Source of the DNA: Elsinoe ampelina
Taxonomy: Eukaryota
Length of the DNA stretch: 64,000 nt
Direction of reading: 5' to 3'
Assembly: GCA_010093995.1 (NCBI GenBank)
Contig: ML992504.1
Span: forward strand, 1,787,394-1,851,393
Part shown: positions 1-64,000 of the stretch, piece after piece
Position numbering within the stretch: position 1 is the stretch's first letter
Layout: every line of letters begins with the position of its first letter
Notes under the pieces: model-generated
Databases searched by the model: none
Seen by the model: the letters and a program-made list of their open reading frames with translations, nothing else
Told to the model about the DNA's origin: nothing
Translations under genes and position numbers: made by a program

Positions 1-3000
1 AGCTACTCATGGTCGCAATGCCGAGCAACTCGTCCTGAAAGATCCATGGAAAGCTCAACATGGGCGGCTGCAGCGGCTCCGCGTCGACATCACTCTCCAG
101 ATCGACCATGGTGTCAGTCTTGCTCGCCTCTTCTTCGTTGTAAGCTGATACTGCATGCGCCGTGACTTTGTACATGGCTGCGATGTACGGCCCAAGCTTG
201 GTCAGATCTCGGTCGTTGGATTTCATCTCAAGATCGGCGAAGACGGCGTCACGGTAGTGATGGCGGTGGGCTGACATGAGGCGGCCGATTTCTTCTGCGA
301 ACTTGTATGTCTTGATGTCCCGGTTGTGCACCATGACAAAGGCTGACCAGATTTCAAACTCGGTCAAAATGCCAAATTGAGCCATAATTCTGCGCATGTC
401 GACGTCGTACTCGGTCTTCAAGGCGTGCGCCTTGTCAAGGAGCTCAGGGGAAATGTCGAAAGCATTCATGATGCGTTCGTCGAAGCTGTATCCATAGCGA
501 GGCTTGAACTCGACACGATCAACCTCATCGTAAAGCTGGCCCAGAACTTTACGAGAATGATATGTCTGATGAGGTAGCTTCTCAAGCCAATGTGGGTACT
601 TTACAACGCGGAGCTCCTCATCCATACGTGCCGGAACACCAGTCTTTGGGTAATCTACTGCTTGTGAATGGAGCTGTGCCAATTCAATGCCTAGCTTCTG
701 GTCAGTCCTGAACAATGGTCGAGTGATTGCATGCACTTACACTTGTCATGCCTGACACCTGCATCCATCTTGTCAGCCCATGCTCGATGGGCCACCGCAA
801 TGCTGCCCAGAGAGTCGTTCTTCATGTAGTCGCAAAAGAATGGGATGATGTCGGACTGAGTCACTGGACCCTTCGAAAGGATGGGAGGTGGCGCACTGTA
901 GTCCATCGGTTCGATATTCTGTTCTGGTGGTATGAGATCGGGGTCCCACATGATCAGAAAGTCGTCACCGTCCAGATCTCCACCAGCACACATGTTGGCC
1001 AAGTCACGCTCTCCGAGCTGCGGAAGCACGACCACGTCTTTGAGATGACGCAGGCCGGTACAGTCCACGGCTTGCACGACTCGGATATCACCAGGGTGAA
1101 GGGCGGGGTTGCGGACGATGATGCAAGTGCCCTCCACGATCTTGTACTTGCCACCGTTCTTGGTGTCTGGCACTTGCAGGAAGATTTGCGGTAGTTGGCC
1201 CTCGTCCATGCGAAGTGTCGCAGTCTCATCCACGCATCCAAGCAAAAAGGCACCGTCAGGTATGAACATATTGGCTTTCTCCTTCAAGGACTTCTTCATC
1301 CAAGCTCTCCATAGGTTTAACATGGAATCGACGAATGGATCATGCCTCATGCCTGCCTGAATCATCTTGGCAATGGCCAGAGTGACCTGGTTGAAGTCGA
1401 CATTAGCCTGAAGCATGCTGATTGCCATGTTATCGTCCTCGAGTGCTTTATTGATTTCCTCGAGTTGAATCTTGATCTTCTTGACAAATACGGAGTCGGG
1501 GATGCCAAGCGTTGTGAGGACGAGGATGATCTGTCGGTTGAGATACGCCGAGGCGAAAGATGACCAACGAATGATCTCAAGCTGGTTATAGTCGGTCTCA
1601 AATTTCTTCTGGCTGGGTCGAATGTGCACAGCACGACCACTTAGATTTGGGTCGACGGCGAGGACACCTTTGCATCCGCCCATACGGAACTGGTACAAAG
1701 ATGGAGCTTCAGGTCCTAGGCGGAGCTCTTGTGATACCATGTGGGCTAGGAATTGAGACAGCTTTCCAACTCCATCGGTAAAAGTGAAGCCGTTGCGTTT
1801 GATATCGGGGATTTCTGTGATCTCTGGGGTAATGCCGATCGAGGTGACAGCTCGAGTGGTGGAAAAGCATTGACCGATGCGAGAAACATACTTTGGAATT
1901 TCACGTATGTGTTGGAAGTAACCCATCCACTGCCTGATCGTATTCACAGTGACACTCTCGGTGTTGGAGAAGAAGTAAGCGCCGTTCTCGCGAAATTGTG
2001 AGTTACCGGAAGCAAGAAAAGTATAATGCTGACCGGCAACTTTGATGCCATTGACGAGTGTGCGACGAACACGTTCGTAGATCTCGTCGTCTTTGCCATC
2101 CCGCTGTGATTGCATCTTGCCGAAATAGGCTTCATCTGCGAAGCGGACCCGCAGAAAGCGGTGGGAGAGATCGGAGAATTTGCGAATGACACGATTTGAC
2201 ACCTCAACCTGCACAGGCTGGACGTACATGGTGGTAGGAGTGATGGTGACGGAGTGCATCAAGACGCATGTGCGGGGGATTCGACGCTTGCGAGGTTGTC
2301 GGAGCTCTGGGAGCTCGAAAAGCTGCATCGGCCTATAGAGCTTCTTGTCGGCGAGCACCAGATTTTCGAGCAAAGTGATACCGTGATCACTTGCGAGTCG
2401 CTGCAGAAACGTTCCGGTGATGCTGCCTTCGAAGAGCAAACCCCTGGTAAAGCACACCTCAAGGGCATATCGAGTCTCAAAGTCGAGAATGGGAAACCCG
2501 AGCGACTGAGATTTGAGTGTCTGCAATGCAGTCTGCGGTTCTCGTGAGGAGCCAGGTTTGAGATGCTTGTCAAGATCGAAAGAGTGCCAGATTGCAGCGC
2601 CTCTGCTCGGGGGCTTGGTCGATACTTCGCCATACGTGATCTTGACATTGTAGGCGCTGAGCATGTCCAGCAAAGCTGGCAGGGCCCATTGATTGAATGG
2701 ATTATCCTGGAGGGTGAATGCCCAGGTCAACCATCTTCCGGGATCCACGAACGTATCATGGCCCAGACGGAAAGGTGTGATGACCGCTTTCTCGCGACGT
2801 CTATCCGTGTCGATGTCAGTGATTCGGCGGTATCGATGATTTCTTGACCATTGGCCCGCTTCAAAAGCAACATTAGGAATCTCGTCTGATGGTAGTATGG
2901 AGAAGACTTTTGGGGGATACTGGAAGGTCAGGAGCAAGATCCGTGATGATCCAGGACCATTGGCTTTGCGGACGGACTGTAGATTTGAAAACTTTGACCG

Positions 3001-3561
3001 TAATTCGACGCCTTGCCAAATGCCGTGGCGGAGCGCAGGGAAGTGGATTTTGAGCTCCGGGACATCTCGAATCTGGACTTTGATGGCGATGGGTTGACTT
3101 CTGGTAGGATCTACTGCGCGTAATGCCATGAGCTCGTCGTCATTCGTTAGAACCCCTACGCGAAGATGACTAGGCTGGAGATAGATTTGGGACGGAAATT
3201 TCCTATTGCGATCCAAGGGAGAGGATACTTCGCGGACCTGGTCGGGCAAAGACGATAGTAGCAGCCTGAAGGGAAGGCCCGACCTGTAATCAAAAAGAAC
3301 ATGATCATCCTGATACATGAATTGATGAAGTCTGGTAGGAGGTGGATGAAAGGCGACGATCGCTTGACTCTGGGTAGCTTCAGACCGTTCGATCCGGATG
3401 AACTCGACAATCCCAAAATTGCTGAAATGGCGATAGAGCGCTGCAGTATCGGTACCGGGTGGGCAATTGAAAACCCTCAGCTTGAATTGGGGAGTTGCGA
3501 AGCCAGCAGGCCAGCCACTTTGTGGATTTCGGCTGGGTCTGAACGCAGGATGATGCCTCAT
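1..3561 (-). CDS. RNA-dependent RNA polymerase of RNA silencing (SAD-1/Rdp1-like); 3' end runs off the window
   Basis: ORF 691..3636 has eukaryotic RdRP motifs (RFLRVRFADE, FTFTDGVG, QFRMGGCKG, RNPALHPGD, catalytic GGDLDGD). First ATG is at 3561. A 50-nt intron 740..691 (GTAAGT...CTGAC...TAG) joins to CIELAQLHSQAVDYPKTG, which continues toward position 1. Subfamily is inferred. Confidence 0.95.
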
Positions 3562-4283
3562 GTTGGCGTGTCGTGTGCGAGAAGTGGAAGAGGTAGGCGG
3601 GGGGATGAAAAAGCGATCTGATATAGATATTAGCATTGAGGAAGCATGTGAGAGAGTGTGATTTAAGCAGTACTTTGAAGGTGTGAACTACTAGAAGTGA
3701 GCAGTGGGGTTAGCTGCTGATGGCATGGGATGAAGCTGGTGGTGAATGGGACGTGGTCGTGACCAGCACAAACTTGATGCGGTCGCGTGCGAAGCCGTAC
3801 GAATGTAGGCACTAGAATGAATGTTGGCCTCAGGTACGAGGATGGCGAGGGTCACTGACGCGAACAGACCAGTCTGCTTGTCTGAGGAAATGTAGGCGGT
3901 GTCTGCGTATGTCGTGAATGATCGGACTCTTAGGTGATTGTAAAGATTGGTATAGTGTGGTGTCTGACAAGAGATTGATTGTCGATCGTGTAGAGGTCGT
4001 AGGTTGCACAGCGGCAGGTGCAAATGTTTGCTGTTGTTGGACTAAAGGTGTACAAAGGGCAGGAACGTAGAGGTCGATTGGCTATCGACGTTGTTTCAGC
4101 TTGATTGTGATCAGTCAAACAGGAGTGATGTCGCAACGAGGCGAGTGTTGTTGAGGTTTTGTTATTGGTTGTAGTCTATTGATCGGAAAGCTGCTTGATA
4201 TTCTGCCCAAGGAATGCTCAAACGAGCACTCGGAGTTTTCTTCTTGGATGAATCGGGAATGAAACCCAGTCTCATGTGGTCTG

Positions 4284-4325
4284 TGACTGATTGATTGATT
4301 GATTGATTGATCAGTCAATCAGTCA
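4284..4325. repeat. (TGAT)n microsatellite bracketed by an 11-bp inverted repeat
   Basis: TGACTGATTGA at 4284-4294 and TCAATCAGTCA at 4315-4325, with TGAT/GATT units between. Confidence 0.7.
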
Positions 4326-5082
4326 AGGTGATGATAAGTCTGTTACGGTGATGAATTTCTGATGAGAGTTTTTCTGCAATACGGTGTTGTGTATTCAGCT
4401 TCTCAAAGGGCAGGAACCACTGCTCCCGCGAATGTGTTTCTATGCCACTCGCTTAGTACTTGGTAGTACTAGAGTCGACTTCGTTCTGCTCCGCATCGAT
4501 GATCGATGATCGATAATCGGATTCGGTCGTTGATTGTAGTTGGGAATTGTGTCTGGTCTTCCGGCTGGTGGCGCTTGCTGGCGCCGTGCGCTCCTGTCGT
4601 TGTGGTCTCTCGCGGTAGTGTCTTGAATAGCTTTGACCTCTACAGGACCATGTCGGCCTGGCCGGTGTCATCGGCGGTCATATCTGCTCGTTTGGTCGTA
4701 CTTTTGATGGTGTTGCGAATCGTGGAAGAGGAGAAAAAGAAATTGCTTGTCGCAATTCGGAATGGAGATCTCAGCGTCGAGATGCGTCTTGCACGGATCT
4801 CATCCAGTAGATCTTCATCATCCATTTTGCTGGTGCAAGCCTTTACCCAATCCTGTGTTCCACGATCATCCCTTCATCGAACAAAGGAGGCTGCAGTATG
4901 GAATACTTTGCTCGTCTGGAGCAGCCCATACTGCAGCCCCAAAAGAGGAAGAAGGAGGGGCGAGAGCACAAGGCATTTCTATACGAGGGACCACATGACT
5001 CATCAAGCTTTTAGAGAAGGCAACAAGAATTCAGGTATGTAAGCTCATCAGAAGCTACAACTTTTGTCGAGCTCCGAGGCCT

Positions 5083-8000
5083 CTATTCATCAACAGTCGT
5101 CTCCCCTTCCACGGTCCTCGCTAAAGCTTCACCGGGTGTACTTGCAACAACATCACTGCCAGAGAAGGACCATCCCTCAAGAACCTGGAGGTCCGCCTCA
5201 GTCATCGGAGCTCGTGTAGTGTCCACATCCTTGAAGGTTACCTTTGTTGGGCTTGGATTCCGCGGAAATGAATTCGCCGTGGTCTCAGCCAGTGGTTGAC
5301 GGTCGATTGTCCTGCTGAAGCGGGCCGATCTAGAGGGCTTGCGGGCCCGCTGATCTGGAGCCGGTACTGTCCTTCTTTGGCTTGTAGCATCATCTTGTGA
5401 GCTCGATGTCAATGCTGCGGCGAGAGTTGGCACTTTGAAAGCCTTTCTTGGTTTGGTCCGCTTTGGCGTAGGCTCCTGCTGCGACGAGACGCTCGAGTCA
5501 AACGATAGATCCATCTCATCCGCTCCATCCAACTGAGTCCGTCCCGGCGTCTTGACTTGATGTGGTGCTGGAGTTCCAGCCGAGGACAGAGATCGTATTG
5601 GTAAGGTCGATGGCGGATTTCCCACAGGCATGGTACCCGCCAGGCCCATAGCCGACATCAATCTGTTACGCATCTCCTGTGCTTCAAGTATCTGGTCGTC
5701 CTTTCTTCCGCATTCCTCCTTCAGCCTCTCAATCTGCGAATGTTTCAGCATTACTTCAAGGGCAATTGTTAGCACACCTACCTTGCGCTGTTGGTCGTGC
5801 AGGCGAGCTTCCATGGCATGGACTGCGGATGAATTCGACTTTGCGGCTTCCTCGGCTTGTCCTTCGAGAGAGGTGATTGTATTCTGCATGGATACTCGCT
5901 GAGCTTGCCACTGGGATTGTAAGCTATTGCAAAACATGACGAAACGAATCGACGAACCTTGGCTTGTGCTTGATCAGCACTGGCATGGTACTCGGCGAGA
6001 AAGTCTTGCTTTTCTCGCTCAGTCGACTCTTTGAGCTCGAGCATCTCCGATCGCAGTCTCTCGGCAGCAATCCGGCTGCTTTTGAGCTCGTTCGATTCGC
6101 TGGTGAGACGATCTCGAAGCTCTCTCTCTTTGTCTTGCGCCGAGCTCATGTCGGTCCTGAGCGCTTTCAAGGCCTCCGTGGTTGACTCTACCTGCTCTGC
6201 AAGGGCGAATCTGGCCGCTTCGATTGACAGTATCTTATTCTCAAGCTCGACTCGGTGAGTCTTCTCACGCCTTAATTGCTCCATCTGTGCCTGTCCGTCA
6301 CGAGCCAGCTGCTTGCCACGACCTGTTAGCATCTCAATCTCTTCCAAATGTCTGGCCTTTTCAGAGGCATGACGGACATCCGACTCTTCACACTTCTGCT
6401 GAAGTCGAGCTACTTCTTCTCTAGCACTTTGTTGCGCTTTCTGCAGTCGTGCCTCTGCCTCATCAACACGGAGCAGAAGATTTGTCTTGTCCTTCGCTGC
6501 TTCGTTGAGGTCAGCGTGCAGTCCTTGTCGTTCCGCCTCCATATTTGAGACTTGTACGTCACGGTCGACCAGCTGCGACTCCACGTTACCGAATGCCTCC
6601 GTCAGCTCGTCATATTCGCATTGTAATTTGCTCAACTTGGTCTTCTCAGCTCGAAGAGGTGCTTCGAAATCATGACATCGCTGCTCAAGGTCGGCACATA
6701 TCGAAGCGACGGCTGCGAAGATCGTTTCGTGCTCCGTCGCTGACTTGACTTCAATCGCTTTTGACAGCGTTTCTCGCCAGCCCGTATGACTGCTAATCGG
6801 GACCGTGGATCTTCTCGAGAACAGAGCGGACGGAATGTGAGGACGCCTTCGGTTTGCAGTCGATTGTGGTACGAGGCTTACGCTGAGTAGATCTTTTATG
6901 CTACTTGTCGGAATTGTAAAACCAGCTTGAGCTGCCACCACTGCCGTTTGGATCAATATAGTCGAGAGTGACTGCAGCAATCCAATCGCTACACTGTTGT
7001 CAGGCCCACGCTTGACGACAGCATGAAGGGATGGGCTCAAAGGCCAGAGACCGTCGACCTGATCGGGTGAGAAGTCGGTCCTAGCTGTGATCATGGCAGA
7101 CAGGAGAATACTGCTTCGAGCGATGCTTCCGTGATCCATGAGCGAGGTCTGGCAGTTCTTGGCTGCGTTCTCGACGATGGCTGTGACGCTTCGAGAACTC
7201 AATCTGGACTTTATGACAGGTATTGACCTTGATAGTGCCATTTCAAGATCGTTGACGGGCATTTTGATCGACCCAATCCCATCAAGTAGCTCTTGGTAAG
7301 CGCTGATAGTGGCCGGGGGAAGCTGCGAGGTTGGAATGAGTAGGATGAGAAATGTCAACACCTGGACCGATCAGTCTTGAAAGTCATCACGAGGATCATC
7401 GTTCCATACCTGCAGTCTAAGAGAAGCCGGAAGGTCTCCTTGTCCGAGCTTTTCAATCAGCTTGCGTACGATACTGGCATTCTTTTCTGACCATTGCCAT
7501 CGCGCACTCTCTGGGACACCCTCAACCACGTTGATTGCGATTGCGACCTTCTTGTGATCTCCCTGAGCTGTACAAGACCAAATGACTTGGAGTACTACAA
7601 GCTGTAAGGTCTTGTATGCTTTTTGAGCGTCGAAAAAGGCTCGCATCGCTGATGATGTGGAGCTCGAGAGTAAGTTCTTCATTATCGACAGGCACATCAA
7701 GGCCAATGACTGCTGCTCCACATCGGAAGCATCTCTAAGGATCTTAAAGACATTTTCCTCTAGCCTCCGAAGAACATCGGATGAGAACGATCTTGTCAAT
7801 CCCTTGCAGCTTCCACTCAGGAGGACATCTAGCAGGCCTATTGATTGCGAATCAAGCTTGGAGGCTGCCTTTGCTGAGACTTTGACAAGCAGGGTCTGTA
7901 CACTTGCTGGTACCGGAGTCTCATCTGTAAGATCGTCTCGCAGTAATGCCACAGCCTCGGGAAGATACTGATCATGTCAGCACACGAATGAACCAGGAGT

Positions 8001-8426
8001 CTGATAGACTTACCCTGCCGTCGGTGTCGAAGTGCTCGATGGCTTTGTCGACTATTCCAGGTAGAAGAGCTGTCTGGGTCGATAGCAGCGCATCTCGAAT
8101 GCTTCGGACAGTTGCTGTCATGGTATCAGTCGAATACATGGTCAGTGGATGGTTGATAGTACCTAGACGAGAAATGATGTCCAGGCAGTAGGACCACAAT
8201 GGAAGGGCGGCTAGTACATCTTCAGCAAGGGGCTGTATTTGATGCGGTCGGCTGAGCGCCCATGTCTCGATATCGAGGTCATCAGCTCTGATAAGGATGT
8301 CGGCAAGTGTCTGCATGCAATGTCAGTAGCCAGAGGGGTGATAGACAAGGTCTGTCCCACCTGTAGCTGAGTCGGGTAGGGAGAGTCGACCACCCGATCG
8401 ATCTCTTGGAAAAGTTCTTGCTGCAT
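5083..8426 (-). CDS. Hypothetical protein (~1000 aa): helical N-terminus, long coiled coil, disordered C-terminus
   Basis: Seven exons join in frame through GT-AG introns 8360-8311, 8162-8115, 8013-7968, 7409-7362, 5957-5911 and 5781-5734 (46-50 nt, with branch sites). The E/K/L/Q-rich middle is heptad-like. Confidence 0.8.
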
Positions 8427-9090
8427 ATCGAGGGATGGCAGACTTGTCTAGCCTTGACGTCGAGCTTCTCTTGCGTGCATAAGCCGTGTCCAAGGTTGTC
8501 AAAACCACTTTACGCGCTGCTTTGATGTGCGCGTTTTCGTGTTGACACAGCACAAATCGGCCCAGCAACGAGAAATTTGCCCCGCTCCACGCCCGCCACG
8601 TCTATTTCTCATATTATCATCGTCACCCAAATCCAAGACACATGCTGTTATGCTCAAGTCCAAACACTACCGTCCTATTCTCGATGACTCGGCTAGCCGT
8701 ATTGAGCTTTGTGACTTTGCTGATGAAGCCGGCCACTCGAGGATCGCGAGACTGAACACGTGCCACTACGGTGATGGAGACATAACCATTCCCTGCGAAC
8801 ATGCAAGGACTCGACATCATATTGCAGCCTCGAAGGCCATCAGACATTCAATTAGACAGTCTGCTCCAATGCCAAAGCATGATGCTTACCGCGTGCCTTT
8901 CGCGGCTATCCCGCCATGGAGGAGGGTTCCTGGCCATTACGGTACTTGCAGCATGCTTCAGATTGCTTGCATCGGTAGGAGTCATTTCTATATTCTTCTC
9001 CATTGATTTCTTCCATTCATTTCTGCTTCTGCTAATCTTCCAACCAACGGCGAGTTGATCGAGGTAGAAGAAGCGACTTCTCAGCAGCTA

Positions 9091-10254
9091 ATGGCTTTTC
9101 AAAACCCGACCGACCCCCAGCACCACTCACTCCTGCTACAACTTCCTACCGAGCTTCTTGACACAATTATCGAGCTCGCTCTAATCACGCCGGATCCTAT
9201 CATCAATCCTGGGAAACGTCAGTCATCGAGGCGGCCATTCGCCTACTTTTCGACCACATCAGCAAACACGCGAACTGTGCCCCCCCTCGGTTCAGCACTT
9301 CTGTCAACATGTCAAATGCTCAACCTTTCGGTATCTCGAAGACTGCTCTTCAGCAATGAGTTAGTCTTCACCAGGCCATCTGCACTTTTGTCTTTCCTAA
9401 CCTGCACGCCGTCCAGGTATACAAGGTATATCGAGTCTCTGACTTTGAGCCTTAGCGAAACACCTCTGTTACCCGTGTCATCATCCGCCGGCTCCTACAG
9501 CACTCCGACTACTCTGTTGGCAAGAGAGTGGACACATTTGCTTTCTTGCCCACCGCCAACAGCTCATGTACCAGGAGTCTGGTGTGCCCATCTGCCGACC
9601 CTGTCTACATGCGCACCTTGGTTGCAGCACCTCCGCATCGATCTTGAAGGATGCAGTCGCAACACCTCGGCCGAGATGGCCTTTCTTGGTATCAAGACCG
9701 GCTATGCCTCAGCTCTGGAGGGAATGATTGCAGGTCTTGGCAAAAAAGCAGGAACGGGTTCGAACACACCAGGGTTGGGCAGTGGTGGTCGGCTCAAGAG
9801 CTTGGAGATTACCGGCAAAGGTGCACATCTATGGGATCTTGGGGAGCTGCTCAGACCTACCATACTAGGCGAGTGGGAGACGATTGAGAGATGGATAGAC
9901 CTAATCGGCAGGAGAATCATCCCGCATCTTCTGGGTGCTGTCGGCGCTTCACAACCAGACAACGTGCTAAAGCGAATTGATTCTGCCACGGCCATGAACG
10001 AGGAAGGCAAGACGCCCACAGTTTGCAACAAGCAGAGATTATCTGCAGAGCTTGTTCCGGGCAGCGGCCGGGCTCCGTGGACTGGTATGATGTGGACCAA
10101 GAAGCGCTTCAGTCTGGTCGCATTGGACATTGTTCCAAATGAGCGAGGAGTAAAAGGGATGGGCTACAAGAACATGATGTCTTGGGAGGAGATCATGTTG
10201 ATGACGACGGTACGCGAGAGATTTGGACATCCTGTCTTCGCATTGTTCGTTTGA
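9091..10254 (+). CDS. Hypothetical protein with N-terminal F-box-like motif
   Basis: Long uninterrupted ORF, first ATG at 9091; SLLLQLPTELLDTIIELAL resembles fungal F-box-like motifs. Confidence 0.6.
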   Translation: MAFQNPTDPQHHSLLLQLPTELLDTIIELALITPDPIINPGKRQSSRRPFAYFSTTSANTRTVPPLGSALLSTCQMLNLSVSRRLLFSNELVFTRPSALLSFLTCTPSRYTRYIESLTLSLSETPLLPVSSSAGSYSTPTTLLAREWTHLLSCPPPTAHVPGVWCAHLPTLSTCAPWLQHLRIDLEGCSRNTSAEMAFLGIKTGYASALEGMIAGLGKKAGTGSNTPGLGSGGRLKSLEITGKGAHLWDLGELLRPTILGEWETIERWIDLIGRRIIPHLLGAVGASQPDNVLKRIDSATAMNEEGKTPTVCNKQRLSAELVPGSGRAPWTGMMWTKKRFSLVALDIVPNERGVKGMGYKNMMSWEEIMLMTTVRERFGHPVFALFV

Positions 10255-10389
10255 AGACAATCATCCGTAAAGTCCGGTCAGTACCTGGTCTTGGAAGGCA
10301 CTTGGTGGTGTTTGTGTGACGTGTGGCGTCAGCTCCGCGGCACGAAGCCACCTTCAGCTTCAGGCACCAAATCAAAATCCCAACCTTCC

Positions 10390-10614
10390 TCCTCTATTTT
10401 ATTCGGAGGGACTGCGCCGAGGGAGGTGAGGGAGGAGGAGGGGCAGGGGAGGAAGGGGTTGGGAACGGTGAAGAATGGGGCGTATTATAAGCCCGTCGGG
10501 GTGAAGGATGGGAAGAAGAGGTGGTATGGGACTGATGATGCGTTGGCGGGGAGGTTGTGGGAGTGGACGGAGAAGGAGCTGGAGGGGTGGGTGGGTGAGA
10601 GAGAGAAGCAGTAG
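10390..10614 (+). pseudogene. Orphan C-terminal fragment of a retinol-dehydrogenase/WWOX-type short-chain dehydrogenase
   Basis: Translates SILFGGTAP...NGAYYKPVG...DDALAGRLWEWTEKELEGW*, the typical tail of this SDR subfamily. No Rossmann-fold N-terminus fits upstream because the previous gene ends at 10254. Confidence 0.6.
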
Positions 10615-10727
10615 TTACCATACTCTTGATCTTCGTAGACGCTGATAGATTGATGCTTGCTTTCGTCCCTCCCATCTCCTCCCAAAAACCCTCACGATCA
10701 GCACGTGATCCCGGCCCCGGTCTCCGC

Positions 10728-11587
10728 CTACCACGGCAGCTGCAAGGGTGTCGGCAGCGTGTCCTTCGGCCCCGTAGTCTTGTCCGCCGTCCCAATATCC
10801 CTATCCTGGTCAGCACCTACCAGCCTTCCCTATTCACATCACTCACCTCGGTCCTCTCGGCGCCCAAAACGTCCCCGTCTTGCTAATATCAAACCCCTCG
10901 ACAAACTCCACCACCGACTTTGCCGCCACATCCGGCGTGACCGCTACCCTCGTCAGCAATCTCTCTAAGCTCTGTGATCAGATCAGACTCACCCCCACCA
11001 TCATCCCAATACTTATCAAACCCCACGCCCCTCGTCATCTCGGTCCTCATAAACGCCGGGTGCACCAACCCCACCGCCACCCCCTTCTCCTTGAGGTCCA
11101 AACTCAACAACTTGCCCACCATGTTCAACGCCGCCTTGCTCGCGTGATGCGCGTAGTTACCCCCGCCCTCGCTCTCGTGTCTGAGACCGATACTCCCCGC
11201 CTCGGAGGAGATGAGGATTACTTTCGCCCCGGGCTGCAGCAGGCCGGCGTTGGAGAGGTGGTGGACGATGAAGACGGGCGCGATGGACGAGGTGGTGTAC
11301 ATTGCTACTTCGTCGGTCCAGGAGGGGGAGGTGAAGGATTCGGAGATGAAGACGCCGGCGGAAATGATCACGGTGTCGAGCGGGGAGGGGAGGGAGGAGG
11401 CGAGGGTGCTGGTCGAGGATTCTTGGGTTAGGTCGATGTTCTTGATCCATTTGATGCTTTCGGGGGCGTCGTTCGGGGTGGTGGAGCGGGCGGTGCCGAA
11501 GACGGTGGTAGAGGGGTGAGCAACGTACTGTTTGGCGAGCTCAAGGCCGAGGCCACGAGTCGCGCCGACGATGAGGACGTTTGGCAT
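10728..11587 (-). CDS. Short-chain dehydrogenase/reductase (C-factor/CsgA-like)
   Basis: MPNVLIVGATRGLG Rossmann motif, ISSEAGS, NYAHHASKAALN. Introns 10992-10944 and 10846-10801. Ends LPTPLQLPW*. Confidence 0.9.
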
Positions 11588-11847
11588 TGCGATGGTGGTG
11601 ACGATTAATGTTGTGATGAGAGTCTCTGCAAGTATTAGATTAGAAAGGGCCCTTTCGCCATGCAAAAGTGGTGAAGTAATACAAAGGTCCCCGATGTCAG
11701 CACGTCAATTCCCCGTGACGCAATGCGGGGCGGTCGAGGGCGTGGAGGGGCAAACAGCGCATTCGCCGGTGTCCATTCAATGACAGACCACAATTTGCGA
11801 TCGACTGACAGGAAACTAGAAAGACTGCAATTCAAGGGGTATCATAC

Positions 11848-13930
11848 TCAATCCCAATGTCTCCGAATGATCGGCCTTGCCGGATCCCATGGTCCCTGAA
11901 TCTCATTCTTGTATCTTTGCAAACCAATCAACCACCAACTCGTCATGCCCATGGCCAATGAAGTGAGCAAGCCTCCAAGCACCACACCCACGACTGCTGC
12001 CCTCCATCCACCACCAGTGATGATCATACATAGTCCACCTCCAGCCGCGACAATCAGAAAAGCGGTCAATGCCAGATGCCCTACCCAGGACATGTGCCTC
12101 AAGTGTCGTCGGAATACGGGAAAGAGACCGAAGACTTCAATGGAGAAGAGAGTCAAAGAGAAGACGTGAAGCGTGCTTGGAAGCCGACTTGCCAACACTG
12201 TACTGGCCATGACCCCAGCATTGGTGCTCAATGGGGCAGGAAACTTTGCTTCCACACCGGCGCCGTAATCGAAGGTGAAGATGTTGATGACAATCAGCCA
12301 ACTAGACATGGCCCAAATACTGTCAGGAGAGGTTGACTTGGTGAGACTCTTCAAGATAGGGCTGAGACCAAGCAGGGCGCAGATGATGATCATAGCAGAC
12401 TTTGCCGTAGCCATTCGTTCCTGATTGCGAGGAGAGAAACGAGACACGCGCCCTTCGTATGGAGGATAATGAGAGTATGTTGCAAATGTACTGGCCCCGT
12501 TAGGATGTCCAGTCGTGAGATTCATGGGGGTCGCTGTAGCTGGTGTCCAGGTGTCCTTGATTGGAGAGAGTGGTGGATGTGAAGTGACGAGCCGTGGCTC
12601 AGATGCAAGACTCGAATTCCGAGAATGAAGGGTAGAGGTTGTTGCGGACATGCTACCGACGCTAGTAGTGCGGCTCGCAGCTTCTGTACCGAGACTGCCC
12701 GAAAGAGTGATACCAAGACTGTCGCTGCCAGGTGTTGTGGCCCCGGTCGTTTCTCCATCTGTGCCCCCATTTGCAGTTTCGCCAGATCCAGCATTTACTT
12801 CGTCCAGCTTCTCTGCAGCTGCGATGAGCTCTTCTTCCTGTCGTTGTTGCTCCTCTTCGCAGCTGATCCACCAGTCTCTCGCAATCCATCCGAGGACGGT
12901 GCCAAATGTTGCCCAAGACACGACTGATACCGGCGCGACTCGTTCCTGAAAGATGCCAACAAAGCAACAAATGAAAATAATGACACTCGCGACATGTTGA
13001 ACGATGATAGTCGAGTCAGCGACGAGTGGCCAAAACTCATAGGGTCGTAGTCGAGGGTTGCGCTGGAGGTGTGATAGAAACTGGAGCTCGTCCGTATAGT
13101 TGTCTGGATCTATAAATCTGTCAGTGAGATGGACCAACAGCAGTCATACATGACGGATAAGGCGGTCGCCGATCAAAAAGAGAGCGTCTTGTACCATGCC
13201 GTGTCCGAGGGCGTGCGGGAGGTATGATCGGATGGAATCGCCACGCCACCACAAGCTATAGGCCTGGGACTGAGCAACAGTCACAATCTCCGTAGTCTAT
13301 CGTTGTGCATGCGAAATTGTAAAGGTCCTGCCCTTGGCAACTCGAGAACGAATGGCGAGATTGCGTATATAATGATTAATACAGCATAGACCTCGACAAC
13401 AGTGATGACGGCCTCCAGTAAGCGCAATTGATCAGACGGCGCCAGATACGACGTCAGATAAGCGACCAGTGCCTGAAGCAATAGAGGAATGATCATGGTG
13501 AAGTAGCGATAGATCAACGTGGTCATGCTCTTGAAGACAATGTCGACCGCAGAATGAGCCAAGTACCAGTCCCATATCATACAATCCACTACGAGTGTAG
13601 AGCGAGAGGAAGTCGCGACTTACATGCCTGCTTCACCCAAAGCAACTTCTTCCATGTCCCTCTCTTTCGCACCGTGCCTCCGTCCCTACCCCTCCTCTTC
13701 TCACGCGTCCTGCTCCGACCAACTTCGCTCCCATTATTGCTCGCTGTGATTGTATCGCTTCTCCCTAATGGCGACGTCTTCCTAACCTTACGAGGTGGCG
13801 TCGACTTGCTGTTACCAAAGGAGGAGTAGGCGTCTTCCGGGTGGAGGTGGGCCGAAGGGGGTCGCGAGGCGGGAATGTCGGGGGAGACGAGGGGCGATAG
13901 TAATTGCGACGTGCCCGATGAGGGCGGCAT
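11848..13930 (-). CDS. GPI2: Phosphatidylinositol N-acetylglucosaminyltransferase subunit GPI2/PIG-C
   Basis: Exon 1 (13930-13624) ends WKKLLWVKQA. A 514-nt intron 13623-13110 restores KQAYPDNYTD. Also SPILKSLTKSTSPDSIWA, LSTNA, LASRL and C-terminal QRYKNEIQGPWDPARP. Confidence 0.95.
13281..13588 (-). other. Hydrophobic ~100-codon ORF nested in the GPI2 intron (candidate alternative terminal exon)
   Basis: Stop-free frame DCMIWDWYLAHSAVDIVFKSMTTLIYRY...; the AG ending at 13589 would join it in frame to GPI2 exon 1. Confidence 0.35.
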
Positions 13931-14121
13931 TTGTTATTACATTAATCTGCTCCTTCGGCGAAGCAGGATTGAGCTCGCGTCAGATGTTGAGGAAACGATT
14001 GATCGGGGGAGGTTGCGGAGCTGAAAGAGGATATTCTTGGCAGAAATGTACAGCTAGCTCACAGGATAGAATGAATCAAATTCTAGGGTATTTGAGCATT
14101 CTTTTTATGGTACAATCTACT

Positions 14122-16191
14122 CTATGACGCTATCCTCCAGGCTCTGAGAGGTAAGCTCTGCAAATGGGCCACAGTTGGTCTAATGTAGCCCCAGAAAGTT
14201 AGCACGCCCACGGCGATGCAAAGTATGTTTACAATGTAGTAGCCTAGCAAAGTCAGCTTGACGGGGATTGACATCGGAGCAGGACTTCTTACCATCTCTT
14301 GTGATATTGCAAGATCCTCCGCCATCGACACATCTATGCTTCTCCGATTCCAGGGCGCACGAGAAAGCCTGGGTGATCAGGTCTCCCTTGTGCTCTTTCG
14401 GCGGGATGCTCGGTGGCGTGCAGGTCGCTGCCGTGAACATGTCGACGAATTTGAGCACAAAATATCGCGGGAATGTACCGCCGAGGTTGCTGACCCTGCT
14501 CAAAGATTAATCGCATGCTCTGGATGATTCGGATTGCTTGTTACTCACGTTGCCAGCAAAGTCATGTAAGTTCCACCGATCAGAGGGTCGGAGATTTTGG
14601 CATGGAAAGCACTGACGGCGACAAACATGATAGTGCTCATGAAGGTGCTGAAGATATGCTCGACGATGACCAGTAGAAGAAAAGGGGTGCCGTACCCATC
14701 CTTGGGAAAGATGGCAACGACAAAATGGGCAAAGACTGCCGCGAAGAGACGACCAACAAATGCCCAGGACCATAATCTCATGGGACCGTACTCTTCACTC
14801 CACTTGCCAGCATAGTACCCAAGAGAGATCTCGAAGGGAAAGTCGATCAAGACTGTCAGAGCGAGGTCCTCCTGGCTGAACCCCTTGTCCAAAAGCTTCA
14901 GATTCGTGACTGCATCGTTTGCCTGGAACCCAATTTTGGCGATGAGGTGAACGATGATGATTCTTTGAACGCTCTTGAGCTGCATGATACCACCCATGAC
15001 TTTGTACACCTCCATAATGGTGTCGCGCTCTTTCGTCCTGTCTTCCCGCTTCAATATAGCAAGCCCAAGTGTGACCGCAAGATAAGCCCACCCCCAGAAG
15101 GTAAGGTAACCACCAAGAGTGAGGAGTCCGACGTCCAGTGGCTGTGATCGGAACCACTTATTGGCAAAGTCCTTCGAATTGAATGCTAGGAAGACCGTGT
15201 GCGATAGGAATTGTCCAGCAGTCAGACCTACAGTCTGAGCAGTACTTGCGTAGGAGAGGTTACTCGGAGACAGGAGCGTCAATGCCCATCCGTCTACGGC
15301 GATGTCCTGGGTAGCGCACATGAAGACCAAGCCGAACCACCACCATGTGAAGCTCCATACACCAGAATCACCTCCGGCTCCCGCATCGATCATCATTTGC
15401 TCGGCCCTCGCTCCCATCCACAGCATGCCGAAACCGCTCAACGTTTGTATAGGCAGGATCCAGCTCTTTCTGCGTCCGAGTCTTGCACTCCAGACAGCGT
15501 CCACAATAGGGCTCCAAAGCAGCTTCAGACTGTACGGATAGCTGGCAAGCGAGTATACACCGATCTGTCCGTAACTAAGGTGACTCTTCAGTAGAAAGGG
15601 GACTGATCCCGCCGCTAAACCCATGGGTATTCCTTGCAAGAAGTACAGCAGCACCAGCAAGAGAAAGTTCCTCCGATCTTGATCTGGCAGGTCGAAGAAG
15701 CCCACAGAGCGTTCCTGCTCACCTAGCTTAGGCGAGTGTGGTACATTATTGTCCAGACTGAAAGAAGATCGACCCATGAGGTGCTCCGTTTGCGAAGTAT
15801 TGTCGCCGATTTCTAGCGAAGCATGCTTTCGCCGTTGCTCCAGCAGTGAACCCGTGATGCTCGAGGACATTGCGTGTCCGTTGCCGTCGGAAGAGGTAGA
15901 GCTCACAGGCGAACGGACTGAGCCATTTGGAGACTTGCTCGTGCTCTTGCGGGGCATTTGGTGTAAAGGGCCAGGTGGGTGATCCCCCTCAGAGGAATAC
16001 AACAAGTGCTCCGACTCGAATCCTGAAGCGGCAGACGCAGTATGTCGATGCTTTGCTCTACCTGGTCTGAAGCTCTGTAGTTCGAGGTCTCCGGAGTCTG
16101 TCAAGTCCCTTTGATTGTTGTGCGTCAAGACAGGTGATTGTCGAGAGGTAGAGACTGGTATGGAGGGACGGTCGTTGACGGGACCAGACAT
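14122..16191 (-). CDS. Acetyl-CoA transporter 1 (ACATN/SLC33A1 family, MFS)
   Basis: LLYFLQGIPMGL, PYSLKLLWSPIVD, ATQDIAVDGWALTLL, GGTYMTLLATVSNLGGTFP. Introns 14548-14496 and 14292-14244. Confidence 0.93.
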
Positions 16192-16689
16192 GCAGGAGAC
16201 CCTCGCTAGGTCTGTCTAGGTGGATGAAGGGAGGTGGACATGTACTTATAGGACACGATTTTGAGGATGATCTGCAGCCGGGTCGAAACCAGTGAAGCTG
16301 TCCCTGTGCCTGAGCCGACCCAAAACGTGGCCAGAAAAATTGCGGAGGGATCAAAGTGCGGCTCTGCTTTTCATGATGTTCCCTTTTCAACCTTGACACT
16401 TTCGTTGATTATGAACTTAGTTCGCAATTTACCATCGGATCGCATTCTACGTTTGCTCGAGGTGACTACGATTCGTAAGAAGCCGCCCAATTCTTCATGC
16501 CCGTGACTGGCTCCCGCATCGGAACTACGTCTCCTCCAACGAGCCATCGAGGTTCCTTGATTGATGTCCCTAGCTTTTGAAGCGGCAACTCACAATGTCC
16601 AGCATGGAGTATAAGAGTCTCATCACTGCTGACATTATCCTCGATTCGGCTGCATGCACGTGACTGATCACGACGCACCCGGCATGTAT

Positions 16690-18537
16690 CTAGGTCGTTT
16701 TGATAGGGGCGAGTCCAGGTAGGTCAAAGATTTTGCCCTGGTATGCAAGTCAGCGGGATACCTCTCTCGACTCGGGGTAGCTTACCGGATTCATGAGACT
16801 GTTCGGGTCAAGGGCAGCCTTGACCTTCAGCATGACCCCGATTGTGTCGAGGCCTAGCTCTTTCACCAAGCTAGTCTTCTTGCCAATGCCGATACCATGT
16901 TCGCCCTGCAACGTGTAAGCTGAAGTCTGCACTCAAAGGCCGGTAGCTCCACATACAGTACAGGTCCCTTCCATCTCCAACGCTCGGTCAACCATCCGAC
17001 TCACGCACTCCTCAACCTTTGCCTTATCCTTTGCCTCGTACATGATTGACTCGTGAAAGTTGCCATCTCCAACATGACCAAGAGCGCTTGCAAACAAGCC
17101 AAGCTCATCCATCTCCTTCTTACTGACTTCTATGATGTCTGGCAGTCTGCTGATGGGCACCGCAACATCCGTCGACCAGACCTGCTCATCGCCCTTCCTC
17201 AGAGCCAGCATGCTCCACAGGCTTTCCTTGCGTGCACTCCATAGCTGCTTCTGCTCCTCCGCATCGTTGGTGAACTCGAACGAACCGCTCTTGCACTTCT
17301 TCGAGATATCCCTGACAATATCGACGTTCTCCCTTACCTGACTCTTGGTGCCGCTGAATTTGAAGAACATAGTAGGTAACTCCTTCCAGACGCGTTTCGT
17401 GAATCCAGATTTGTTGACCACTCCCATTTGCACCTCATCCATGATCTCCATAGCACCAATGGGAATGCCAGCTCGTAGCACCTTCGACGCTGCCGACGCC
17501 GCATCTCTAATCGTCGGGAAAGTGACCACGGCCACGCTCGTCTCTGGCGGGATCACAGACAACTTCAGCGTGACCTCCGTTACAATTCCTAACGTGCCCT
17601 CGCTACCGATAAACAGCCCCGTAAGGTTATACCCAGCAGCAGACTTTCTCGGCCTTCTCCTCGTCTTGATCACCGTCCCATCAGCCAACACCACCGTCAG
17701 ATTCACCACATTATCCTTCATGGTCCCATACCTCACCGCGTTCGTCCCGGAACAACTCGTCCCCACCATCCCGCCAATCATTGCCGACGGACCAGGATCA
17801 ACAGGGAAGAACAAACCCGTATCCTTGATCTTGTCGTTGAGATCCATCCATCTAATCGCAGGCTGGACCACGCAGTCCAGGTCGTCCTCATGCACGGCGA
17901 TGATGCGATCCATGTGGGCAAAATCGATGCAGACTCCGCCATAGGGAGCGGAGAAGTTGGCTTCCAGGGAGGTGCCGCCGGAGAAGGGGACCATGGGGAT
18001 CTTATGCTTGGAGCAGATTCTGGCTAGTTGAGAGACGTCCGCGGTGGTTTGAGGGTAGGCGATGGCGATGGGTAGGGCGTCGACGTTGACGGTCGACCAT
18101 TCGCTGTAGCCGTGGCGTTTGAGGTCGTCGTCGTCGGTCGAGATGGCGTCGTCGCCGAGGAGAGTGCGGAGTTCGGCTACGGCCTGGGAGACTCAGCCGT
18201 GGTCATGATATGATATGTATCTTTGTGGGGGAAGGAAACAAATGATCAGGTCATTGCTACGCACCTTTTCCATCTCCGGCTTCTTCGCGTATGATGGGCC
18301 TTTGGTGGGGGCATTGCGGAAGAACAAGCTGGCGTCCCCAACGCCAAACACGTAGGTGAGCGAACTGGCAAATGCAGTCAAGAGAGCCACTCGACCTGTC
18401 GTCCAGAATGCTGATGGCGATGCTGTGGTTGTGGTCGAAGCTTGTCTCCGAAACAGGCGTGTGGTTGGAGTGCGGATTTGCCTCCCAGCTCCGGAGGCTG
18501 CTGAGAAGACCCTCGGGAGGCTTCTACACGACTGCAT
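16690..18537 (-). CDS. DLD1: Mitochondrial FAD-linked D-lactate dehydrogenase (cytochrome), DLD1-like
   Basis: Basic presequence; PFSGGTSLE, FPVDPGP, GTNAVRYG, GSEGTLG, GHVGDGNFH, GTCT/GEHGIG, DPNSLMNP/GKIF. Three introns, the first at 18264-18184. Ends PIKTT* at 16690. Confidence 0.9.
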
Positions 18538-18977
18538 CTTCCTCACAGCTTCGACACGAGAACGTTCATGTGCATTGACAATTGGCAGAGGAACAAGTGA
18601 CTGAATCAAGTTCTATTCTTGATATTCCTGCGCTAGTGTCTATCGGCATTTGGTCCTTCGATGACGGAACTTCTTCCGCCCGTGTTTCCCCTCATTCACA
18701 GATCCTCATCAGCCGCGCTGGATGTCTGGGAGCCCCATAGCCGAGCTCGACTACATAGTCCTGCAACCACTCTCTCAGCGATACACTAAATGTAACCTCG
18801 GGACCTGACCGCTGAGCGGCGACAGCTCGAGTCTCGCGGCTGGTAGGAAGCTGTACTCCTGCCGATTGAGAAGTTCTGAGGCTATCGGCCTGCATGGCTT
18901 TCTTTGAACAGTACCCCTGCTCGATGCTGTTCTCTGAAAGACCCGGCAAAATACTGAACATGCGTCCTCTGCAAGCC

Positions 18978-19718
18978 TCAAACTTCTCTGAGAATCTTTT
19001 TGACCAATTTCTGCTGCTGCTCCACGTTCAGCGACTGCTCGTCGACCTCTTTCAGCACATTGCCGACGGCGATAGTCTCCTTCACTCCACCAGCATCGAT
19101 CCACACCACACCATTCCTTCCAATTGCCACCTCGAACCTCAGCTTCTCACCTAGTTCCTCCAGAACAGCCACATCACCTTTGCCGCCACCCAGCATTAAT
19201 CTCCTAGCGAAGCTGCTGCTTACGTCGAAGGTCATGCCTCCTTTCAGTGGGCCCATACCGTCTGATTTCCCGGTCGCCGAATTGAAACATTCCAGTTCGA
19301 CATCTCCCCACTTCTCCACCTTACTGACACGAGCATAGACGAGTGCTCCAGCCGCGAGATTGGGTCGGGTCTTCTTCGTGGCGCCTTCGAAGGCGAGCTG
19401 ACCTAGTAAGGCAAAAGGCGTGAAAGGTGTGACGGTACAGTGGAACACATCTGCAGCCGAGTGGTGTACGGTGGCGACTACGAGGTCGCCGACCGATGGC
19501 AGATATCGTCCTCCTGACTGCTCGATCCACAGGGCATTCTTCTTTGCGTCTTTATGAAGCGTCCCAGCTGTGATGGATTGAATCGAGGGCGTCTGACCCG
19601 TTTCAGATTCGAGAGCGCGAAGACCTGGTCCAAGAGCCAATGACCTGTTGCTCGTACCCGAAGCATAGATTTCAGGTGAGATCACATCTCCTGGTAGGAC
19701 AAGTTGTAATAATGACAT
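18978..19718 (-). CDS. RRP40: Exosome complex cap subunit Rrp40
   Basis: VLPGD, LGPGL, RYLPSVGDLV, LAFEGATKKTRPNL, FEVAIGRNGVVWI; single exon. Confidence 0.93.
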   Translation of the reverse strand: MSLLQLVLPGDVISPEIYASGTSNRSLALGPGLRALESETGQTPSIQSITAGTLHKDAKKNALWIEQSGGRYLPSVGDLVVATVHHSAADVFHCTVTPFTPFALLGQLAFEGATKKTRPNLAAGALVYARVSKVEKWGDVELECFNSATGKSDGMGPLKGGMTFDVSSSFARRLMLGGGKGDVAVLEELGEKLRFEVAIGRNGVVWIDAGGVKETIAVGNVLKEVDEQSLNVEQQQKLVKKILREV

Positions 19719-19960
19719 GGCGATTTAGTTCTCCGGTGCAGCTGTGCAGTCGTTATCGTTTCATAATGTCGTTGATGCCAATGGACAAGCATACTGTCGT
19801 GTTTGAGGAGGGGCAGTTTCCCAGCAAAAATATATCCGAAGTTCTGCCGCCACCTTTCATGCCTCCGCAAAAAAAAGTCCAGGGCAAAGACTGACGCTGA
19901 ACAAGGAACGAATATCTTTCTACCTTTCTCAAGTCACATCGACATCCCCACACAATCAAC

Positions 19961-21788
19961 ATGAGCGACGGAGAAGAGATCGCCGGCAAGGTTGCCATTG
20001 GCATATCTTTTGGCAACTCGTACAGCTCAATCGCCTTTACTGGTTCAGACGGCAAGGCAGAGGTCATCGCCAACGAAGAAGGAGGTCAGTATCTCTCGCA
20101 TCAGAGACGGCGGCTTGTCAGCTGACAGTGGACAGACCGACAAATCCCTTCGATACTCTCATATGTCGAGGGCGAAGAGTTCCATGGTACGCAGGCCAAG
20201 GCTCAGCTCGTTCGCAACCCAAAGAACACTGTTGCTTACTTCAGGGACTTCATTGGCAAGGAGTATGTTGGCAGCGCTCAATGTCTGTATCAGGAGCTAA
20301 CATGTCCTCAGCTTCAAGTCGATAGACCCGACCCCGTGCCATCCCTCAGCACACCCATCAGAACAGTCTGGAACGATTGCCTTCTCGATCAAGGACACCG
20401 AGGCTGATCAGCAGAACAATGTTACGGTATCAGAGATCACCACAAGGCATCTTAGGAGATTACAAAAGTCTGCATCGGATTATTTGGGCAAGGAAGTCCA
20501 GGCCGCGGTAATCACAGTTCCGACAAACTTTTCAGAAGAACAGAGAAAGGCTTTGGAGGAGGCAGCAAAGGGGGCAGGTCTCGAGATCCTGCAAATCATC
20601 CACGAACCGGCAGCTGCACTTCTGGCATACGATGCACGATCGACTGACTTCACACCAAAAGACAAGATCGTGGTTCTGGCAGATCTGGGTGGCACAAGGA
20701 GTGACATTGCGGTTGTAGCATCCCGAGGAGGTATCTACACCATCCTTGCCACATCACACGACTACGAGCTGGGTGGTGCCGTTCTCGACCAGACCCTTAT
20801 CGACTACGCGGCCAAGGAGTTCCAGAAAAAGCACAAGACCGATCCCAGACAAAATGAACGCTCCTTGTCGAAATTGAAGCTCGAAGCCGAGGCCGTCAAG
20901 AAGTCCCTCTCCATCGGTGCCAGCGCATCCTTCTCCATCGAGTCCCTGGCCGACGGTGTCGACTTCTCCCTCACGGTCAACCGCACACGCTTCGAGCTCC
21001 TCGCCAACAAGCACTTCTCAGCCATCACCCGCCTGATCGAATCGACCATCCAAAAAGCCGACCTCGACCCCCTCGACATTGGCGAGATCATCCTCTCCGG
21101 CGGCACCTCCCACATCCCCAAGATCGCCCGCAACCTCCAATCCGCCTTCCCACAACGCACCACCGTCCTCTCCCCCTCCACCTCCCCCACCGCAATCAAC
21201 CCTTCCGAACTCTCGGCCCGCGGCGCCGCCATCCAAGCCTCCCTCATCTCCGAATTCGAAAAAGACGACATCGAACAATCCACCCACCCCGTCGTGACCG
21301 CCACCCCTCACCTCGCCACCGCAATCGGCATCTCCACCGTCGCGGAAAGCGTAGGCGAAGAAGTCTTTGGGCCTATCGTCGAGCCCAACACGGCCGTGCC
21401 CGTGCGGAGAACCATCGAGATCCCGGCCCCGAAGAACGGAGGCGACGTGCTAGTGCGCATCTGCGAGGGCGTGAGCGAGATCAAAGTCACCAAGCCTGAG
21501 CCGAAGGAGAAGCCCGCTACGAACGGGGATAAGGACAGCGATGACGATGACGATGACGATGATGATGAGGACGAGGAGGAGGCCGACATCAGAGAGAAAT
21601 TGTGGAAGCAGGGCAAGGTACTCGCGGAGGCTGGGCTCAAGGGGGTGAAGAAGGGGGGCAAGGTGGAGGTGCAGGTCGATGTCAAGGCGGATTTGAGCGT
21701 GAGTTTTATCGTGAGGGAGGTGGGAGGCAAGGGAGGCGTGAGGGGTAGTCTGGCGGCGGGGAAGGTGGGGGAGAATGGGAGTGCGTGA
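19961..21788 (+). CDS. SSZ1: Ribosome-associated complex Hsp70 Ssz1
   Basis: IGISFGNSYSSIA, VIANEEG/DRQIPS, QIIHEPAAALLAY, ADLGGTRSD; truncated substrate-binding domain with an acidic tract. Introns 20085-20135 and 20263-20311. Confidence 0.93.
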
Positions 21789-22012
21789 GATAGGGGGTTT
21801 ATGTATAGGTAGAGATGACGGGATTGGTTCAGTAGACATGCACTGGGGGAATTTATTAGACAGCGTGGTTTGTGCAGTATTTGGGTTTCGGTCATTCAAA
21901 GTGGAGCATTCTGTGGTCTGCGACCGCGAGGAACGACACTTGCTCGCTTGCTAAATTACAAAACATCGTAAAGGTCGCTCTCGTCAGGCGACGGGTGGGT
22001 ATCGTGCAAATC

Positions 22013-23032
22013 TCAAACCAAGTCTCCGCTGTCCGTGCTTCCTCGTCCTTTGACCTTTCCTCCCGCCGTGGCCTTGTCGACAGTGCTCTTCCTGAACAAC
22101 ACCAGATCGTTCTTCGAGCTATCCAAGACGGCGGCGAATTGGCTCCTGTAGGCCACCAGGGCAAAAGAGATACCGATGACTGCTCCCATGAGGATGTCAT
22201 ACCAGTGGTGGTTGTAGCTCATCTGCAGGTCGCCAGCGATGAGGATAGCAGCCATCAAGGGCGCGAAGACGGCGACCATTTTCCAGTATCGCGGCTGGTA
22301 TGAGCCCATGACTTTGAGGTTGGCGTTGAGCCAGATGCTGAGGTAGACGAAACTCGCGAACGCCGCTTCCGTGTGACCTGATGGGAAGGAGATGATGGCG
22401 TTCTTGATATCCTTGCTTTCACCCGTGCAGATGGACCAGTCGTGGTACACGCCTTGGATACCCTGGTTGGCGCCTGGACGGGAGAAGTCTGGTTGGCACA
22501 CGGAGAGAAAGTGTGGTCGGAAGCCACCGATGAGTGTCTTGATCATAACTTGGAAGCAGGAGCCGCCAATGTTCGCGTACAGCAGACCGAGGACGGCGTT
22601 GTTGAGGGACCAGAAGTGGCGGATGAAGAATTGGGAGAGGACAAAGATGACGATGGGAGTGCCGACGGAGAGGATGCCGGAGGCTGCGGCGGAAAGGGAG
22701 GGGCGAATCTTAGGGTAGGCGAGCTCAGGGGCGAGGAGGGTGCCGCTGGCGTCGACGTAGGGGAAGAGTCGGTGGTAAGGGGGCCACATTTTGTCGAACT
22801 GGGGAGGGTCAGTGGTAAGTGATAGAGGTCAAACGTGAGTGCTTACACCGAGGGCGATCGCACCAATGACAATCATGGTGAGGATATCTGGCCATACTAT
22901 GCGAAGCCATTCAAGAAAGGTAGGGCGGGAGTCAATGGAAGGGGCGGCGTCTCTACGAGTGCGTTGGAAGGTGAGTTCATTGCGGATAGACTCTTTGACA
23001 GAGTTGGGTGAGACGAGGGTGAAGCGAGCCAT
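22013..23032 (-). CDS. PAP2-family lipid phosphate phosphatase (DPP1/LPP1-like)
   Basis: KTLIGGFRPHF, SFPSGH and HHWYD phosphatase motifs; intron 22846-22799. Confidence 0.88.
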
Positions 23033-24255
23033 TGTAGCAGACGTGCCTGCCTGTGAGCGACAGTGCGAATGATCGAAGAGGAATAGATGGCGGTGATGAG
23101 AATGAACTTGCGCTGGCGAGCGGAATGCTCCTATAAGATCTTCGTGCCTACCTTATTACACACCTGATCACCTTCTACCAGGACTGATGACGTGGGTTGG
23201 CAGCAAACCTTGTTCTGGCCTGGCGGAAGCCAAGACGGGGGACAGCATGCTTGGATCGAGGAAACACATGTCGATGGGCTGGTGGGACTCTGTCCGGGCT
23301 GCAGCTCTAATTTCGGAAGATGCTAGAGTGGACACGCGAGCAGGAAATCTTGGATGATTGGGAAGATGACGGAAAGCTGCGTCCGAGTCAAGTCACGCAT
23401 CGTGGCTGACCGCCCGCTTCCACAGTTCCACCCTTGTCCCGTCCGCTGCAGGTGCTCCGCCATGCGTGAACTACCATGACATGTCCCGTCCCGTGTTTGT
23501 TTTGTTCTTGTCCAGACAGGTAATGTGTAGAAACCAAGTGGCCACATCTATCCACCTGCATGTCTCAACATCCAAGATGCATTCTGAAAAAGAATTGACT
23601 GCGAGAATGTGACATGGCAATTCACAGTGTGGCTTGGACCCGCCGTTCGTTCCAAGATTTCGACAGCGTTCAAGTTTTTCCTTTTCCGCTCTTGGCAAAA
23701 CATCAGCTCGTAAGCCACCCGTCCACGTCACCTGAGGCATCATCCAGATATTGCTTCACGTTGGCAATTATACCTGTGGGACGTCTCCATGCAGATTTGA
23801 ACGCCTGCAGATGCTGGTAGGCTCGGGTTGTTTCTTCTTCCACCTTCCCTGTTCAACACTAGGTACCGTGGGAGATTTCGAACACCAAGGACCCTTGAAC
23901 TGTTCCGCCTTCTTTCATCCTCCTATCAACGAATACCTCGCTTCTCCACCTCACAACCAAACGACCCGCCGACTGATCTCTCAGATGTCCAGGAACATGA
24001 CATGATGCTGTTGATACTCTGCATAGACCCTGCGCAGTTTGCATTGTGTCGTGGGGCAATCGATGTCTCGTCCAAGACATTCGCAACTTCTGAGGAGGGC
24101 GTTCCGTTCGGCAGATTCCATCGTCGACCTCCGTCTCCGAGAGGGGACCTCCCAGCTCCTAAATGCTAATCATCAGGAAGACGCAGCCTCGAGACTACAT
24201 CGACTCTTCTTCGACTGTGGCGAGCCGATGGCTGTCATGTCGAGCTACTCAAGTC

Positions 24256-25449
24256 TCAATGAGCAGCAACGGTGGATTTTGTGTTTGAGATCGTATCCTT
24301 GAGGGCTGCTGGAATCTCGGAGGTCTGGCCTTGTTGCGCCTGCTGCTCGCGTATGCTTGCGAGTATTTCAGGATACTGACCTTGTCAGTAATGGCATCCA
24401 TCAGTATTGATTCTCACTAGACTTACCCATTCCTCGCCAACGTCAGGATGTGACTTGATTCTGTTGTACAGAGTCGCAGTCCCGAGGTGATCCCATTGGC
24501 CTTTGCGAAAGGTGAACTCGATGTCGTCCTTCTTTTGACCACGTCTGGCAAGCACTTCCTTACGCAGAGCCTGTACAGCCTCTGGAACATCCATACTCTC
24601 AAAGGTGGCATCATAGCTCACGCCTTGGAAAAATGGAATGCTGAAGCGAGCACCCGTACCTCGTGGAGGGCTCAACACGCGATGTGTAGTGCTTTGACAC
24701 ACTCCACGGGTCAGCGCTTCCATACCTTGACCAATCGCTACTACGAGAGTACCATCGATCGGAGGACAGTCGATCCATTCGCCAGCGTTATTCTGGACCT
24801 GGAGGCCTTTGTGATGAGAAGCTTGAAGCAAGTAGCTGGTGAGCATCGAATCTTTGTGCGGCCCTACACCTTGAGCTTCTCCCTCGACGCCGAGTTCTTC
24901 AAGATCTGGATACTTGACAATCTTGAGCTTGTGTTGTTGAGACTCGTCGAAGAAGTTGTCAAATGCCCCTTTGGGCAATCCGATGGCTTCGGCGATTAGG
25001 CTAGTGAAGTCGATGCTCATCTTACCCATCCTAGCCATATACTCCTCGAACTTGTCCCTGAACTCGGGCATATCAGGCCATTGATTTGGTCCCAAGAGGT
25101 TATAGTAAAGCGGGTCCTGAGGTCCTGGCGGCGCATGAGGAGTCGAAAGATCGATCTGCTCTCGCCAATCTACCTTGAACCGAGTGACTTCCAGTCCAAG
25201 TTTGCTGTAACCAAGAAAGCTAGGTTTGTTCTTCATCTCGACTGCTAGCTTTTTGTCCTCGGGAAGGTCAAAGAAATTTTTACCCAGGCGTATGACATCG
25301 TGTATGAGATCGTCTGGAATACCGGTACCTTTGATATAAAAGAAGCCGACCTCAAGCAAGGCGAATCGAAGGTCTTTCAGGAACGCCGGCTTCGTTGCCT
25401 CACCTCGGGCGAGGGATAGGTCTAATATTGGGATCGTGTCGAAGGACAT
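24256..25449 (-). CDS. 2-oxoglutarate/Fe(II) oxygenase (isopenicillin-N-synthase-like)
   Basis: IPILDL, GFFYI, HKD and HRV iron ligands, RFS. Intron 24426-24376. Ends STVAAH*. Confidence 0.9.
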
Positions 25450-25897
25450 TCTGGCAGTCTATAGAAGGCCCTGGTATCTTGTTGAAGAGCTGCTTTGGTA
25501 TCTCGTGGTCGCGAGAACAATGCCATTAGATGACAGCCAGCGGAGATGGAAGAGGAGGGGAATCACGCAATCATGGCGGGGCAAGGCGGAGTCTTTGCCG
25601 ACCTCGGCTTCTGTTCCTGTTTCTTGGGCAAGAATAAGCGAAGTGCTTGCAGTCATGACATCGCGTTCCAAACGCGACACTTCGACTTTCTTTGACCTCA
25701 ACATGGCCGAATGTCAGATTATGTTGAGGCCACATGCCCTTCCAATCGGTCATCAACATAGATCCGCCCTGCTCACCTGGTACTACCCATCAGGCAGGTG
25801 CAACACACAATGAGTCGACCGATTCTCGCTCACTGGACTCGGCAGCTCTCATCATCACGTTAGATGTATACTTGATGTCTTCTTCTGATTGAGCGCC

Positions 25898-28072
25898 ATG
25901 GCACCAAGTCACACTTCATCTCAGAACCCAGGTCCTTCACCTTCTCCAAATCGGCAATTCCAGTCCATCTTTGGCGCTCTGCCTGCAATTCGAGTATCGC
26001 CATCTCACTTTGAAGAGAAATCACTTGGAGACTTCGAAGACCAGCTCACCCGTCATGGCGCGGTAGTGTCATGGGATGTCTCCGAAGCTGATATTGTACT
26101 CACAAAGGTCGAGCGTAAGCGTCGAGCCCTTTTTGATCTTCGTGGTTGTGGCATATGGACCGAGGAGATCCCTGTGCAGGCAGACAATGTTATGCAGACG
26201 AATGCCGTGGAGTCCATTGGCCCGAAAATGAAGTCTCCTCGTAGCAAACTCCGTCATCAGGGGAGCAGCAATGGCAACTCGGATGATGCCAGCACCCAGT
26301 CAGAATCGCAGGAATCCGTAGAAAGCCTGGAAGACATCCAGCCTATCGCAGCAACCCCCACAATTGAGGCTGCCCACCCCGTCGAAGATGACTCCATCGC
26401 AAAGTACCTTCACACTCCAACTATTAAAGTCATACGGACAGCATGGATCGACAAATGCCTGGAGATTAGTAAACTTGCACCAGTCGCAGAATATATAGTC
26501 TATGAAGGAGTCCGAGTGTCTTCAGCGACAGAGAGCACGGAGCTACCACCCACGACACCGACAAAGCGCAAACGAGAGTTGTCAGACGTGGACGGACCGC
26601 GCTCATCGCAGAGTCCAGGTCAGGCGATTCTGGCCAGGGCAAACGCTGAGGCTTTAAAGACCAGTCCGAAAAGGGAGCGAGATTATGGCTCACGTCGATT
26701 CGGGGACAAGTCGCAACACATTGCTACATCAGCAGCATGGTCCGCTGGTGCCCACTTGTCCCAGAAGCAGCTCCCATTGCTTCATGAGACGACGTCTGAG
26801 CACGAAGGGGATATTGCAGATTCGGACCTACCACCGCCACCAGACTGGGTCACCCAAGGACTCTTGTATGCCTGTCAGCGCTCGACGCCTCCAACGTCAC
26901 GAAATGATGCCTTCATCGAAATGCTGAAGGACATCCGTCTCGCTCGCTTGCTTACAGACGATCAGATAGGCGTCCGCGCTTATTCCACCTCTATTGCAGC
27001 CCTAGCTGCCTATCCATACAAGCTTGCTAGTCCAAAGGAAGTCCTACGCTTACCAGGCTGCGATGTGAAGATTGCCAACCTCTTTGTCGAGTTTGCAAAT
27101 ACTGGCACCCTCCGTGCCGCTGAAGCAGCCAAAGACGATGCAGATCTGAAGATCCTTCGACTGTTCTTTGACATCTGGGGCGTTGGTGCCACCACCGCCC
27201 GGGACTTCTACCATGAGCGTGGCTGGAAGGAGCTTGACGATGTGATTGAGTTTGGATGGAGCACGTTGAGTCGAGTCCAGCAGATCGGAGTCAAATACTA
27301 CGATGAATTCAAGGACGGCATACCTCGGCAAGAAGTCGAAGACATAGCAGCCATCATCCACAAACACGCCGTCAAAGTCCGGGACTCACGCATCCAATCA
27401 CTTCTAGTGGGCGGCTACCGTCGAGGAAAGTCCTCCAGCGGGGACGTCGATCTCATCATCTCCCACCCAGACGAAATTGCAACCAAGAACCTCGTGACTG
27501 ACATCGTCAACAGCCTTGAAGACGAAGGCTGGATCACCCACACCCTCCTCCTCGCCTTGACCAGCACCCATCGCGACCAACAAACCTTACCCTTCCGAGC
27601 GAACAAAACCCAAGCCGGCTCAGGCTTCGACACACTCGACAAAGCCCTCGTGGTCTGGCAAGATCCCAGCTGGGAAAGCCAGGTCACGGACGAGCAGAAG
27701 GCGAAGGGGGAGAAGAACCCCGCGCCGCACAGGAGGGTGGACATCATCATCAGTCCCTGGCGGACAGTGGGTTGTGCAGTCATGGGTTGGAGCGGAGGGA
27801 CGACGTTCCAGCGTGACGTGAGGCGGTATGCGAAGAATATCAAGGGGTGGAAGTTCGACAGCTCTGGGGTACGGGAGCGAGGGAGCGGGAAGCTTGTTGA
27901 TGTCGAGGGCTTCTTCAGTCGTGGTGGCGGGGACGCCGCGGACGAAGGTCGAGGCGTGGTCAGTATGGACTTGTGGAAGGGCAAGGCAAAGTCTATGGTC
28001 GAGGCGGAGAGGAGGGTGTTTGATGCGTTGGGGCTGGAGTGGAGGGAGCCTGATGAGAGGTGCACTGGGTAG
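25898..28072 (+). CDS. POL4: X-family DNA polymerase, Pol mu/TdT-like (fungal Pol4 type), N-terminal BRCT-like region
   Basis: IWGVGATTA HhH, GGYRRGK, GDVD, RRVDII, GWSG, terminal WREPDERCTG. Confidence 0.9.
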   Translation: MAPSHTSSQNPGPSPSPNRQFQSIFGALPAIRVSPSHFEEKSLGDFEDQLTRHGAVVSWDVSEADIVLTKVERKRRALFDLRGCGIWTEEIPVQADNVMQTNAVESIGPKMKSPRSKLRHQGSSNGNSDDASTQSESQESVESLEDIQPIAATPTIEAAHPVEDDSIAKYLHTPTIKVIRTAWIDKCLEISKLAPVAEYIVYEGVRVSSATESTELPPTTPTKRKRELSDVDGPRSSQSPGQAILARANAEALKTSPKRERDYGSRRFGDKSQHIATSAAWSAGAHLSQKQLPLLHETTSEHEGDIADSDLPPPPDWVTQGLLYACQRSTPPTSRNDAFIEMLKDIRLARLLTDDQIGVRAYSTSIAALAAYPYKLASPKEVLRLPGCDVKIANLFVEFANTGTLRAAEAAKDDADLKILRLFFDIWGVGATTARDFYHERGWKELDDVIEFGWSTLSRVQQIGVKYYDEFKDGIPRQEVEDIAAIIHKHAVKVRDSRIQSLLVGGYRRGKSSSGDVDLIISHPDEIATKNLVTDIVNSLEDEGWITHTLLLALTSTHRDQQTLPFRANKTQAGSGFDTLDKALVVWQDPSWESQVTDEQKAKGEKNPAPHRRVDIIISPWRTVGCAVMGWSGGTTFQRDVRRYAKNIKGWKFDSSGVRERGSGKLVDVEGFFSRGGGDAADEGRGVVSMDLWKGKAKSMVEAERRVFDALGLEWREPDERCTG

Positions 28073-28440
28073 AGTCTTGTGCTGAGCGTGTTTTGATTCT
28101 TGTTGGTATTGACTGTTTGCAGATTCGATCTTGTTGAAGAAGAAGAGGACGATGAGATGGATTGAATGACTAATGAGATTACTGGCAGAGTCTCGGATAC
28201 TTGGTATTAGCGAAGCATATAACATCTTAACCTCCAAGCATTTGTAGCCTACTCTGTCAATCGTGGACATGTTTCGAGTGACCCAGCGCCGATGAGGAAG
28301 CGGAGGCCGCATCCAACTATGATGAAAGGTGTTCATGGAAAGATCATGTCATTCGCCAAGAGATGTGACGATCTGGACGGGCAAGATGTCTGGGTTCATC
28401 TGTCGTGAACTAAGCTCTACATCAACCTCCACCTCAACCC

Positions 28441-31400
28441 TCACCACTCCAACCCCCTATCCGCCTCCCTACTTTCCAACTCCGCAATCACCGGCTCCAA
28501 CACCCCCCTTGCATTCTCCAACTTCGTCCCCGCCTTTACCCTACTGTAAAACACCGGACAATCCCTGCTATCACACCTCACGTCCTCCCCAAACGGCACA
28601 TCCGCACAACTCCTACACACCGCATCGATGTTCATCTTCCTCGCGCCCGCTTTCTTCAACCTCTCTCTCAGCGCCAACATCGACCCCGCCTGATTCCCCG
28701 CACAACCCGCACAAAGCGGCAACGTCTCCATCCCCGGGCCCAACTTGTCCATGGGGGGCAGCTTAGCTCTACAAACCAAACAAAACGACGTCGCCATGTA
28801 GCTCTCCATCGTCTTCCTCACGCGACCATCGATGACTTCTTTCCCTTTCCCCATGGCGGCGAGACTGCGCACGCGCACGATGCGCGGCATGTCCTCGTAC
28901 CACTGCCTCACGTTTGCGCCGACGAGATTGAAGATGCGCTCCAGCGGCGGGATGAGGTTCTTGTTGATGTAGTACTCTGCGTCCAGCTCGGCTTGGGGGT
29001 CATACAGGAGACGTTCGGGCTCGACGCAGCGCTCGAAGAGCTTGGCGCCTGGCGCACCAGCAATCACAACGTAAGGGATACGTTCGCCGTACTGGGGCTC
29101 CTTGCGGGGGTCGCGGAGCATGCGCTTGGTGGCGATGAGGGCGCCCGGGGGTGGGGGCCCGCGTTCGGCGTACGTGCCGAGTTTGACTTCTTTGGCAAAG
29201 GTGAAGTCGCTGACGCTGACTTTGCCACGCATGATCTTTTCGCATTGGCTTTGGAAGTAGGCTTTCACTTGGCTGAGGTCGGCGGTGCGGAAGAGGAGCT
29301 TGAGGGCTTTTTCTTCGATCTTTTGCTCGGCTGGGGTGCCGTCGCGGCGGACGGTTTCGATACCTTTGGCGTCGAATTCTGGTTCTTTCTGGTTGCGGGA
29401 TTCGTATTTGAAGCCGACGTAGCGCTTTTTCGCGAGCAGAACGCAGGGGTGGTATACCTTTTCGAACTTGAGCTTGACTGGTCGAGGATTCATGTCCGTG
29501 ACACGTTTGGCAATGTCGTTGCCAATGTCAAATGCTTGGTCTCTGGTCTTGCCTTTGAGGTAGACGAACAAGCTGTCTGTGTCACCGTAGACAACTTCAG
29601 CTCCCCAAGATGAAACAGAGTGAATGAAAGCTATCGTCTTCTCGAGCGTCTCGCGACCAGTCTGGACGATGCTGTCTGCGATCTCAGAACAAGGCATGCG
29701 GCCAGAGAATGATGCCGAAGTGTATCCGTATGTGACATTGGCGATAAGCTTTAGAGCCAGCTGTCTGTTATTTAGCAACTGCTGGAGAGTGCGGTCGTCC
29801 TTATCGACCTTCATCCCAGACTTGACCATGACACGAGTCTCGAGAATCTCGCCCAACATCTTTGCGAGGAGTGACTTGCGCATCTCTGGTCGCACATACA
29901 TGAGCCCGTTGGGAGCAATGTTCAGATGGTCCTTGACCAGTTCTAAGATCCGTGGTGATCGTTGAAAGTCTGCAAAGCCGAGCTTATTCGTACCACGCCA
30001 CGGCACAATACGTCCGAGACAAGTCGAGTAGCAGTAGTTGTAGGCAATCATGACGCTAGGGTACAATGATTGGAAGTCGAGAACCAAAAGTGGTGACGGG
30101 TAGAAGGCTGACTGAGGCTCCATGACCAGAGGTAAGCATTCAAGAGCATTCTGCTGCCCAACCTGCTTACGGCTCGGGCTGACCAGAACGAACGATTCGG
30201 GCTTCGCTATTCGGAACATCAGTGACTCTACCTTGAATTGCGAACCACGCGAGAAGACGCTGAAGAAATCGACACCAAGCAGACGAGCTTGTTCAGAAGT
30301 TCTTGGGACAAGCTCGTTAGCGTCGAGTATCTCAAGGTCCAAGGTGACACGGGAGATGAAATAATCAAGGATTTTGGCAAGATCCCGTGGTCTTGGGGAC
30401 TTGTACCACTTCGTCAGATCCGCGAAAGAGTAGTGTGGTATACGGCGATGTAAGAGGTGGAAGACAACGTTCTCCATGGTGTACTGGAGCAAGTTAAGCT
30501 CCGATCTCATGGCTCGCCAGATGTTTATCATATGCCGACCGGTGACTCGGATGGTGGAGGTGTGTGTGAAACCCCATCGATCAGCGTCCTTGCCGAATCG
30601 ACCGTGAGAAGCTGACTTCATCCGACTAAACTCGTCTGGTAGATTAAACTCATACTTGAGTCTGGCCCGCTCAATCAGGTAGCCCCAGCTGGAGTTGTGC
30701 ACTTCATACCCGCAGAGTATGTCTGGGTCAAATTCGCGTACTATGTCGACCATGTGATTGAGTAGATCAAGCTCATCTCCTTCATATGCCACTTCGATAT
30801 CGGTCTGCTTGTTGACTCTTGAAGTCATCGATCCAGAGTCGTCCCCGTTCTCGTCCAGCAGTAAGATACCAAGCCGAAGACCATCTTCTCGATCTGTGAC
30901 TGCGTCATCATCAGAATGAAGACACCAAAAGATTGCGGTAATCTCGTCCTGCTCGGGATCCGGCGCCAGGTCGGTACGACTGTTGACGTGCACTTCCAGG
31001 CTCATGGACGACATGTACTGTGTCTCATGACGCACAGAGGTCGACTTCTGTTTTTGCGTAAACTTGAAACCATGTTTATTCTTCTGCGTCGGTCCTTCAA
31101 TCTGAGAGAGCTCGGGATCCGGTCGGTTCTTTCGCTTCACTTTTGACATGGGAGTTTGCTTGGTTTTGCCCAGGTCCTCATCTTCATCGTGTCCCATTTG
31201 TGCAAAGTCATTGACGTCTTGCCAACTCGGAGGTCTGGTCTCAATCTCCCAGCATCGCAAGTGGCACCCCCATCTGCGCTTTTGGTGGTACAAATCCTCT
31301 TTGGTCTTGTCCGGTACGATGGCAGGCTTCTCTCCACGACATGCTGCTGACGTTCCGCTTGGATCAAAGTCTGGCAGGAAAGGTAGAGTGATAGATTCCA

Positions 31401-33450
31401 ATTTGAAGTCTTGCCCGGCGTATTCGCGAGAACGCTCCGGGACGTCCTTTTCATCGCTGTAGTAGGCGTCTTGATAAACGACGTTGACACCACATTCAAG
31501 CTCCAAGGTGGCTTCTACGTCGTGTAAAGTTGGCGGCGTAGAATGAAATACGTAGGCATAACCAGGCGTCGATGTTATCGAATGGTAGCGTGATGCAAGT
31601 TTCGCCGCGGTCGATGGTGGTGAGCCATTTGTCATTGTTGGGCTGATGGACGTTTTCTTTGCAGATTTCGTAAGGCTTTCATTCGATGAAGTGGCTGGCT
31701 GCACGATTGCCGACGTCTCGGCCTCCACAAGTTTCGCTTGTTGACTGAGACGTCGTGGAAGCTCAGGATCGTTGGCGTTCTTCACTACTTGATATCCGAA
31801 TGACTGGCTCAAGCGAAGCGGCTCTTGTGAGGATGCTGTTTGCTGTGCATCAGGTTCCTGGTGGCCCTGAATGGGAGATAGTGCCTGGCGTTGATCAAGC
31901 TCAGCCAGAAGTTGCGAGCCTGTGAGACCTTTCTGCTCGTAAGGATCCTCATCTTCTTGTCCGCTCCTGGTTTCAGCAGGAGGCTTGGTGTTCTCGGCAA
32001 AGTCTATCTTTCGACGCTTCTGCGAGGCATTGCCATTTAGTAGGAACCGCTTGCGTGGTCGAATCGGAGAGCTGATATTTGAGTCTCTAGCGGGGCGTCC
32101 GGGTGACGATGAGAGCTTCTGGCCTGATAGTGCATCCGTACTCGAGTCGTTACGAGGGTCTTTGACAGGAGTCTGCGCTCGAGCAAACTCTTGATCAGAC
32201 GCAGCAGCTTTCTCGTCTTCGTCTTCTCGCATGCGGAGTACAGTCTTTTCGTCTACTAGAATTTGGGTCGAATCTGGGCGGCTCACTCTGGTCTGTGACT
32301 GTGTGTTGCCACTTGAAGCCAGTTTCTTGACCTTGTCCAAGAACAGCTCTTCGACACTTTCAAGAGTGGTCTGCACCAAGAGCTCCTCCGACCTCGGTCT
32401 GACGAAAGTATCGAAACTTACGTGCTTGGCACCGTCTTTGAGCTTCTCGTCTTGTACAAGCTGCTCAACGAGTGATCTGAACTCATCCTCATGAATCCAG
32501 CCACCTTTACTTGTGTTCCTTGGGTCGGCTGACATACTCACGAGGACCTCCGGGGGAAATGGACTGCTGCCAGGATCCGAGATCCCCATTCTTCGCTTGC
32601 GCCTCTTGGTCTCGTCTCTCCAGAGCCCAGCCATGGACTGAACCAGCTTTTGGTCGGGAGCCAAGTGCGAGAAGCGTTCGACAAAGCTGTGATGGAGAGG
32701 TCTACCGACGACTTCCTCTCGATTGGTGATGTCCTGGACGCAGATGTCGACCTCAATGCTGCAGTGGCTTTGACGTGGGAATTCGTCTTCGGGTAATACC
32801 AGATTTGAGGGTATAGATCGGTCATGCCATTTGTGGACATCGCTGTTGAGCTCCATGTAATCCGGTAGAGGATCGCGAAAGTAGGGCTTGTCTGTTTCGA
32901 CGTTGGCGCAGCCGTACAAGTTGAAGTCGCACATCCATTGTAGCAGGTATTGTAGGTGCGACTCGTACGGCTGAAAGGTCCTCTTCATAATTGCTCCTTG
33001 GTGCAAGAGATCTGCAAGGCGGGTCATGTGTAGAGGATTAAGGATGTAGACCTTTAAAAAGTACTTGTAGCCCACATGGTAGCCGAAGAACGGGACGCCC
33101 TTGACGAGACTGATGTGGGCTACATAGATGGCCTTTCCATCATAGTTGTTGCGCCGGAAGGACACTGCCAGGGCGTGGTCGATAGACAGCCTGAGGGATT
33201 GAATGTATGCATCCACGCGGTCTTTGTCCAGACTCCCATCGTAATCCAAATAAAGATATGGGAACGCGCCATGTATATGAGCGCAGACCTTCTGACCTGT
33301 CTCAGTCGCCCCGAACACTCTGATCACGGGGACTTGTGGTCCATTCTGCTGGGATGCCAGAGACTTTCCACCCCACAGAGGTGGATCCAGAGAAGTCGGA
33401 GTGGCCTGATAGTGATCCACGCAATTCAAGCGTACCCTAAACCTGTCCAT
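28441..33450 (-). CDS. REV3: DNA polymerase zeta catalytic subunit
   Basis: 1669-aa single ORF: HIHGAFPYLY, SRGSQFKVES, LDFQSLYPS, KLIANVTYGY, YGDTDS, KKRYVG, C-terminal Cys clusters (CLVC...CAGC; CRSC...CDSRDC). Confidence 0.97.
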   Translation of the reverse strand: MDRFRVRLNCVDHYQATPTSLDPPLWGGKSLASQQNGPQVPVIRVFGATETGQKVCAHIHGAFPYLYLDYDGSLDKDRVDAYIQSLRLSIDHALAVSFRRNNYDGKAIYVAHISLVKGVPFFGYHVGYKYFLKVYILNPLHMTRLADLLHQGAIMKRTFQPYESHLQYLLQWMCDFNLYGCANVETDKPYFRDPLPDYMELNSDVHKWHDRSIPSNLVLPEDEFPRQSHCSIEVDICVQDITNREEVVGRPLHHSFVERFSHLAPDQKLVQSMAGLWRDETKRRKRRMGISDPGSSPFPPEVLVSMSADPRNTSKGGWIHEDEFRSLVEQLVQDEKLKDGAKHVSFDTFVRPRSEELLVQTTLESVEELFLDKVKKLASSGNTQSQTRVSRPDSTQILVDEKTVLRMREDEDEKAAASDQEFARAQTPVKDPRNDSSTDALSGQKLSSSPGRPARDSNISSPIRPRKRFLLNGNASQKRRKIDFAENTKPPAETRSGQEDEDPYEQKGLTGSQLLAELDQRQALSPIQGHQEPDAQQTASSQEPLRLSQSFGYQVVKNANDPELPRRLSQQAKLVEAETSAIVQPATSSNESLTKSAKKTSISPTMTNGSPPSTAAKLASRYHSITSTPGYAYVFHSTPPTLHDVEATLELECGVNVVYQDAYYSDEKDVPERSREYAGQDFKLESITLPFLPDFDPSGTSAACRGEKPAIVPDKTKEDLYHQKRRWGCHLRCWEIETRPPSWQDVNDFAQMGHDEDEDLGKTKQTPMSKVKRKNRPDPELSQIEGPTQKNKHGFKFTQKQKSTSVRHETQYMSSMSLEVHVNSRTDLAPDPEQDEITAIFWCLHSDDDAVTDREDGLRLGILLLDENGDDSGSMTSRVNKQTDIEVAYEGDELDLLNHMVDIVREFDPDILCGYEVHNSSWGYLIERARLKYEFNLPDEFSRMKSASHGRFGKDADRWGFTHTSTIRVTGRHMINIWRAMRSELNLLQYTMENVVFHLLHRRIPHYSFADLTKWYKSPRPRDLAKILDYFISRVTLDLEILDANELVPRTSEQARLLGVDFFSVFSRGSQFKVESLMFRIAKPESFVLVSPSRKQVGQQNALECLPLVMEPQSAFYPSPLLVLDFQSLYPSVMIAYNYCYSTCLGRIVPWRGTNKLGFADFQRSPRILELVKDHLNIAPNGLMYVRPEMRKSLLAKMLGEILETRVMVKSGMKVDKDDRTLQQLLNNRQLALKLIANVTYGYTSASFSGRMPCSEIADSIVQTGRETLEKTIAFIHSVSSWGAEVVYGDTDSLFVYLKGKTRDQAFDIGNDIAKRVTDMNPRPVKLKFEKVYHPCVLLAKKRYVGFKYESRNQKEPEFDAKGIETVRRDGTPAEQKIEEKALKLLFRTADLSQVKAYFQSQCEKIMRGKVSVSDFTFAKEVKLGTYAERGPPPPGALIATKRMLRDPRKEPQYGERIPYVVIAGAPGAKLFERCVEPERLLYDPQAELDAEYYINKNLIPPLERIFNLVGANVRQWYEDMPRIVRVRSLAAMGKGKEVIDGRVRKTMESYMATSFCLVCRAKLPPMDKLGPGMETLPLCAGCAGNQAGSMLALRERLKKAGARKMNIDAVCRSCADVPFGEDVRCDSRDCPVFYSRVKAGTKLENARGVLEPVIAELESREADRGLEW

Positions 33451-34492
33451 ACCTCACAAGACCTGATGGACCTAGTGAGAATCGATGCTCCATGGTCGTC
33501 GCCTTGCCCGAGTTCATGCGGCCGATATTGCGTGAGTCGTTCTGTGGCGATGCCGAACTGTGATGTGGAAGATCGATAGTCGTACAATTCAAGTTTCAGA
33601 TATTGTTGTGGCAAGTTATGCGACGTGGGTTCTCGCGCGTAAAGTGGTTGCAGTAAACAAGAGGTCAAAGGGATGGCTTGGCGTGTCCCGAGCTCGAGAT
33701 GCAGCCAAAACTGCCCCTCATAGGGAGCCTTATATGTGCCAAACCGCCAATTCAACCAACCTTTATTTATTTACACCTGCGAATTTGCTTAATATTTATA
33801 TCTTCTTAGATATTACTTACTATTATACTTACTAATGTACTTACTAATATTCTAGATAGTTATTATTAGCTATGCTATACCTATGTATTAATTTTAAGGT
33901 CTATTAGCCTTTAATCTAGCGCTAGATTATACTTAATAACCTTAATTAATCGATAGTTATTAACTACTTATAAACTGTCTTCTATATTAAGGTATCTCTA
34001 TAATCTCTATAGTAGTAGTTAAAGAATTAGAGTATTATAATAAGGCTACTAGCTACTAATTTACTAGAGTTATAAGCTTAGATTATATCGATATTTAGTA
34101 AGGCTATAGAAAAGGACAATCTAATACTAAGGATATTATATAATAAAGGCTAGCTATACCTTTTAAAGTATTAGCTTTAATACCTTTAGCTAGCTATAGG
34201 TCTCTATAAGTAGATAGATACTATAGATAAGAAAGAGATATAAGTATATATAAGAGAGGCTTTATAAGAGTTACTAGATAAGGGTATAAAGTACTTAGAA
34301 TATTATATACTAGCGAACGAGCTATAGAGAAGATATAATATAGTAGAAATATATAATATATTAATTAACTTATAGCTTAACTTATAGCTTATAACTTATA
34401 GTAATAGAGTAATATAGCTTAATTATAAGCTTAATCTAGAGAGTATTAGTAGTTATCTTTACGCTATTAATTACTACTATAGCGCTCTTATT

Positions 34493-35060
34493 ATACTAGA
34501 GCTAAATTATTACTAGTTACTTAATACCTATTATAAATTTAAGAGAGTTAGTATCTAAGTATATACTATAATAGATATATACTTATAGTATATCCTCTAG
34601 CTCTATATTAGTATTACTAGATATATAGAAAACTTAGTTACTACTTAATATTTCTATTATCTTAAGGCTATTAGTATTATACTATATAAGGTATAATTTA
34701 ATTAAGGTACTAAAATACTAATTATAGTAGATTTATACTACGCTATTACTAGATAAGTTTAACTAACTCCTATAGTCTTTATAGACTACTATTAGTATAG
34801 TACTAGTAAGATAAACTAGTAGATTAAGTTATAGTAGTTATAATTAGTAAAAGAGACTATAAATAACTAGCGTAACTACTTTACTAAGCTAGTAGCTAAG
34901 GGCGTATTTATAGGCGATAGCCTACTAGATTATATTACTTTACTTACTATCTATATACTAATTATTCGCTATAAACTATAAGAGTTTACTCTCTACTAGA
35001 ATAACTATAGAATCTATAAGTAGAAGAATTACTCTTATATTATTTCTAGCTAACTAGTCT
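34493..35060 (+). pseudogene. RIP-mutated integrase-core (DDE) transposase, catalytic region
   Basis: One frame without frameshifts. Reversing only C>T/G>A changes gives PGPN.CWSLD, GIQVYAAIDAYSRYILWLYIG, VRSDRGTET, YGTS..NQRIESWWSQL and EF...WNNHRIRKQ. Putative D/D/E codons at 34523, 34700 and 34826. True ORF ends not determined. Confidence 0.8.
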
Positions 35061-36739
35061 ATATATACTAGTAGCTAGATCTATATAAGGACAAGTAATA
35101 TAGTATATAAGTTAAACTATAAGTCCTTAGTAAGTTTCTTACTAAGGCTAATAAGTTTAGTATATAGCGTATATAGTAATTTATAACTCTAGATAGTACT
35201 TTCTATACTTTCTCTTTAAGTACTTATACTAACTTACTAAGGTAAATATTAAAGAATACTTACTAGCTAAAACACTCTAGTAGTATTATAAAGTTATTAT
35301 TTAATAGTTTAGAGTAATACCTACTAGTAGTAGTACTAATACTAAGAGTTATTAGCTTTATTAACTAGTATATCTTTATCTTTACTAGGCTACTTATATC
35401 TATATTACTCTTAGTAATATTAATCTAGAACTAGTCGAGTTAGATAAGCCTTATTAGACTAGAGTTATTAGGCTAGAGATTGTTATATTATTTAAGGTAC
35501 TAACTAGTAAGGAAGGTAATATAGATTTTTAATTATTAAAAAAAGTATAATTCTCTCTTCTTTCTTTACTTTTCTTCTTTCTTACTTATTCTTTATAGAT
35601 TTACTACTATACTTATAGCTAACTTATAGTAATATATTAGTAATAGATTAGACTCTATACTACTCTAAGTAGAGTATTTATTATAACTAAGTAATAGGCT
35701 AATATACCTTTTATAGTAGCTATAGTACTAGGAACTCTAATATACTAACTAGTAAAGTATTTATAAGGACTAGCTAGTAGAGAGAGTTATTAAATACTTT
35801 CTCTAGCTATTTAAGCTTACTATTACTAGCTATAAGCTTATCTATAAGTTAGTAGCAAGTATAGACTCTACTAGTATAGCTACTACTAATAACTACCTTT
35901 ATAGCTTTTACTTCTCTCTCTTCTACTACTATTTAATAGTGCTAGATCTATATAGCTACTAAACTACTTTAGGCTAATACTAGTACTTATATACTTTTAT
36001 TAAGAGGCTAATTAGTAGTATTAATACTACTAGTCGATCTATACAAATTCTATATCCTTATTAAAGCTTATATATAATTAGCTAGAGTAACTTATAGTAA
36101 GTATATATTAATCTAGACATTTAAAGTACCTAAGATATATAAAAAATAAAATAACTCTTTCTATAAGTAAGAGTTTAATACGTAGAGGAATAATAAGCTA
36201 TATAGTAAAGCCTTTATTATTTTTCTTTTAACTTATAGTAATAATTACTCTCTTTAATCTTAGATAATAGCCTTTAACTACTTTAATAGTGCCTTCCTCT
36301 ATACTAGCTAGAGCTCTACTATAGATACGCTATAAAGACTTACTAAAGCCTTCTTAGTAGTAGTATAAGATCTTAGTAGCCTTCTTATACTATTCGTAGC
36401 TAAATAAAAGAGAAAGAATAGTAATTATAGTAATACTACTTATGTAATTATAATCTATATCTAGTAGGTTAAAGGATATAAGAAGAGCTTAGTAAGTTAT
36501 ACTATAAGTTATACTTTAAGTACTATACTAAGTACTAGATAAATTAAGAAAGAGCTAGAGCTACTTAAGTCTATAAGTAGTTCTCGTAGTTAACTTACTA
36601 GTATAACTTATACTAACCTTATTTAGTAACTCTACTAAGATTAACTCTCTAAATTTACTAACCTAACTAGAGATAATAATAAGACTCTTTTTACTATTAA
36701 ATATTTCTCTCTAGCTATAGAGTTATTTAAGAATTTAGA

Positions 36740-36880
36740 GCTAGATAAGCTAGATAAGCTAGATAAGCTAGATAAGAGAGAGAAGAGAGAGAAGAGAGAG
36801 AAGAGAGAGAAGAGAGAGAAGAGAGAGAGAAAAGAAAAGAGAAAGAGAGAAAGAAAGAGAGAAAGAGAAAGAGAGTAAGA
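36740..36880 (+). repeat. 9-bp tandem repeats (GCTAGATAA)x4 then (GAGAGAGAA)x5, decaying into a purine tract
   Basis: Read directly from the sequence; translates LDK-LDK...REK-REK on +. Confidence 0.85.
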
Positions 36881-38334
36881 GATAGCTATACTAGTAATAC
36901 TAGAGAAGAGAGAGATATAATTAAGATAGAGAAAGAAGTAGAGAGTAGTTTAACTTTAGCTACTAAGTTAGATTATAAGCTAGATTATAAGTTAAACTAT
37001 AAGTTAGATTAATCTATATTAGTCTAACTTATAATAGTACTTATAGAGACTTATAGTTAAATTTATAGTATATAATAAGGTAAAAGTATATCTATTAAGT
37101 ATTATTTATAAGTATAAAAAGGTACTAAGGATTAAGGTAAGCTAAGCTACTTCTTAATTATAGCTAATATATTCTTTACTATATTATAGTTATTTTTAAA
37201 AGTTACTACTCTTACTACTAGCGCTATATTCTCTACTTCTAAAATAGTAACTTACTACTTACTTATAGCTAGACTTATAGCTAGATCTACTATAGATAGT
37301 CTAGTAGTAGTAGCGGTAGTAGTAGCGATAGTAGTAGTAGTAAGAGTAGTATTCTTTCTCTCTATCTCTTCTTTCTTCTTAATCTTCTTCTCTATATTAT
37401 AATAACTTTTATTATTCCTTTTATAGAAGATATAAGCCTTCTTCTTCTTCTTAAATACCTAGTAAGAGTAGCTATACTTAATATACTCTTTATATAGTTT
37501 ATAGGCTAGTACTTCTTCTATTATCTCTATAATATAGCTAGCTATATCTATATAATAAAGTAATTAATAAGTATTATATCTCTATAACGTACTATAGAGG
37601 TAAGCTAGCTTAGCCTTAAAAGTAATAACTCTAAAGAACTAAAAATTAAATAATATAGTAGTTATTAGGTAGTAGTATTCTCTATAAGTTATTAGTAAGT
37701 ACTCTATAAGTATAAATATCTAGCTAATCTTATACTATACTAGCCTTAAAAATCTGCCCTTAAAGAGCTACTAGATTATACTTATAATATTAAAGGTCAA
37801 AAAATTAACTAAGTATAGTATAGTACTTAGTAGAGATAAAAGGGAAAATATAGATAAGCTTAAGATTATAGTAAGCTATATAGTAATTTACTATACTATA
37901 AGTCTATATAGTAAGGACAATAGCGAGGAGGTATATAGGTATAATTTGCTATTAAACTTATTAGCCTTAAAGTCTAATTATAACCTAAACAACTATAATA
38001 ACTTATAGTAGTAGATAGTTAAATAAAATAATATTATAAGAATACTCTCTTAGAGGGCTTCTTAGAGCTCTTATTTACCTTAGAATGCTTTAAAAAACTT
38101 GTAAATACGAGGATTAATAGCGCTAGAGAGGTTATAAAAAAAGATGTTTAGTAGTGGTTGTTTATTTACAAAAGTCAAAAGTTTTGGCGGTTTGGCACGT
38201 ATAAGCTGCCGTCCCCTCAATCTTGTAGAGCCGCACCTTACTTGTGGCATCTCAAGATTCACTTTCGCGATTCCTCCAGTTCAAATATCTTTCCTCTCCC
38301 CACGACCTTCCATCGTGGTCGCTCGCCCCTCACC

Positions 38335-39783
38335 ATGCCACCGCCACCTCCGAAACCGACAGACGACCCCAAGAAAGACACCGAGCGGAACGAGTACATC
38401 CCGTCTTTCATCTCCAAAAAGCCATTCTACATCGATGATGCCACTGCCAGTCAAGATGACTATCTCGAGCATCAAAGATTACAGAGCCAGAAGAACCTCG
38501 ATCCGATCGCGACGTCGAAATGGTATGACCGAGGGAAGAAAGTCGCACCTGCGGCAACGAAATACCGAAAAGGCGCCTGTGAAAACTGTGGAGCAATGAC
38601 ACACAAAGTCAAGGACTGCTTACAACGGAAACGAAAACACGGTGCCAGGTGGACTGGAAAGGATATTCAGGCAGATGAGGTTGTACAGGATGTCAAGCTT
38701 GGCTGGGACGCAAAGCGGGATCGATGGAATGGGTTTGACGCCAAGGAGTATGACCAGGTAGTCGAGCAGTACAATGCACTCGAAGAGGTCAAGAAGCAGA
38801 CTTCGGCAGTTCAAGGTCAAGATGACGAAGAAAGGGCAGCTGCAATCGAAGATGGCGACAAATACGAGGCAGAGACGGATATGGGACGGCAACAACCTAC
38901 CTCTACCAGGAATCTGCGGTTACGAGAGGATACAGCAAAATATCTACTGAATTTGGATCTTGAGTCATCGGCAAAGTACGACCCTAAGACTCGATCACTT
39001 ATCGAGCAGGACCCGACAGGTGCAGATGCTGGCGATGGCTTCGAAGCTGCAACAGGCGACGCTGCCGAATTTGAACGAGCACAGAAGTATGCATGGGAGC
39101 GACAGGAAAGAGGCGACAAGGATGCCGTCAATCTTCAAGCAAATCCTACAGCTGGTGAGATCGGTAGGAAGAAGCAAGAGAAAGAAGCGCTAGAGAAGAA
39201 GGAGGCACAGCGAAAGGCATTGCTGGAGAAATATGGAGGGCAAGAACATCTGCAGAAAGATCCTCTGAAAAATGTATCGGTCACGGAGAACGAGAAGTTC
39301 GTCGAATACGATGCCAAAGGCAGGCTCAAAGGGCTGTCGGAGAAGAAGGAGAAGAGTATGTACGCTGAGGATGTTCATATCAACAATCACACCTCAGTAT
39401 GGGGAAGCTGGTGGAAGGACTTCAAGTGGGGATATGCTTGCTGTCACTCTACGGTCAAGAACAGCTATTGCGTTGGCGAGGAGGGACGAAAAGCTATCGA
39501 AGAGTCTGCTGCGTTCAGCAGGGGAGATATGCTCGCGAAAGAGAGTGCAGCCTCTCAGTCGGTCGAGGTACCCAAGGTTGTGGCCGAGGCAGAGGGGAAG
39601 AGTCTCGAAAGCCACGTTCCAAATGCGGTGGACCGTCCAGAGAAGGTCAGGAGCGATGAGGGCAGAGGCAAGCGGACGTATGAAGAGATGAGCAATGGCG
39701 TTTCCGCAGAGGATGTGGAAGAATACCGCAGGAGCAAAGCAGCAAAGGACGATCCAATGGCACAGGCGGTGGATGCAGTATAG
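38335..39783 (+). CDS. SLU7: Pre-mRNA splicing factor Slu7
   Basis: [15 protein letters not shown], zinc knuckle [53 protein letters not shown]. First ATG at 38335; the upstream in-frame stretch overlaps the transposon TIR. Confidence 0.96.
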
Positions 39784-39990
39784 CAATCGATTGTATAGTA
39801 TAAACATGACATAATGATACCCCGAGGCAGCGACCATTACGCTCGCACATATGCATATCAGATATCATCCTCAGGGTCACGTGTTGAACACTTCCCTACT
39901 CCGTAGAAAAGCGGGTCACGTGGCTGATGGTGTCCAGAAAAATCTCCATTTTGGAACGTGCATCATTTCAACGCAAAGGAGTCTTACAAC

Positions 39991-40614
39991 ATGCTACTCG
40001 ACAGCAGGGATTACGAGCATCCTCTGTCTCTGTCATACCATCCGCACGCTGCCGAAGATATGGCTGTCGAATATCAAAATCCTTTGGAAGACGTTTTCGG
40101 CACCGAGGACGTGCCCGATACTGTAATATCAGACCCGCAATCAAGTCCTTCAAGACAGTCTCACGCCCAAGGGGAGCACTCAGAAATACCTCGAATCCGT
40201 AGTATCCATGTCACAAATGGGTACAGAGAAGGTATCGCCGAAAGCAAGTCGACGTTTGTACAAGAAGGCTTCGACGAAGGCTACCCACTTGGAGCCATGC
40301 TTGGGTTCAGAGCAGCATGGCTCGTATCTTTCTTGGACAACTTCACTCGTCTCCTCAACAGACCGGACAAGCAGGCTCTTGCCGAAGAGGCACGCAAGGA
40401 ATTGCAAATTGAATCAATCCTTTCCCCGAGCTACTTCAACGAGGATGGCATCTGGAGCTACAACGTGCCAGGACCAGAATCAGAGCAGGACTTTGACCTC
40501 GTCAGTCGTTCACATCCGCTGATTGACAAGTGGTCCACCAGAGTCCAAGACTTGGCGAACTCGGCTGGCGTCGAGATTGAGCTGTTCTCCACCAGATACG
40601 AAGACGGCAGCTGA
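39991..40614 (+). CDS. YAE1: Yae1-family Fe-S assembly adaptor
   Basis: HVTNGYREGIAESK..VQEGFDEGY.LGA GX3 repeat motif. Start could be 39991 or a later ATG. Confidence 0.85.
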   Translation: MLLDSRDYEHPLSLSYHPHAAEDMAVEYQNPLEDVFGTEDVPDTVISDPQSSPSRQSHAQGEHSEIPRIRSIHVTNGYREGIAESKSTFVQEGFDEGYPLGAMLGFRAAWLVSFLDNFTRLLNRPDKQALAEEARKELQIESILSPSYFNEDGIWSYNVPGPESEQDFDLVSRSHPLIDKWSTRVQDLANSAGVEIELFSTRYEDGS

Positions 40615-41295
40615 GGTGGATGACACAAAATTTCAACATGCGTGTACAGGCCATACTCATCTCGTTCTGGGAAGGATGCGGATTGACCGTTATGTAGCAC
40701 CAGTCTGCTACGAGCCGACCTGTTACAGGAAGCCGTTATCACCACGCTTCGCCACTTGCTACAGTCATACCGTTGCCATTCAACGGCGAAGAACAGAGAC
40801 TCCTAATGGCCAAGCCAGCAGCTCGTGAGATTGACGCTCTTGGACCTTTCGACGATTTGTCAAAACTACTAGGTAGACATTCTTTCTCAATCGTCTTAGC
40901 AGCATTCATGACCTATGGACACGTCCTGACCAAGTGGATGTCTGCAGCTAGGCGGAGCTGGCGTAAAAACCGTCGCTACAAGACCACACACCCACAGTTG
41001 GGCGGCTCTGATCCGAGCAGGTCGACTCAATTGCATCGACTGCCGTGTCCCACTCAAGGCGACCGTTGACGTTTGAGGTCAAAACTACCATGGATATACC
41101 AAGACTACCTAGAAGACACCACATGACAGACACTTCACTGGCATATATAGAATGGCTTTCGAGACCCTCTTCATTCCTCCATCTGCTGTCATTGCTAGGT
41201 CTGGTACCAAGCATCTTTTCCTTGTGCATCTGTTTCTTCGTTTTTGTTTCTTTAATTAAATCCTTAATACCATACTAATCTCATCTGCATCCGGT

Positions 41296-43284
41296 ATGCA
41301 TTCTCTAATTCCTCTATCCCTCTTCGCCCTGGTGGTGACTGCGGCGCCGGCGCCTCTACCCCAGGACATCGAATTTGATCTGGTTGAAGCACTACCAGCA
41401 CCGACTTCCAGCGTCGCTACGGGCGTCACTGAGCAGATTGTGACCTACGATCCGACTGCAATTCTGTCTGAGGCCGAGCCACAAATCACCCTCGACATCA
41501 AAGAGACTGCCGGACCACTCGAGAGACGTGCGGCGTGCGACCCGCAGCCAACAGGAGCCAAATATGCTCCCGCGATCTCCTCTGATACTCCTGCCGCGTT
41601 CACAGACAGTCCCGCCTTCTCGTCGGTGGCGATCAACGCCCCAACGCCAACAGGCTACGTCCAACGATTCAAGAATCTCAAGGCTTCGAATAATGCTTAT
41701 GGGTATATGGGCTTCACCACCCTGGACAAATACGACACTAATGCATGTGCCAAGAAGTGTTCTTCCATCAAAGGTTGTTCGTCGTTCAACATCTACTTCG
41801 AGCGAGACCCCAGCGTCGATCCGGCTCCGGCTTGTGCCAATCCAAAGTCGGTCACGATGATCAAGTGCGTCTTCTGGGGCTCTTCAGTAAACACCGAGAA
41901 TGCCGTCAACTTTGGCCAGTGGCGTAATCAGTTCCAAGTAGTCATTGCTGGGTCAAACGGCTACGAAAGTCAGATCGCCACTCCTCCTGGATACAACACC
42001 CCGGTCGCTCTCAACGCCGCGATTAATGCCCCTTTCGACGCTGTAGGATGGGACAGCTACATGGGTGTAGCCTTGTTCAACTCGGGCCCCTTCGACCTCA
42101 AGCTCTGCGCTGATGCTTGTACCATGAAGAGCCAGTATGCTCTGGCGCACCCGCCAAGCGATGGTAGCCCGGTCGTTACCTGTCAATTCTTCAATACGTA
42201 CATCATCTATGTCAACAACACTCAAAACCCTCAAGGCCAGTACTGCGCCATGTATAGCGAGAGCTGGTCGGCCAAGTACGCCACCAATGCTGGTCAATGG
42301 CGTGGCGCCGACCAGTACCTCGTCCGCAGCAGCTACGCTGTGAGCAACAAGACCGATCCTGGTGCTCCATGCAAAGACTGTGCTGTCAGACAAGCCTCGA
42401 AGGATGTCTCATGGCATTCACTGAAGCCTTATTGCACAGACGCACTAGGCCGCACACCAGCAACCACCACTGTCACTGTCACAAACACCAACACACCCAC
42501 CGTCACTAGCACTGTGACCGCAACATCCACCAAAACCGTCACGCCTGTCAAGCGCCAAGCCGTGGAAATGACCGCCCTTCCCATCTTCCCAGTCATGGTC
42601 TCCAAAACCAACGCCACCATCACCAAGCGCGCTCTTCCCACTCCCGACGTCCTTACCAAATACCCCAAATCCATCGTCTCCTCCGCCTGCTCTCTCCAAA
42701 TCGGCACCGCCGCACCCGCCTCCACCTCCACCGTCACCATCACCGCCAACGCCACCGCCCCCGCCACCACGACCACCACAACCCTCACCCTCCTCGCCAC
42801 CATCACAGCCAGCACCACGTCCCTCCCGACCGCCCCCCCGTCACCTGTCTCCAAAACCTTCATCGTCCAAATCGCTTCCGGCAAGGCAGCAGGGCAATAC
42901 ATCGGCAAAGACCCGTCCTCAACCGAAGAATGGTACAACCTCTTCGCGCTCACGCCTTCCCTCTCCGAAGCCGTGACGTTCCGCATCGACGACGAGAAGA
43001 AGCTCTTCCAGACCGAAGACGAGTGGATCGTGCAGGGCGCCAAGAGCGGGACGAACTACGGCGGGTTCGGCGCGAGTCCGTTCGGGTTCACGAACGGTGA
43101 GGATCTGGCGTGCGAGGTCGGGCGAGCGGGCGAGTTGAGGTGTGAGACGCCGAGTAATGGCCATGATGTGTTTGGGCAGTGTGAGGGGTATAGTTGGATG
43201 TGGATGTTTAATGAGGCCGAGGAGGTGGAGAGGTTTTGCCCGGGGGGCACGGGGGCGTTGGGGTTGAGGGTTGTGGAGGTGTAG
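41296..43284 (+). CDS. Secreted modular protein: signal peptide, two Cys-rich PAN/apple-like modules, Thr-rich linkers, C-terminal Cys domain
   Basis: MHSLIPLSLFALVVTA signal; CAKKCSSIKGCSSFNIYFER and CADAC...CQFFNTY modules; dibasic sites LERR, VKR and TKR. Confidence 0.8.
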   Translation: MHSLIPLSLFALVVTAAPAPLPQDIEFDLVEALPAPTSSVATGVTEQIVTYDPTAILSEAEPQITLDIKETAGPLERRAACDPQPTGAKYAPAISSDTPAAFTDSPAFSSVAINAPTPTGYVQRFKNLKASNNAYGYMGFTTLDKYDTNACAKKCSSIKGCSSFNIYFERDPSVDPAPACANPKSVTMIKCVFWGSSVNTENAVNFGQWRNQFQVVIAGSNGYESQIATPPGYNTPVALNAAINAPFDAVGWDSYMGVALFNSGPFDLKLCADACTMKSQYALAHPPSDGSPVVTCQFFNTYIIYVNNTQNPQGQYCAMYSESWSAKYATNAGQWRGADQYLVRSSYAVSNKTDPGAPCKDCAVRQASKDVSWHSLKPYCTDALGRTPATTTVTVTNTNTPTVTSTVTATSTKTVTPVKRQAVEMTALPIFPVMVSKTNATITKRALPTPDVLTKYPKSIVSSACSLQIGTAAPASTSTVTITANATAPATTTTTTLTLLATITASTTSLPTAPPSPVSKTFIVQIASGKAAGQYIGKDPSSTEEWYNLFALTPSLSEAVTFRIDDEKKLFQTEDEWIVQGAKSGTNYGGFGASPFGFTNGEDLACEVGRAGELRCETPSNGHDVFGQCEGYSWMWMFNEAEEVERFCPGGTGALGLRVVEV

Positions 43285-43313
43285 GTTGGGCCCGTTGGAA
43301 GGTTTGAGTATGG

Positions 43314-44693
43314 TTATGTTCGGGCGTTGTTTGGCCAGGGGTTGGCCCATTGGACTTTGTCAGAGGCTTCGGGGTCGTAGCGGAAGCCTAGCTTTTCGAG
43401 ACCTGATAGGTTGTTCTGAAAGTCGTTCTTCAGCCTCATGTATGGCCAGATCCATCCGTCGCGATAGCTTCTAGCCGGTCCTTGCACCTCCATCCGATGT
43501 TCTGCAGGCTCCAGTATGGCCGTCTCGAGACCTTCCATGAGGACCTGCGTGATATTGCAATGTTCTAGGTGATGCAAGAAATCATCTTCGGTCCGGGCGG
43601 TCATGCATGACTGTTCATGGTTCCATTCATGTTCGCGCATCAGGCATCCGAAGCAGAATCGACACCAGTCGAGCCCTCCACTTGACAGAACGGGAATGCG
43701 AGCAAACGTCATGCCAGCTTCGCAACTGGCCTGGTAGTCCCTGATATCTTGGCTTGTCCAAACGTCTTCAATGCCTGTCAGTAGGCTAAGAAAAGGCTCA
43801 TATCGAGACTCTTGTCCAGAGAGCTGCTTAAGTTGTCTAGTGACATGATCGAGTACCCAAGTTCCCTCTTCCGCGATATCTGTACGAAGGCCAGCAGACT
43901 CGTCAATCCCGTGTGCCACCAGGAAAGCTTGTCTGAAGTCGTGATTGACTCCTTTGTATCTGTGGGCTACCGCTAGTGCCTGCTGGAAGCTGACTAGCTC
44001 AGTGGATCTGCGTAGACGCTCCTCGTGAGAGGGCCGGGCGGAGATGGTCTTGATCACGCCGGCTTCTTCCATCTGCCACCTTTCCATACCGAAGAGCTCC
44101 TGGATGAAGTCTTGACGGAGGCAGAAGTACTCTTTTCTGGGTATCGATGCATGGTGATAACAAGCTCTGTGCAAAGTCGGAAGGAAGACAAGAGGACCAC
44201 ATGTGCCGTCCCGACAGGTCGAGCATTCGGGTTTGGCGTGGAAGAGGTCGCCTATTTTCTCCAAGGAGTGCTTGTGCCGTACGTTCATGAATCTCAAAGC
44301 TGTCGCCAGTTGTGCCAAAACCTGCACGATACCAAGCGCATGTGGCCTACCCTGCACGAGCACATTGCCTAGTCGGCAAGTCCGCTTGAAATTGCATAGC
44401 GAGGATACGTGCAACTCTCGTACCACCAGAGCTAGGAGCTCCTGAGGTAGGACACCCAATGTGCCTAGGTCGGACGTTGCTGTTCGGTCTTTGACCCAGA
44501 GTACTGTCAGATGGAATTGGCTCAGATCTCCATCAGCAAAGTCGCGGATGCCTGAGTGCTCCCAGCTGAGAAGTCGTAGTTTGTCGTCACTCGATAACCC
44601 TTTCGTGGTAGGCTTGTCGTCTCTGATCTGCTGAGCAAAATCATGCCATGCTTGATCAAGCTGGGAGACAGCGTCAGCGTCAGCTTCGGCCAT
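43314..44693 (-). CDS. F-box-like hypothetical protein with Cys/His pairs
   Basis: LGTLGVLPQELLALVVREL F-box motif; CSTC, C..C and HLEHC; 459-aa ORF. Confidence 0.65.
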   Translation of the reverse strand: MAEADADAVSQLDQAWHDFAQQIRDDKPTTKGLSSDDKLRLLSWEHSGIRDFADGDLSQFHLTVLWVKDRTATSDLGTLGVLPQELLALVVRELHVSSLCNFKRTCRLGNVLVQGRPHALGIVQVLAQLATALRFMNVRHKHSLEKIGDLFHAKPECSTCRDGTCGPLVFLPTLHRACYHHASIPRKEYFCLRQDFIQELFGMERWQMEEAGVIKTISARPSHEERLRRSTELVSFQQALAVAHRYKGVNHDFRQAFLVAHGIDESAGLRTDIAEEGTWVLDHVTRQLKQLSGQESRYEPFLSLLTGIEDVWTSQDIRDYQASCEAGMTFARIPVLSSGGLDWCRFCFGCLMREHEWNHEQSCMTARTEDDFLHHLEHCNITQVLMEGLETAILEPAEHRMEVQGPARSYRDGWIWPYMRLKNDFQNNLSGLEKLGFRYDPEASDKVQWANPWPNNART

Positions 44694-45011
44694 CTTCTGG
44701 GTGTATCTTGGTCTCTCATCGACTAGTCTCTGTCATTAAGGGCAGGCAACAAGCTGCGTTGTGTGGGTGACATGAGGTTGCACGTGCTTAAGTAATCCAT
44801 CCACTCATCAGTGACATATGTTGATAGATCTTCAAATTCCGAAATTAACAAGTATGGGTCTTTCTTTCAATCACTGTCCAGCAGAATTTATTCCCTCAAA
44901 GATGCTCCCGGTATGGCACTACTGTAAGGTAACATTGGTTTCGAAGGCACAAGGACTCCAGACAGCAGCCATCTGCTATCACTGCCAGACCTTTATATCC
45001 TCCATCCATTC

Positions 45012-46728
45012 CTACGAGCCCTCCGTCTTCTCCGGTACCACCTCCCTCAACTTCACCCTCAACCCATCCCTCGGCTTAATCGTGATGACCCCAGCCGGCA
45101 CCACCTCCTCGACCCTCATATCCAGTTCCCACTCAAATCGACCCACAAAAGCCGCCAACAAGCACCTCAGCTCTGCTTTCGCAAAATTGATTCCGATACA
45201 ACTTCTGGGACCCTGCAAAAATGTCAGGTAGGCATAGTTACTCTCCGCCCCTCCTGAATTGTTCGGCGTGCCATCTGGGTTGATCCAGCGCTCGGGGAGG
45301 AATTTGTCTGCGTTTTTACCCCAGAGTGCAGGGAGGCGGTTGGTCACCCAGGGACTGATGACGACGTCTGTACCTGCGGGAATGGAGCGGTCGAGGAGGG
45401 TGGTGGGTCGGTTGGAGCGGCGGACTGTGACGGGGACGGTGGGGTAGAGACGGAGGGTTTCGGAGCAGATGCCGTTGAGGAGGGGGAGGCGTTCGAGGGT
45501 GGAGGCGAGGTCTTCTGGGTGGGAGGGGTTGAAGGCGGTGCGGACTTCTTCGCGGAGACGAGTCTGGATGTCAGAGTGGGTGGAGAGGAGGTACACAGCC
45601 CAGGTGAAGGCTGAGGAAGTGGTTTCGTGACCGGCCGCTAGAAAGGTGAGAAGTTGGTCTGAGAGGTCGTCGTCAGAGAAGTCGCCGGAGTTGATGAGAA
45701 GGGAGAGAATGTCAAAGTGTTGGTCGCTGCCCGTCTTCATGACTTCGCGCTTGTCCCGGACCAGGTCACCGGTGATGCGGCGGAGCGAGGCGGTGTTATC
45801 ACTGAAGATCTTGTTCATTCGCCATGGTGATTTGGCGACCAGCTTGTCTGGTCCCAGCGTGCGGGCGATGAAGTACAGAAATCTCTCAAAAGTAGGCTCG
45901 AGCAATGACTCGTACGTCTGGACTAGCGGATCGTCCGAGTTCTTGAGTGTGTTGAACTCTCTGCCCAACCCCGCGATGCCGATGATATCGAGAGTGATCT
46001 TGCTTGCCCAGCTGTTGATCTCGGTAGACCCAACCCGATTGCTAGCAATGTCTTGGTTGATAGCATCCGTGACGGCGACGGCCTTCTTCCACATCATTGG
46101 ATATAGATCCTTGATCTGACGGAAGCCGAAAGCAGGCTTGACATGCTTCCGCTGGAACTTGTGTTGTTCGCCCTCGACGATGATAAGACCGTCACCCAGG
46201 ACATGCCTGAGGAAGTTCCGAACCCGACTAGGTTTCTCCCAGTCATAGGTATTAGTGGCGAGTATCTCCTGCAGTGCCTTCGGGCCAGTGGCTAGCAGAA
46301 CATCAATCCCTAGAGCACCGCGAAGGAGCAGCACGCCTTCGGTGTTGACATCCTCGGACGCCCATTTGAGAAAGTTCTCTCCCCTCCTCATGGACACTGT
46401 GGATTGGTACCATGCTTTTGTGATCTGCCGGGTCTGTCCTTATCAGCTCCATCCAGAGGTTGATACAGCTCAGCCTTACCTTTGGGGCTGGGAAAGATCT
46501 CAGCGGCGAGAACAACGGGTTGTAAATAAGGACTTTATAGAATAAAAAGGCGATAGTATTGACGGGTATTAGAAGAAGTAGAGCAACGACAAAGACATTC
46601 TGGCCTGCCAATGACCTTGAGTGCTGAGGTATGACTCGTGGCACCGCCTTTGCTATCAACCACGACTCGGCTATGGTGAAGAAGAGTGTGTTTGGAAGGG
46701 TAAAGACAGCTCTCAAGGTTTTGTCCAT
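45012..46728 (-). CDS. Cytochrome P450
   Basis: N-terminal TM anchor, intron 46479-46434, AAGHETT, ETLR, PERW, heme motif FLQGPRSCIG. Confidence 0.95.
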
Positions 46729-47234
46729 GTCTATCCTGTGGATATCAGTCTGTGACCTTTTCGGACAATGGCGAGACTGGTATCATAAGTCTATCTTCGA
46801 ATATTGATGCCTGTTGTGGCTCGACATTTTGCGGTAACCTTCACGTGTCGTCTCCAGGGCTGCGAAGCAAGGGAGACAAGGCTGAGATGACGGCATGCGC
46901 CGATTGGGTGGTTGACGTGAAACAGGCCGAGCAACCAGGATGAAGAACGAAGAATAGATGCCGAGGTGGGCGCTTTGCAGAATTGCAGATCAGTCCGGGG
47001 ATCGTTGCCGTCGTTGAATGGTGCCTGTGACGATGGCAGGGATGAGTGCAAGCATGAGTGCAAGGAGCGTGTCCATCGGAAATTTCGCTTCATCTACAAA
47101 TGCCCGAACAGGATCAATTAATGTATGTACTGTAGCCAATGTAGCATTGTGACATGTCAAGCCATCAAAATGATTGCATGATTCATCCATTTGCGCTAGA
47201 TCGTTATCGGCTCATAATCTGTACATGTTCACTC

Positions 47235-48661
47235 CTATCCCGAAACCAAAAACCAACCACCACCTACCGTCACTCCCACCAGAATGATCGTGATTATATA
47301 AGCACCTGCTTTATCACCCGTCCCTATCGTTTTCGGCGCGACTTTTTCGACACTGGTCTCCCTCCCAGTCCCAGCACTGGGATCACCCTCACTCGTCCCG
47401 CCCGTCTTGTTGCTTAAAGGACCCGGCGACGAGGTATGCAACAACGCCTGGAAAGTCTCGAGGGCACACATTTGCTGTCCAACACCCGTTGTCCCGTCCC
47501 ATCCGCTCTCGTACCATCTCGTGCCACATGTCGACCCTCCTTCGCCAACACAGCTTTGGGCGGCGCCTCGCGCAGATGCCTCCAAATATGGTCGGATGTA
47601 TGGCGTCATGAAGGGCGCGACTTGCATTGTAACGGCCATCCAGCGAGAGAGGTACCCCTTGAAGCTGAGCTGGTCGACCTCGCAGTTACTACCAGGTTCG
47701 CAGGCAACCTCGTAAAGGATATTCCTGGCGTCCCCGGCAAAGAATATCTCGCTGCTTCTATTCCACAGCCCAAGTGTCCTGGCCTGCCACTGCTCGTTCA
47801 TGTCCGTATTTTGCGTGGCATTCCACATGGTAGCTGCTCCGTACATGTAGATGCCCGCATTGTAAGTCCACTGTGTTGTGTCTTGCTTGGTACAATTGAG
47901 GTTATCGTCGGCGCCGTCGTAGACGTTCCATCCTTGCAGCAGCCCAATGTCAATCGTCCAATCCCAAGTCTTGACGGCCCAGTCTGCGTACGTTTGGTTG
48001 CCCGTGTATGCGTAAAGGCGAGCAGCAATGTTGAAGAACAGACCGTTGGAGATGGAGTTTTTGTAGTTGTAGCCTTTATTCGCCCAGAAGATCTGCCATT
48101 TCAATCCCCCAGCGCAGCGTTCTGTCTCCCACCTCGAGGCTTGCCTATTGAAGACTGCTTGTGCCAGGGCCAACCACTGTGGTTTGTCCGCGGGTGGGTT
48201 TGGATACTTGACTTCGGCCGCGCGCATGGCTGCAATGCCCCAGAATGCTTGGTCATCATTACCGAGTGACGCAGTCTGATTGACTGGCTGATAGTCGATA
48301 TCCTCTCCGACCTGGAAGAGCATTGCCTCGGTAGTGATCTTGTTATACGAGTCGTCACCCGTGTAGTGCCAGTAATCGATGAGAGAGCCAAACATGGCGC
48401 CAGCCTCCCACCAGTAGTATGGATCACCAAGCAGACCCGGAATCAGTCCGGTCCTATTGCCAGGATAGAACGAGACCATCTTGCAAGCCACAGTGGAGGC
48501 GGCATCCTTGATCGACTCTGCAGATTGTCAGTAGAAGCGCAATCGGCAAGACTGCTAGGCTTACGGGCGTCGTTGATGTCCAGTTGAATGGCCTGTACTG
48601 CGTGACCGATGGCGAGACCTGCCACGAGCCATCTGGTCGTTGACTTGGATTGTGTTGCCAT
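47235..48661 (-). CDS. GH76 alpha-1,6-mannanase/transglycosidase, DCW1/DFG5-like, GPI-anchored
   Basis: Signal peptide, intron 48564-48518, YYWWEAGA, LGNDDQ catalytic pair, CAGGLKWQI, SFKGYLSRW, C-terminal DKAGA plus hydrophobic tail. Confidence 0.95.
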
Positions 48662-49694
48662 CGTTCGACTGCTCCTTCAGCCGCACCGTCGCCAAGACTC
48701 CCGACACGGCGGCACGGTTGTCACGTTTGGTAGTCAAGAATCGCGAAGCTCTCTGGGCACGAGCGCGCGGTCTGACAATTGCAGATAAGATTGCTCCGCC
48801 GCAAGGATTGAGGCATGAGCATGTAGCGAGCGACAGACCGACACAAGAAACGGCAGAGAAAGGAGGGAGGTCAATGGATGACACCTACAGCTCAGCTTTA
48901 ACCGCCCCGAAGCCGCGGTGAGGGCGCAGCAGTAAGGCCGGCAGCTGCATATTGGACTTTGTCCGGACTTGAGGCTTCCCAACGAAGGTGCGCCGAACAA
49001 TACCTCGTAATGGAGCTTGTAAAACCAGAAATGTGCTGGCCTATCTTGCTGGGCATCTGGAAATGTCTCTGGCAAAAGTCGGACTTTATATGCCTAGGGT
49101 TTATGTATGTGGATTTGACATTGTCTCCGCTGACGCAATTCGGTGCTCTTGGGTCCCGGGAGGAAGAAGTTCTGCCAAACACATCGTTGAGAGATACACT
49201 GGATATTCCGGACGCTCTCCATCGAAGTTCTGGAAGTAGGGGATCGTTTTAATTCGTAGTAGAAGGTTATATTCCTGACTTGAAGGAATGTCGCGAATTT
49301 CTCCGAAGTGAAGCCAAGCGGGACAGGTGGGTCCGTGGCACGTGCTGATCCACCAGGTCGTCATGAACACTGCGAGTTTGCTCCATCTGATCTGACAGTG
49401 CATGGTCTTACGCAGCTATCACGTCCGTCATTTGCTTGTACCTCAATATGGACACTACTGCCATTCGAGAGTCCACTCCGCTCCAAAATCCACGACCATG
49501 AGCAGCCATAGTAACCACTGGCTTTCGATGCACGATCGCAAGGGCTAGGGCAGTGACATACCAGGGCTGGACATCAAGCCTCTCACAGTCAACCTGCACA
49601 AGGGCCGGTCACACGAATGATAAAATAAAGAACAAGGCAAGTTGCAAGGCAAGAATCATCATTACTCCCCATACCCTCTCCCCCTTCCCATCAT

Positions 49695-50774
49695 CTACGT
49701 CTCACAAGTCCCATTCACCAATTGCCCGAACCCAGCCTCGGTCAATGTATCCGTCAAATTGAACCTCGTCGAAATCGTCGCCAACCTCAACGGCGCAGTA
49801 AAGTACGGAATCTGCACGCCTCCGAACCTGCTCTCGTCCCCCCTGATGCTCAACGGTATCACACCACACCTATACGCTGGCTGTGACAGGATCCCCGCAA
49901 TCGCAGACGTGTTGGCAGTCGCATACAGCGGATACGAGTTATTCCCCGGCGTCAGCGTCAGAGCTGGCAAGGTGGAGTTGCCAATCAGCGTCTCACCCAC
50001 GAAGAGATTGAGCGTGACGTCGCCAAAGTCAGCAGTGCTGATGGACGGGTTGGGAATGGTGACGTTGCCGAACGAGTTGGCGCCAAAGGGCAGGTCGTCC
50101 CCCAGACGGAAGCGGGTGATCTCGAGGCCTTGCAGGGCGTTGAGGCCGGTGAGGTTGATGGTCTGGTTGTAATTGACTGTGATGCGGGGGAGGCCGCCTT
50201 GCTTTAGTCCGCCGCTGCCTCGAAGGTTGACGAGGAAGTTCTTGGTTGCGAGGAGGGTAGTGGTATAGCGGGTGAAGGCTGCGAGGTCGGTGATTTGGAT
50301 GCTTTGCTGAACGCGGGCTGTGGTGCCGTTTTCGGCCTTGATGGCGGGGATGGTGACGGAGACGAAGGGAGTGGTTTGACCTTCGAGGTAGAAGGAGCCG
50401 TTGAAAGAGTCGAGGTCGGGATGGAGGTTGGAGTCGGAGAGCAAGACGCTGTCGAGGGTCAAGTCGGCCGAGTCTGGTGCTGGATTGCGAATGATCTGAG
50501 CTGTTGGGACGAGCTGGGCCTTGTTGATGCCGCTCTGAGCCAATCGTGGGTAGCCAACAAATATGCTGGAGAAGAAATCAGTTGGTGAGTTGCGAGCATT
50601 GAGTGATGCATAGACTTACATGGGCAGGACAACAGCCAGAATGACAATGATCAAGGCGATGACATAGATCCACCAGAACCTGGCGCAGTGTCGCTTGATG
50701 CCACCCTTTCTCTTCGGAGCAGGGCCATTGACAGTTTCGTGGTGCTTCGAGTCAAATTCCTTTGATGAAGACAT
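49695..50774 (-). CDS. Type-II membrane protein with beta-rich lumenal domain (DUF3712-like)
   Basis: KRHCARFWWIY plus a TM helix, intron 50619-50566, GLNALQG, IPNPS...GDVTL, LTLTPGNN. Confidence 0.75.
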
Positions 50775-51980
50775 GACTGCTAATGAACGTAAAGATGCTC
50801 GAAGTAAGCAATGACGGAAGAGCGGCAATAGACCTTCAAGTCCACGACGAACAAAAGCGAAATGGCCGACTCTAGCGAGCAAAACTTGCAATAATGAGAG
50901 AATCTTCAGACCCGCATGCACATCACACCGTTCCACCCCCCAGAGCTCGTTACCGCTGTTCCGGACGATCATGTCTCTGCCCCAGAAGTATATTCCCTCA
51001 CGAACCAGCGCCCTCAACGGGTCTTGGCCCCGGCGGTCGTGGCAATATCCGAGAAATGTTCGCGTGACCTATACCTTTCGACGACCGCGACGCTCGGACA
51101 CGCCGAACATGACATGGTGTCAGACGCCGGGACCAGCCAGCACGAGTGTGGCCCGGTCGTCTATCTGAGCCAGATCGCCGGCGCACCAGCCGTGTTGAAC
51201 GAGCCGCTCGCGCATTGCATGCATGCAGGACATTGCGGAGACAGAAAAGGTGGCCCGAAAGGCGGAGCCGAGGTTTGGGGTTGCATCACATGTCTCGATG
51301 TACGACAGCCGAGCCAGCAGCAGGGAGAGAAGAGATGTCAAATTGAAATTCCAGTGAGACAGACACAGTCGACTTGTGAAGACGCCACTGCGTTCGACCC
51401 CCTCCCCGCAATGCCGAGTAATCACTAATCTGCAGTATCCTTCTCACCCCATCCCCATCCGGGGTAGCATGGGCAGATCATACTATGGGGGAATGGTCGC
51501 TTGTGGAGGCTTGTTAATATATTGGCTTTGGCTATCGAAATCCCATACCGTGCGAAAAATCCGGGTCCGGGTGACGTGTGGCGCTGGCCTGTGACGAACC
51601 TTGTCAAAGTGGCTCGCTCACAAGCGAAAATGCTGGATTCCAGTATGTACAGATATATTTCGAACCGTCATTTACTACTATGCTTGTTGTATTACCTGCA
51701 GGACTCCGCTCCGGGGGGGGGTCTGTCTGTGATCGCCTGGACCTTGACAGCCACACGGACCGCCTCTGCCAACTCGCCTCGACTCCGACTCCTGCTGCCC
51801 GTCACGTCACATGCGCCTTGCACTACTCCGCGTGGTGCTGCTATGCGAGATGACATGCCTCTCTTCTGGCTGTTGCCATTGGCTGGTGGCGCTGTACCTG
51901 CGTCTTTCACATGCCTCTTGCCATGGTCTCTGCGTCCGAGATCCGAATTTGTTCTCCGCCCACACCCCCATGTCATGTCA

Positions 51981-53246
51981 TCATTTGGGTTTGTCCTTTG
52001 CCTTTTCCTTCTCCTTGTCTTCCTTGTCCTTGAGCTCTTTCACGGCGATCCGCATGTTCTTTTCCTCCTGCGAAAGGGTCTCAAAGTGTGCTCGGTCGTT
52101 GTCCCACTTGTCCACGCATTCGCGGTTCCAGTTGCAGTCTTCCACTTGGCCAAATACGGGGTGCTGTGATTGTTAGTCTCGTCCATTTCCGTGAGATCTC
52201 CGGTAGGCCTACCTTGTACCGTGGGTGAGCATCCGGCCAATGCGAAGCGTGGTAATGATGTCGGACCAATGAGTACTTTGTATCGTGGTTGCCAGAATCA
52301 GAGTGTCCCTGTCCAGCAGCGAACGCTTCAACCGGTAATACGAGCACACCTCCGACCAGCTTCGACTCTGACAGCCCATGGAATGGGTCCCAATTGATAT
52401 CTTTGCCTGTCCGTGCCGACATGTCGTCCAAAATGGCTTTTGTGAATGCGCTAGGTCCTGTGCCTGAAATGACTTGATCAAAGTCGAGCTTGATATCTGC
52501 GATGCCGACCTTCTGCTCGTCCGCAACGGTCTTGAGCCATGCGATGATGTTCTCGACTAGTTTGAGCATGACCGGTAATCGCGGTTTGCACATCTGTTGC
52601 CCGTCAGCTTCGCCCGGTACATCTGGTCAGTAATACCTACAAAAGTCCACTGACAGAATGATTGACACTTTGTCCCAAGAATCGTGTGATTCTTGAACTC
52701 TGGCTGATCGATTTCCACCCCAATGACCATATCCACGTCCCGCTCTTGATACCTCTCTGGCAAGAACCTGCCTATGGGTCGAAGTGCTTCCACGTCAATG
52801 TCCGTGTAGACTCCGCCTTCGACGTACATGACCAGGTACCGCAAGATATCCGCCTTGATGATGCGGGCGTTCAGCTCCCGGTAGGTGTAGACAATGTCCA
52901 ATCGGTTGAGGCCATCGGGGCCGAACTCGCGCTCGACATAGGCAAGGTCATTCTTGTCTGTGAGGACCTCGTATCTGTACTCCGGGTTCTTGCCCACCCA
53001 GCTCCTCGCTCGATTAAGGTCAGTCTCCTCGAACCCGAGAGGATCGATCTTCCAAATTTGCCAGATTTTGCGAGGGAACCGCGGGTCCTTTGCTACCAGG
53101 TAGCTCGCTGGTATGTCCTTGTATGGGCTCCAGAGGAATATGAGGATCAAGCAAAAGACGGTCAATGCAGGCAGTATCCGGCGGACTTGGGTAGGCATTG
53201 CGAATGCCGGTGGCCTAGAGACGTAGTCCTTGTATTCGAGTTTCAT
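51981..53246 (-). CDS. GT32 alpha-mannosyltransferase (OCH1/HOC1-like)
   Basis: N-terminal TM, PRKIWQ, KADILRYL, GGVYTDIDV (DXD), FCQWTFMCKP, TGPSAFT, HHYHAS. Introns 52640-52594 and 52212-52164. Start could also be at MPTQVRR. Confidence 0.92.
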
Positions 53247-54514
53247 GGTTGTAATGACGGTGGAGATGTTCAGCTGGGGTAACGACCGATAGGGGGCGAG
53301 GTAGGGCCGCAAACGGGCAAAAATAGTTGGAAAGCAAGACAGCAAATAATAAAAATATGGAAAACGACGTATACTTGCAGGGCTATTGTTCCGTGCCCGG
53401 GAGGGGGGTTAGCAGCTTGGATCAACCAGATGATTGACAACGTCCCAAGCTCGGACAAACGAGGATGCGTTCCAGTGTGCATCCTTCTAGATGCATGTCC
53501 TTGTCTCGCATTGACTTGACGAAATTTCATTTCAGAAGCCCCGCGACCCAGGAAGTTGAGATGGCGCCACCCGCGACATCTGCCACAGAACTAGCACACC
53601 CTCCCCCACGGGCGAAATCGTATTCTGGCAGCCATGGTTTGGCGCCTCCAATTCTCGCAGCGACGCTAGCGTTTGCAGGATTATCGCAGCGGTGTCACTT
53701 TACGTTCGATATACGTGCAAGAGGGTCAGTGCGGCCAAGGTTGGGCTCAATGCGAGGGTTGAAAGTCAATAGCGCGTCGACAAGAGACCTGCCCTCGACG
53801 GACTGAGGTCTGAAAAACAAAGGTCCGCCGCTCTCGTAAAATCCGGTTTGACCAATCGGCTGTGTGAAATTACAGATGCGCACAGACGAGGCGATTCCTT
53901 GCAGATGGGTCGAAGGCCCGAAGGGACACGAAAGAAGTCTGAACTGGACGCTAGCGGGCCACGTCGATCTCAGGCCGTCTCCCCCGAACCTCGTTTGCTA
54001 TTGTACATCAGGCTTGTGCAGGTATTGCTTTGCTTTTCAATTGCGTGCCGGGAGTGGTCAGTGGCGACGATCAGAGCAACGGCCGCGGCCAGATTAGTCT
54101 GGAGTGCGACCGAGACGACGACTGGAAGCGACATAGGGTTGCGGTGGGCACCTACTGGCCGACCACGATTGCTAATGAAACACGACAAAGTCTAATCTCG
54201 CCGCCCCCGTCAAGACCAGTTTGGACCCTCGCCACGTCCCCTTGAGGCTTGGTCAGGAAAAGGAGGCTCCAAGGATTTGTCGCACGTCGATCTACTCCCC
54301 GTTTCGTGTGCCGGCACTCCTCATCGTACTATTCTAACTAAGTTAATGGTGGAGGAATAATAGACGAATGGCAACGGCTTGTAAATACTGAGTGCCTCGG
54401 CGATTGTCCATGTCACTTTTGATGACATGTGTTGAAGGCAGAATTTCCGGACGTGCTACATTGCACATGACATGACTTTGAAGTCTGCGCACTACAGACA
54501 CACACACCGTTGAC

Positions 54515-55990
54515 ATGGCGGACACAGCTGAGGATGGCGGTTTGCTAGAGAAGAACGAGGATGAGCTTCTACCACAACGCAGCCGACTGGCAGGACTCAG
54601 ATCATCAGCAGCATTCCAAACACTCCTGTGGGTAGTACAGGCTATACGGCCATCATTTCTCAACAACGTGTCGAGAGGTGGTCGACTGCGAAAGACAGCA
54701 TATCTCGATGGAATCAGAGGGTTTGCTGCTTTTCTGGTATACTGGCATCATCACCTACTCTGGAGCCATGAAGCTATGCATGCAGAGTCGACACTCCAGT
54801 CGGCTTTTGGATATAATCATGAACATTTGTTCGCTGCACTACCAATAGTCCGCACATTTTTCACAGGAGGACATCTGGCAGTCGCCATCTTCTTCATACT
54901 CTCAGGCTATGTACTCTCCACCAAACCACTGTCCCTTCTAGACTCTGGAGATCACCTTGCCTTGGGCGACAATCTGGCATCTGCCCTGTTCAGACGATGG
55001 TTCAGACTGTGGATCCCAGTCATTGTCGTCAGCTTTGGCATCGTCTCCTTCTACTACTGGACTGGGATATTTGCCAACTTTATTCCAGAAGGCTCCTACA
55101 GAGCCGAAGTGTGGAAGTGGTACAACGAAATCAAGATTTACAGCTTCATATTCGGTCAGCCTAAAATTCCATGGCTGTCCTACCACCCACACTCATGGAC
55201 AATCCCTGTGGAGATCCGGGGGTCAGTCGTTGTATACTGCAGTGTTCTGGCCTTGTCGAGAACAACACGCAAAGCCAGACTCTGGTGCGAAGCGGGCTTG
55301 ATGTTCTACTTTATGTATATCGTGGACGGAGCTTATTACGCCATGTTCACGGCCGGCCTCTTCCTCTGCGAGATCGACATGTACTCGGTCACACAGGCAC
55401 TGCCAGCATGGATGACCGCGCTGAAGCCCTTCGAAACATCTATCTGGCACATTATGTTCTTCGTTGGTCTTCTTCTAGGCGGCGTGCCTTCGACCACCAA
55501 CGACTTGACCTACCTAAAGGATTCACCAGGCTGGCACCTACTCGCATGGTTCAAGCCGCAGGCAGTGTTCGACTTTAAGTGGTTCTTCCTCTTCTGGGCT
55601 GCCATTTGCGTCATCTCAGCTGTGCCTCGTATACCATGGCTGAAACGCTTCTTCGAGACCAGGTTCTGCCTCTACCTCGGTCGTATCTCTTACATGCTAT
55701 ACCTGCTTCACGGTCCCATCTTATGGACTCTGGGCGATAGACTCTACGCTGCCACTGGATGGTCACGAGAGGCACACGCCCTGCATCTTCCAGGATGGAC
55801 AAACAGATTTCCAGTACCAAAGTGGGGGCCAGTAGGACTGGAGCTGGCATTCCTGGTACCTAATCTGATACTCTTGCCCCTCACTCTCTGGATGGCAGAG
55901 TTGGGGACGAGTCTGATAGACGGGCCAGCCATCCGTTTCGGATCCTGGCTGTACGGAAAGACACGCCCCTCGGACGAGTACTTGACATGA
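54515..55990 (+). CDS. Acyltransferase family 3 (OafA-like membrane O-acyltransferase)
   Basis: YLDGIRGFAAFLV, AVAIFFILSGYVL, RRWFRL, WTIPVE, YLGRISYMLYLLHG; many TM segments. Confidence 0.92.
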   Translation: MADTAEDGGLLEKNEDELLPQRSRLAGLRSSAAFQTLLWVVQAIRPSFLNNVSRGGRLRKTAYLDGIRGFAAFLVYWHHHLLWSHEAMHAESTLQSAFGYNHEHLFAALPIVRTFFTGGHLAVAIFFILSGYVLSTKPLSLLDSGDHLALGDNLASALFRRWFRLWIPVIVVSFGIVSFYYWTGIFANFIPEGSYRAEVWKWYNEIKIYSFIFGQPKIPWLSYHPHSWTIPVEIRGSVVVYCSVLALSRTTRKARLWCEAGLMFYFMYIVDGAYYAMFTAGLFLCEIDMYSVTQALPAWMTALKPFETSIWHIMFFVGLLLGGVPSTTNDLTYLKDSPGWHLLAWFKPQAVFDFKWFFLFWAAICVISAVPRIPWLKRFFETRFCLYLGRISYMLYLLHGPILWTLGDRLYAATGWSREAHALHLPGWTNRFPVPKWGPVGLELAFLVPNLILLPLTLWMAELGTSLIDGPAIRFGSWLYGKTRPSDEYLT

Positions 55991-56444
55991 GATGATGCAA
56001 CCAGGGGGCATGAGGGGGCGGGGTACGCCATTCGTGATGACCATGTAATTCTACTACATTAGCCAATGACCTCATTTCCCCATATCTAGTTAGCTGTCAA
56101 TGTAACGGGGATCAACTAATGAAACGCGACAAGGCACGCTATGCACAAGTGTCAGACCATCCGCAAGCCCGTGTGACAAGAAGCCAAAGCATGGTTCCAT
56201 CAAAGCTTGATTCTCCAGCCGAGGCGTCTATTAATCAATGCGCGGGAGGAGAACCACGTCCGTGATGTTTGGACATTTTCCTTCTCGTGATCGTCCCGTT
56301 CTCGGTCCAGCACTTTCACATGTCTCACTCGATCGGGAGCACTTGTCCGACATCGAAACCTCGCGCCGTCTTGGGGCATTGAACAAATTTCAATGATATG
56401 GTGACACTGACCGTCACGATACCTGATACAATGCGCAATCGACC

Positions 56445-57884
56445 ATGCTGGTGACCACGGCCAGAGGAGGCTTGTCTGTCCTGTTCCTCCTGCTCATACC
56501 CGTCGTCTGGCTAGGAGTCTACCACTTCCCAGCACTGCTGACTTTCGATTCCGCTTCATTACCGCAGAAGCATGACCAGGTCATACCAGTCAAGGAGGAG
56601 TCGCAGGACGTCAAGGAGCATGTCGTTGCGCCGGAGAAAGGCCATGTCTCCTGGGTCGAGCCAGCTCCGGTAACAGACTCTGAGAGTCGATTGCCCGTAG
56701 AATCAATCCCATGGCCACCAGCCGAGCAACCTGCGGAAACTTCAACACAGCCAGGATACCATGTCATCAAATCAAAGACGTCTCTGGATGGCAGATACTT
56801 TGACATTGACTTCAAACACCCGGCCATCAATCCCAACATTATCCCTCATCCGACCGAGCCTGACACATTCATCATCGTTGCCCAAAAGCACAAGTACGGA
56901 TCGACCGGAATCTTCTTCTTCGTGGAGCTGGTATGCAACGCCGTCTTCCAGAACTACAAACTCGTATGCACCGAGCCCGCCTCCATCCTACCCATATCAG
57001 CCACCAGCAGCGGCAACTGCGAAGGCAAGCTGGACTTCTTCGCCCTCAGCGTCGGGCCCCACGACGCACGAGTCTTCTGGGGTCCCGACCGACCCTACGT
57101 CCTCTTCGGCTCCAACTCAATGCACAACTGCTTCGGCCAATGGCTCCAAGACTTCCGCATGCTCACCATCTGGCACGAACTCACCGACCTCCGCGCCCCC
57201 TACCGCCTCGCCACCGACATCGCCAAACCCCCACCCTACCAACCCATCGAAAAGAACTGGTTCATCTTCTGGGACCTGGACAGCAACATCTACGCCCACT
57301 ACGACATCTTCCCGCACCGCTCCTTCGCCCGCATCTCCCCCGACGGTTCCGCCAGCGAGGACCTCGCCCCGCGCTCCCGCGAAGCAGACGACATGTGCTT
57401 CGCGACCCACGGACCCAAGCCGACCCCCGCCTCCCCCGACGCAGGCGAAGGGGAAGAATCCATCCACCAAGCGACAAACTCCCTCTCCATCACGCTCTGC
57501 CGCCGCGCCGACCCGTCCTGTGAACCCTCGCCCACAAACACATTCATCCTCACCGTCTTCCACCTCAAGCGCCACTTGAACCTACACAGTGTTTACGAAC
57601 CCTACGTCCTCTTGTTCTCGGCCGTGGCGCCTTTTAGAACCTTCGCGGTAGGTTCCAAGCCGCTGTGGGTCCATGGACGGAAAAAGGCAGGGGAGGAAGG
57701 GACCGTGAGTGATGGCCAGAGCGAGATGATGTATATTACTTCTGTCAATTGGAAGGCGAATGGGAGTAGGTACCAGGGGTATCTGGATGATGTGGTCATG
57801 GTGGGGTTTGGGGTCGAGGATAGGAGGGCCGCAGGGATTGATGTGCTGGCCGAGGATTTGTTGGGGGGGTTGGCTTATTGTTGA
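56445..57884 (+). CDS. Uncharacterised type-II membrane protein, predicted beta-propeller (GT91/GH130-like motifs)
   Basis: Single N-terminal TM, Pro-rich stem, then NPNIIPHP, GPHDARVF, EKNWFIFW and GYLDDVVMVGFGVED. The gene is solid; the fold is inferred. Confidence 0.8.
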   Translation: MLVTTARGGLSVLFLLLIPVVWLGVYHFPALLTFDSASLPQKHDQVIPVKEESQDVKEHVVAPEKGHVSWVEPAPVTDSESRLPVESIPWPPAEQPAETSTQPGYHVIKSKTSLDGRYFDIDFKHPAINPNIIPHPTEPDTFIIVAQKHKYGSTGIFFFVELVCNAVFQNYKLVCTEPASILPISATSSGNCEGKLDFFALSVGPHDARVFWGPDRPYVLFGSNSMHNCFGQWLQDFRMLTIWHELTDLRAPYRLATDIAKPPPYQPIEKNWFIFWDLDSNIYAHYDIFPHRSFARISPDGSASEDLAPRSREADDMCFATHGPKPTPASPDAGEGEESIHQATNSLSITLCRRADPSCEPSPTNTFILTVFHLKRHLNLHSVYEPYVLLFSAVAPFRTFAVGSKPLWVHGRKKAGEEGTVSDGQSEMMYITSVNWKANGSRYQGYLDDVVMVGFGVEDRRAAGIDVLAEDLLGGLAYC

Positions 57885-58822
57885 ATGCTGGGCTGGAGTA
57901 AGGTCTCATTTCGGATGGGTGTATATATTCTTGAGAGCGGAGATGTCGATCGTATATACTCCCAGGCAGACTCGATTAGCCTTTCATCCTCCGTATCTCC
58001 CTATGCGGACCCCTGGGACTTTGTGTCTCCCTGTCATCGTGTTGAGGGGTGTACATGTACCAACACTTTCTCTGTCTGCCCATGATGCTAACCGCTATGA
58101 TGGGACCTTCCGGTGGACCAGCGCTGTGAGATTCATTCCGCTGGTGCAGGGAAGCATGCATACCACTCTTTCTTCGTGTGAGCTACGGCACAACCTGCGA
58201 AAAAGGTTGTGAGGTGATCATTCAGCTCTGTGAAAGTCAGCCATCTGGTAATCCCCGTGCGCTTGATCATCGAGTCGTGATTCATCGCCTCGGTAGCTAA
58301 AAACTGCAACGTACCCCTGACCGTCATTTCCTCCGCCGCCTGAAGCGAATAGTGATCCCTGAACTCGTGCACCAGGATCAGCTCTTTGGGTAGTATCGTG
58401 CCTGCGTCGGGTCAACGACTCGCCTCAACGTGGATCAACAGAGAGTGCGTACCTTTTGGGACTTTATAGACTAACACGTCCGGACCAGTGAACGTAGCAA
58501 GCACTCTCCTCTGCGCAGGCGAGTCTGACCGCATTGAGGCGCCATTGGGGACTGTTTGCGTTGCATGTCAGAGTACTGCAGTAATGACGATCATCAAGAG
58601 CGATGCCGTACATTCATAAGTCTTTGGGTCAAGTGCTTTGGGCTTGACCATGCCGGAAGTGGTGAGTAAATCGAAAGGTCCGCGTGGTCGTAGGGGGCCT
58701 GGGTGGGCTCGAAGTCGAATGCTAGGACCTTTGTTTGTGCGGAAGAGAGTCTTGGGAAAGGTTGCGAAAGAGGCGAGGAAGCGATTGTGGTTCATTGCTT
58801 GCACATTTATAGATCGTATATA

Positions 58823-60055
58823 TCATAGGGACCGAGGTTTGGTTATTGGAGCTGGGAGTGAGCACTCTGAGTTGAGGTCGGAGGACAATGAGAAGTCCGA
58901 TTGGTGGCAAGGACGGGAAGTATCACGAGAGCTTGATGACCATGAGCTATTTGGCTGTACAGCTATCTTTGTAACCACGATAGTCTCCTTGCGACCCCTC
59001 ATGCATTGCCTTGATGGCATGATCCACCGTCTTGAGTGTGATCCAAGCGTCCTTCTGTTGCATGGGGTATGCGGTATCTTGTGAGATACCAGCATCCTGT
59101 GCTTCGACCTTGTTGATATGTAAAACTTCAGGTCAACGTAAGTGAAGTGGAGCAGGGCAGGATAGTCCGAGGTCACAGGGTCCATTACATGGAGGCATAT
59201 CCCCACTCTCATGCGTTGAGGGAGGCGTTGATCAAATCTCATGTACCACATGGTATGGCAATTAGTGCTAGATTATTCCTTAGATTGTCGTGAAGACGAT
59301 CGTAGTCAGAAGAAACCGCAGCTCCGGGCAAACCGGTGCTTCTGTCGCCCAGATTGGTTGTTGCTGCAGGTCTTGTAGGTTTCTGTAACACAGGAGTTTG
59401 TCTGATTCTCGTCGTCGGTGTCTTTTTCGAGGTGATGCCACTTCTGATCATTGAGAAAGAAGCAGCGACAGCGGCAGACTTCAGCATGTTCCCAAAGGTT
59501 CTTGACAATTATCCCGATGTAGCAGAAGGTCTTGATGGACATTCTGCCCTTGGTGTGGTGGCACTGCTGCGTTGGCTCTCTGGTGTAGTGCCTCGGTCCA
59601 TTGTCCTGGATGTCACTGATCAGCGGCACGGCATCGTGGCTGTGATTGTGGCCCTTCGCAAGTGTGGCGACTGCTATGATGTCCTTGAATGTACATCGAC
59701 ATGACGAGTCCCTGCGTAGTTTCGAGAACTGCTGGAACATCTCTTCAAAGCAATCTTCGGTCTTGCCGTTCCACACGGACATTTCCATGGACCAAGCTAT
59801 CGCTGCGTGGACGTTTCCGTCACACACAAAGTAGTACATTGGCGACGAACCGAGATTAGTGTAGCTGTAGCCGTACTCTGTACCTTTGAGTTGTTGGCGA
59901 CGCCAGATGGTGAGATCTCTGGTTGTCCCGTCAAGGAATGGGTCGGCTGGGTATGTCTTCAGGAGTTCCCATTGATCGGAGATGGCTGGCTCGTCCGGCG
60001 GGGGTTTCAAGGACGGATCTGCTGTCATCACCAATGCGTGCAGAATATGTAGCAT
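58823..60055 (-). pseudogene. Possible degenerate or lineage-specific gene
   Basis: A 249-aa ATG ORF (60055-59306) is followed by a 142-aa ORF (59251-58823) on the same strand. No clean splice junction or recognisable motif. Confidence 0.3.
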
Positions 60056-60509
60056 TCGATGTTTGTCCAGAGTCTCGGCTTTCGTTTGAGAGACAAGTCA
60101 TGATTATGATTTGCGACTTAGCGGCCACCCAAGAGGGGTATGGCAGCTGTGACGTTGACGAAGATGAATGCTGTATGGATAGGTGATGCAGAAAGATGAT
60201 TCCAGGAGTGGTTTATAAATGTCAGTCAAAAGGTGCCAAGCTATCCTTGTGAACTCAAGTCAAGACCAGTGCTTTATTATTCGAGGCGCAGCGAGACTCT
60301 TGCCCCACCATCGACGAATAGTCACCAGTGAAAATGAGACGTGATTCATTGCTGAAGCTGGAGAAGCAATTATTACCTTGAGAGTATCATGTCGCAGCTG
60401 ATCATATGCGTTGTCCTCCGTCCGTGTCGGACTAAAAGTCCTCTCGATGCCACGCCACATTGGTAGAGCCATGAGTACAGGCATGCGTGGCGCCAGGTCT
60501 CTACGCCAC

Positions 60510-62297
60510 TTACTTGCCTAAGAAAGCCCATGGCTCCACCAATCCCTCCTGGATCAAGCCGCTTCGCAGAACCTCCACTCTGGCCCCATCATCCTGCACC
60601 TGCTGATCTTGCTTTCCGGTGAACCATCCTTTCCAGGTCTTCTTCTCTCCAGTTTCCAGCCTGTTCTCCTGCATGCGAGCCGCCATGAGTCCCCAATTGC
60701 CCAGCCCCATGATCACACATTCCCTGCAGCCTTCTCTTTCCGCCCTGCTCATGCCCGTTCTTCTCTCTCTTTCCCTTTCCTTCTCACTACCATCACCCTG
60801 TACGGTTCGAATGATAGCCGCTACATCCCTGAAGGTAGTGGTGGCTTGCTCCGTTGCAGTCCTCGTCCATGCAAGACCATCATTCTGTCTTCCTGATGAG
60901 GTGGAGAAGAGGATCTCGCCGATATACGTCATCAACTCTGCCTCTTTGCATTTGAGAGCCGCCTGCGAGAGGGTGGATAATGGCTCATCGCCCGTTCGGA
61001 GCGGGAGTGGAAACTCATCTGGTCGAAAGAATTTGGCGGACCATTCTGCAAGCGGTCCGGAAGGGGCAGGCTGAGCGATGCTGCCAGAAGTCGAGCTCGG
61101 AGTAGGATGAGACTGAGCATACCGGACAGCACGAAGAGTGGAGAGGAGAATCGGCAGTGCACTCTTGGTTTGTGAAGTTCGAGAGAGAAAGGTCGCCTGG
61201 GCGGTGTAGGTTGAGACGAGATTGGGGGTTGCTGAAGCAGGATCTTTATCTATGATGCTTGTACCTTGGGCGGCGGTAGCAAGTTCAGTAGTATGTAGTG
61301 GTGATCCGTTGGTGGCAATAGCATATTGAGCAACAGCTTGTGCATACTGGTACTGCTCCTCGGCTGCCTTGTGGTTCTTGTTGAATTCGAGCCAATTGGC
61401 ATGAGCCAGCATGGCGTCGACCCGTTGTTTGGTCGAGAAGCCGATGCCGTAAGCAAGACGATTGTACAGGACCGCCGGGTCTGGAAATGCGGGTTCACAG
61501 TCATCCTCTCGTGGTTGGACGTTGCCTGGTGATAGTAACCGAGGGTTTGGATTCGAGGGGCCTTCGACAGTAACCTTGGGAAAGAAGGTACCGTGTCGAC
61601 GATCAAACACCATGTCTTGTAGATGTTCCGCCGCGAGTGCTGCCCTCATGACTGTCTCTGCGTATCCGGCCTTCCATGCTTCCGACTTTTCTGTGACATC
61701 CATGGCGGCAGGCCCGATATCTCTCACCACTCCATACGCGGCTGCGCCTTGCGGTGCAATTTGTCTGGCACCTCTGCCGTCTCCCGCCTGGTCCTCGAGT
61801 CTGAGCAGGCATAATCTCCAGTGCTTTCCGACGCGGCCCCAGTCAACCTGTGCCATGTGACCAACGTCGTCCGCATATTGCAGCCATGCGGACCTCCAAG
61901 CGCTTCTCGTGAGGTAGGACCACTCAGCGGGAGACGGGTAGATTCTTTCGACGAGTTCACACCTCCAGCTGTATGTAGCAAATCCCACCAGTCCAAGGAC
62001 GACAAATCCGAGGCCTGTCCATTTTGCGGCTAGGAGAGTTTGTTCTCGTACGTATTGCTTATTCTCTGTACTGAGCACACGTGCAACCTGTCTTTGAACA
62101 AGGGAACGGGGTAGGTGAGCACCAGGTTGCGCTAGGAAAGGTAATTGTGGTCGAGGCGCATTCGTTCTTGTCAAGAGGAGAAGTGGGTGGTTAGACGTGA
62201 ACAGGCGCGGTCTGGAGACGGCGCTGGATGGTCGGGCGCGCCATGACGGACGCAGCAGTGAAGCCGTCCGAGATGCAGTCAGTATGCTGCGCTGCAT
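60510..62297 (-). CDS. Hypothetical mitochondrial membrane protein with helical-repeat-like domain
   Basis: Arg/Ser-rich presequence from ATG 62297, one TM (WTGLGFVVLGLVGFATY), P.EWS, helical C-terminus (EAELMTYIGEILF). Confidence 0.75.
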   Translation of the reverse strand: MQRSILTASRTASLLRPSWRARPSSAVSRPRLFTSNHPLLLLTRTNAPRPQLPFLAQPGAHLPRSLVQRQVARVLSTENKQYVREQTLLAAKWTGLGFVVLGLVGFATYSWRCELVERIYPSPAEWSYLTRSAWRSAWLQYADDVGHMAQVDWGRVGKHWRLCLLRLEDQAGDGRGARQIAPQGAAAYGVVRDIGPAAMDVTEKSEAWKAGYAETVMRAALAAEHLQDMVFDRRHGTFFPKVTVEGPSNPNPRLLSPGNVQPREDDCEPAFPDPAVLYNRLAYGIGFSTKQRVDAMLAHANWLEFNKNHKAAEEQYQYAQAVAQYAIATNGSPLHTTELATAAQGTSIIDKDPASATPNLVSTYTAQATFLSRTSQTKSALPILLSTLRAVRYAQSHPTPSSTSGSIAQPAPSGPLAEWSAKFFRPDEFPLPLRTGDEPLSTLSQAALKCKEAELMTYIGEILFSTSSGRQNDGLAWTRTATEQATTTFRDVAAIIRTVQGDGSEKERERERRTGMSRAEREGCRECVIMGLGNWGLMAARMQENRLETGEKKTWKGWFTGKQDQQVQDDGARVEVLRSGLIQEGLVEPWAFLGK

Positions 62298-62783
62298 TGA
62301 GGTCTTGTCATGACATGTTGTCTTGTACTGATGTGTAGGGAAGTTGAGGAAGGAGCTCCACTGTCTGGGCTTGAATTTGCTCTCGGCCTCGGCACGTTGC
62401 CGTCGAAAACGTGTCACGCCTTTGCAAGAGATCAAGACAATTCCAGAACCTCAGAATGACCCATTTTGCGCATTGGTGATAGTATTGCAGTGCAGGTCAT
62501 AACTACCAGGGTCACTATCCCAGACCACGTCACTCAGCAGCTAAGAATTAGTGTGCGAACACTTTACCCCGAATATACCGGTAACTAGTCTTTGGGGACT
62601 TGGTGATGTTTCTCGCTTCTACAAAATCAACGGGCCATCAGGTCTCATCTTCGCCCAGATATCAACGTAGTCACTGGGCAACGGCGAAAGGATACAGATA
62701 TATTTCATGTATTCAAACGTGCCACTTTGTAGAATTTCTGGTTCCTCAGCTCACAGCTGAGAAAGAACATTCAATACTTCATC

Positions 62784-63130
62784 ATGAAGCTCTCTATCGC
62801 CACCCTATCATTGGCGACATTGGTGCCAGCCGCATTGGTCACGCGCAACACCAATTACACGACAGGCAATGTGGCCGACGATGTTACAGCCAACAGATGT
62901 GGCGCTCTCACAGTGTTGTTTGCTCGTGGCACAACAGAGCCAGGAACACTCGGCATCATGGTCGGACCTCGACTATTTGCGGAGCTTAGGAATGACACGA
63001 ATGGCGATGTTGATCCGGCTACCAGGGAAGGCAATATCAATCGAGGTCAGGATGGCGGGCCAGAGATGGCTCGTTTGGCTCAGCTGGCAGTGCAGAATTG
63101 CCCAGAGACAAAGATCGCGCTTGTAGGGTA
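62784..63130 (+). pseudogene. Cutinase (CE5), 5' half, interrupted by a transposon
   Basis: Signal peptide, CGALTVLFARGTTEPGTLG..VGP, CPETKIALVG, then TA|ACGT where G-Y-S-Q-G should continue. Confidence 0.9.
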
Positions 63131-64000
63131 ACGTCTGCCCCGGGGATCTGGCCATCCCCTAGAACTGGCCACTTTAGGGTTAACCCTATCTGCAGCCAAT
63201 CGGAGAGCGTGATTTTGCCCCGAGACTAGTCCAAAATAGTGTTCTCGGATTTCTATCTTCTTCTAAGCTTTATTACACCTGACAACTACCTTTTCTAATA
63301 GTTCTAGCTATCTTAATTAAATGTAAAAAGTAGCTTAAAGAGGCTATATATGAATATTATTATTAGAAAGGTAAGATATTGAAAAAAGAGCTTAAATAGC
63401 GCTTTCCTCTTGTTACTAGACAAACTCTTACTTATTATTTAAGAGAATTATATAAGTTATATATAATAAGCTATTCTTATTAGTAGTACCTTATACTAGC
63501 ATAAGAGAATGCTCTAATTAAGTTTATTTACTTTCTATCCTTTAATAGCTTTAATCTAAACAATTACTAGCTTAATTAGTACACTAGTTACTTACTTAAA
63601 TTCTTAACTATCTAACTAGTATATATACTCTCTACCTCTATTAGTAAGTACTAGTATATCTACTTTAAAGAGCGCTATCTAGAGATCGATCTCTAGTGTC
63701 GTTCGGCTATAGATAGTAATAGATTAGAAGAGCTTAGTAACACTAAAAAGGTAAAGGCTTAGTTTAAGTTAGTAGTATACGCCTTTAAAGTCTTTAATAT
63801 TAAGCCTTATAACACTTATAATATAGACAAGATTAGCTATATACTTAGTTAATTACTTTATAAGTAGATCTAGATTATAAGTAATAATAAGTATAAGTTC
63901 TATTTATATTAATCTAGTAACTATAAGTAGGCTATAGCTATTAAGACTCTAAGTATTATTAGCTATATAGTACTACTAATGTTTATCTTAAAGAGTTAAA
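63131..64000 (+). mobile_element. RIP-mutated Fot1/pogo (Tc1-mariner) DNA transposon, left part
   Basis: TA target followed by an ACGT-starting TIR with internal repeats CCCCGGGGATCTGGCCA (63138-63154) and CCCCTAGAACTGGCCA (63156-63171). The de-RIPped + frame gives QENAL..FI, IGKHW..RF..RHP (~63640) and YNMDE.G..LG (63817-). Confidence 0.9.

Follow-up and report, generated by a model that had tools for sequence, protein, structure and literature searches.

The window analysed here is a 64,000-nt stretch of Elsinoe ampelina DNA (assembly GCA_010093995.1, contig ML992504.1, positions 1,787,394–1,851,393 of the + strand; position 1 is its first letter). It is otherwise gene-dense with a GC content of ~52%, and it contains a block at ~33.7–38.2 kb in which GC is 24–27% and CpA/TpG are nearly missing. 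This block is a RIP-destroyed DNA transposon of ~4.5 kb (33721–38213) with imperfect 30-bp TIRs, flanked on its two sides by the divergently oriented genes REV3 and SLU7. The ATG of REV3, which encodes DNA polymerase zeta (28441–33450, − strand; Pfam REV3_N, DNA_pol_B and zf-C4pol), lies ~270 bp from the element, and the probable ATG of SLU7 (38335–39783, + strand; Pfam Slu7) ~120 bp from it. When the element is subtracted from the interval between the two genes (33450–38335), an intergenic gap of ~385 bp is left. Neither gene shows obvious spread of RIP from the element. DNA of the locus is present in two public runs, both from one sample. Another AT-rich, RIP-damaged block begins at the window edge (63300–64000).

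The damage is confined to the interior. With both strands counted, the element holds 22 CpA dinucleotides against 618 expected from the flanks, 50 CpG against 570, and 85 CpC against 523; the interior thus carries saturating RIP (C>T/G>A) and the tips are intact. The left TIR (33721–33750, + strand) starts with TAGGG, and the right TIR (38184–38213, − strand) terminates in CCGTC, i.e., GACGG on the reverse strand. These inverted-repeat arms pair at 24 of 30 bases overall, with 21 matches among the inner 22 bases and 4 among the first 9. The ends reported in the preliminary description, together with the flanking CCCTCA (33715–33720 and 38214–38219, both + strand), are present; the argument drawn from them proved weaker than claimed. 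The flanking duplication admits two readings: 6 bp (CCCTCA), in which case the element starts TAGGG, or 5 bp (CCCTC, 33715–33719), in which case it starts at 33720 as ATAGG. The 6-bp reading is tentatively favoured because the A at position 2 is retained in every end of the sister families described below, while the shifted register pairs five rather than four of the first nine TIR bases.

The five motifs of an integrase-type transposase described earlier for one + frame occur in order at 34496, 34550, 34694, 34796 and 34997. All 55 motif residues are attainable by RIP reversal (T>C/A>G) alone, and each motif reaches its full score only once among the ~8,900 positions that the element's six frames offer. 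Run directly on nine X-read frames of the element, Pfam returned no family. When the genome was searched with Pfam rva_4, a less-damaged element came up at another locus (52 bits), and its X-read core retrieved two intact proteins, one of which in turn retrieved 91 further proteins with rva_4 and often also rve and Clr5. Of these 91 homologs, those with a named source belong mostly to Pezizomycotina, and some are animal; representatives at E≤0.001 numbered 2335. An HMM built from the 91 intact homologs matched one + frame of the window element without any deRIP at 63.5 bits (E 6e-21, model positions 22–417 of 474), and gave nothing significant in the other five frames. In the control run the same HMM scored the window frame at 68.6 bits, whereas 66 of 300 codon shuffles gave any score (maximum 3.0 bits), as did 54 of 144 segments from four other, largely RIPed loci of this genome (maximum 2.1 bits). 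The integrase-type (rve/IS3) nature of the core, as proposed from the letters, is borne out by these scores and by the domains of its homologs.

Conserved positions were also counted directly. At 52 conserved columns, a test that is not fully blind because the columns were taken from the HMM alignment, 48 codons are RIP-compatible with the consensus residue and 17 of them are still identical; the transversion control gave 19, and random codons gave 9.8 ± 2.7 (maximum 21 in 5000). The intact protein P0108 finds the window copy in a genome search with an E-value of 1.4e-15. All 16 matches of this search contain stop codons, so that the transposase lineage looks extinct in this assembly. The AlphaFold model of P0108, a close intact homolog (pLDDT 87), resembles, among PDB entries, the integrases of foamy virus and HIV as well as TnsB (best E 5e-5).

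The whole transposase gene spans ~33932–35535 and is longer than the 34493–35060 interval noted before. By HMM alignment, its N-terminal part (33932–34492, + strand) corresponds to the Clr5 region of the intact homologs. It holds a 17-codon insertion (34349–34399, + strand), probably a RIP-eroded intron to judge from sister family B, which carries a GT..AG intron at the equivalent place. The rva_4/integrase-type catalytic core follows at 34493–35170 (+ strand; HMM alignment and motif scan). All three catalytic codons are mutated, D1 at 34523 and D2 at 34700 now reading AAT and E at 34826 reading AAG, with a D2–E spacing of 41 codons. The C-terminal part (35215–35535, + strand) is in a different frame; RIP-aware alignment to the homologs L102 and L103 gave 42.8 bits, compared with 11–15 in the two other frames. 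The frame change before 35215 may reflect a second intron or a frameshift.

Past the transposase, a probable ORF2 extends over approximately 35650–36990 (+ strand), with a RIP-eroded C-x-H-x-C-x2-C at 35658–35723 and a charged 9-bp repeat at 36730–36880. Among 355 ORFs of ≥150 aa in 80 metagenome loci collected for comparison, 22 open with the same motif, whereas reversed controls gave 2. For the ORF2 N-terminus, a RIP-aware profile scored 26.0 bits in the window (null 19.1 ± 2.1, maximum 28.5); its best position was on the + strand just past the transposase, both here and in each of the four sister copies examined. A longer profile was not significant in the window (29.2 bits; null maximum 32.3) or in family C, and was significant in family B (40.4 bits; null maximum 31.4). 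Stops across the region number 42 in the ORF2 frame and 66 and 60 in the other frames. ORF2 is thus a probable, though statistically insecure, component of the window element, where it probably represents the accessory gene of the intact relatives.

In those relatives, ORF2 appears as a conserved, unnamed gene with a zinc knuckle, for which a ubiquitin-like fold is predicted in one subgroup. The model of this subgroup (nine sequences) has a mean pLDDT of 57, with 70–90 in the domain. The modelled beta-grasp domain has a best VIA-align Z of 7.7, below the caution line of Z 8 (rmsd 2.7, 87 aligned), and nearly all 50 rows of the VIA-align list are ubiquitin-like folds. Foldseek gave no match to the model at E≤0.001, Pfam no family above cut-off on the intact ORF2s tested, and ESM Atlas only leads below 0.9 for the intact ORF2s (zinc ribbon 0.81; DUF2420 0.88). 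A literature search for a conserved zinc-knuckle ORF2 found none. The putative ORF2 product would most likely be a partner of the transposase with a regulatory or protein-binding role.

A possible ORF3, Cys-rich and then charged, was seen by eye at 37300–37700 (− strand), where families B and C likewise show minus-strand ORFs to the eye; comparison of this region with family B gave 38–45 bits, no better than off-frame noise. When 1174 metagenome ORFs were aligned pairwise, with RIP allowed for, to 35.25–38.15 kb, only low-complexity matches and the transposase tail were recovered, and Pfam on 12 downstream frames of families B and C gave nothing meaningful. A genome search for DUF3716, its sensitivity lowered by RIP, returned three matches, none within these elements.

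The superfamily suggested in the preliminary description was IS3EU. In PMC10045372, IS3EU is defined by termini of the form TA..TA together with TSDs that are usually 6 bp, and it is grouped with GingerRoot; the supplement shows the motifs WHID..KL..G..I.G.IDG.SR and NQRIE.W in Repbase IS3EU transposases. Both motifs are common to these and to the family found here. As a proxy for the Repbase reference proteins we used the metagenomic element L124, which has TACGG..CCGTA ends and a 6-bp TSD. Its TIR agrees at 19 of 20 bases with the start of IS3EU-1_TuIn, whose first bases are listed, along with the TAYGG..CCRTA ends of rust families, in PMC12730594. The window core scored 125 bits against the L124 transposase (null maximum 20), 186–196 bits against the closer relatives L102, P0108 and L103, and 67–76 bits against animal homologs. 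The motifs and the L124 scores place the enzyme in the IS3EU/GingerRoot lineage, and to this extent the suggestion holds. It fails at the termini: the window element ends TAGGG..CCGTC, i.e., TA..TC. Since the defining terminal feature is missing, we file it as an IS3EU-type variant and not as a canonical member. The element is, therefore, a dead variant within a known superfamily, already reported as common in some ascomycetes (PMC11645255).

Two sister families and a further relic in the same genome bear on these ends. Family B (L015, C4:1036.1–1041.8 kb, and 8 other sites) is 5.68 kb long and has CACCG..CCGTC ends; its copies range from 44% to 36% GC, a gradient of RIP damage, and three are interrupted by nested insertions. 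Family C (L013, C9:1023.1–1028.3 kb, and 4 other sites) is ~5.2 kb long, has TATGG..CCGTC ends and comprises two subfamilies. A fourth, divergent relic (L100, C8:599363) has a TATGG left end and continues into a long RIPed block, in which its right end was sought and not located. Being dispersed with unique flanks and TSDs, families B and C are mobile elements. The preliminary description had anticipated 6-bp TSDs at other copies. For the sister families this was contradicted: in the 14 sister copies with both ends (9 of family B and 5 of family C, with truncated fragments and the C8 relic left out of the count), the TSD is exactly 5 bp in every case. All 14 right ends are GTC, and 13 read CCGTC; the left end differs by family (CACCG in 9/9 of B, TATGG in 5/5 of C, TAGGG in the window). 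These elements probably form an asymmetric-ended ascomycete sub-group, and a 6-bp duplication is not typical for the sister families of this genome. In an RY-coded (transition-blind) tree of 38 cores, the window element, families B and C, the C8 relic, L102 and L103 cluster together and adjoin L104/L107, with low bootstrap values of 69 and 77 for the grouping of the TC-ended elements. A literature search for IS3EU elements with a 5-bp TSD or asymmetric ends found no description; Repbase reports, outside its scope, may hold one.

Metagenomic relatives provide a broader view of the ends. The 50 loci (of the 80) with enough flank were screened for TIR pairs; terminal-type pairs were recognized by eye in 17, of which 12 are symmetric TA..TA. 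Readable TSDs, from long contigs only, are 6 bp in L122/L123 and L124 and 5 bp in L167. Most pairs lack a TSD, probably because short contigs join flanks of different copies, and for this reason they were omitted from the count of TSD lengths. Both ends of L104 read GACGG, and the left end of its relative L107 reads TACGG, which would fit an asymmetric family mis-joined in assembly. Several relatives have features of their own. L122:380–3033 has 370-bp TIRs that start with TACAG and hold inner inverted repeats, with a 6-bp TSD. The TIR-bounded L117:22–13287 (13.3 kb) has apparent cargo including a helicase-like ORF, identified by eye, and the TIR-bounded L149:5624–14920 (9.3 kb) has DUF3638/DUF3645 as apparent cargo.

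The element can be compared with published systems. It shares with IS3EU and GingerRoot (PMC10045372, PMC6839031) the motifs of an integrase-like DDE core, as well as TIRs, a left-end TA and, in one of its two readings, a 6-bp duplication. The differences lie in the ends and their duplications. First, complete IS3EU families are described as always ending TA..TA and GingerRoot as occasionally ending TG..CA, whereas the right end here is TC. Second, the published TSD is usually 6 bp (6–8 for GingerRoot), as opposed to 5 bp in the sister families. Third, GingerRoot TIRs measure 100–150 bp, and the imperfect window TIR 30 bp. The fungal TET-carrying IS3EU elements, e.g., IS3EU-1_TuIn (PMC12730594), have, via L124, the same transposase family as the window element. 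They are, however, 9–12 kb long with TAYGG..CCRTA ends and TET/JBP and alpha-kinase genes, against 4.5 kb here. Neither gene was detected in the window element, which is a weak negative given the RIP. L124:5633–12184 is itself a TET/JBP-carrying IS3EU element close to IS3EU-1_TuIn; its Tet_JBP gene (E 8e-6) is under the Pfam cut-off, and the ORF on its minus strand begins Cys-rich and gave no alpha-kinase match over the stretch scanned.

Styx/REP9 of Zymoseptoria (PMC8232023, PMC10853768) is likewise an ascomycete, IS3EU-related, multi-gene TIR element, killed by RIP in sister species, and its listed TIR starts with ACGG, the core of GACGG/TACGG. It differs in being active and 7.9 kb long, with four genes (two with DUF3716) and a 6-bp TSD; the window element is 3.4 kb shorter. 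New insertions and excisions of Styx occurred in a pedigree (PMC10853768). We also considered whether the Styx TSD is 5 bp plus a fixed terminal base, and rejected this since, among 36 of the 324 table rows, all four bases occur at the last position.

We propose, with high confidence, that the locus holds a dead DNA transposon that once moved autonomously by cut-and-paste, encoded a transposase of the IS3EU/GingerRoot lineage and came from a sub-group of ascomycete elements with asymmetric ends. By established DDE chemistry, its transposase would have bound the conserved inner 22 bp of the TIR; the freed 3′ ends would have been joined to target DNA whose two strands were cut 5 or 6 bp apart, and repair would have produced the duplication. 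The insertion would have fallen into the ~385-bp gap between REV3 and SLU7. RIP in a sexual cycle would then have destroyed the interior while at least one other copy existed, and this partner may since have been lost or missed by search or assembly. Ordinary cut-and-paste is the most likely mode because of the integrase-family chemistry and the Styx excisions and insertions reported in PMC10853768.

Several observations count against this proposal: the TA..TC ends, with 4 of the first 9 TIR bases pairing; the ambiguous TSD length at the site next to 5 bp in the sister families; the statistical weakness of ORF2 and ORF3 in the window; the low bootstrap values for the TC-ended group; and the failure to find a second copy, though RIP needs a repeat. 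DNA and TIR-pattern searches of the genome, which can miss copies, recovered only the two ends of this copy, and the remaining TIR-pattern matches have no element context at the sites inspected (L024, L025 and L202). We also observed an unrelated 2.7-kb RIPed element (L021:3144–5862) with perfect 42-bp TIRs, apparently at TA sites, which we take to be Tc1/mariner-like.

Could the element instead be a fully canonical IS3EU copy (TAYGG..CCRTA, 6-bp TSD) whose tips decayed after insertion? Its 6-bp duplication is perfect, either end is one base off TACGG, and the TAGGG register fits better than ATAGG in view of the A at position 2 of all sister ends. The change at the right end, however, is T to G, which is not RIP-type, and it is fixed in both sister families. 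The CCGTC right end common to the window element and its sisters is, therefore, an inherited trait and not decay, and we consider a canonical origin unlikely.

Another explanation for the asymmetry takes the two ends as functionally unequal, like those of bacterial IS3-family elements that move by copy-out/paste-in. GTC-3′ would be the obligatory first-cleaved donor, the right end would attack near the left end to form a circle intermediate, and the left tip would be free to drift. Such a donor/target asymmetry of ends exists in IS2 and IS911. Consistent with it, the right GTC is invariant in the 14 sister copies and the window, across three divergent families, next to left tips as different as CACCG, TATGG and TAGGG; within one metagenome family, moreover, L107 starts with TACGG and L104 has GACGG ends. 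L104 may, however, have been mis-assembled through its TIR. Both ends retain A at position 2 and G at position 5, the readable metagenome pairs are mostly symmetric, and excision is reported for Styx (PMC10853768); all of this counts against the unequal-ends reading. It is accordingly improbable that the two ends work unequally, and just as doubtful that this sub-lineage kept or re-evolved an IS3-like division of its ends, with a fixed GTC donor, a drifting left end and a 5-bp stagger. If true, a directional, circle-forming route that is not described for eukaryotic TIR elements may operate, helped by a conserved accessory protein with no Pfam family (zinc knuckle plus ubiquitin-like domain).

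An LTR-retrotransposon integrase, which the preliminary description had held up as the reading that would overturn its own, or a chance product of free deRIP, is largely refuted and has next to no probability left: the fold class is common to retroviral integrases and AT-rich DNA permits many deRIP readings, but TIRs are present, no terminal direct repeats were found across 33–39 kb, RT/RNase H Pfam domains occur in none of the 91 homologs (proteins of 187–597 aa), and no control exceeds 3 bits, compared with 68.6 for the window frame.

The copy itself is dead and accounts for no phenotype, although its insertion splits the short divergent promoter region of REV3 and SLU7, which could matter for expression. 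Its value lies in transposon classification. RIP-aware scoring classifies heavily RIPed relics such as this one without any consensus, and the zinc-knuckle ORF2 describes a second gene of ascomycete IS3EU-type members. Applied to this genome, the published IS3EU signature (TA..TA, 6-bp TSD) would overlook at least two multi-copy families, and the invariant right tip offers a testable handle on how a little-studied transposase treats its two ends.

Follow-up and report, generated by a model that had tools for sequence, protein, structure and literature searches.

What do three neighbouring genes of Elsinoe ampelina, predicted to encode a GT32 glycosyltransferase, an acyltransferase-3 (AT3) and a propeller protein, make together? 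They lie within the window, by which we mean the whole 64,000-nt stretch of DNA that was analysed, and their coordinates are collected in Table 1. The initial annotation had described the GT32 and AT3 genes as diverging across ~1.27 kb, which agrees with the ATG-to-ATG distance, and had placed a type II membrane protein in tandem behind AT3; that gene begins 454 nt after the AT3 stop codon, and its product has an N-terminal hydrophobic helix. The reading of this third product as a propeller was borne out by both a predicted model and a fold search.

Table 1. Features of the locus in window coordinates.
Feature	Position	Strand	Description
GT32 gene	53246-52641, 52593-52213, 52163-51981	-	three exons, 389 aa
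GT32 exon 1	52641-53246	-	start codon, type II anchor aa 24-42, DxD D149-x-D151
GT32 intron 1	52594-52640	-	47 nt, GT..AG, skipped in 4/4 runs
GT32 exon 2	52213-52593	-	gene model and spliced contigs
GT32 intron 2	52164-52212	-	49 nt, GT..AG, skipped in 4/4 runs
GT32 exon 3	51981-52163	-	stop codon included
GT32/AT3 inter-ATG region	53247-54514	.	1268 nt, divergent starts; 5' UTRs and probable shared promoter
AT3 gene	54515-55990	+	491 aa, intronless
Propeller (third) gene	56445-57884	+	479 aa, type II membrane protein
DUF3712 membrane protein gene	49695-50774	-	candidate fourth member

Transcript contigs came from runs recorded without an RNA label, which we took to be RNA, and their depth is not usable to rank the genes. 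Both GT32 introns are skipped in the contigs of all four runs (two studies), and since the skipped joints are of the GT..AG type, these contigs represent processed transcripts. Contigs span all three genes in runs X1, X2 and X3, and the propeller gene is without cover in run X5. Between the divergent starts, contigs extend to about 53347 on the GT32 side and start from 53982 on the AT3 side; a promoter common to both genes is probable within the inter-ATG region. The intergenic regions share 13 seven-mers, compared with 6.2 in shuffles (3 of 100 shuffles reach 13), an excess between GT32 and AT3 that we do not count as evidence; no eight-mers are common to these regions, and no clear conserved promoter motif was found in them.

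The GT32 reading frame has no internal stop over its 389 amino acids, and an annotated Elsinoe protein matches it with 100% identity over residues 17-389. Elsinoe (Dothideomycetes) is also where the nearest named proteins of this fungal window come from. The product scores 48.7 bits on PF04488 (cut-off 23); crude hydropathy places its anchor in the hydrophobic segment at residues 24-42, and the DxD residues D149 and D151 are ≥95% conserved. Using a 98% identical stand-in (P0241) as the query, the structure search identified the Och1 structure 9n3s as the best solved relative (E 9e-26, three aligned stretches). The E. ampelina genome contains eight PF04488 matches, this GT32 among them; its identity is 64-98% to the eight linked orthologues compared, versus 29-33% to three other Och1-type genes of its own genome. 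By sequence, GT32 appears to be an Och1-type enzyme in a clade separate from the genome's other Och1-type genes.

AT3 scores 75.2 bits on PF01757 (cut-off 31) and carries the four motifs defined for such proteins (PMC9558356, PMC12423673): DxxRx10H (D65/R68/H79), VxxFFxLSG(F/W/Y) (V123-Y132, as FFxLSGY), RxxR (R161/R164) and SxxxY (S392/Y396), all ≥95% conserved among 121 sequences. A crude hydropathy analysis at threshold 1.6 gives four segments, the family fold being ten-helix, and a Pfam scan found no SGNH domain in the protein. Three distant paralogous AT3 loci are present in the same genome.

The propeller protein matches no Pfam family. It has one N-terminal hydrophobic helix, at residues 10-28 by hydropathy and 6-27 in the predicted model, and a single N-terminal anchor is found in 110/114 close and 56/64 broad homologues; the model places a luminal five-bladed beta-propeller at about residues 105-479. 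The model comes nearest to GH130 mannoside phosphorylases and GT108 mannosyltransferases; in the fold search, the nearest solved structures were phosphorylases and one hydrolase (10-13% identity), with no BMT structure among the matches, and by Atlas language-model features the nearest named clusters are yeast BMT/GT91 transferases (0.93-0.95). Neither PF12141 (BMT; E up to 10) nor PF04041 (GH130) matched any of the 64 family members, Pfam and PHROGs scans of these members and 36 distant matches named nothing relevant, and no GH130/GT108 structure in the PDB was matched directly by the protein sequence or by either of the two profiles. A WD40 or P450 identity was rejected, as the PDB sequence searches (single protein, both profiles) gave only short chance matches. 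Because the BMT and GH130 Pfam models fail and the beta-1,2 acceptor residues described below are absent, we set the protein apart as a predicted separate, unnamed family within the GH130/GT108/GT91-like group.

The family occurs in Pezizomycotina and Lipomycetaceae and has several invariant cysteines. The propeller gene has one match in its own genome, in which PF04041 found no match; the PF12141 search of this genome was also blank, and this blank is uninformative because the control was silent as well. BMTs had been expected among the distant profile matches; nine of the ten looked up are instead unnamed Lipomycetaceae proteins, and the tenth has no name either. Within Lipomycetaceae (Lipomyces, Myxozyma, Dipodascopsis), a divergent branch (P0471-P0490) is represented by several paralogues in each species; these yeasts make slime rich in mannose and uronic acid.

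Active-site residues were mapped via bacterial bridge proteins, retrieved with a pattern of two motifs (98 loci, of which 41 carry the two in frame), and were placed by indirect, two-step profile alignment against Supplementary Table 3 of PMC12814180. Of 28 bridge proteins put through Pfam, GH130 models gave a score for 19 and BMT models for 10, in most cases under the cut-off. An alignment of 27 bridge proteins matched the fungal family with 97.2% probability (E 3e-11, 279 columns), a value inflated because the bridge family was chosen by two of the motifs; the match includes segments beyond these selecting motifs, and a narrow alignment gives 91.4%. The bridge alignment also matched 7fip, a beta-1,2-mannobiose phosphorylase (E 8e-11). 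The bridge family itself (L031-L107, mainly Chlamydiota contigs) is frequent in environmental Chlamydiae, and its acceptor pair is still the Arg/Glu that marks beta-1,2 enzymes.

Based on this indirect mapping, the proton donor corresponds to D207, the donor-mannose residues to N129, K270, Y430 and D459, and the phosphate residues to N271 and Y384; Y430 is present in 112 of 114 close homologues, and the others are invariant. The phosphate His position is occupied by His in the window protein and in 40/64 broad members, and by Gln in 105/114 close homologues. In reference enzymes, an Arg/Glu acceptor pair is found with beta-1,2 and an Arg/Tyr pair with beta-1,4 specificity (PMC12814180); here neither pair is kept, the two positions being Q147 (103/114) and H206 (114/114). 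H285, D287 or R292 could occupy the position of the Arg/His/Glu switch (phosphorylase/transferase/hydrolase). Asp207 is the predicted catalytic Asp, and the protein is predicted to behave as a member of the GH130/GT108/GT91 group that is filed in none of those families.

The three genes had been proposed to act as a unit, and unlinked orthologues had been named beforehand as the outcome speaking against this. That outcome largely did not arise: of 22 other assemblies, drawn from Dothideomycetes and Eurotiomycetes, 19 have the trio under neighbouring identifiers; in Myriangium, Neophaeotheca and Elsinoe batatas this linkage is broken or not apparent. Among metagenome loci with 10 kb upstream, five of eight keep the order and orientation of the trio. 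AT3 is missing beside the propeller gene in 5 of the 12 loci with ≥1.7 kb upstream, and propeller loci without an adjoining AT3 still sit by glycosyl genes (L020; L010, L016, L017, L023). The trio arrangement persists across two classes at 43-49% propeller identity, whereas other neighbours do not. On these counts the grouping appears to exceed chance, and the trio is intact, conserved and apparently undescribed.

Several neighbours were also considered. The DUF3712 gene keeps its side and strand relative to the trio in 3 of 26 metagenome loci, which represent two lineages; for this gene, contigs of the P2 study lack three bases at 50468-50471 and show alternative joints around the intron at 50565-50635, reflecting either a strain difference or an assembly effect. 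A GH76 gene (47235-48527, - strand) lies 1.2 kb from DUF3712, and its product has a C-terminal hydrophobic tail. The GH76 gene, a P450 gene and two downstream ORFs were found beside the trio in none of the 26 loci, many of which are too short to reach them, and the examined loci show no conserved synthase, PKS, NRPS or transporter next to the trio. A small gene with an intron (58133-58795, - strand) runs towards the propeller gene in convergent orientation and is covered by spliced contigs; two pieces score above the PF18648 cut-off (Tse2 ADP-ribosyltransferase-like domain), with no sign of cluster membership.

Other loci differ in composition. In L020:1-11239, a UDP-glucose dehydrogenase gene accompanies GT32 and propeller genes while AT3 is missing; this may be a version of the cluster that involves glucuronic acid. 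Within one related group (L010, L016, L017, L023), the propeller gene is a few kb from a Fringe-like/DUF604 glycosyltransferase gene, and neither GT32 nor AT3 was found within 10 kb of it in L016 and L023. At G000:C8:817000-822100, two divergent PF04488 genes (L140, L141) flank a chromate-transporter-family gene; this pair was checked as an Af3c-type cluster, no deacetylase was found nearby among ORFs of ≥200 aa, and it is possibly another small glycan or glycolipid cluster. An AT-rich island at 34001-38000 of the window (GC about 0.25 vs 0.52) is possibly a mutated repeat.

With a probability of roughly one half, the trio forms a Golgi module that finishes a mannose-containing glycan with alpha-mannose, beta-mannose and an O-acyl group; its product would most likely cap glycans of proteins or of the wall, or form a side chain on them. 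The Och1-type GT32 would transfer alpha-mannose from GDP-mannose with retention. The propeller protein would act as an inverting transferase, with Asp207 in the role it has in GH130/GT108, and would add beta-mannose taken from GDP-mannose. A beta-1,2 linkage to mannose is improbable, since both acceptor residues are replaced (Gln147, His206). AT3 would take an acyl group (most simply acetyl) from acyl-CoA in the cytosol and pass it through the membrane to the newly added sugar. The O-acylated mannose product suggested in the initial annotation remains the best reading, with one amendment: with the third gene now read as encoding an enzyme of the GH130/GT108/GT91-like group, beta-mannose probably joins alpha-mannose in the product. 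The suggested secretory location fits the membrane-bound look of all three proteins, the location itself being read solely from their anchors. Our more specific proposal is tentative: the propeller gene may found an unclassified Golgi beta-mannosyltransferase family with a new acceptor specificity, which together with GT32 and AT3 would make an O-acylated alpha/beta-mannoside, a product for which no genes are known.

The same three activities could instead serve a lipid or small-molecule carrier, yielding an acylated glycosylinositolphosphoceramide head group or a secreted acylated mannoside. This is unlikely, yet it has precedents in OchC (Och1-3), an Aspergillus fumigatus GT32 that mannosylates the glycosphingolipid Af3c (PMC9769593), and in the fungal AT3s of the fusicoccin and zaragozic acid clusters (PMC12423673), and the DUF3712 membrane protein accompanies the trio in three loci. 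The lack of a conserved synthase, PKS, NRPS or transporter in the examined loci argues against it, as does the low identity of GT32 to its genomic Och1-type paralogues, which makes GT32 at most a possible counterpart of OchC. It is doubtful, too, that the propeller protein acts in the Golgi as a beta-mannosidase or a phosphorylase, trimming or remodelling a glycan made and acylated by GT32 and AT3. Its nearest solved folds are phosphorylases and one hydrolase, Asp287 lies 17 residues past Lys270, near the position of the base Glu227 of BT3780, and BT3780 likewise is without the phosphate His that is mostly Gln in close homologues. However, Asp287, present in 111/114 close homologues, is Asp or Glu in only 50/64 broad members, unlike Asp207 and Asp459; Lys270, Asn271, Tyr384, Lys375 and Arg292 form a basic, phosphate-type pocket; and both the nearest named Atlas clusters, which are transferases, and the type II anchoring, as known in BMTs, point away from this reading.

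A linked pathway in which GT32 or the propeller protein uses a donor other than mannose is very unlikely: the propeller family is distant from characterised enzymes in structural alignments, its acceptor residues differ and a UDP-glucose dehydrogenase gene adjoins one locus, but the donor-side mannose residues N129, K270, Y430 and D459 are kept, and GT32 aligns with Och1 over three stretches. Least probable of all is that the genes are old neighbours without a common pathway; the lost or inapparent linkage in 3 of 22 assemblies and in several loci would fit this, whereas the persistence of order and orientation across two classes, and the prediction that all three products are glycan-acting membrane enzymes, would not.

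Wall glycans of filamentous fungi, Fusarium among them, are reported to contain beta-mannose (PMC8323920), and the only characterised fungal beta-mannosyltransferases found in the literature searched are the yeast BMTs. The propeller family is a concrete candidate for the missing source, and its cluster points to the partner enzymes. If our more specific proposal is true, it would supply filamentous ascomycetes with both this source and glycan O-acylation, through a family widespread among them and expanded in Lipomycetaceae. An orphan Och1-type clade would gain a function, there would be a fungal AT3 with a secretory glycan as its acceptor, and propeller-fold glycosyltransferases, so far a small group, would gain a branch. 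Such a glycan could have escaped notice, since alkaline wall extraction removes O-acyl groups, which are base-labile.

The initial annotation knew of no characterised pathway for this gene combination, and neither the trio nor the propeller family is described in the literature searched, which comprised main texts with few subscription journals; expression tables or CAZy updates could mention them. Gene clusters for glycans and mannosyltransferases with a propeller fold both have precedents; the present combination and the enzyme family appear new. The propeller protein resembles GT91/BMT (PF12141) enzymes in its language-model features and in its single N-terminal anchor and luminal domain, and the two are tied together by bacterial proteins with weak scores on the BMT as well as the GH130 models. 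It differs in that PF12141 is absent from 64/64 members, the comparison being by features and bridge family only; unlike the yeast BMTs, the family belongs to Pezizomycotina and Lipomycetaceae and is clustered with GT32 and AT3. With GH130/GT108 enzymes (GT108 being Leishmania mannosyltransferase/phosphorylases) it is predicted to share the five-bladed propeller, the catalytic Asp and the donor-mannose residues, whereas it is membrane-anchored, has invariant cysteines and Gln147/His206 as the acceptor pair, and does not match PF04041.

The window GT32 is like the Och1 alpha-1,6-mannosyltransferase in its type II anchor, DxD and three stretches aligned with 9n3s, but differs in its separate clade and its distance from the genome's other Och1-type genes; the functions of och1-2 and och1-4 have been described as unclear (PMC9769593). 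The window AT3, with four motifs and no SGNH domain, is like the stand-alone AT3s (Oac/OacB/IcaC; fungal PaAT-1-like). Fungal AT3s named in the literature searched belong to small-molecule clusters (PMC12423673), and none acting on a Golgi glycan was found there. The galactosaminogalactan cluster, to which the initial annotation had likened the locus, likewise groups glycan synthesis and modification genes. The likeness is an analogy only: that cluster is not known to have any enzyme family in common with the trio, and it strips acetyl groups rather than adding them. We also know of no AT3 or propeller in the zwitterionic glycosphingolipid (Af3c) cluster of Aspergillus fumigatus. OchC is, going by the title, the topic of a gene-cluster paper. 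The Af3c cluster places an Och1-type GT32 in a cluster for a specific glycan, as here, and is the closest precedent, closer than galactosaminogalactan.
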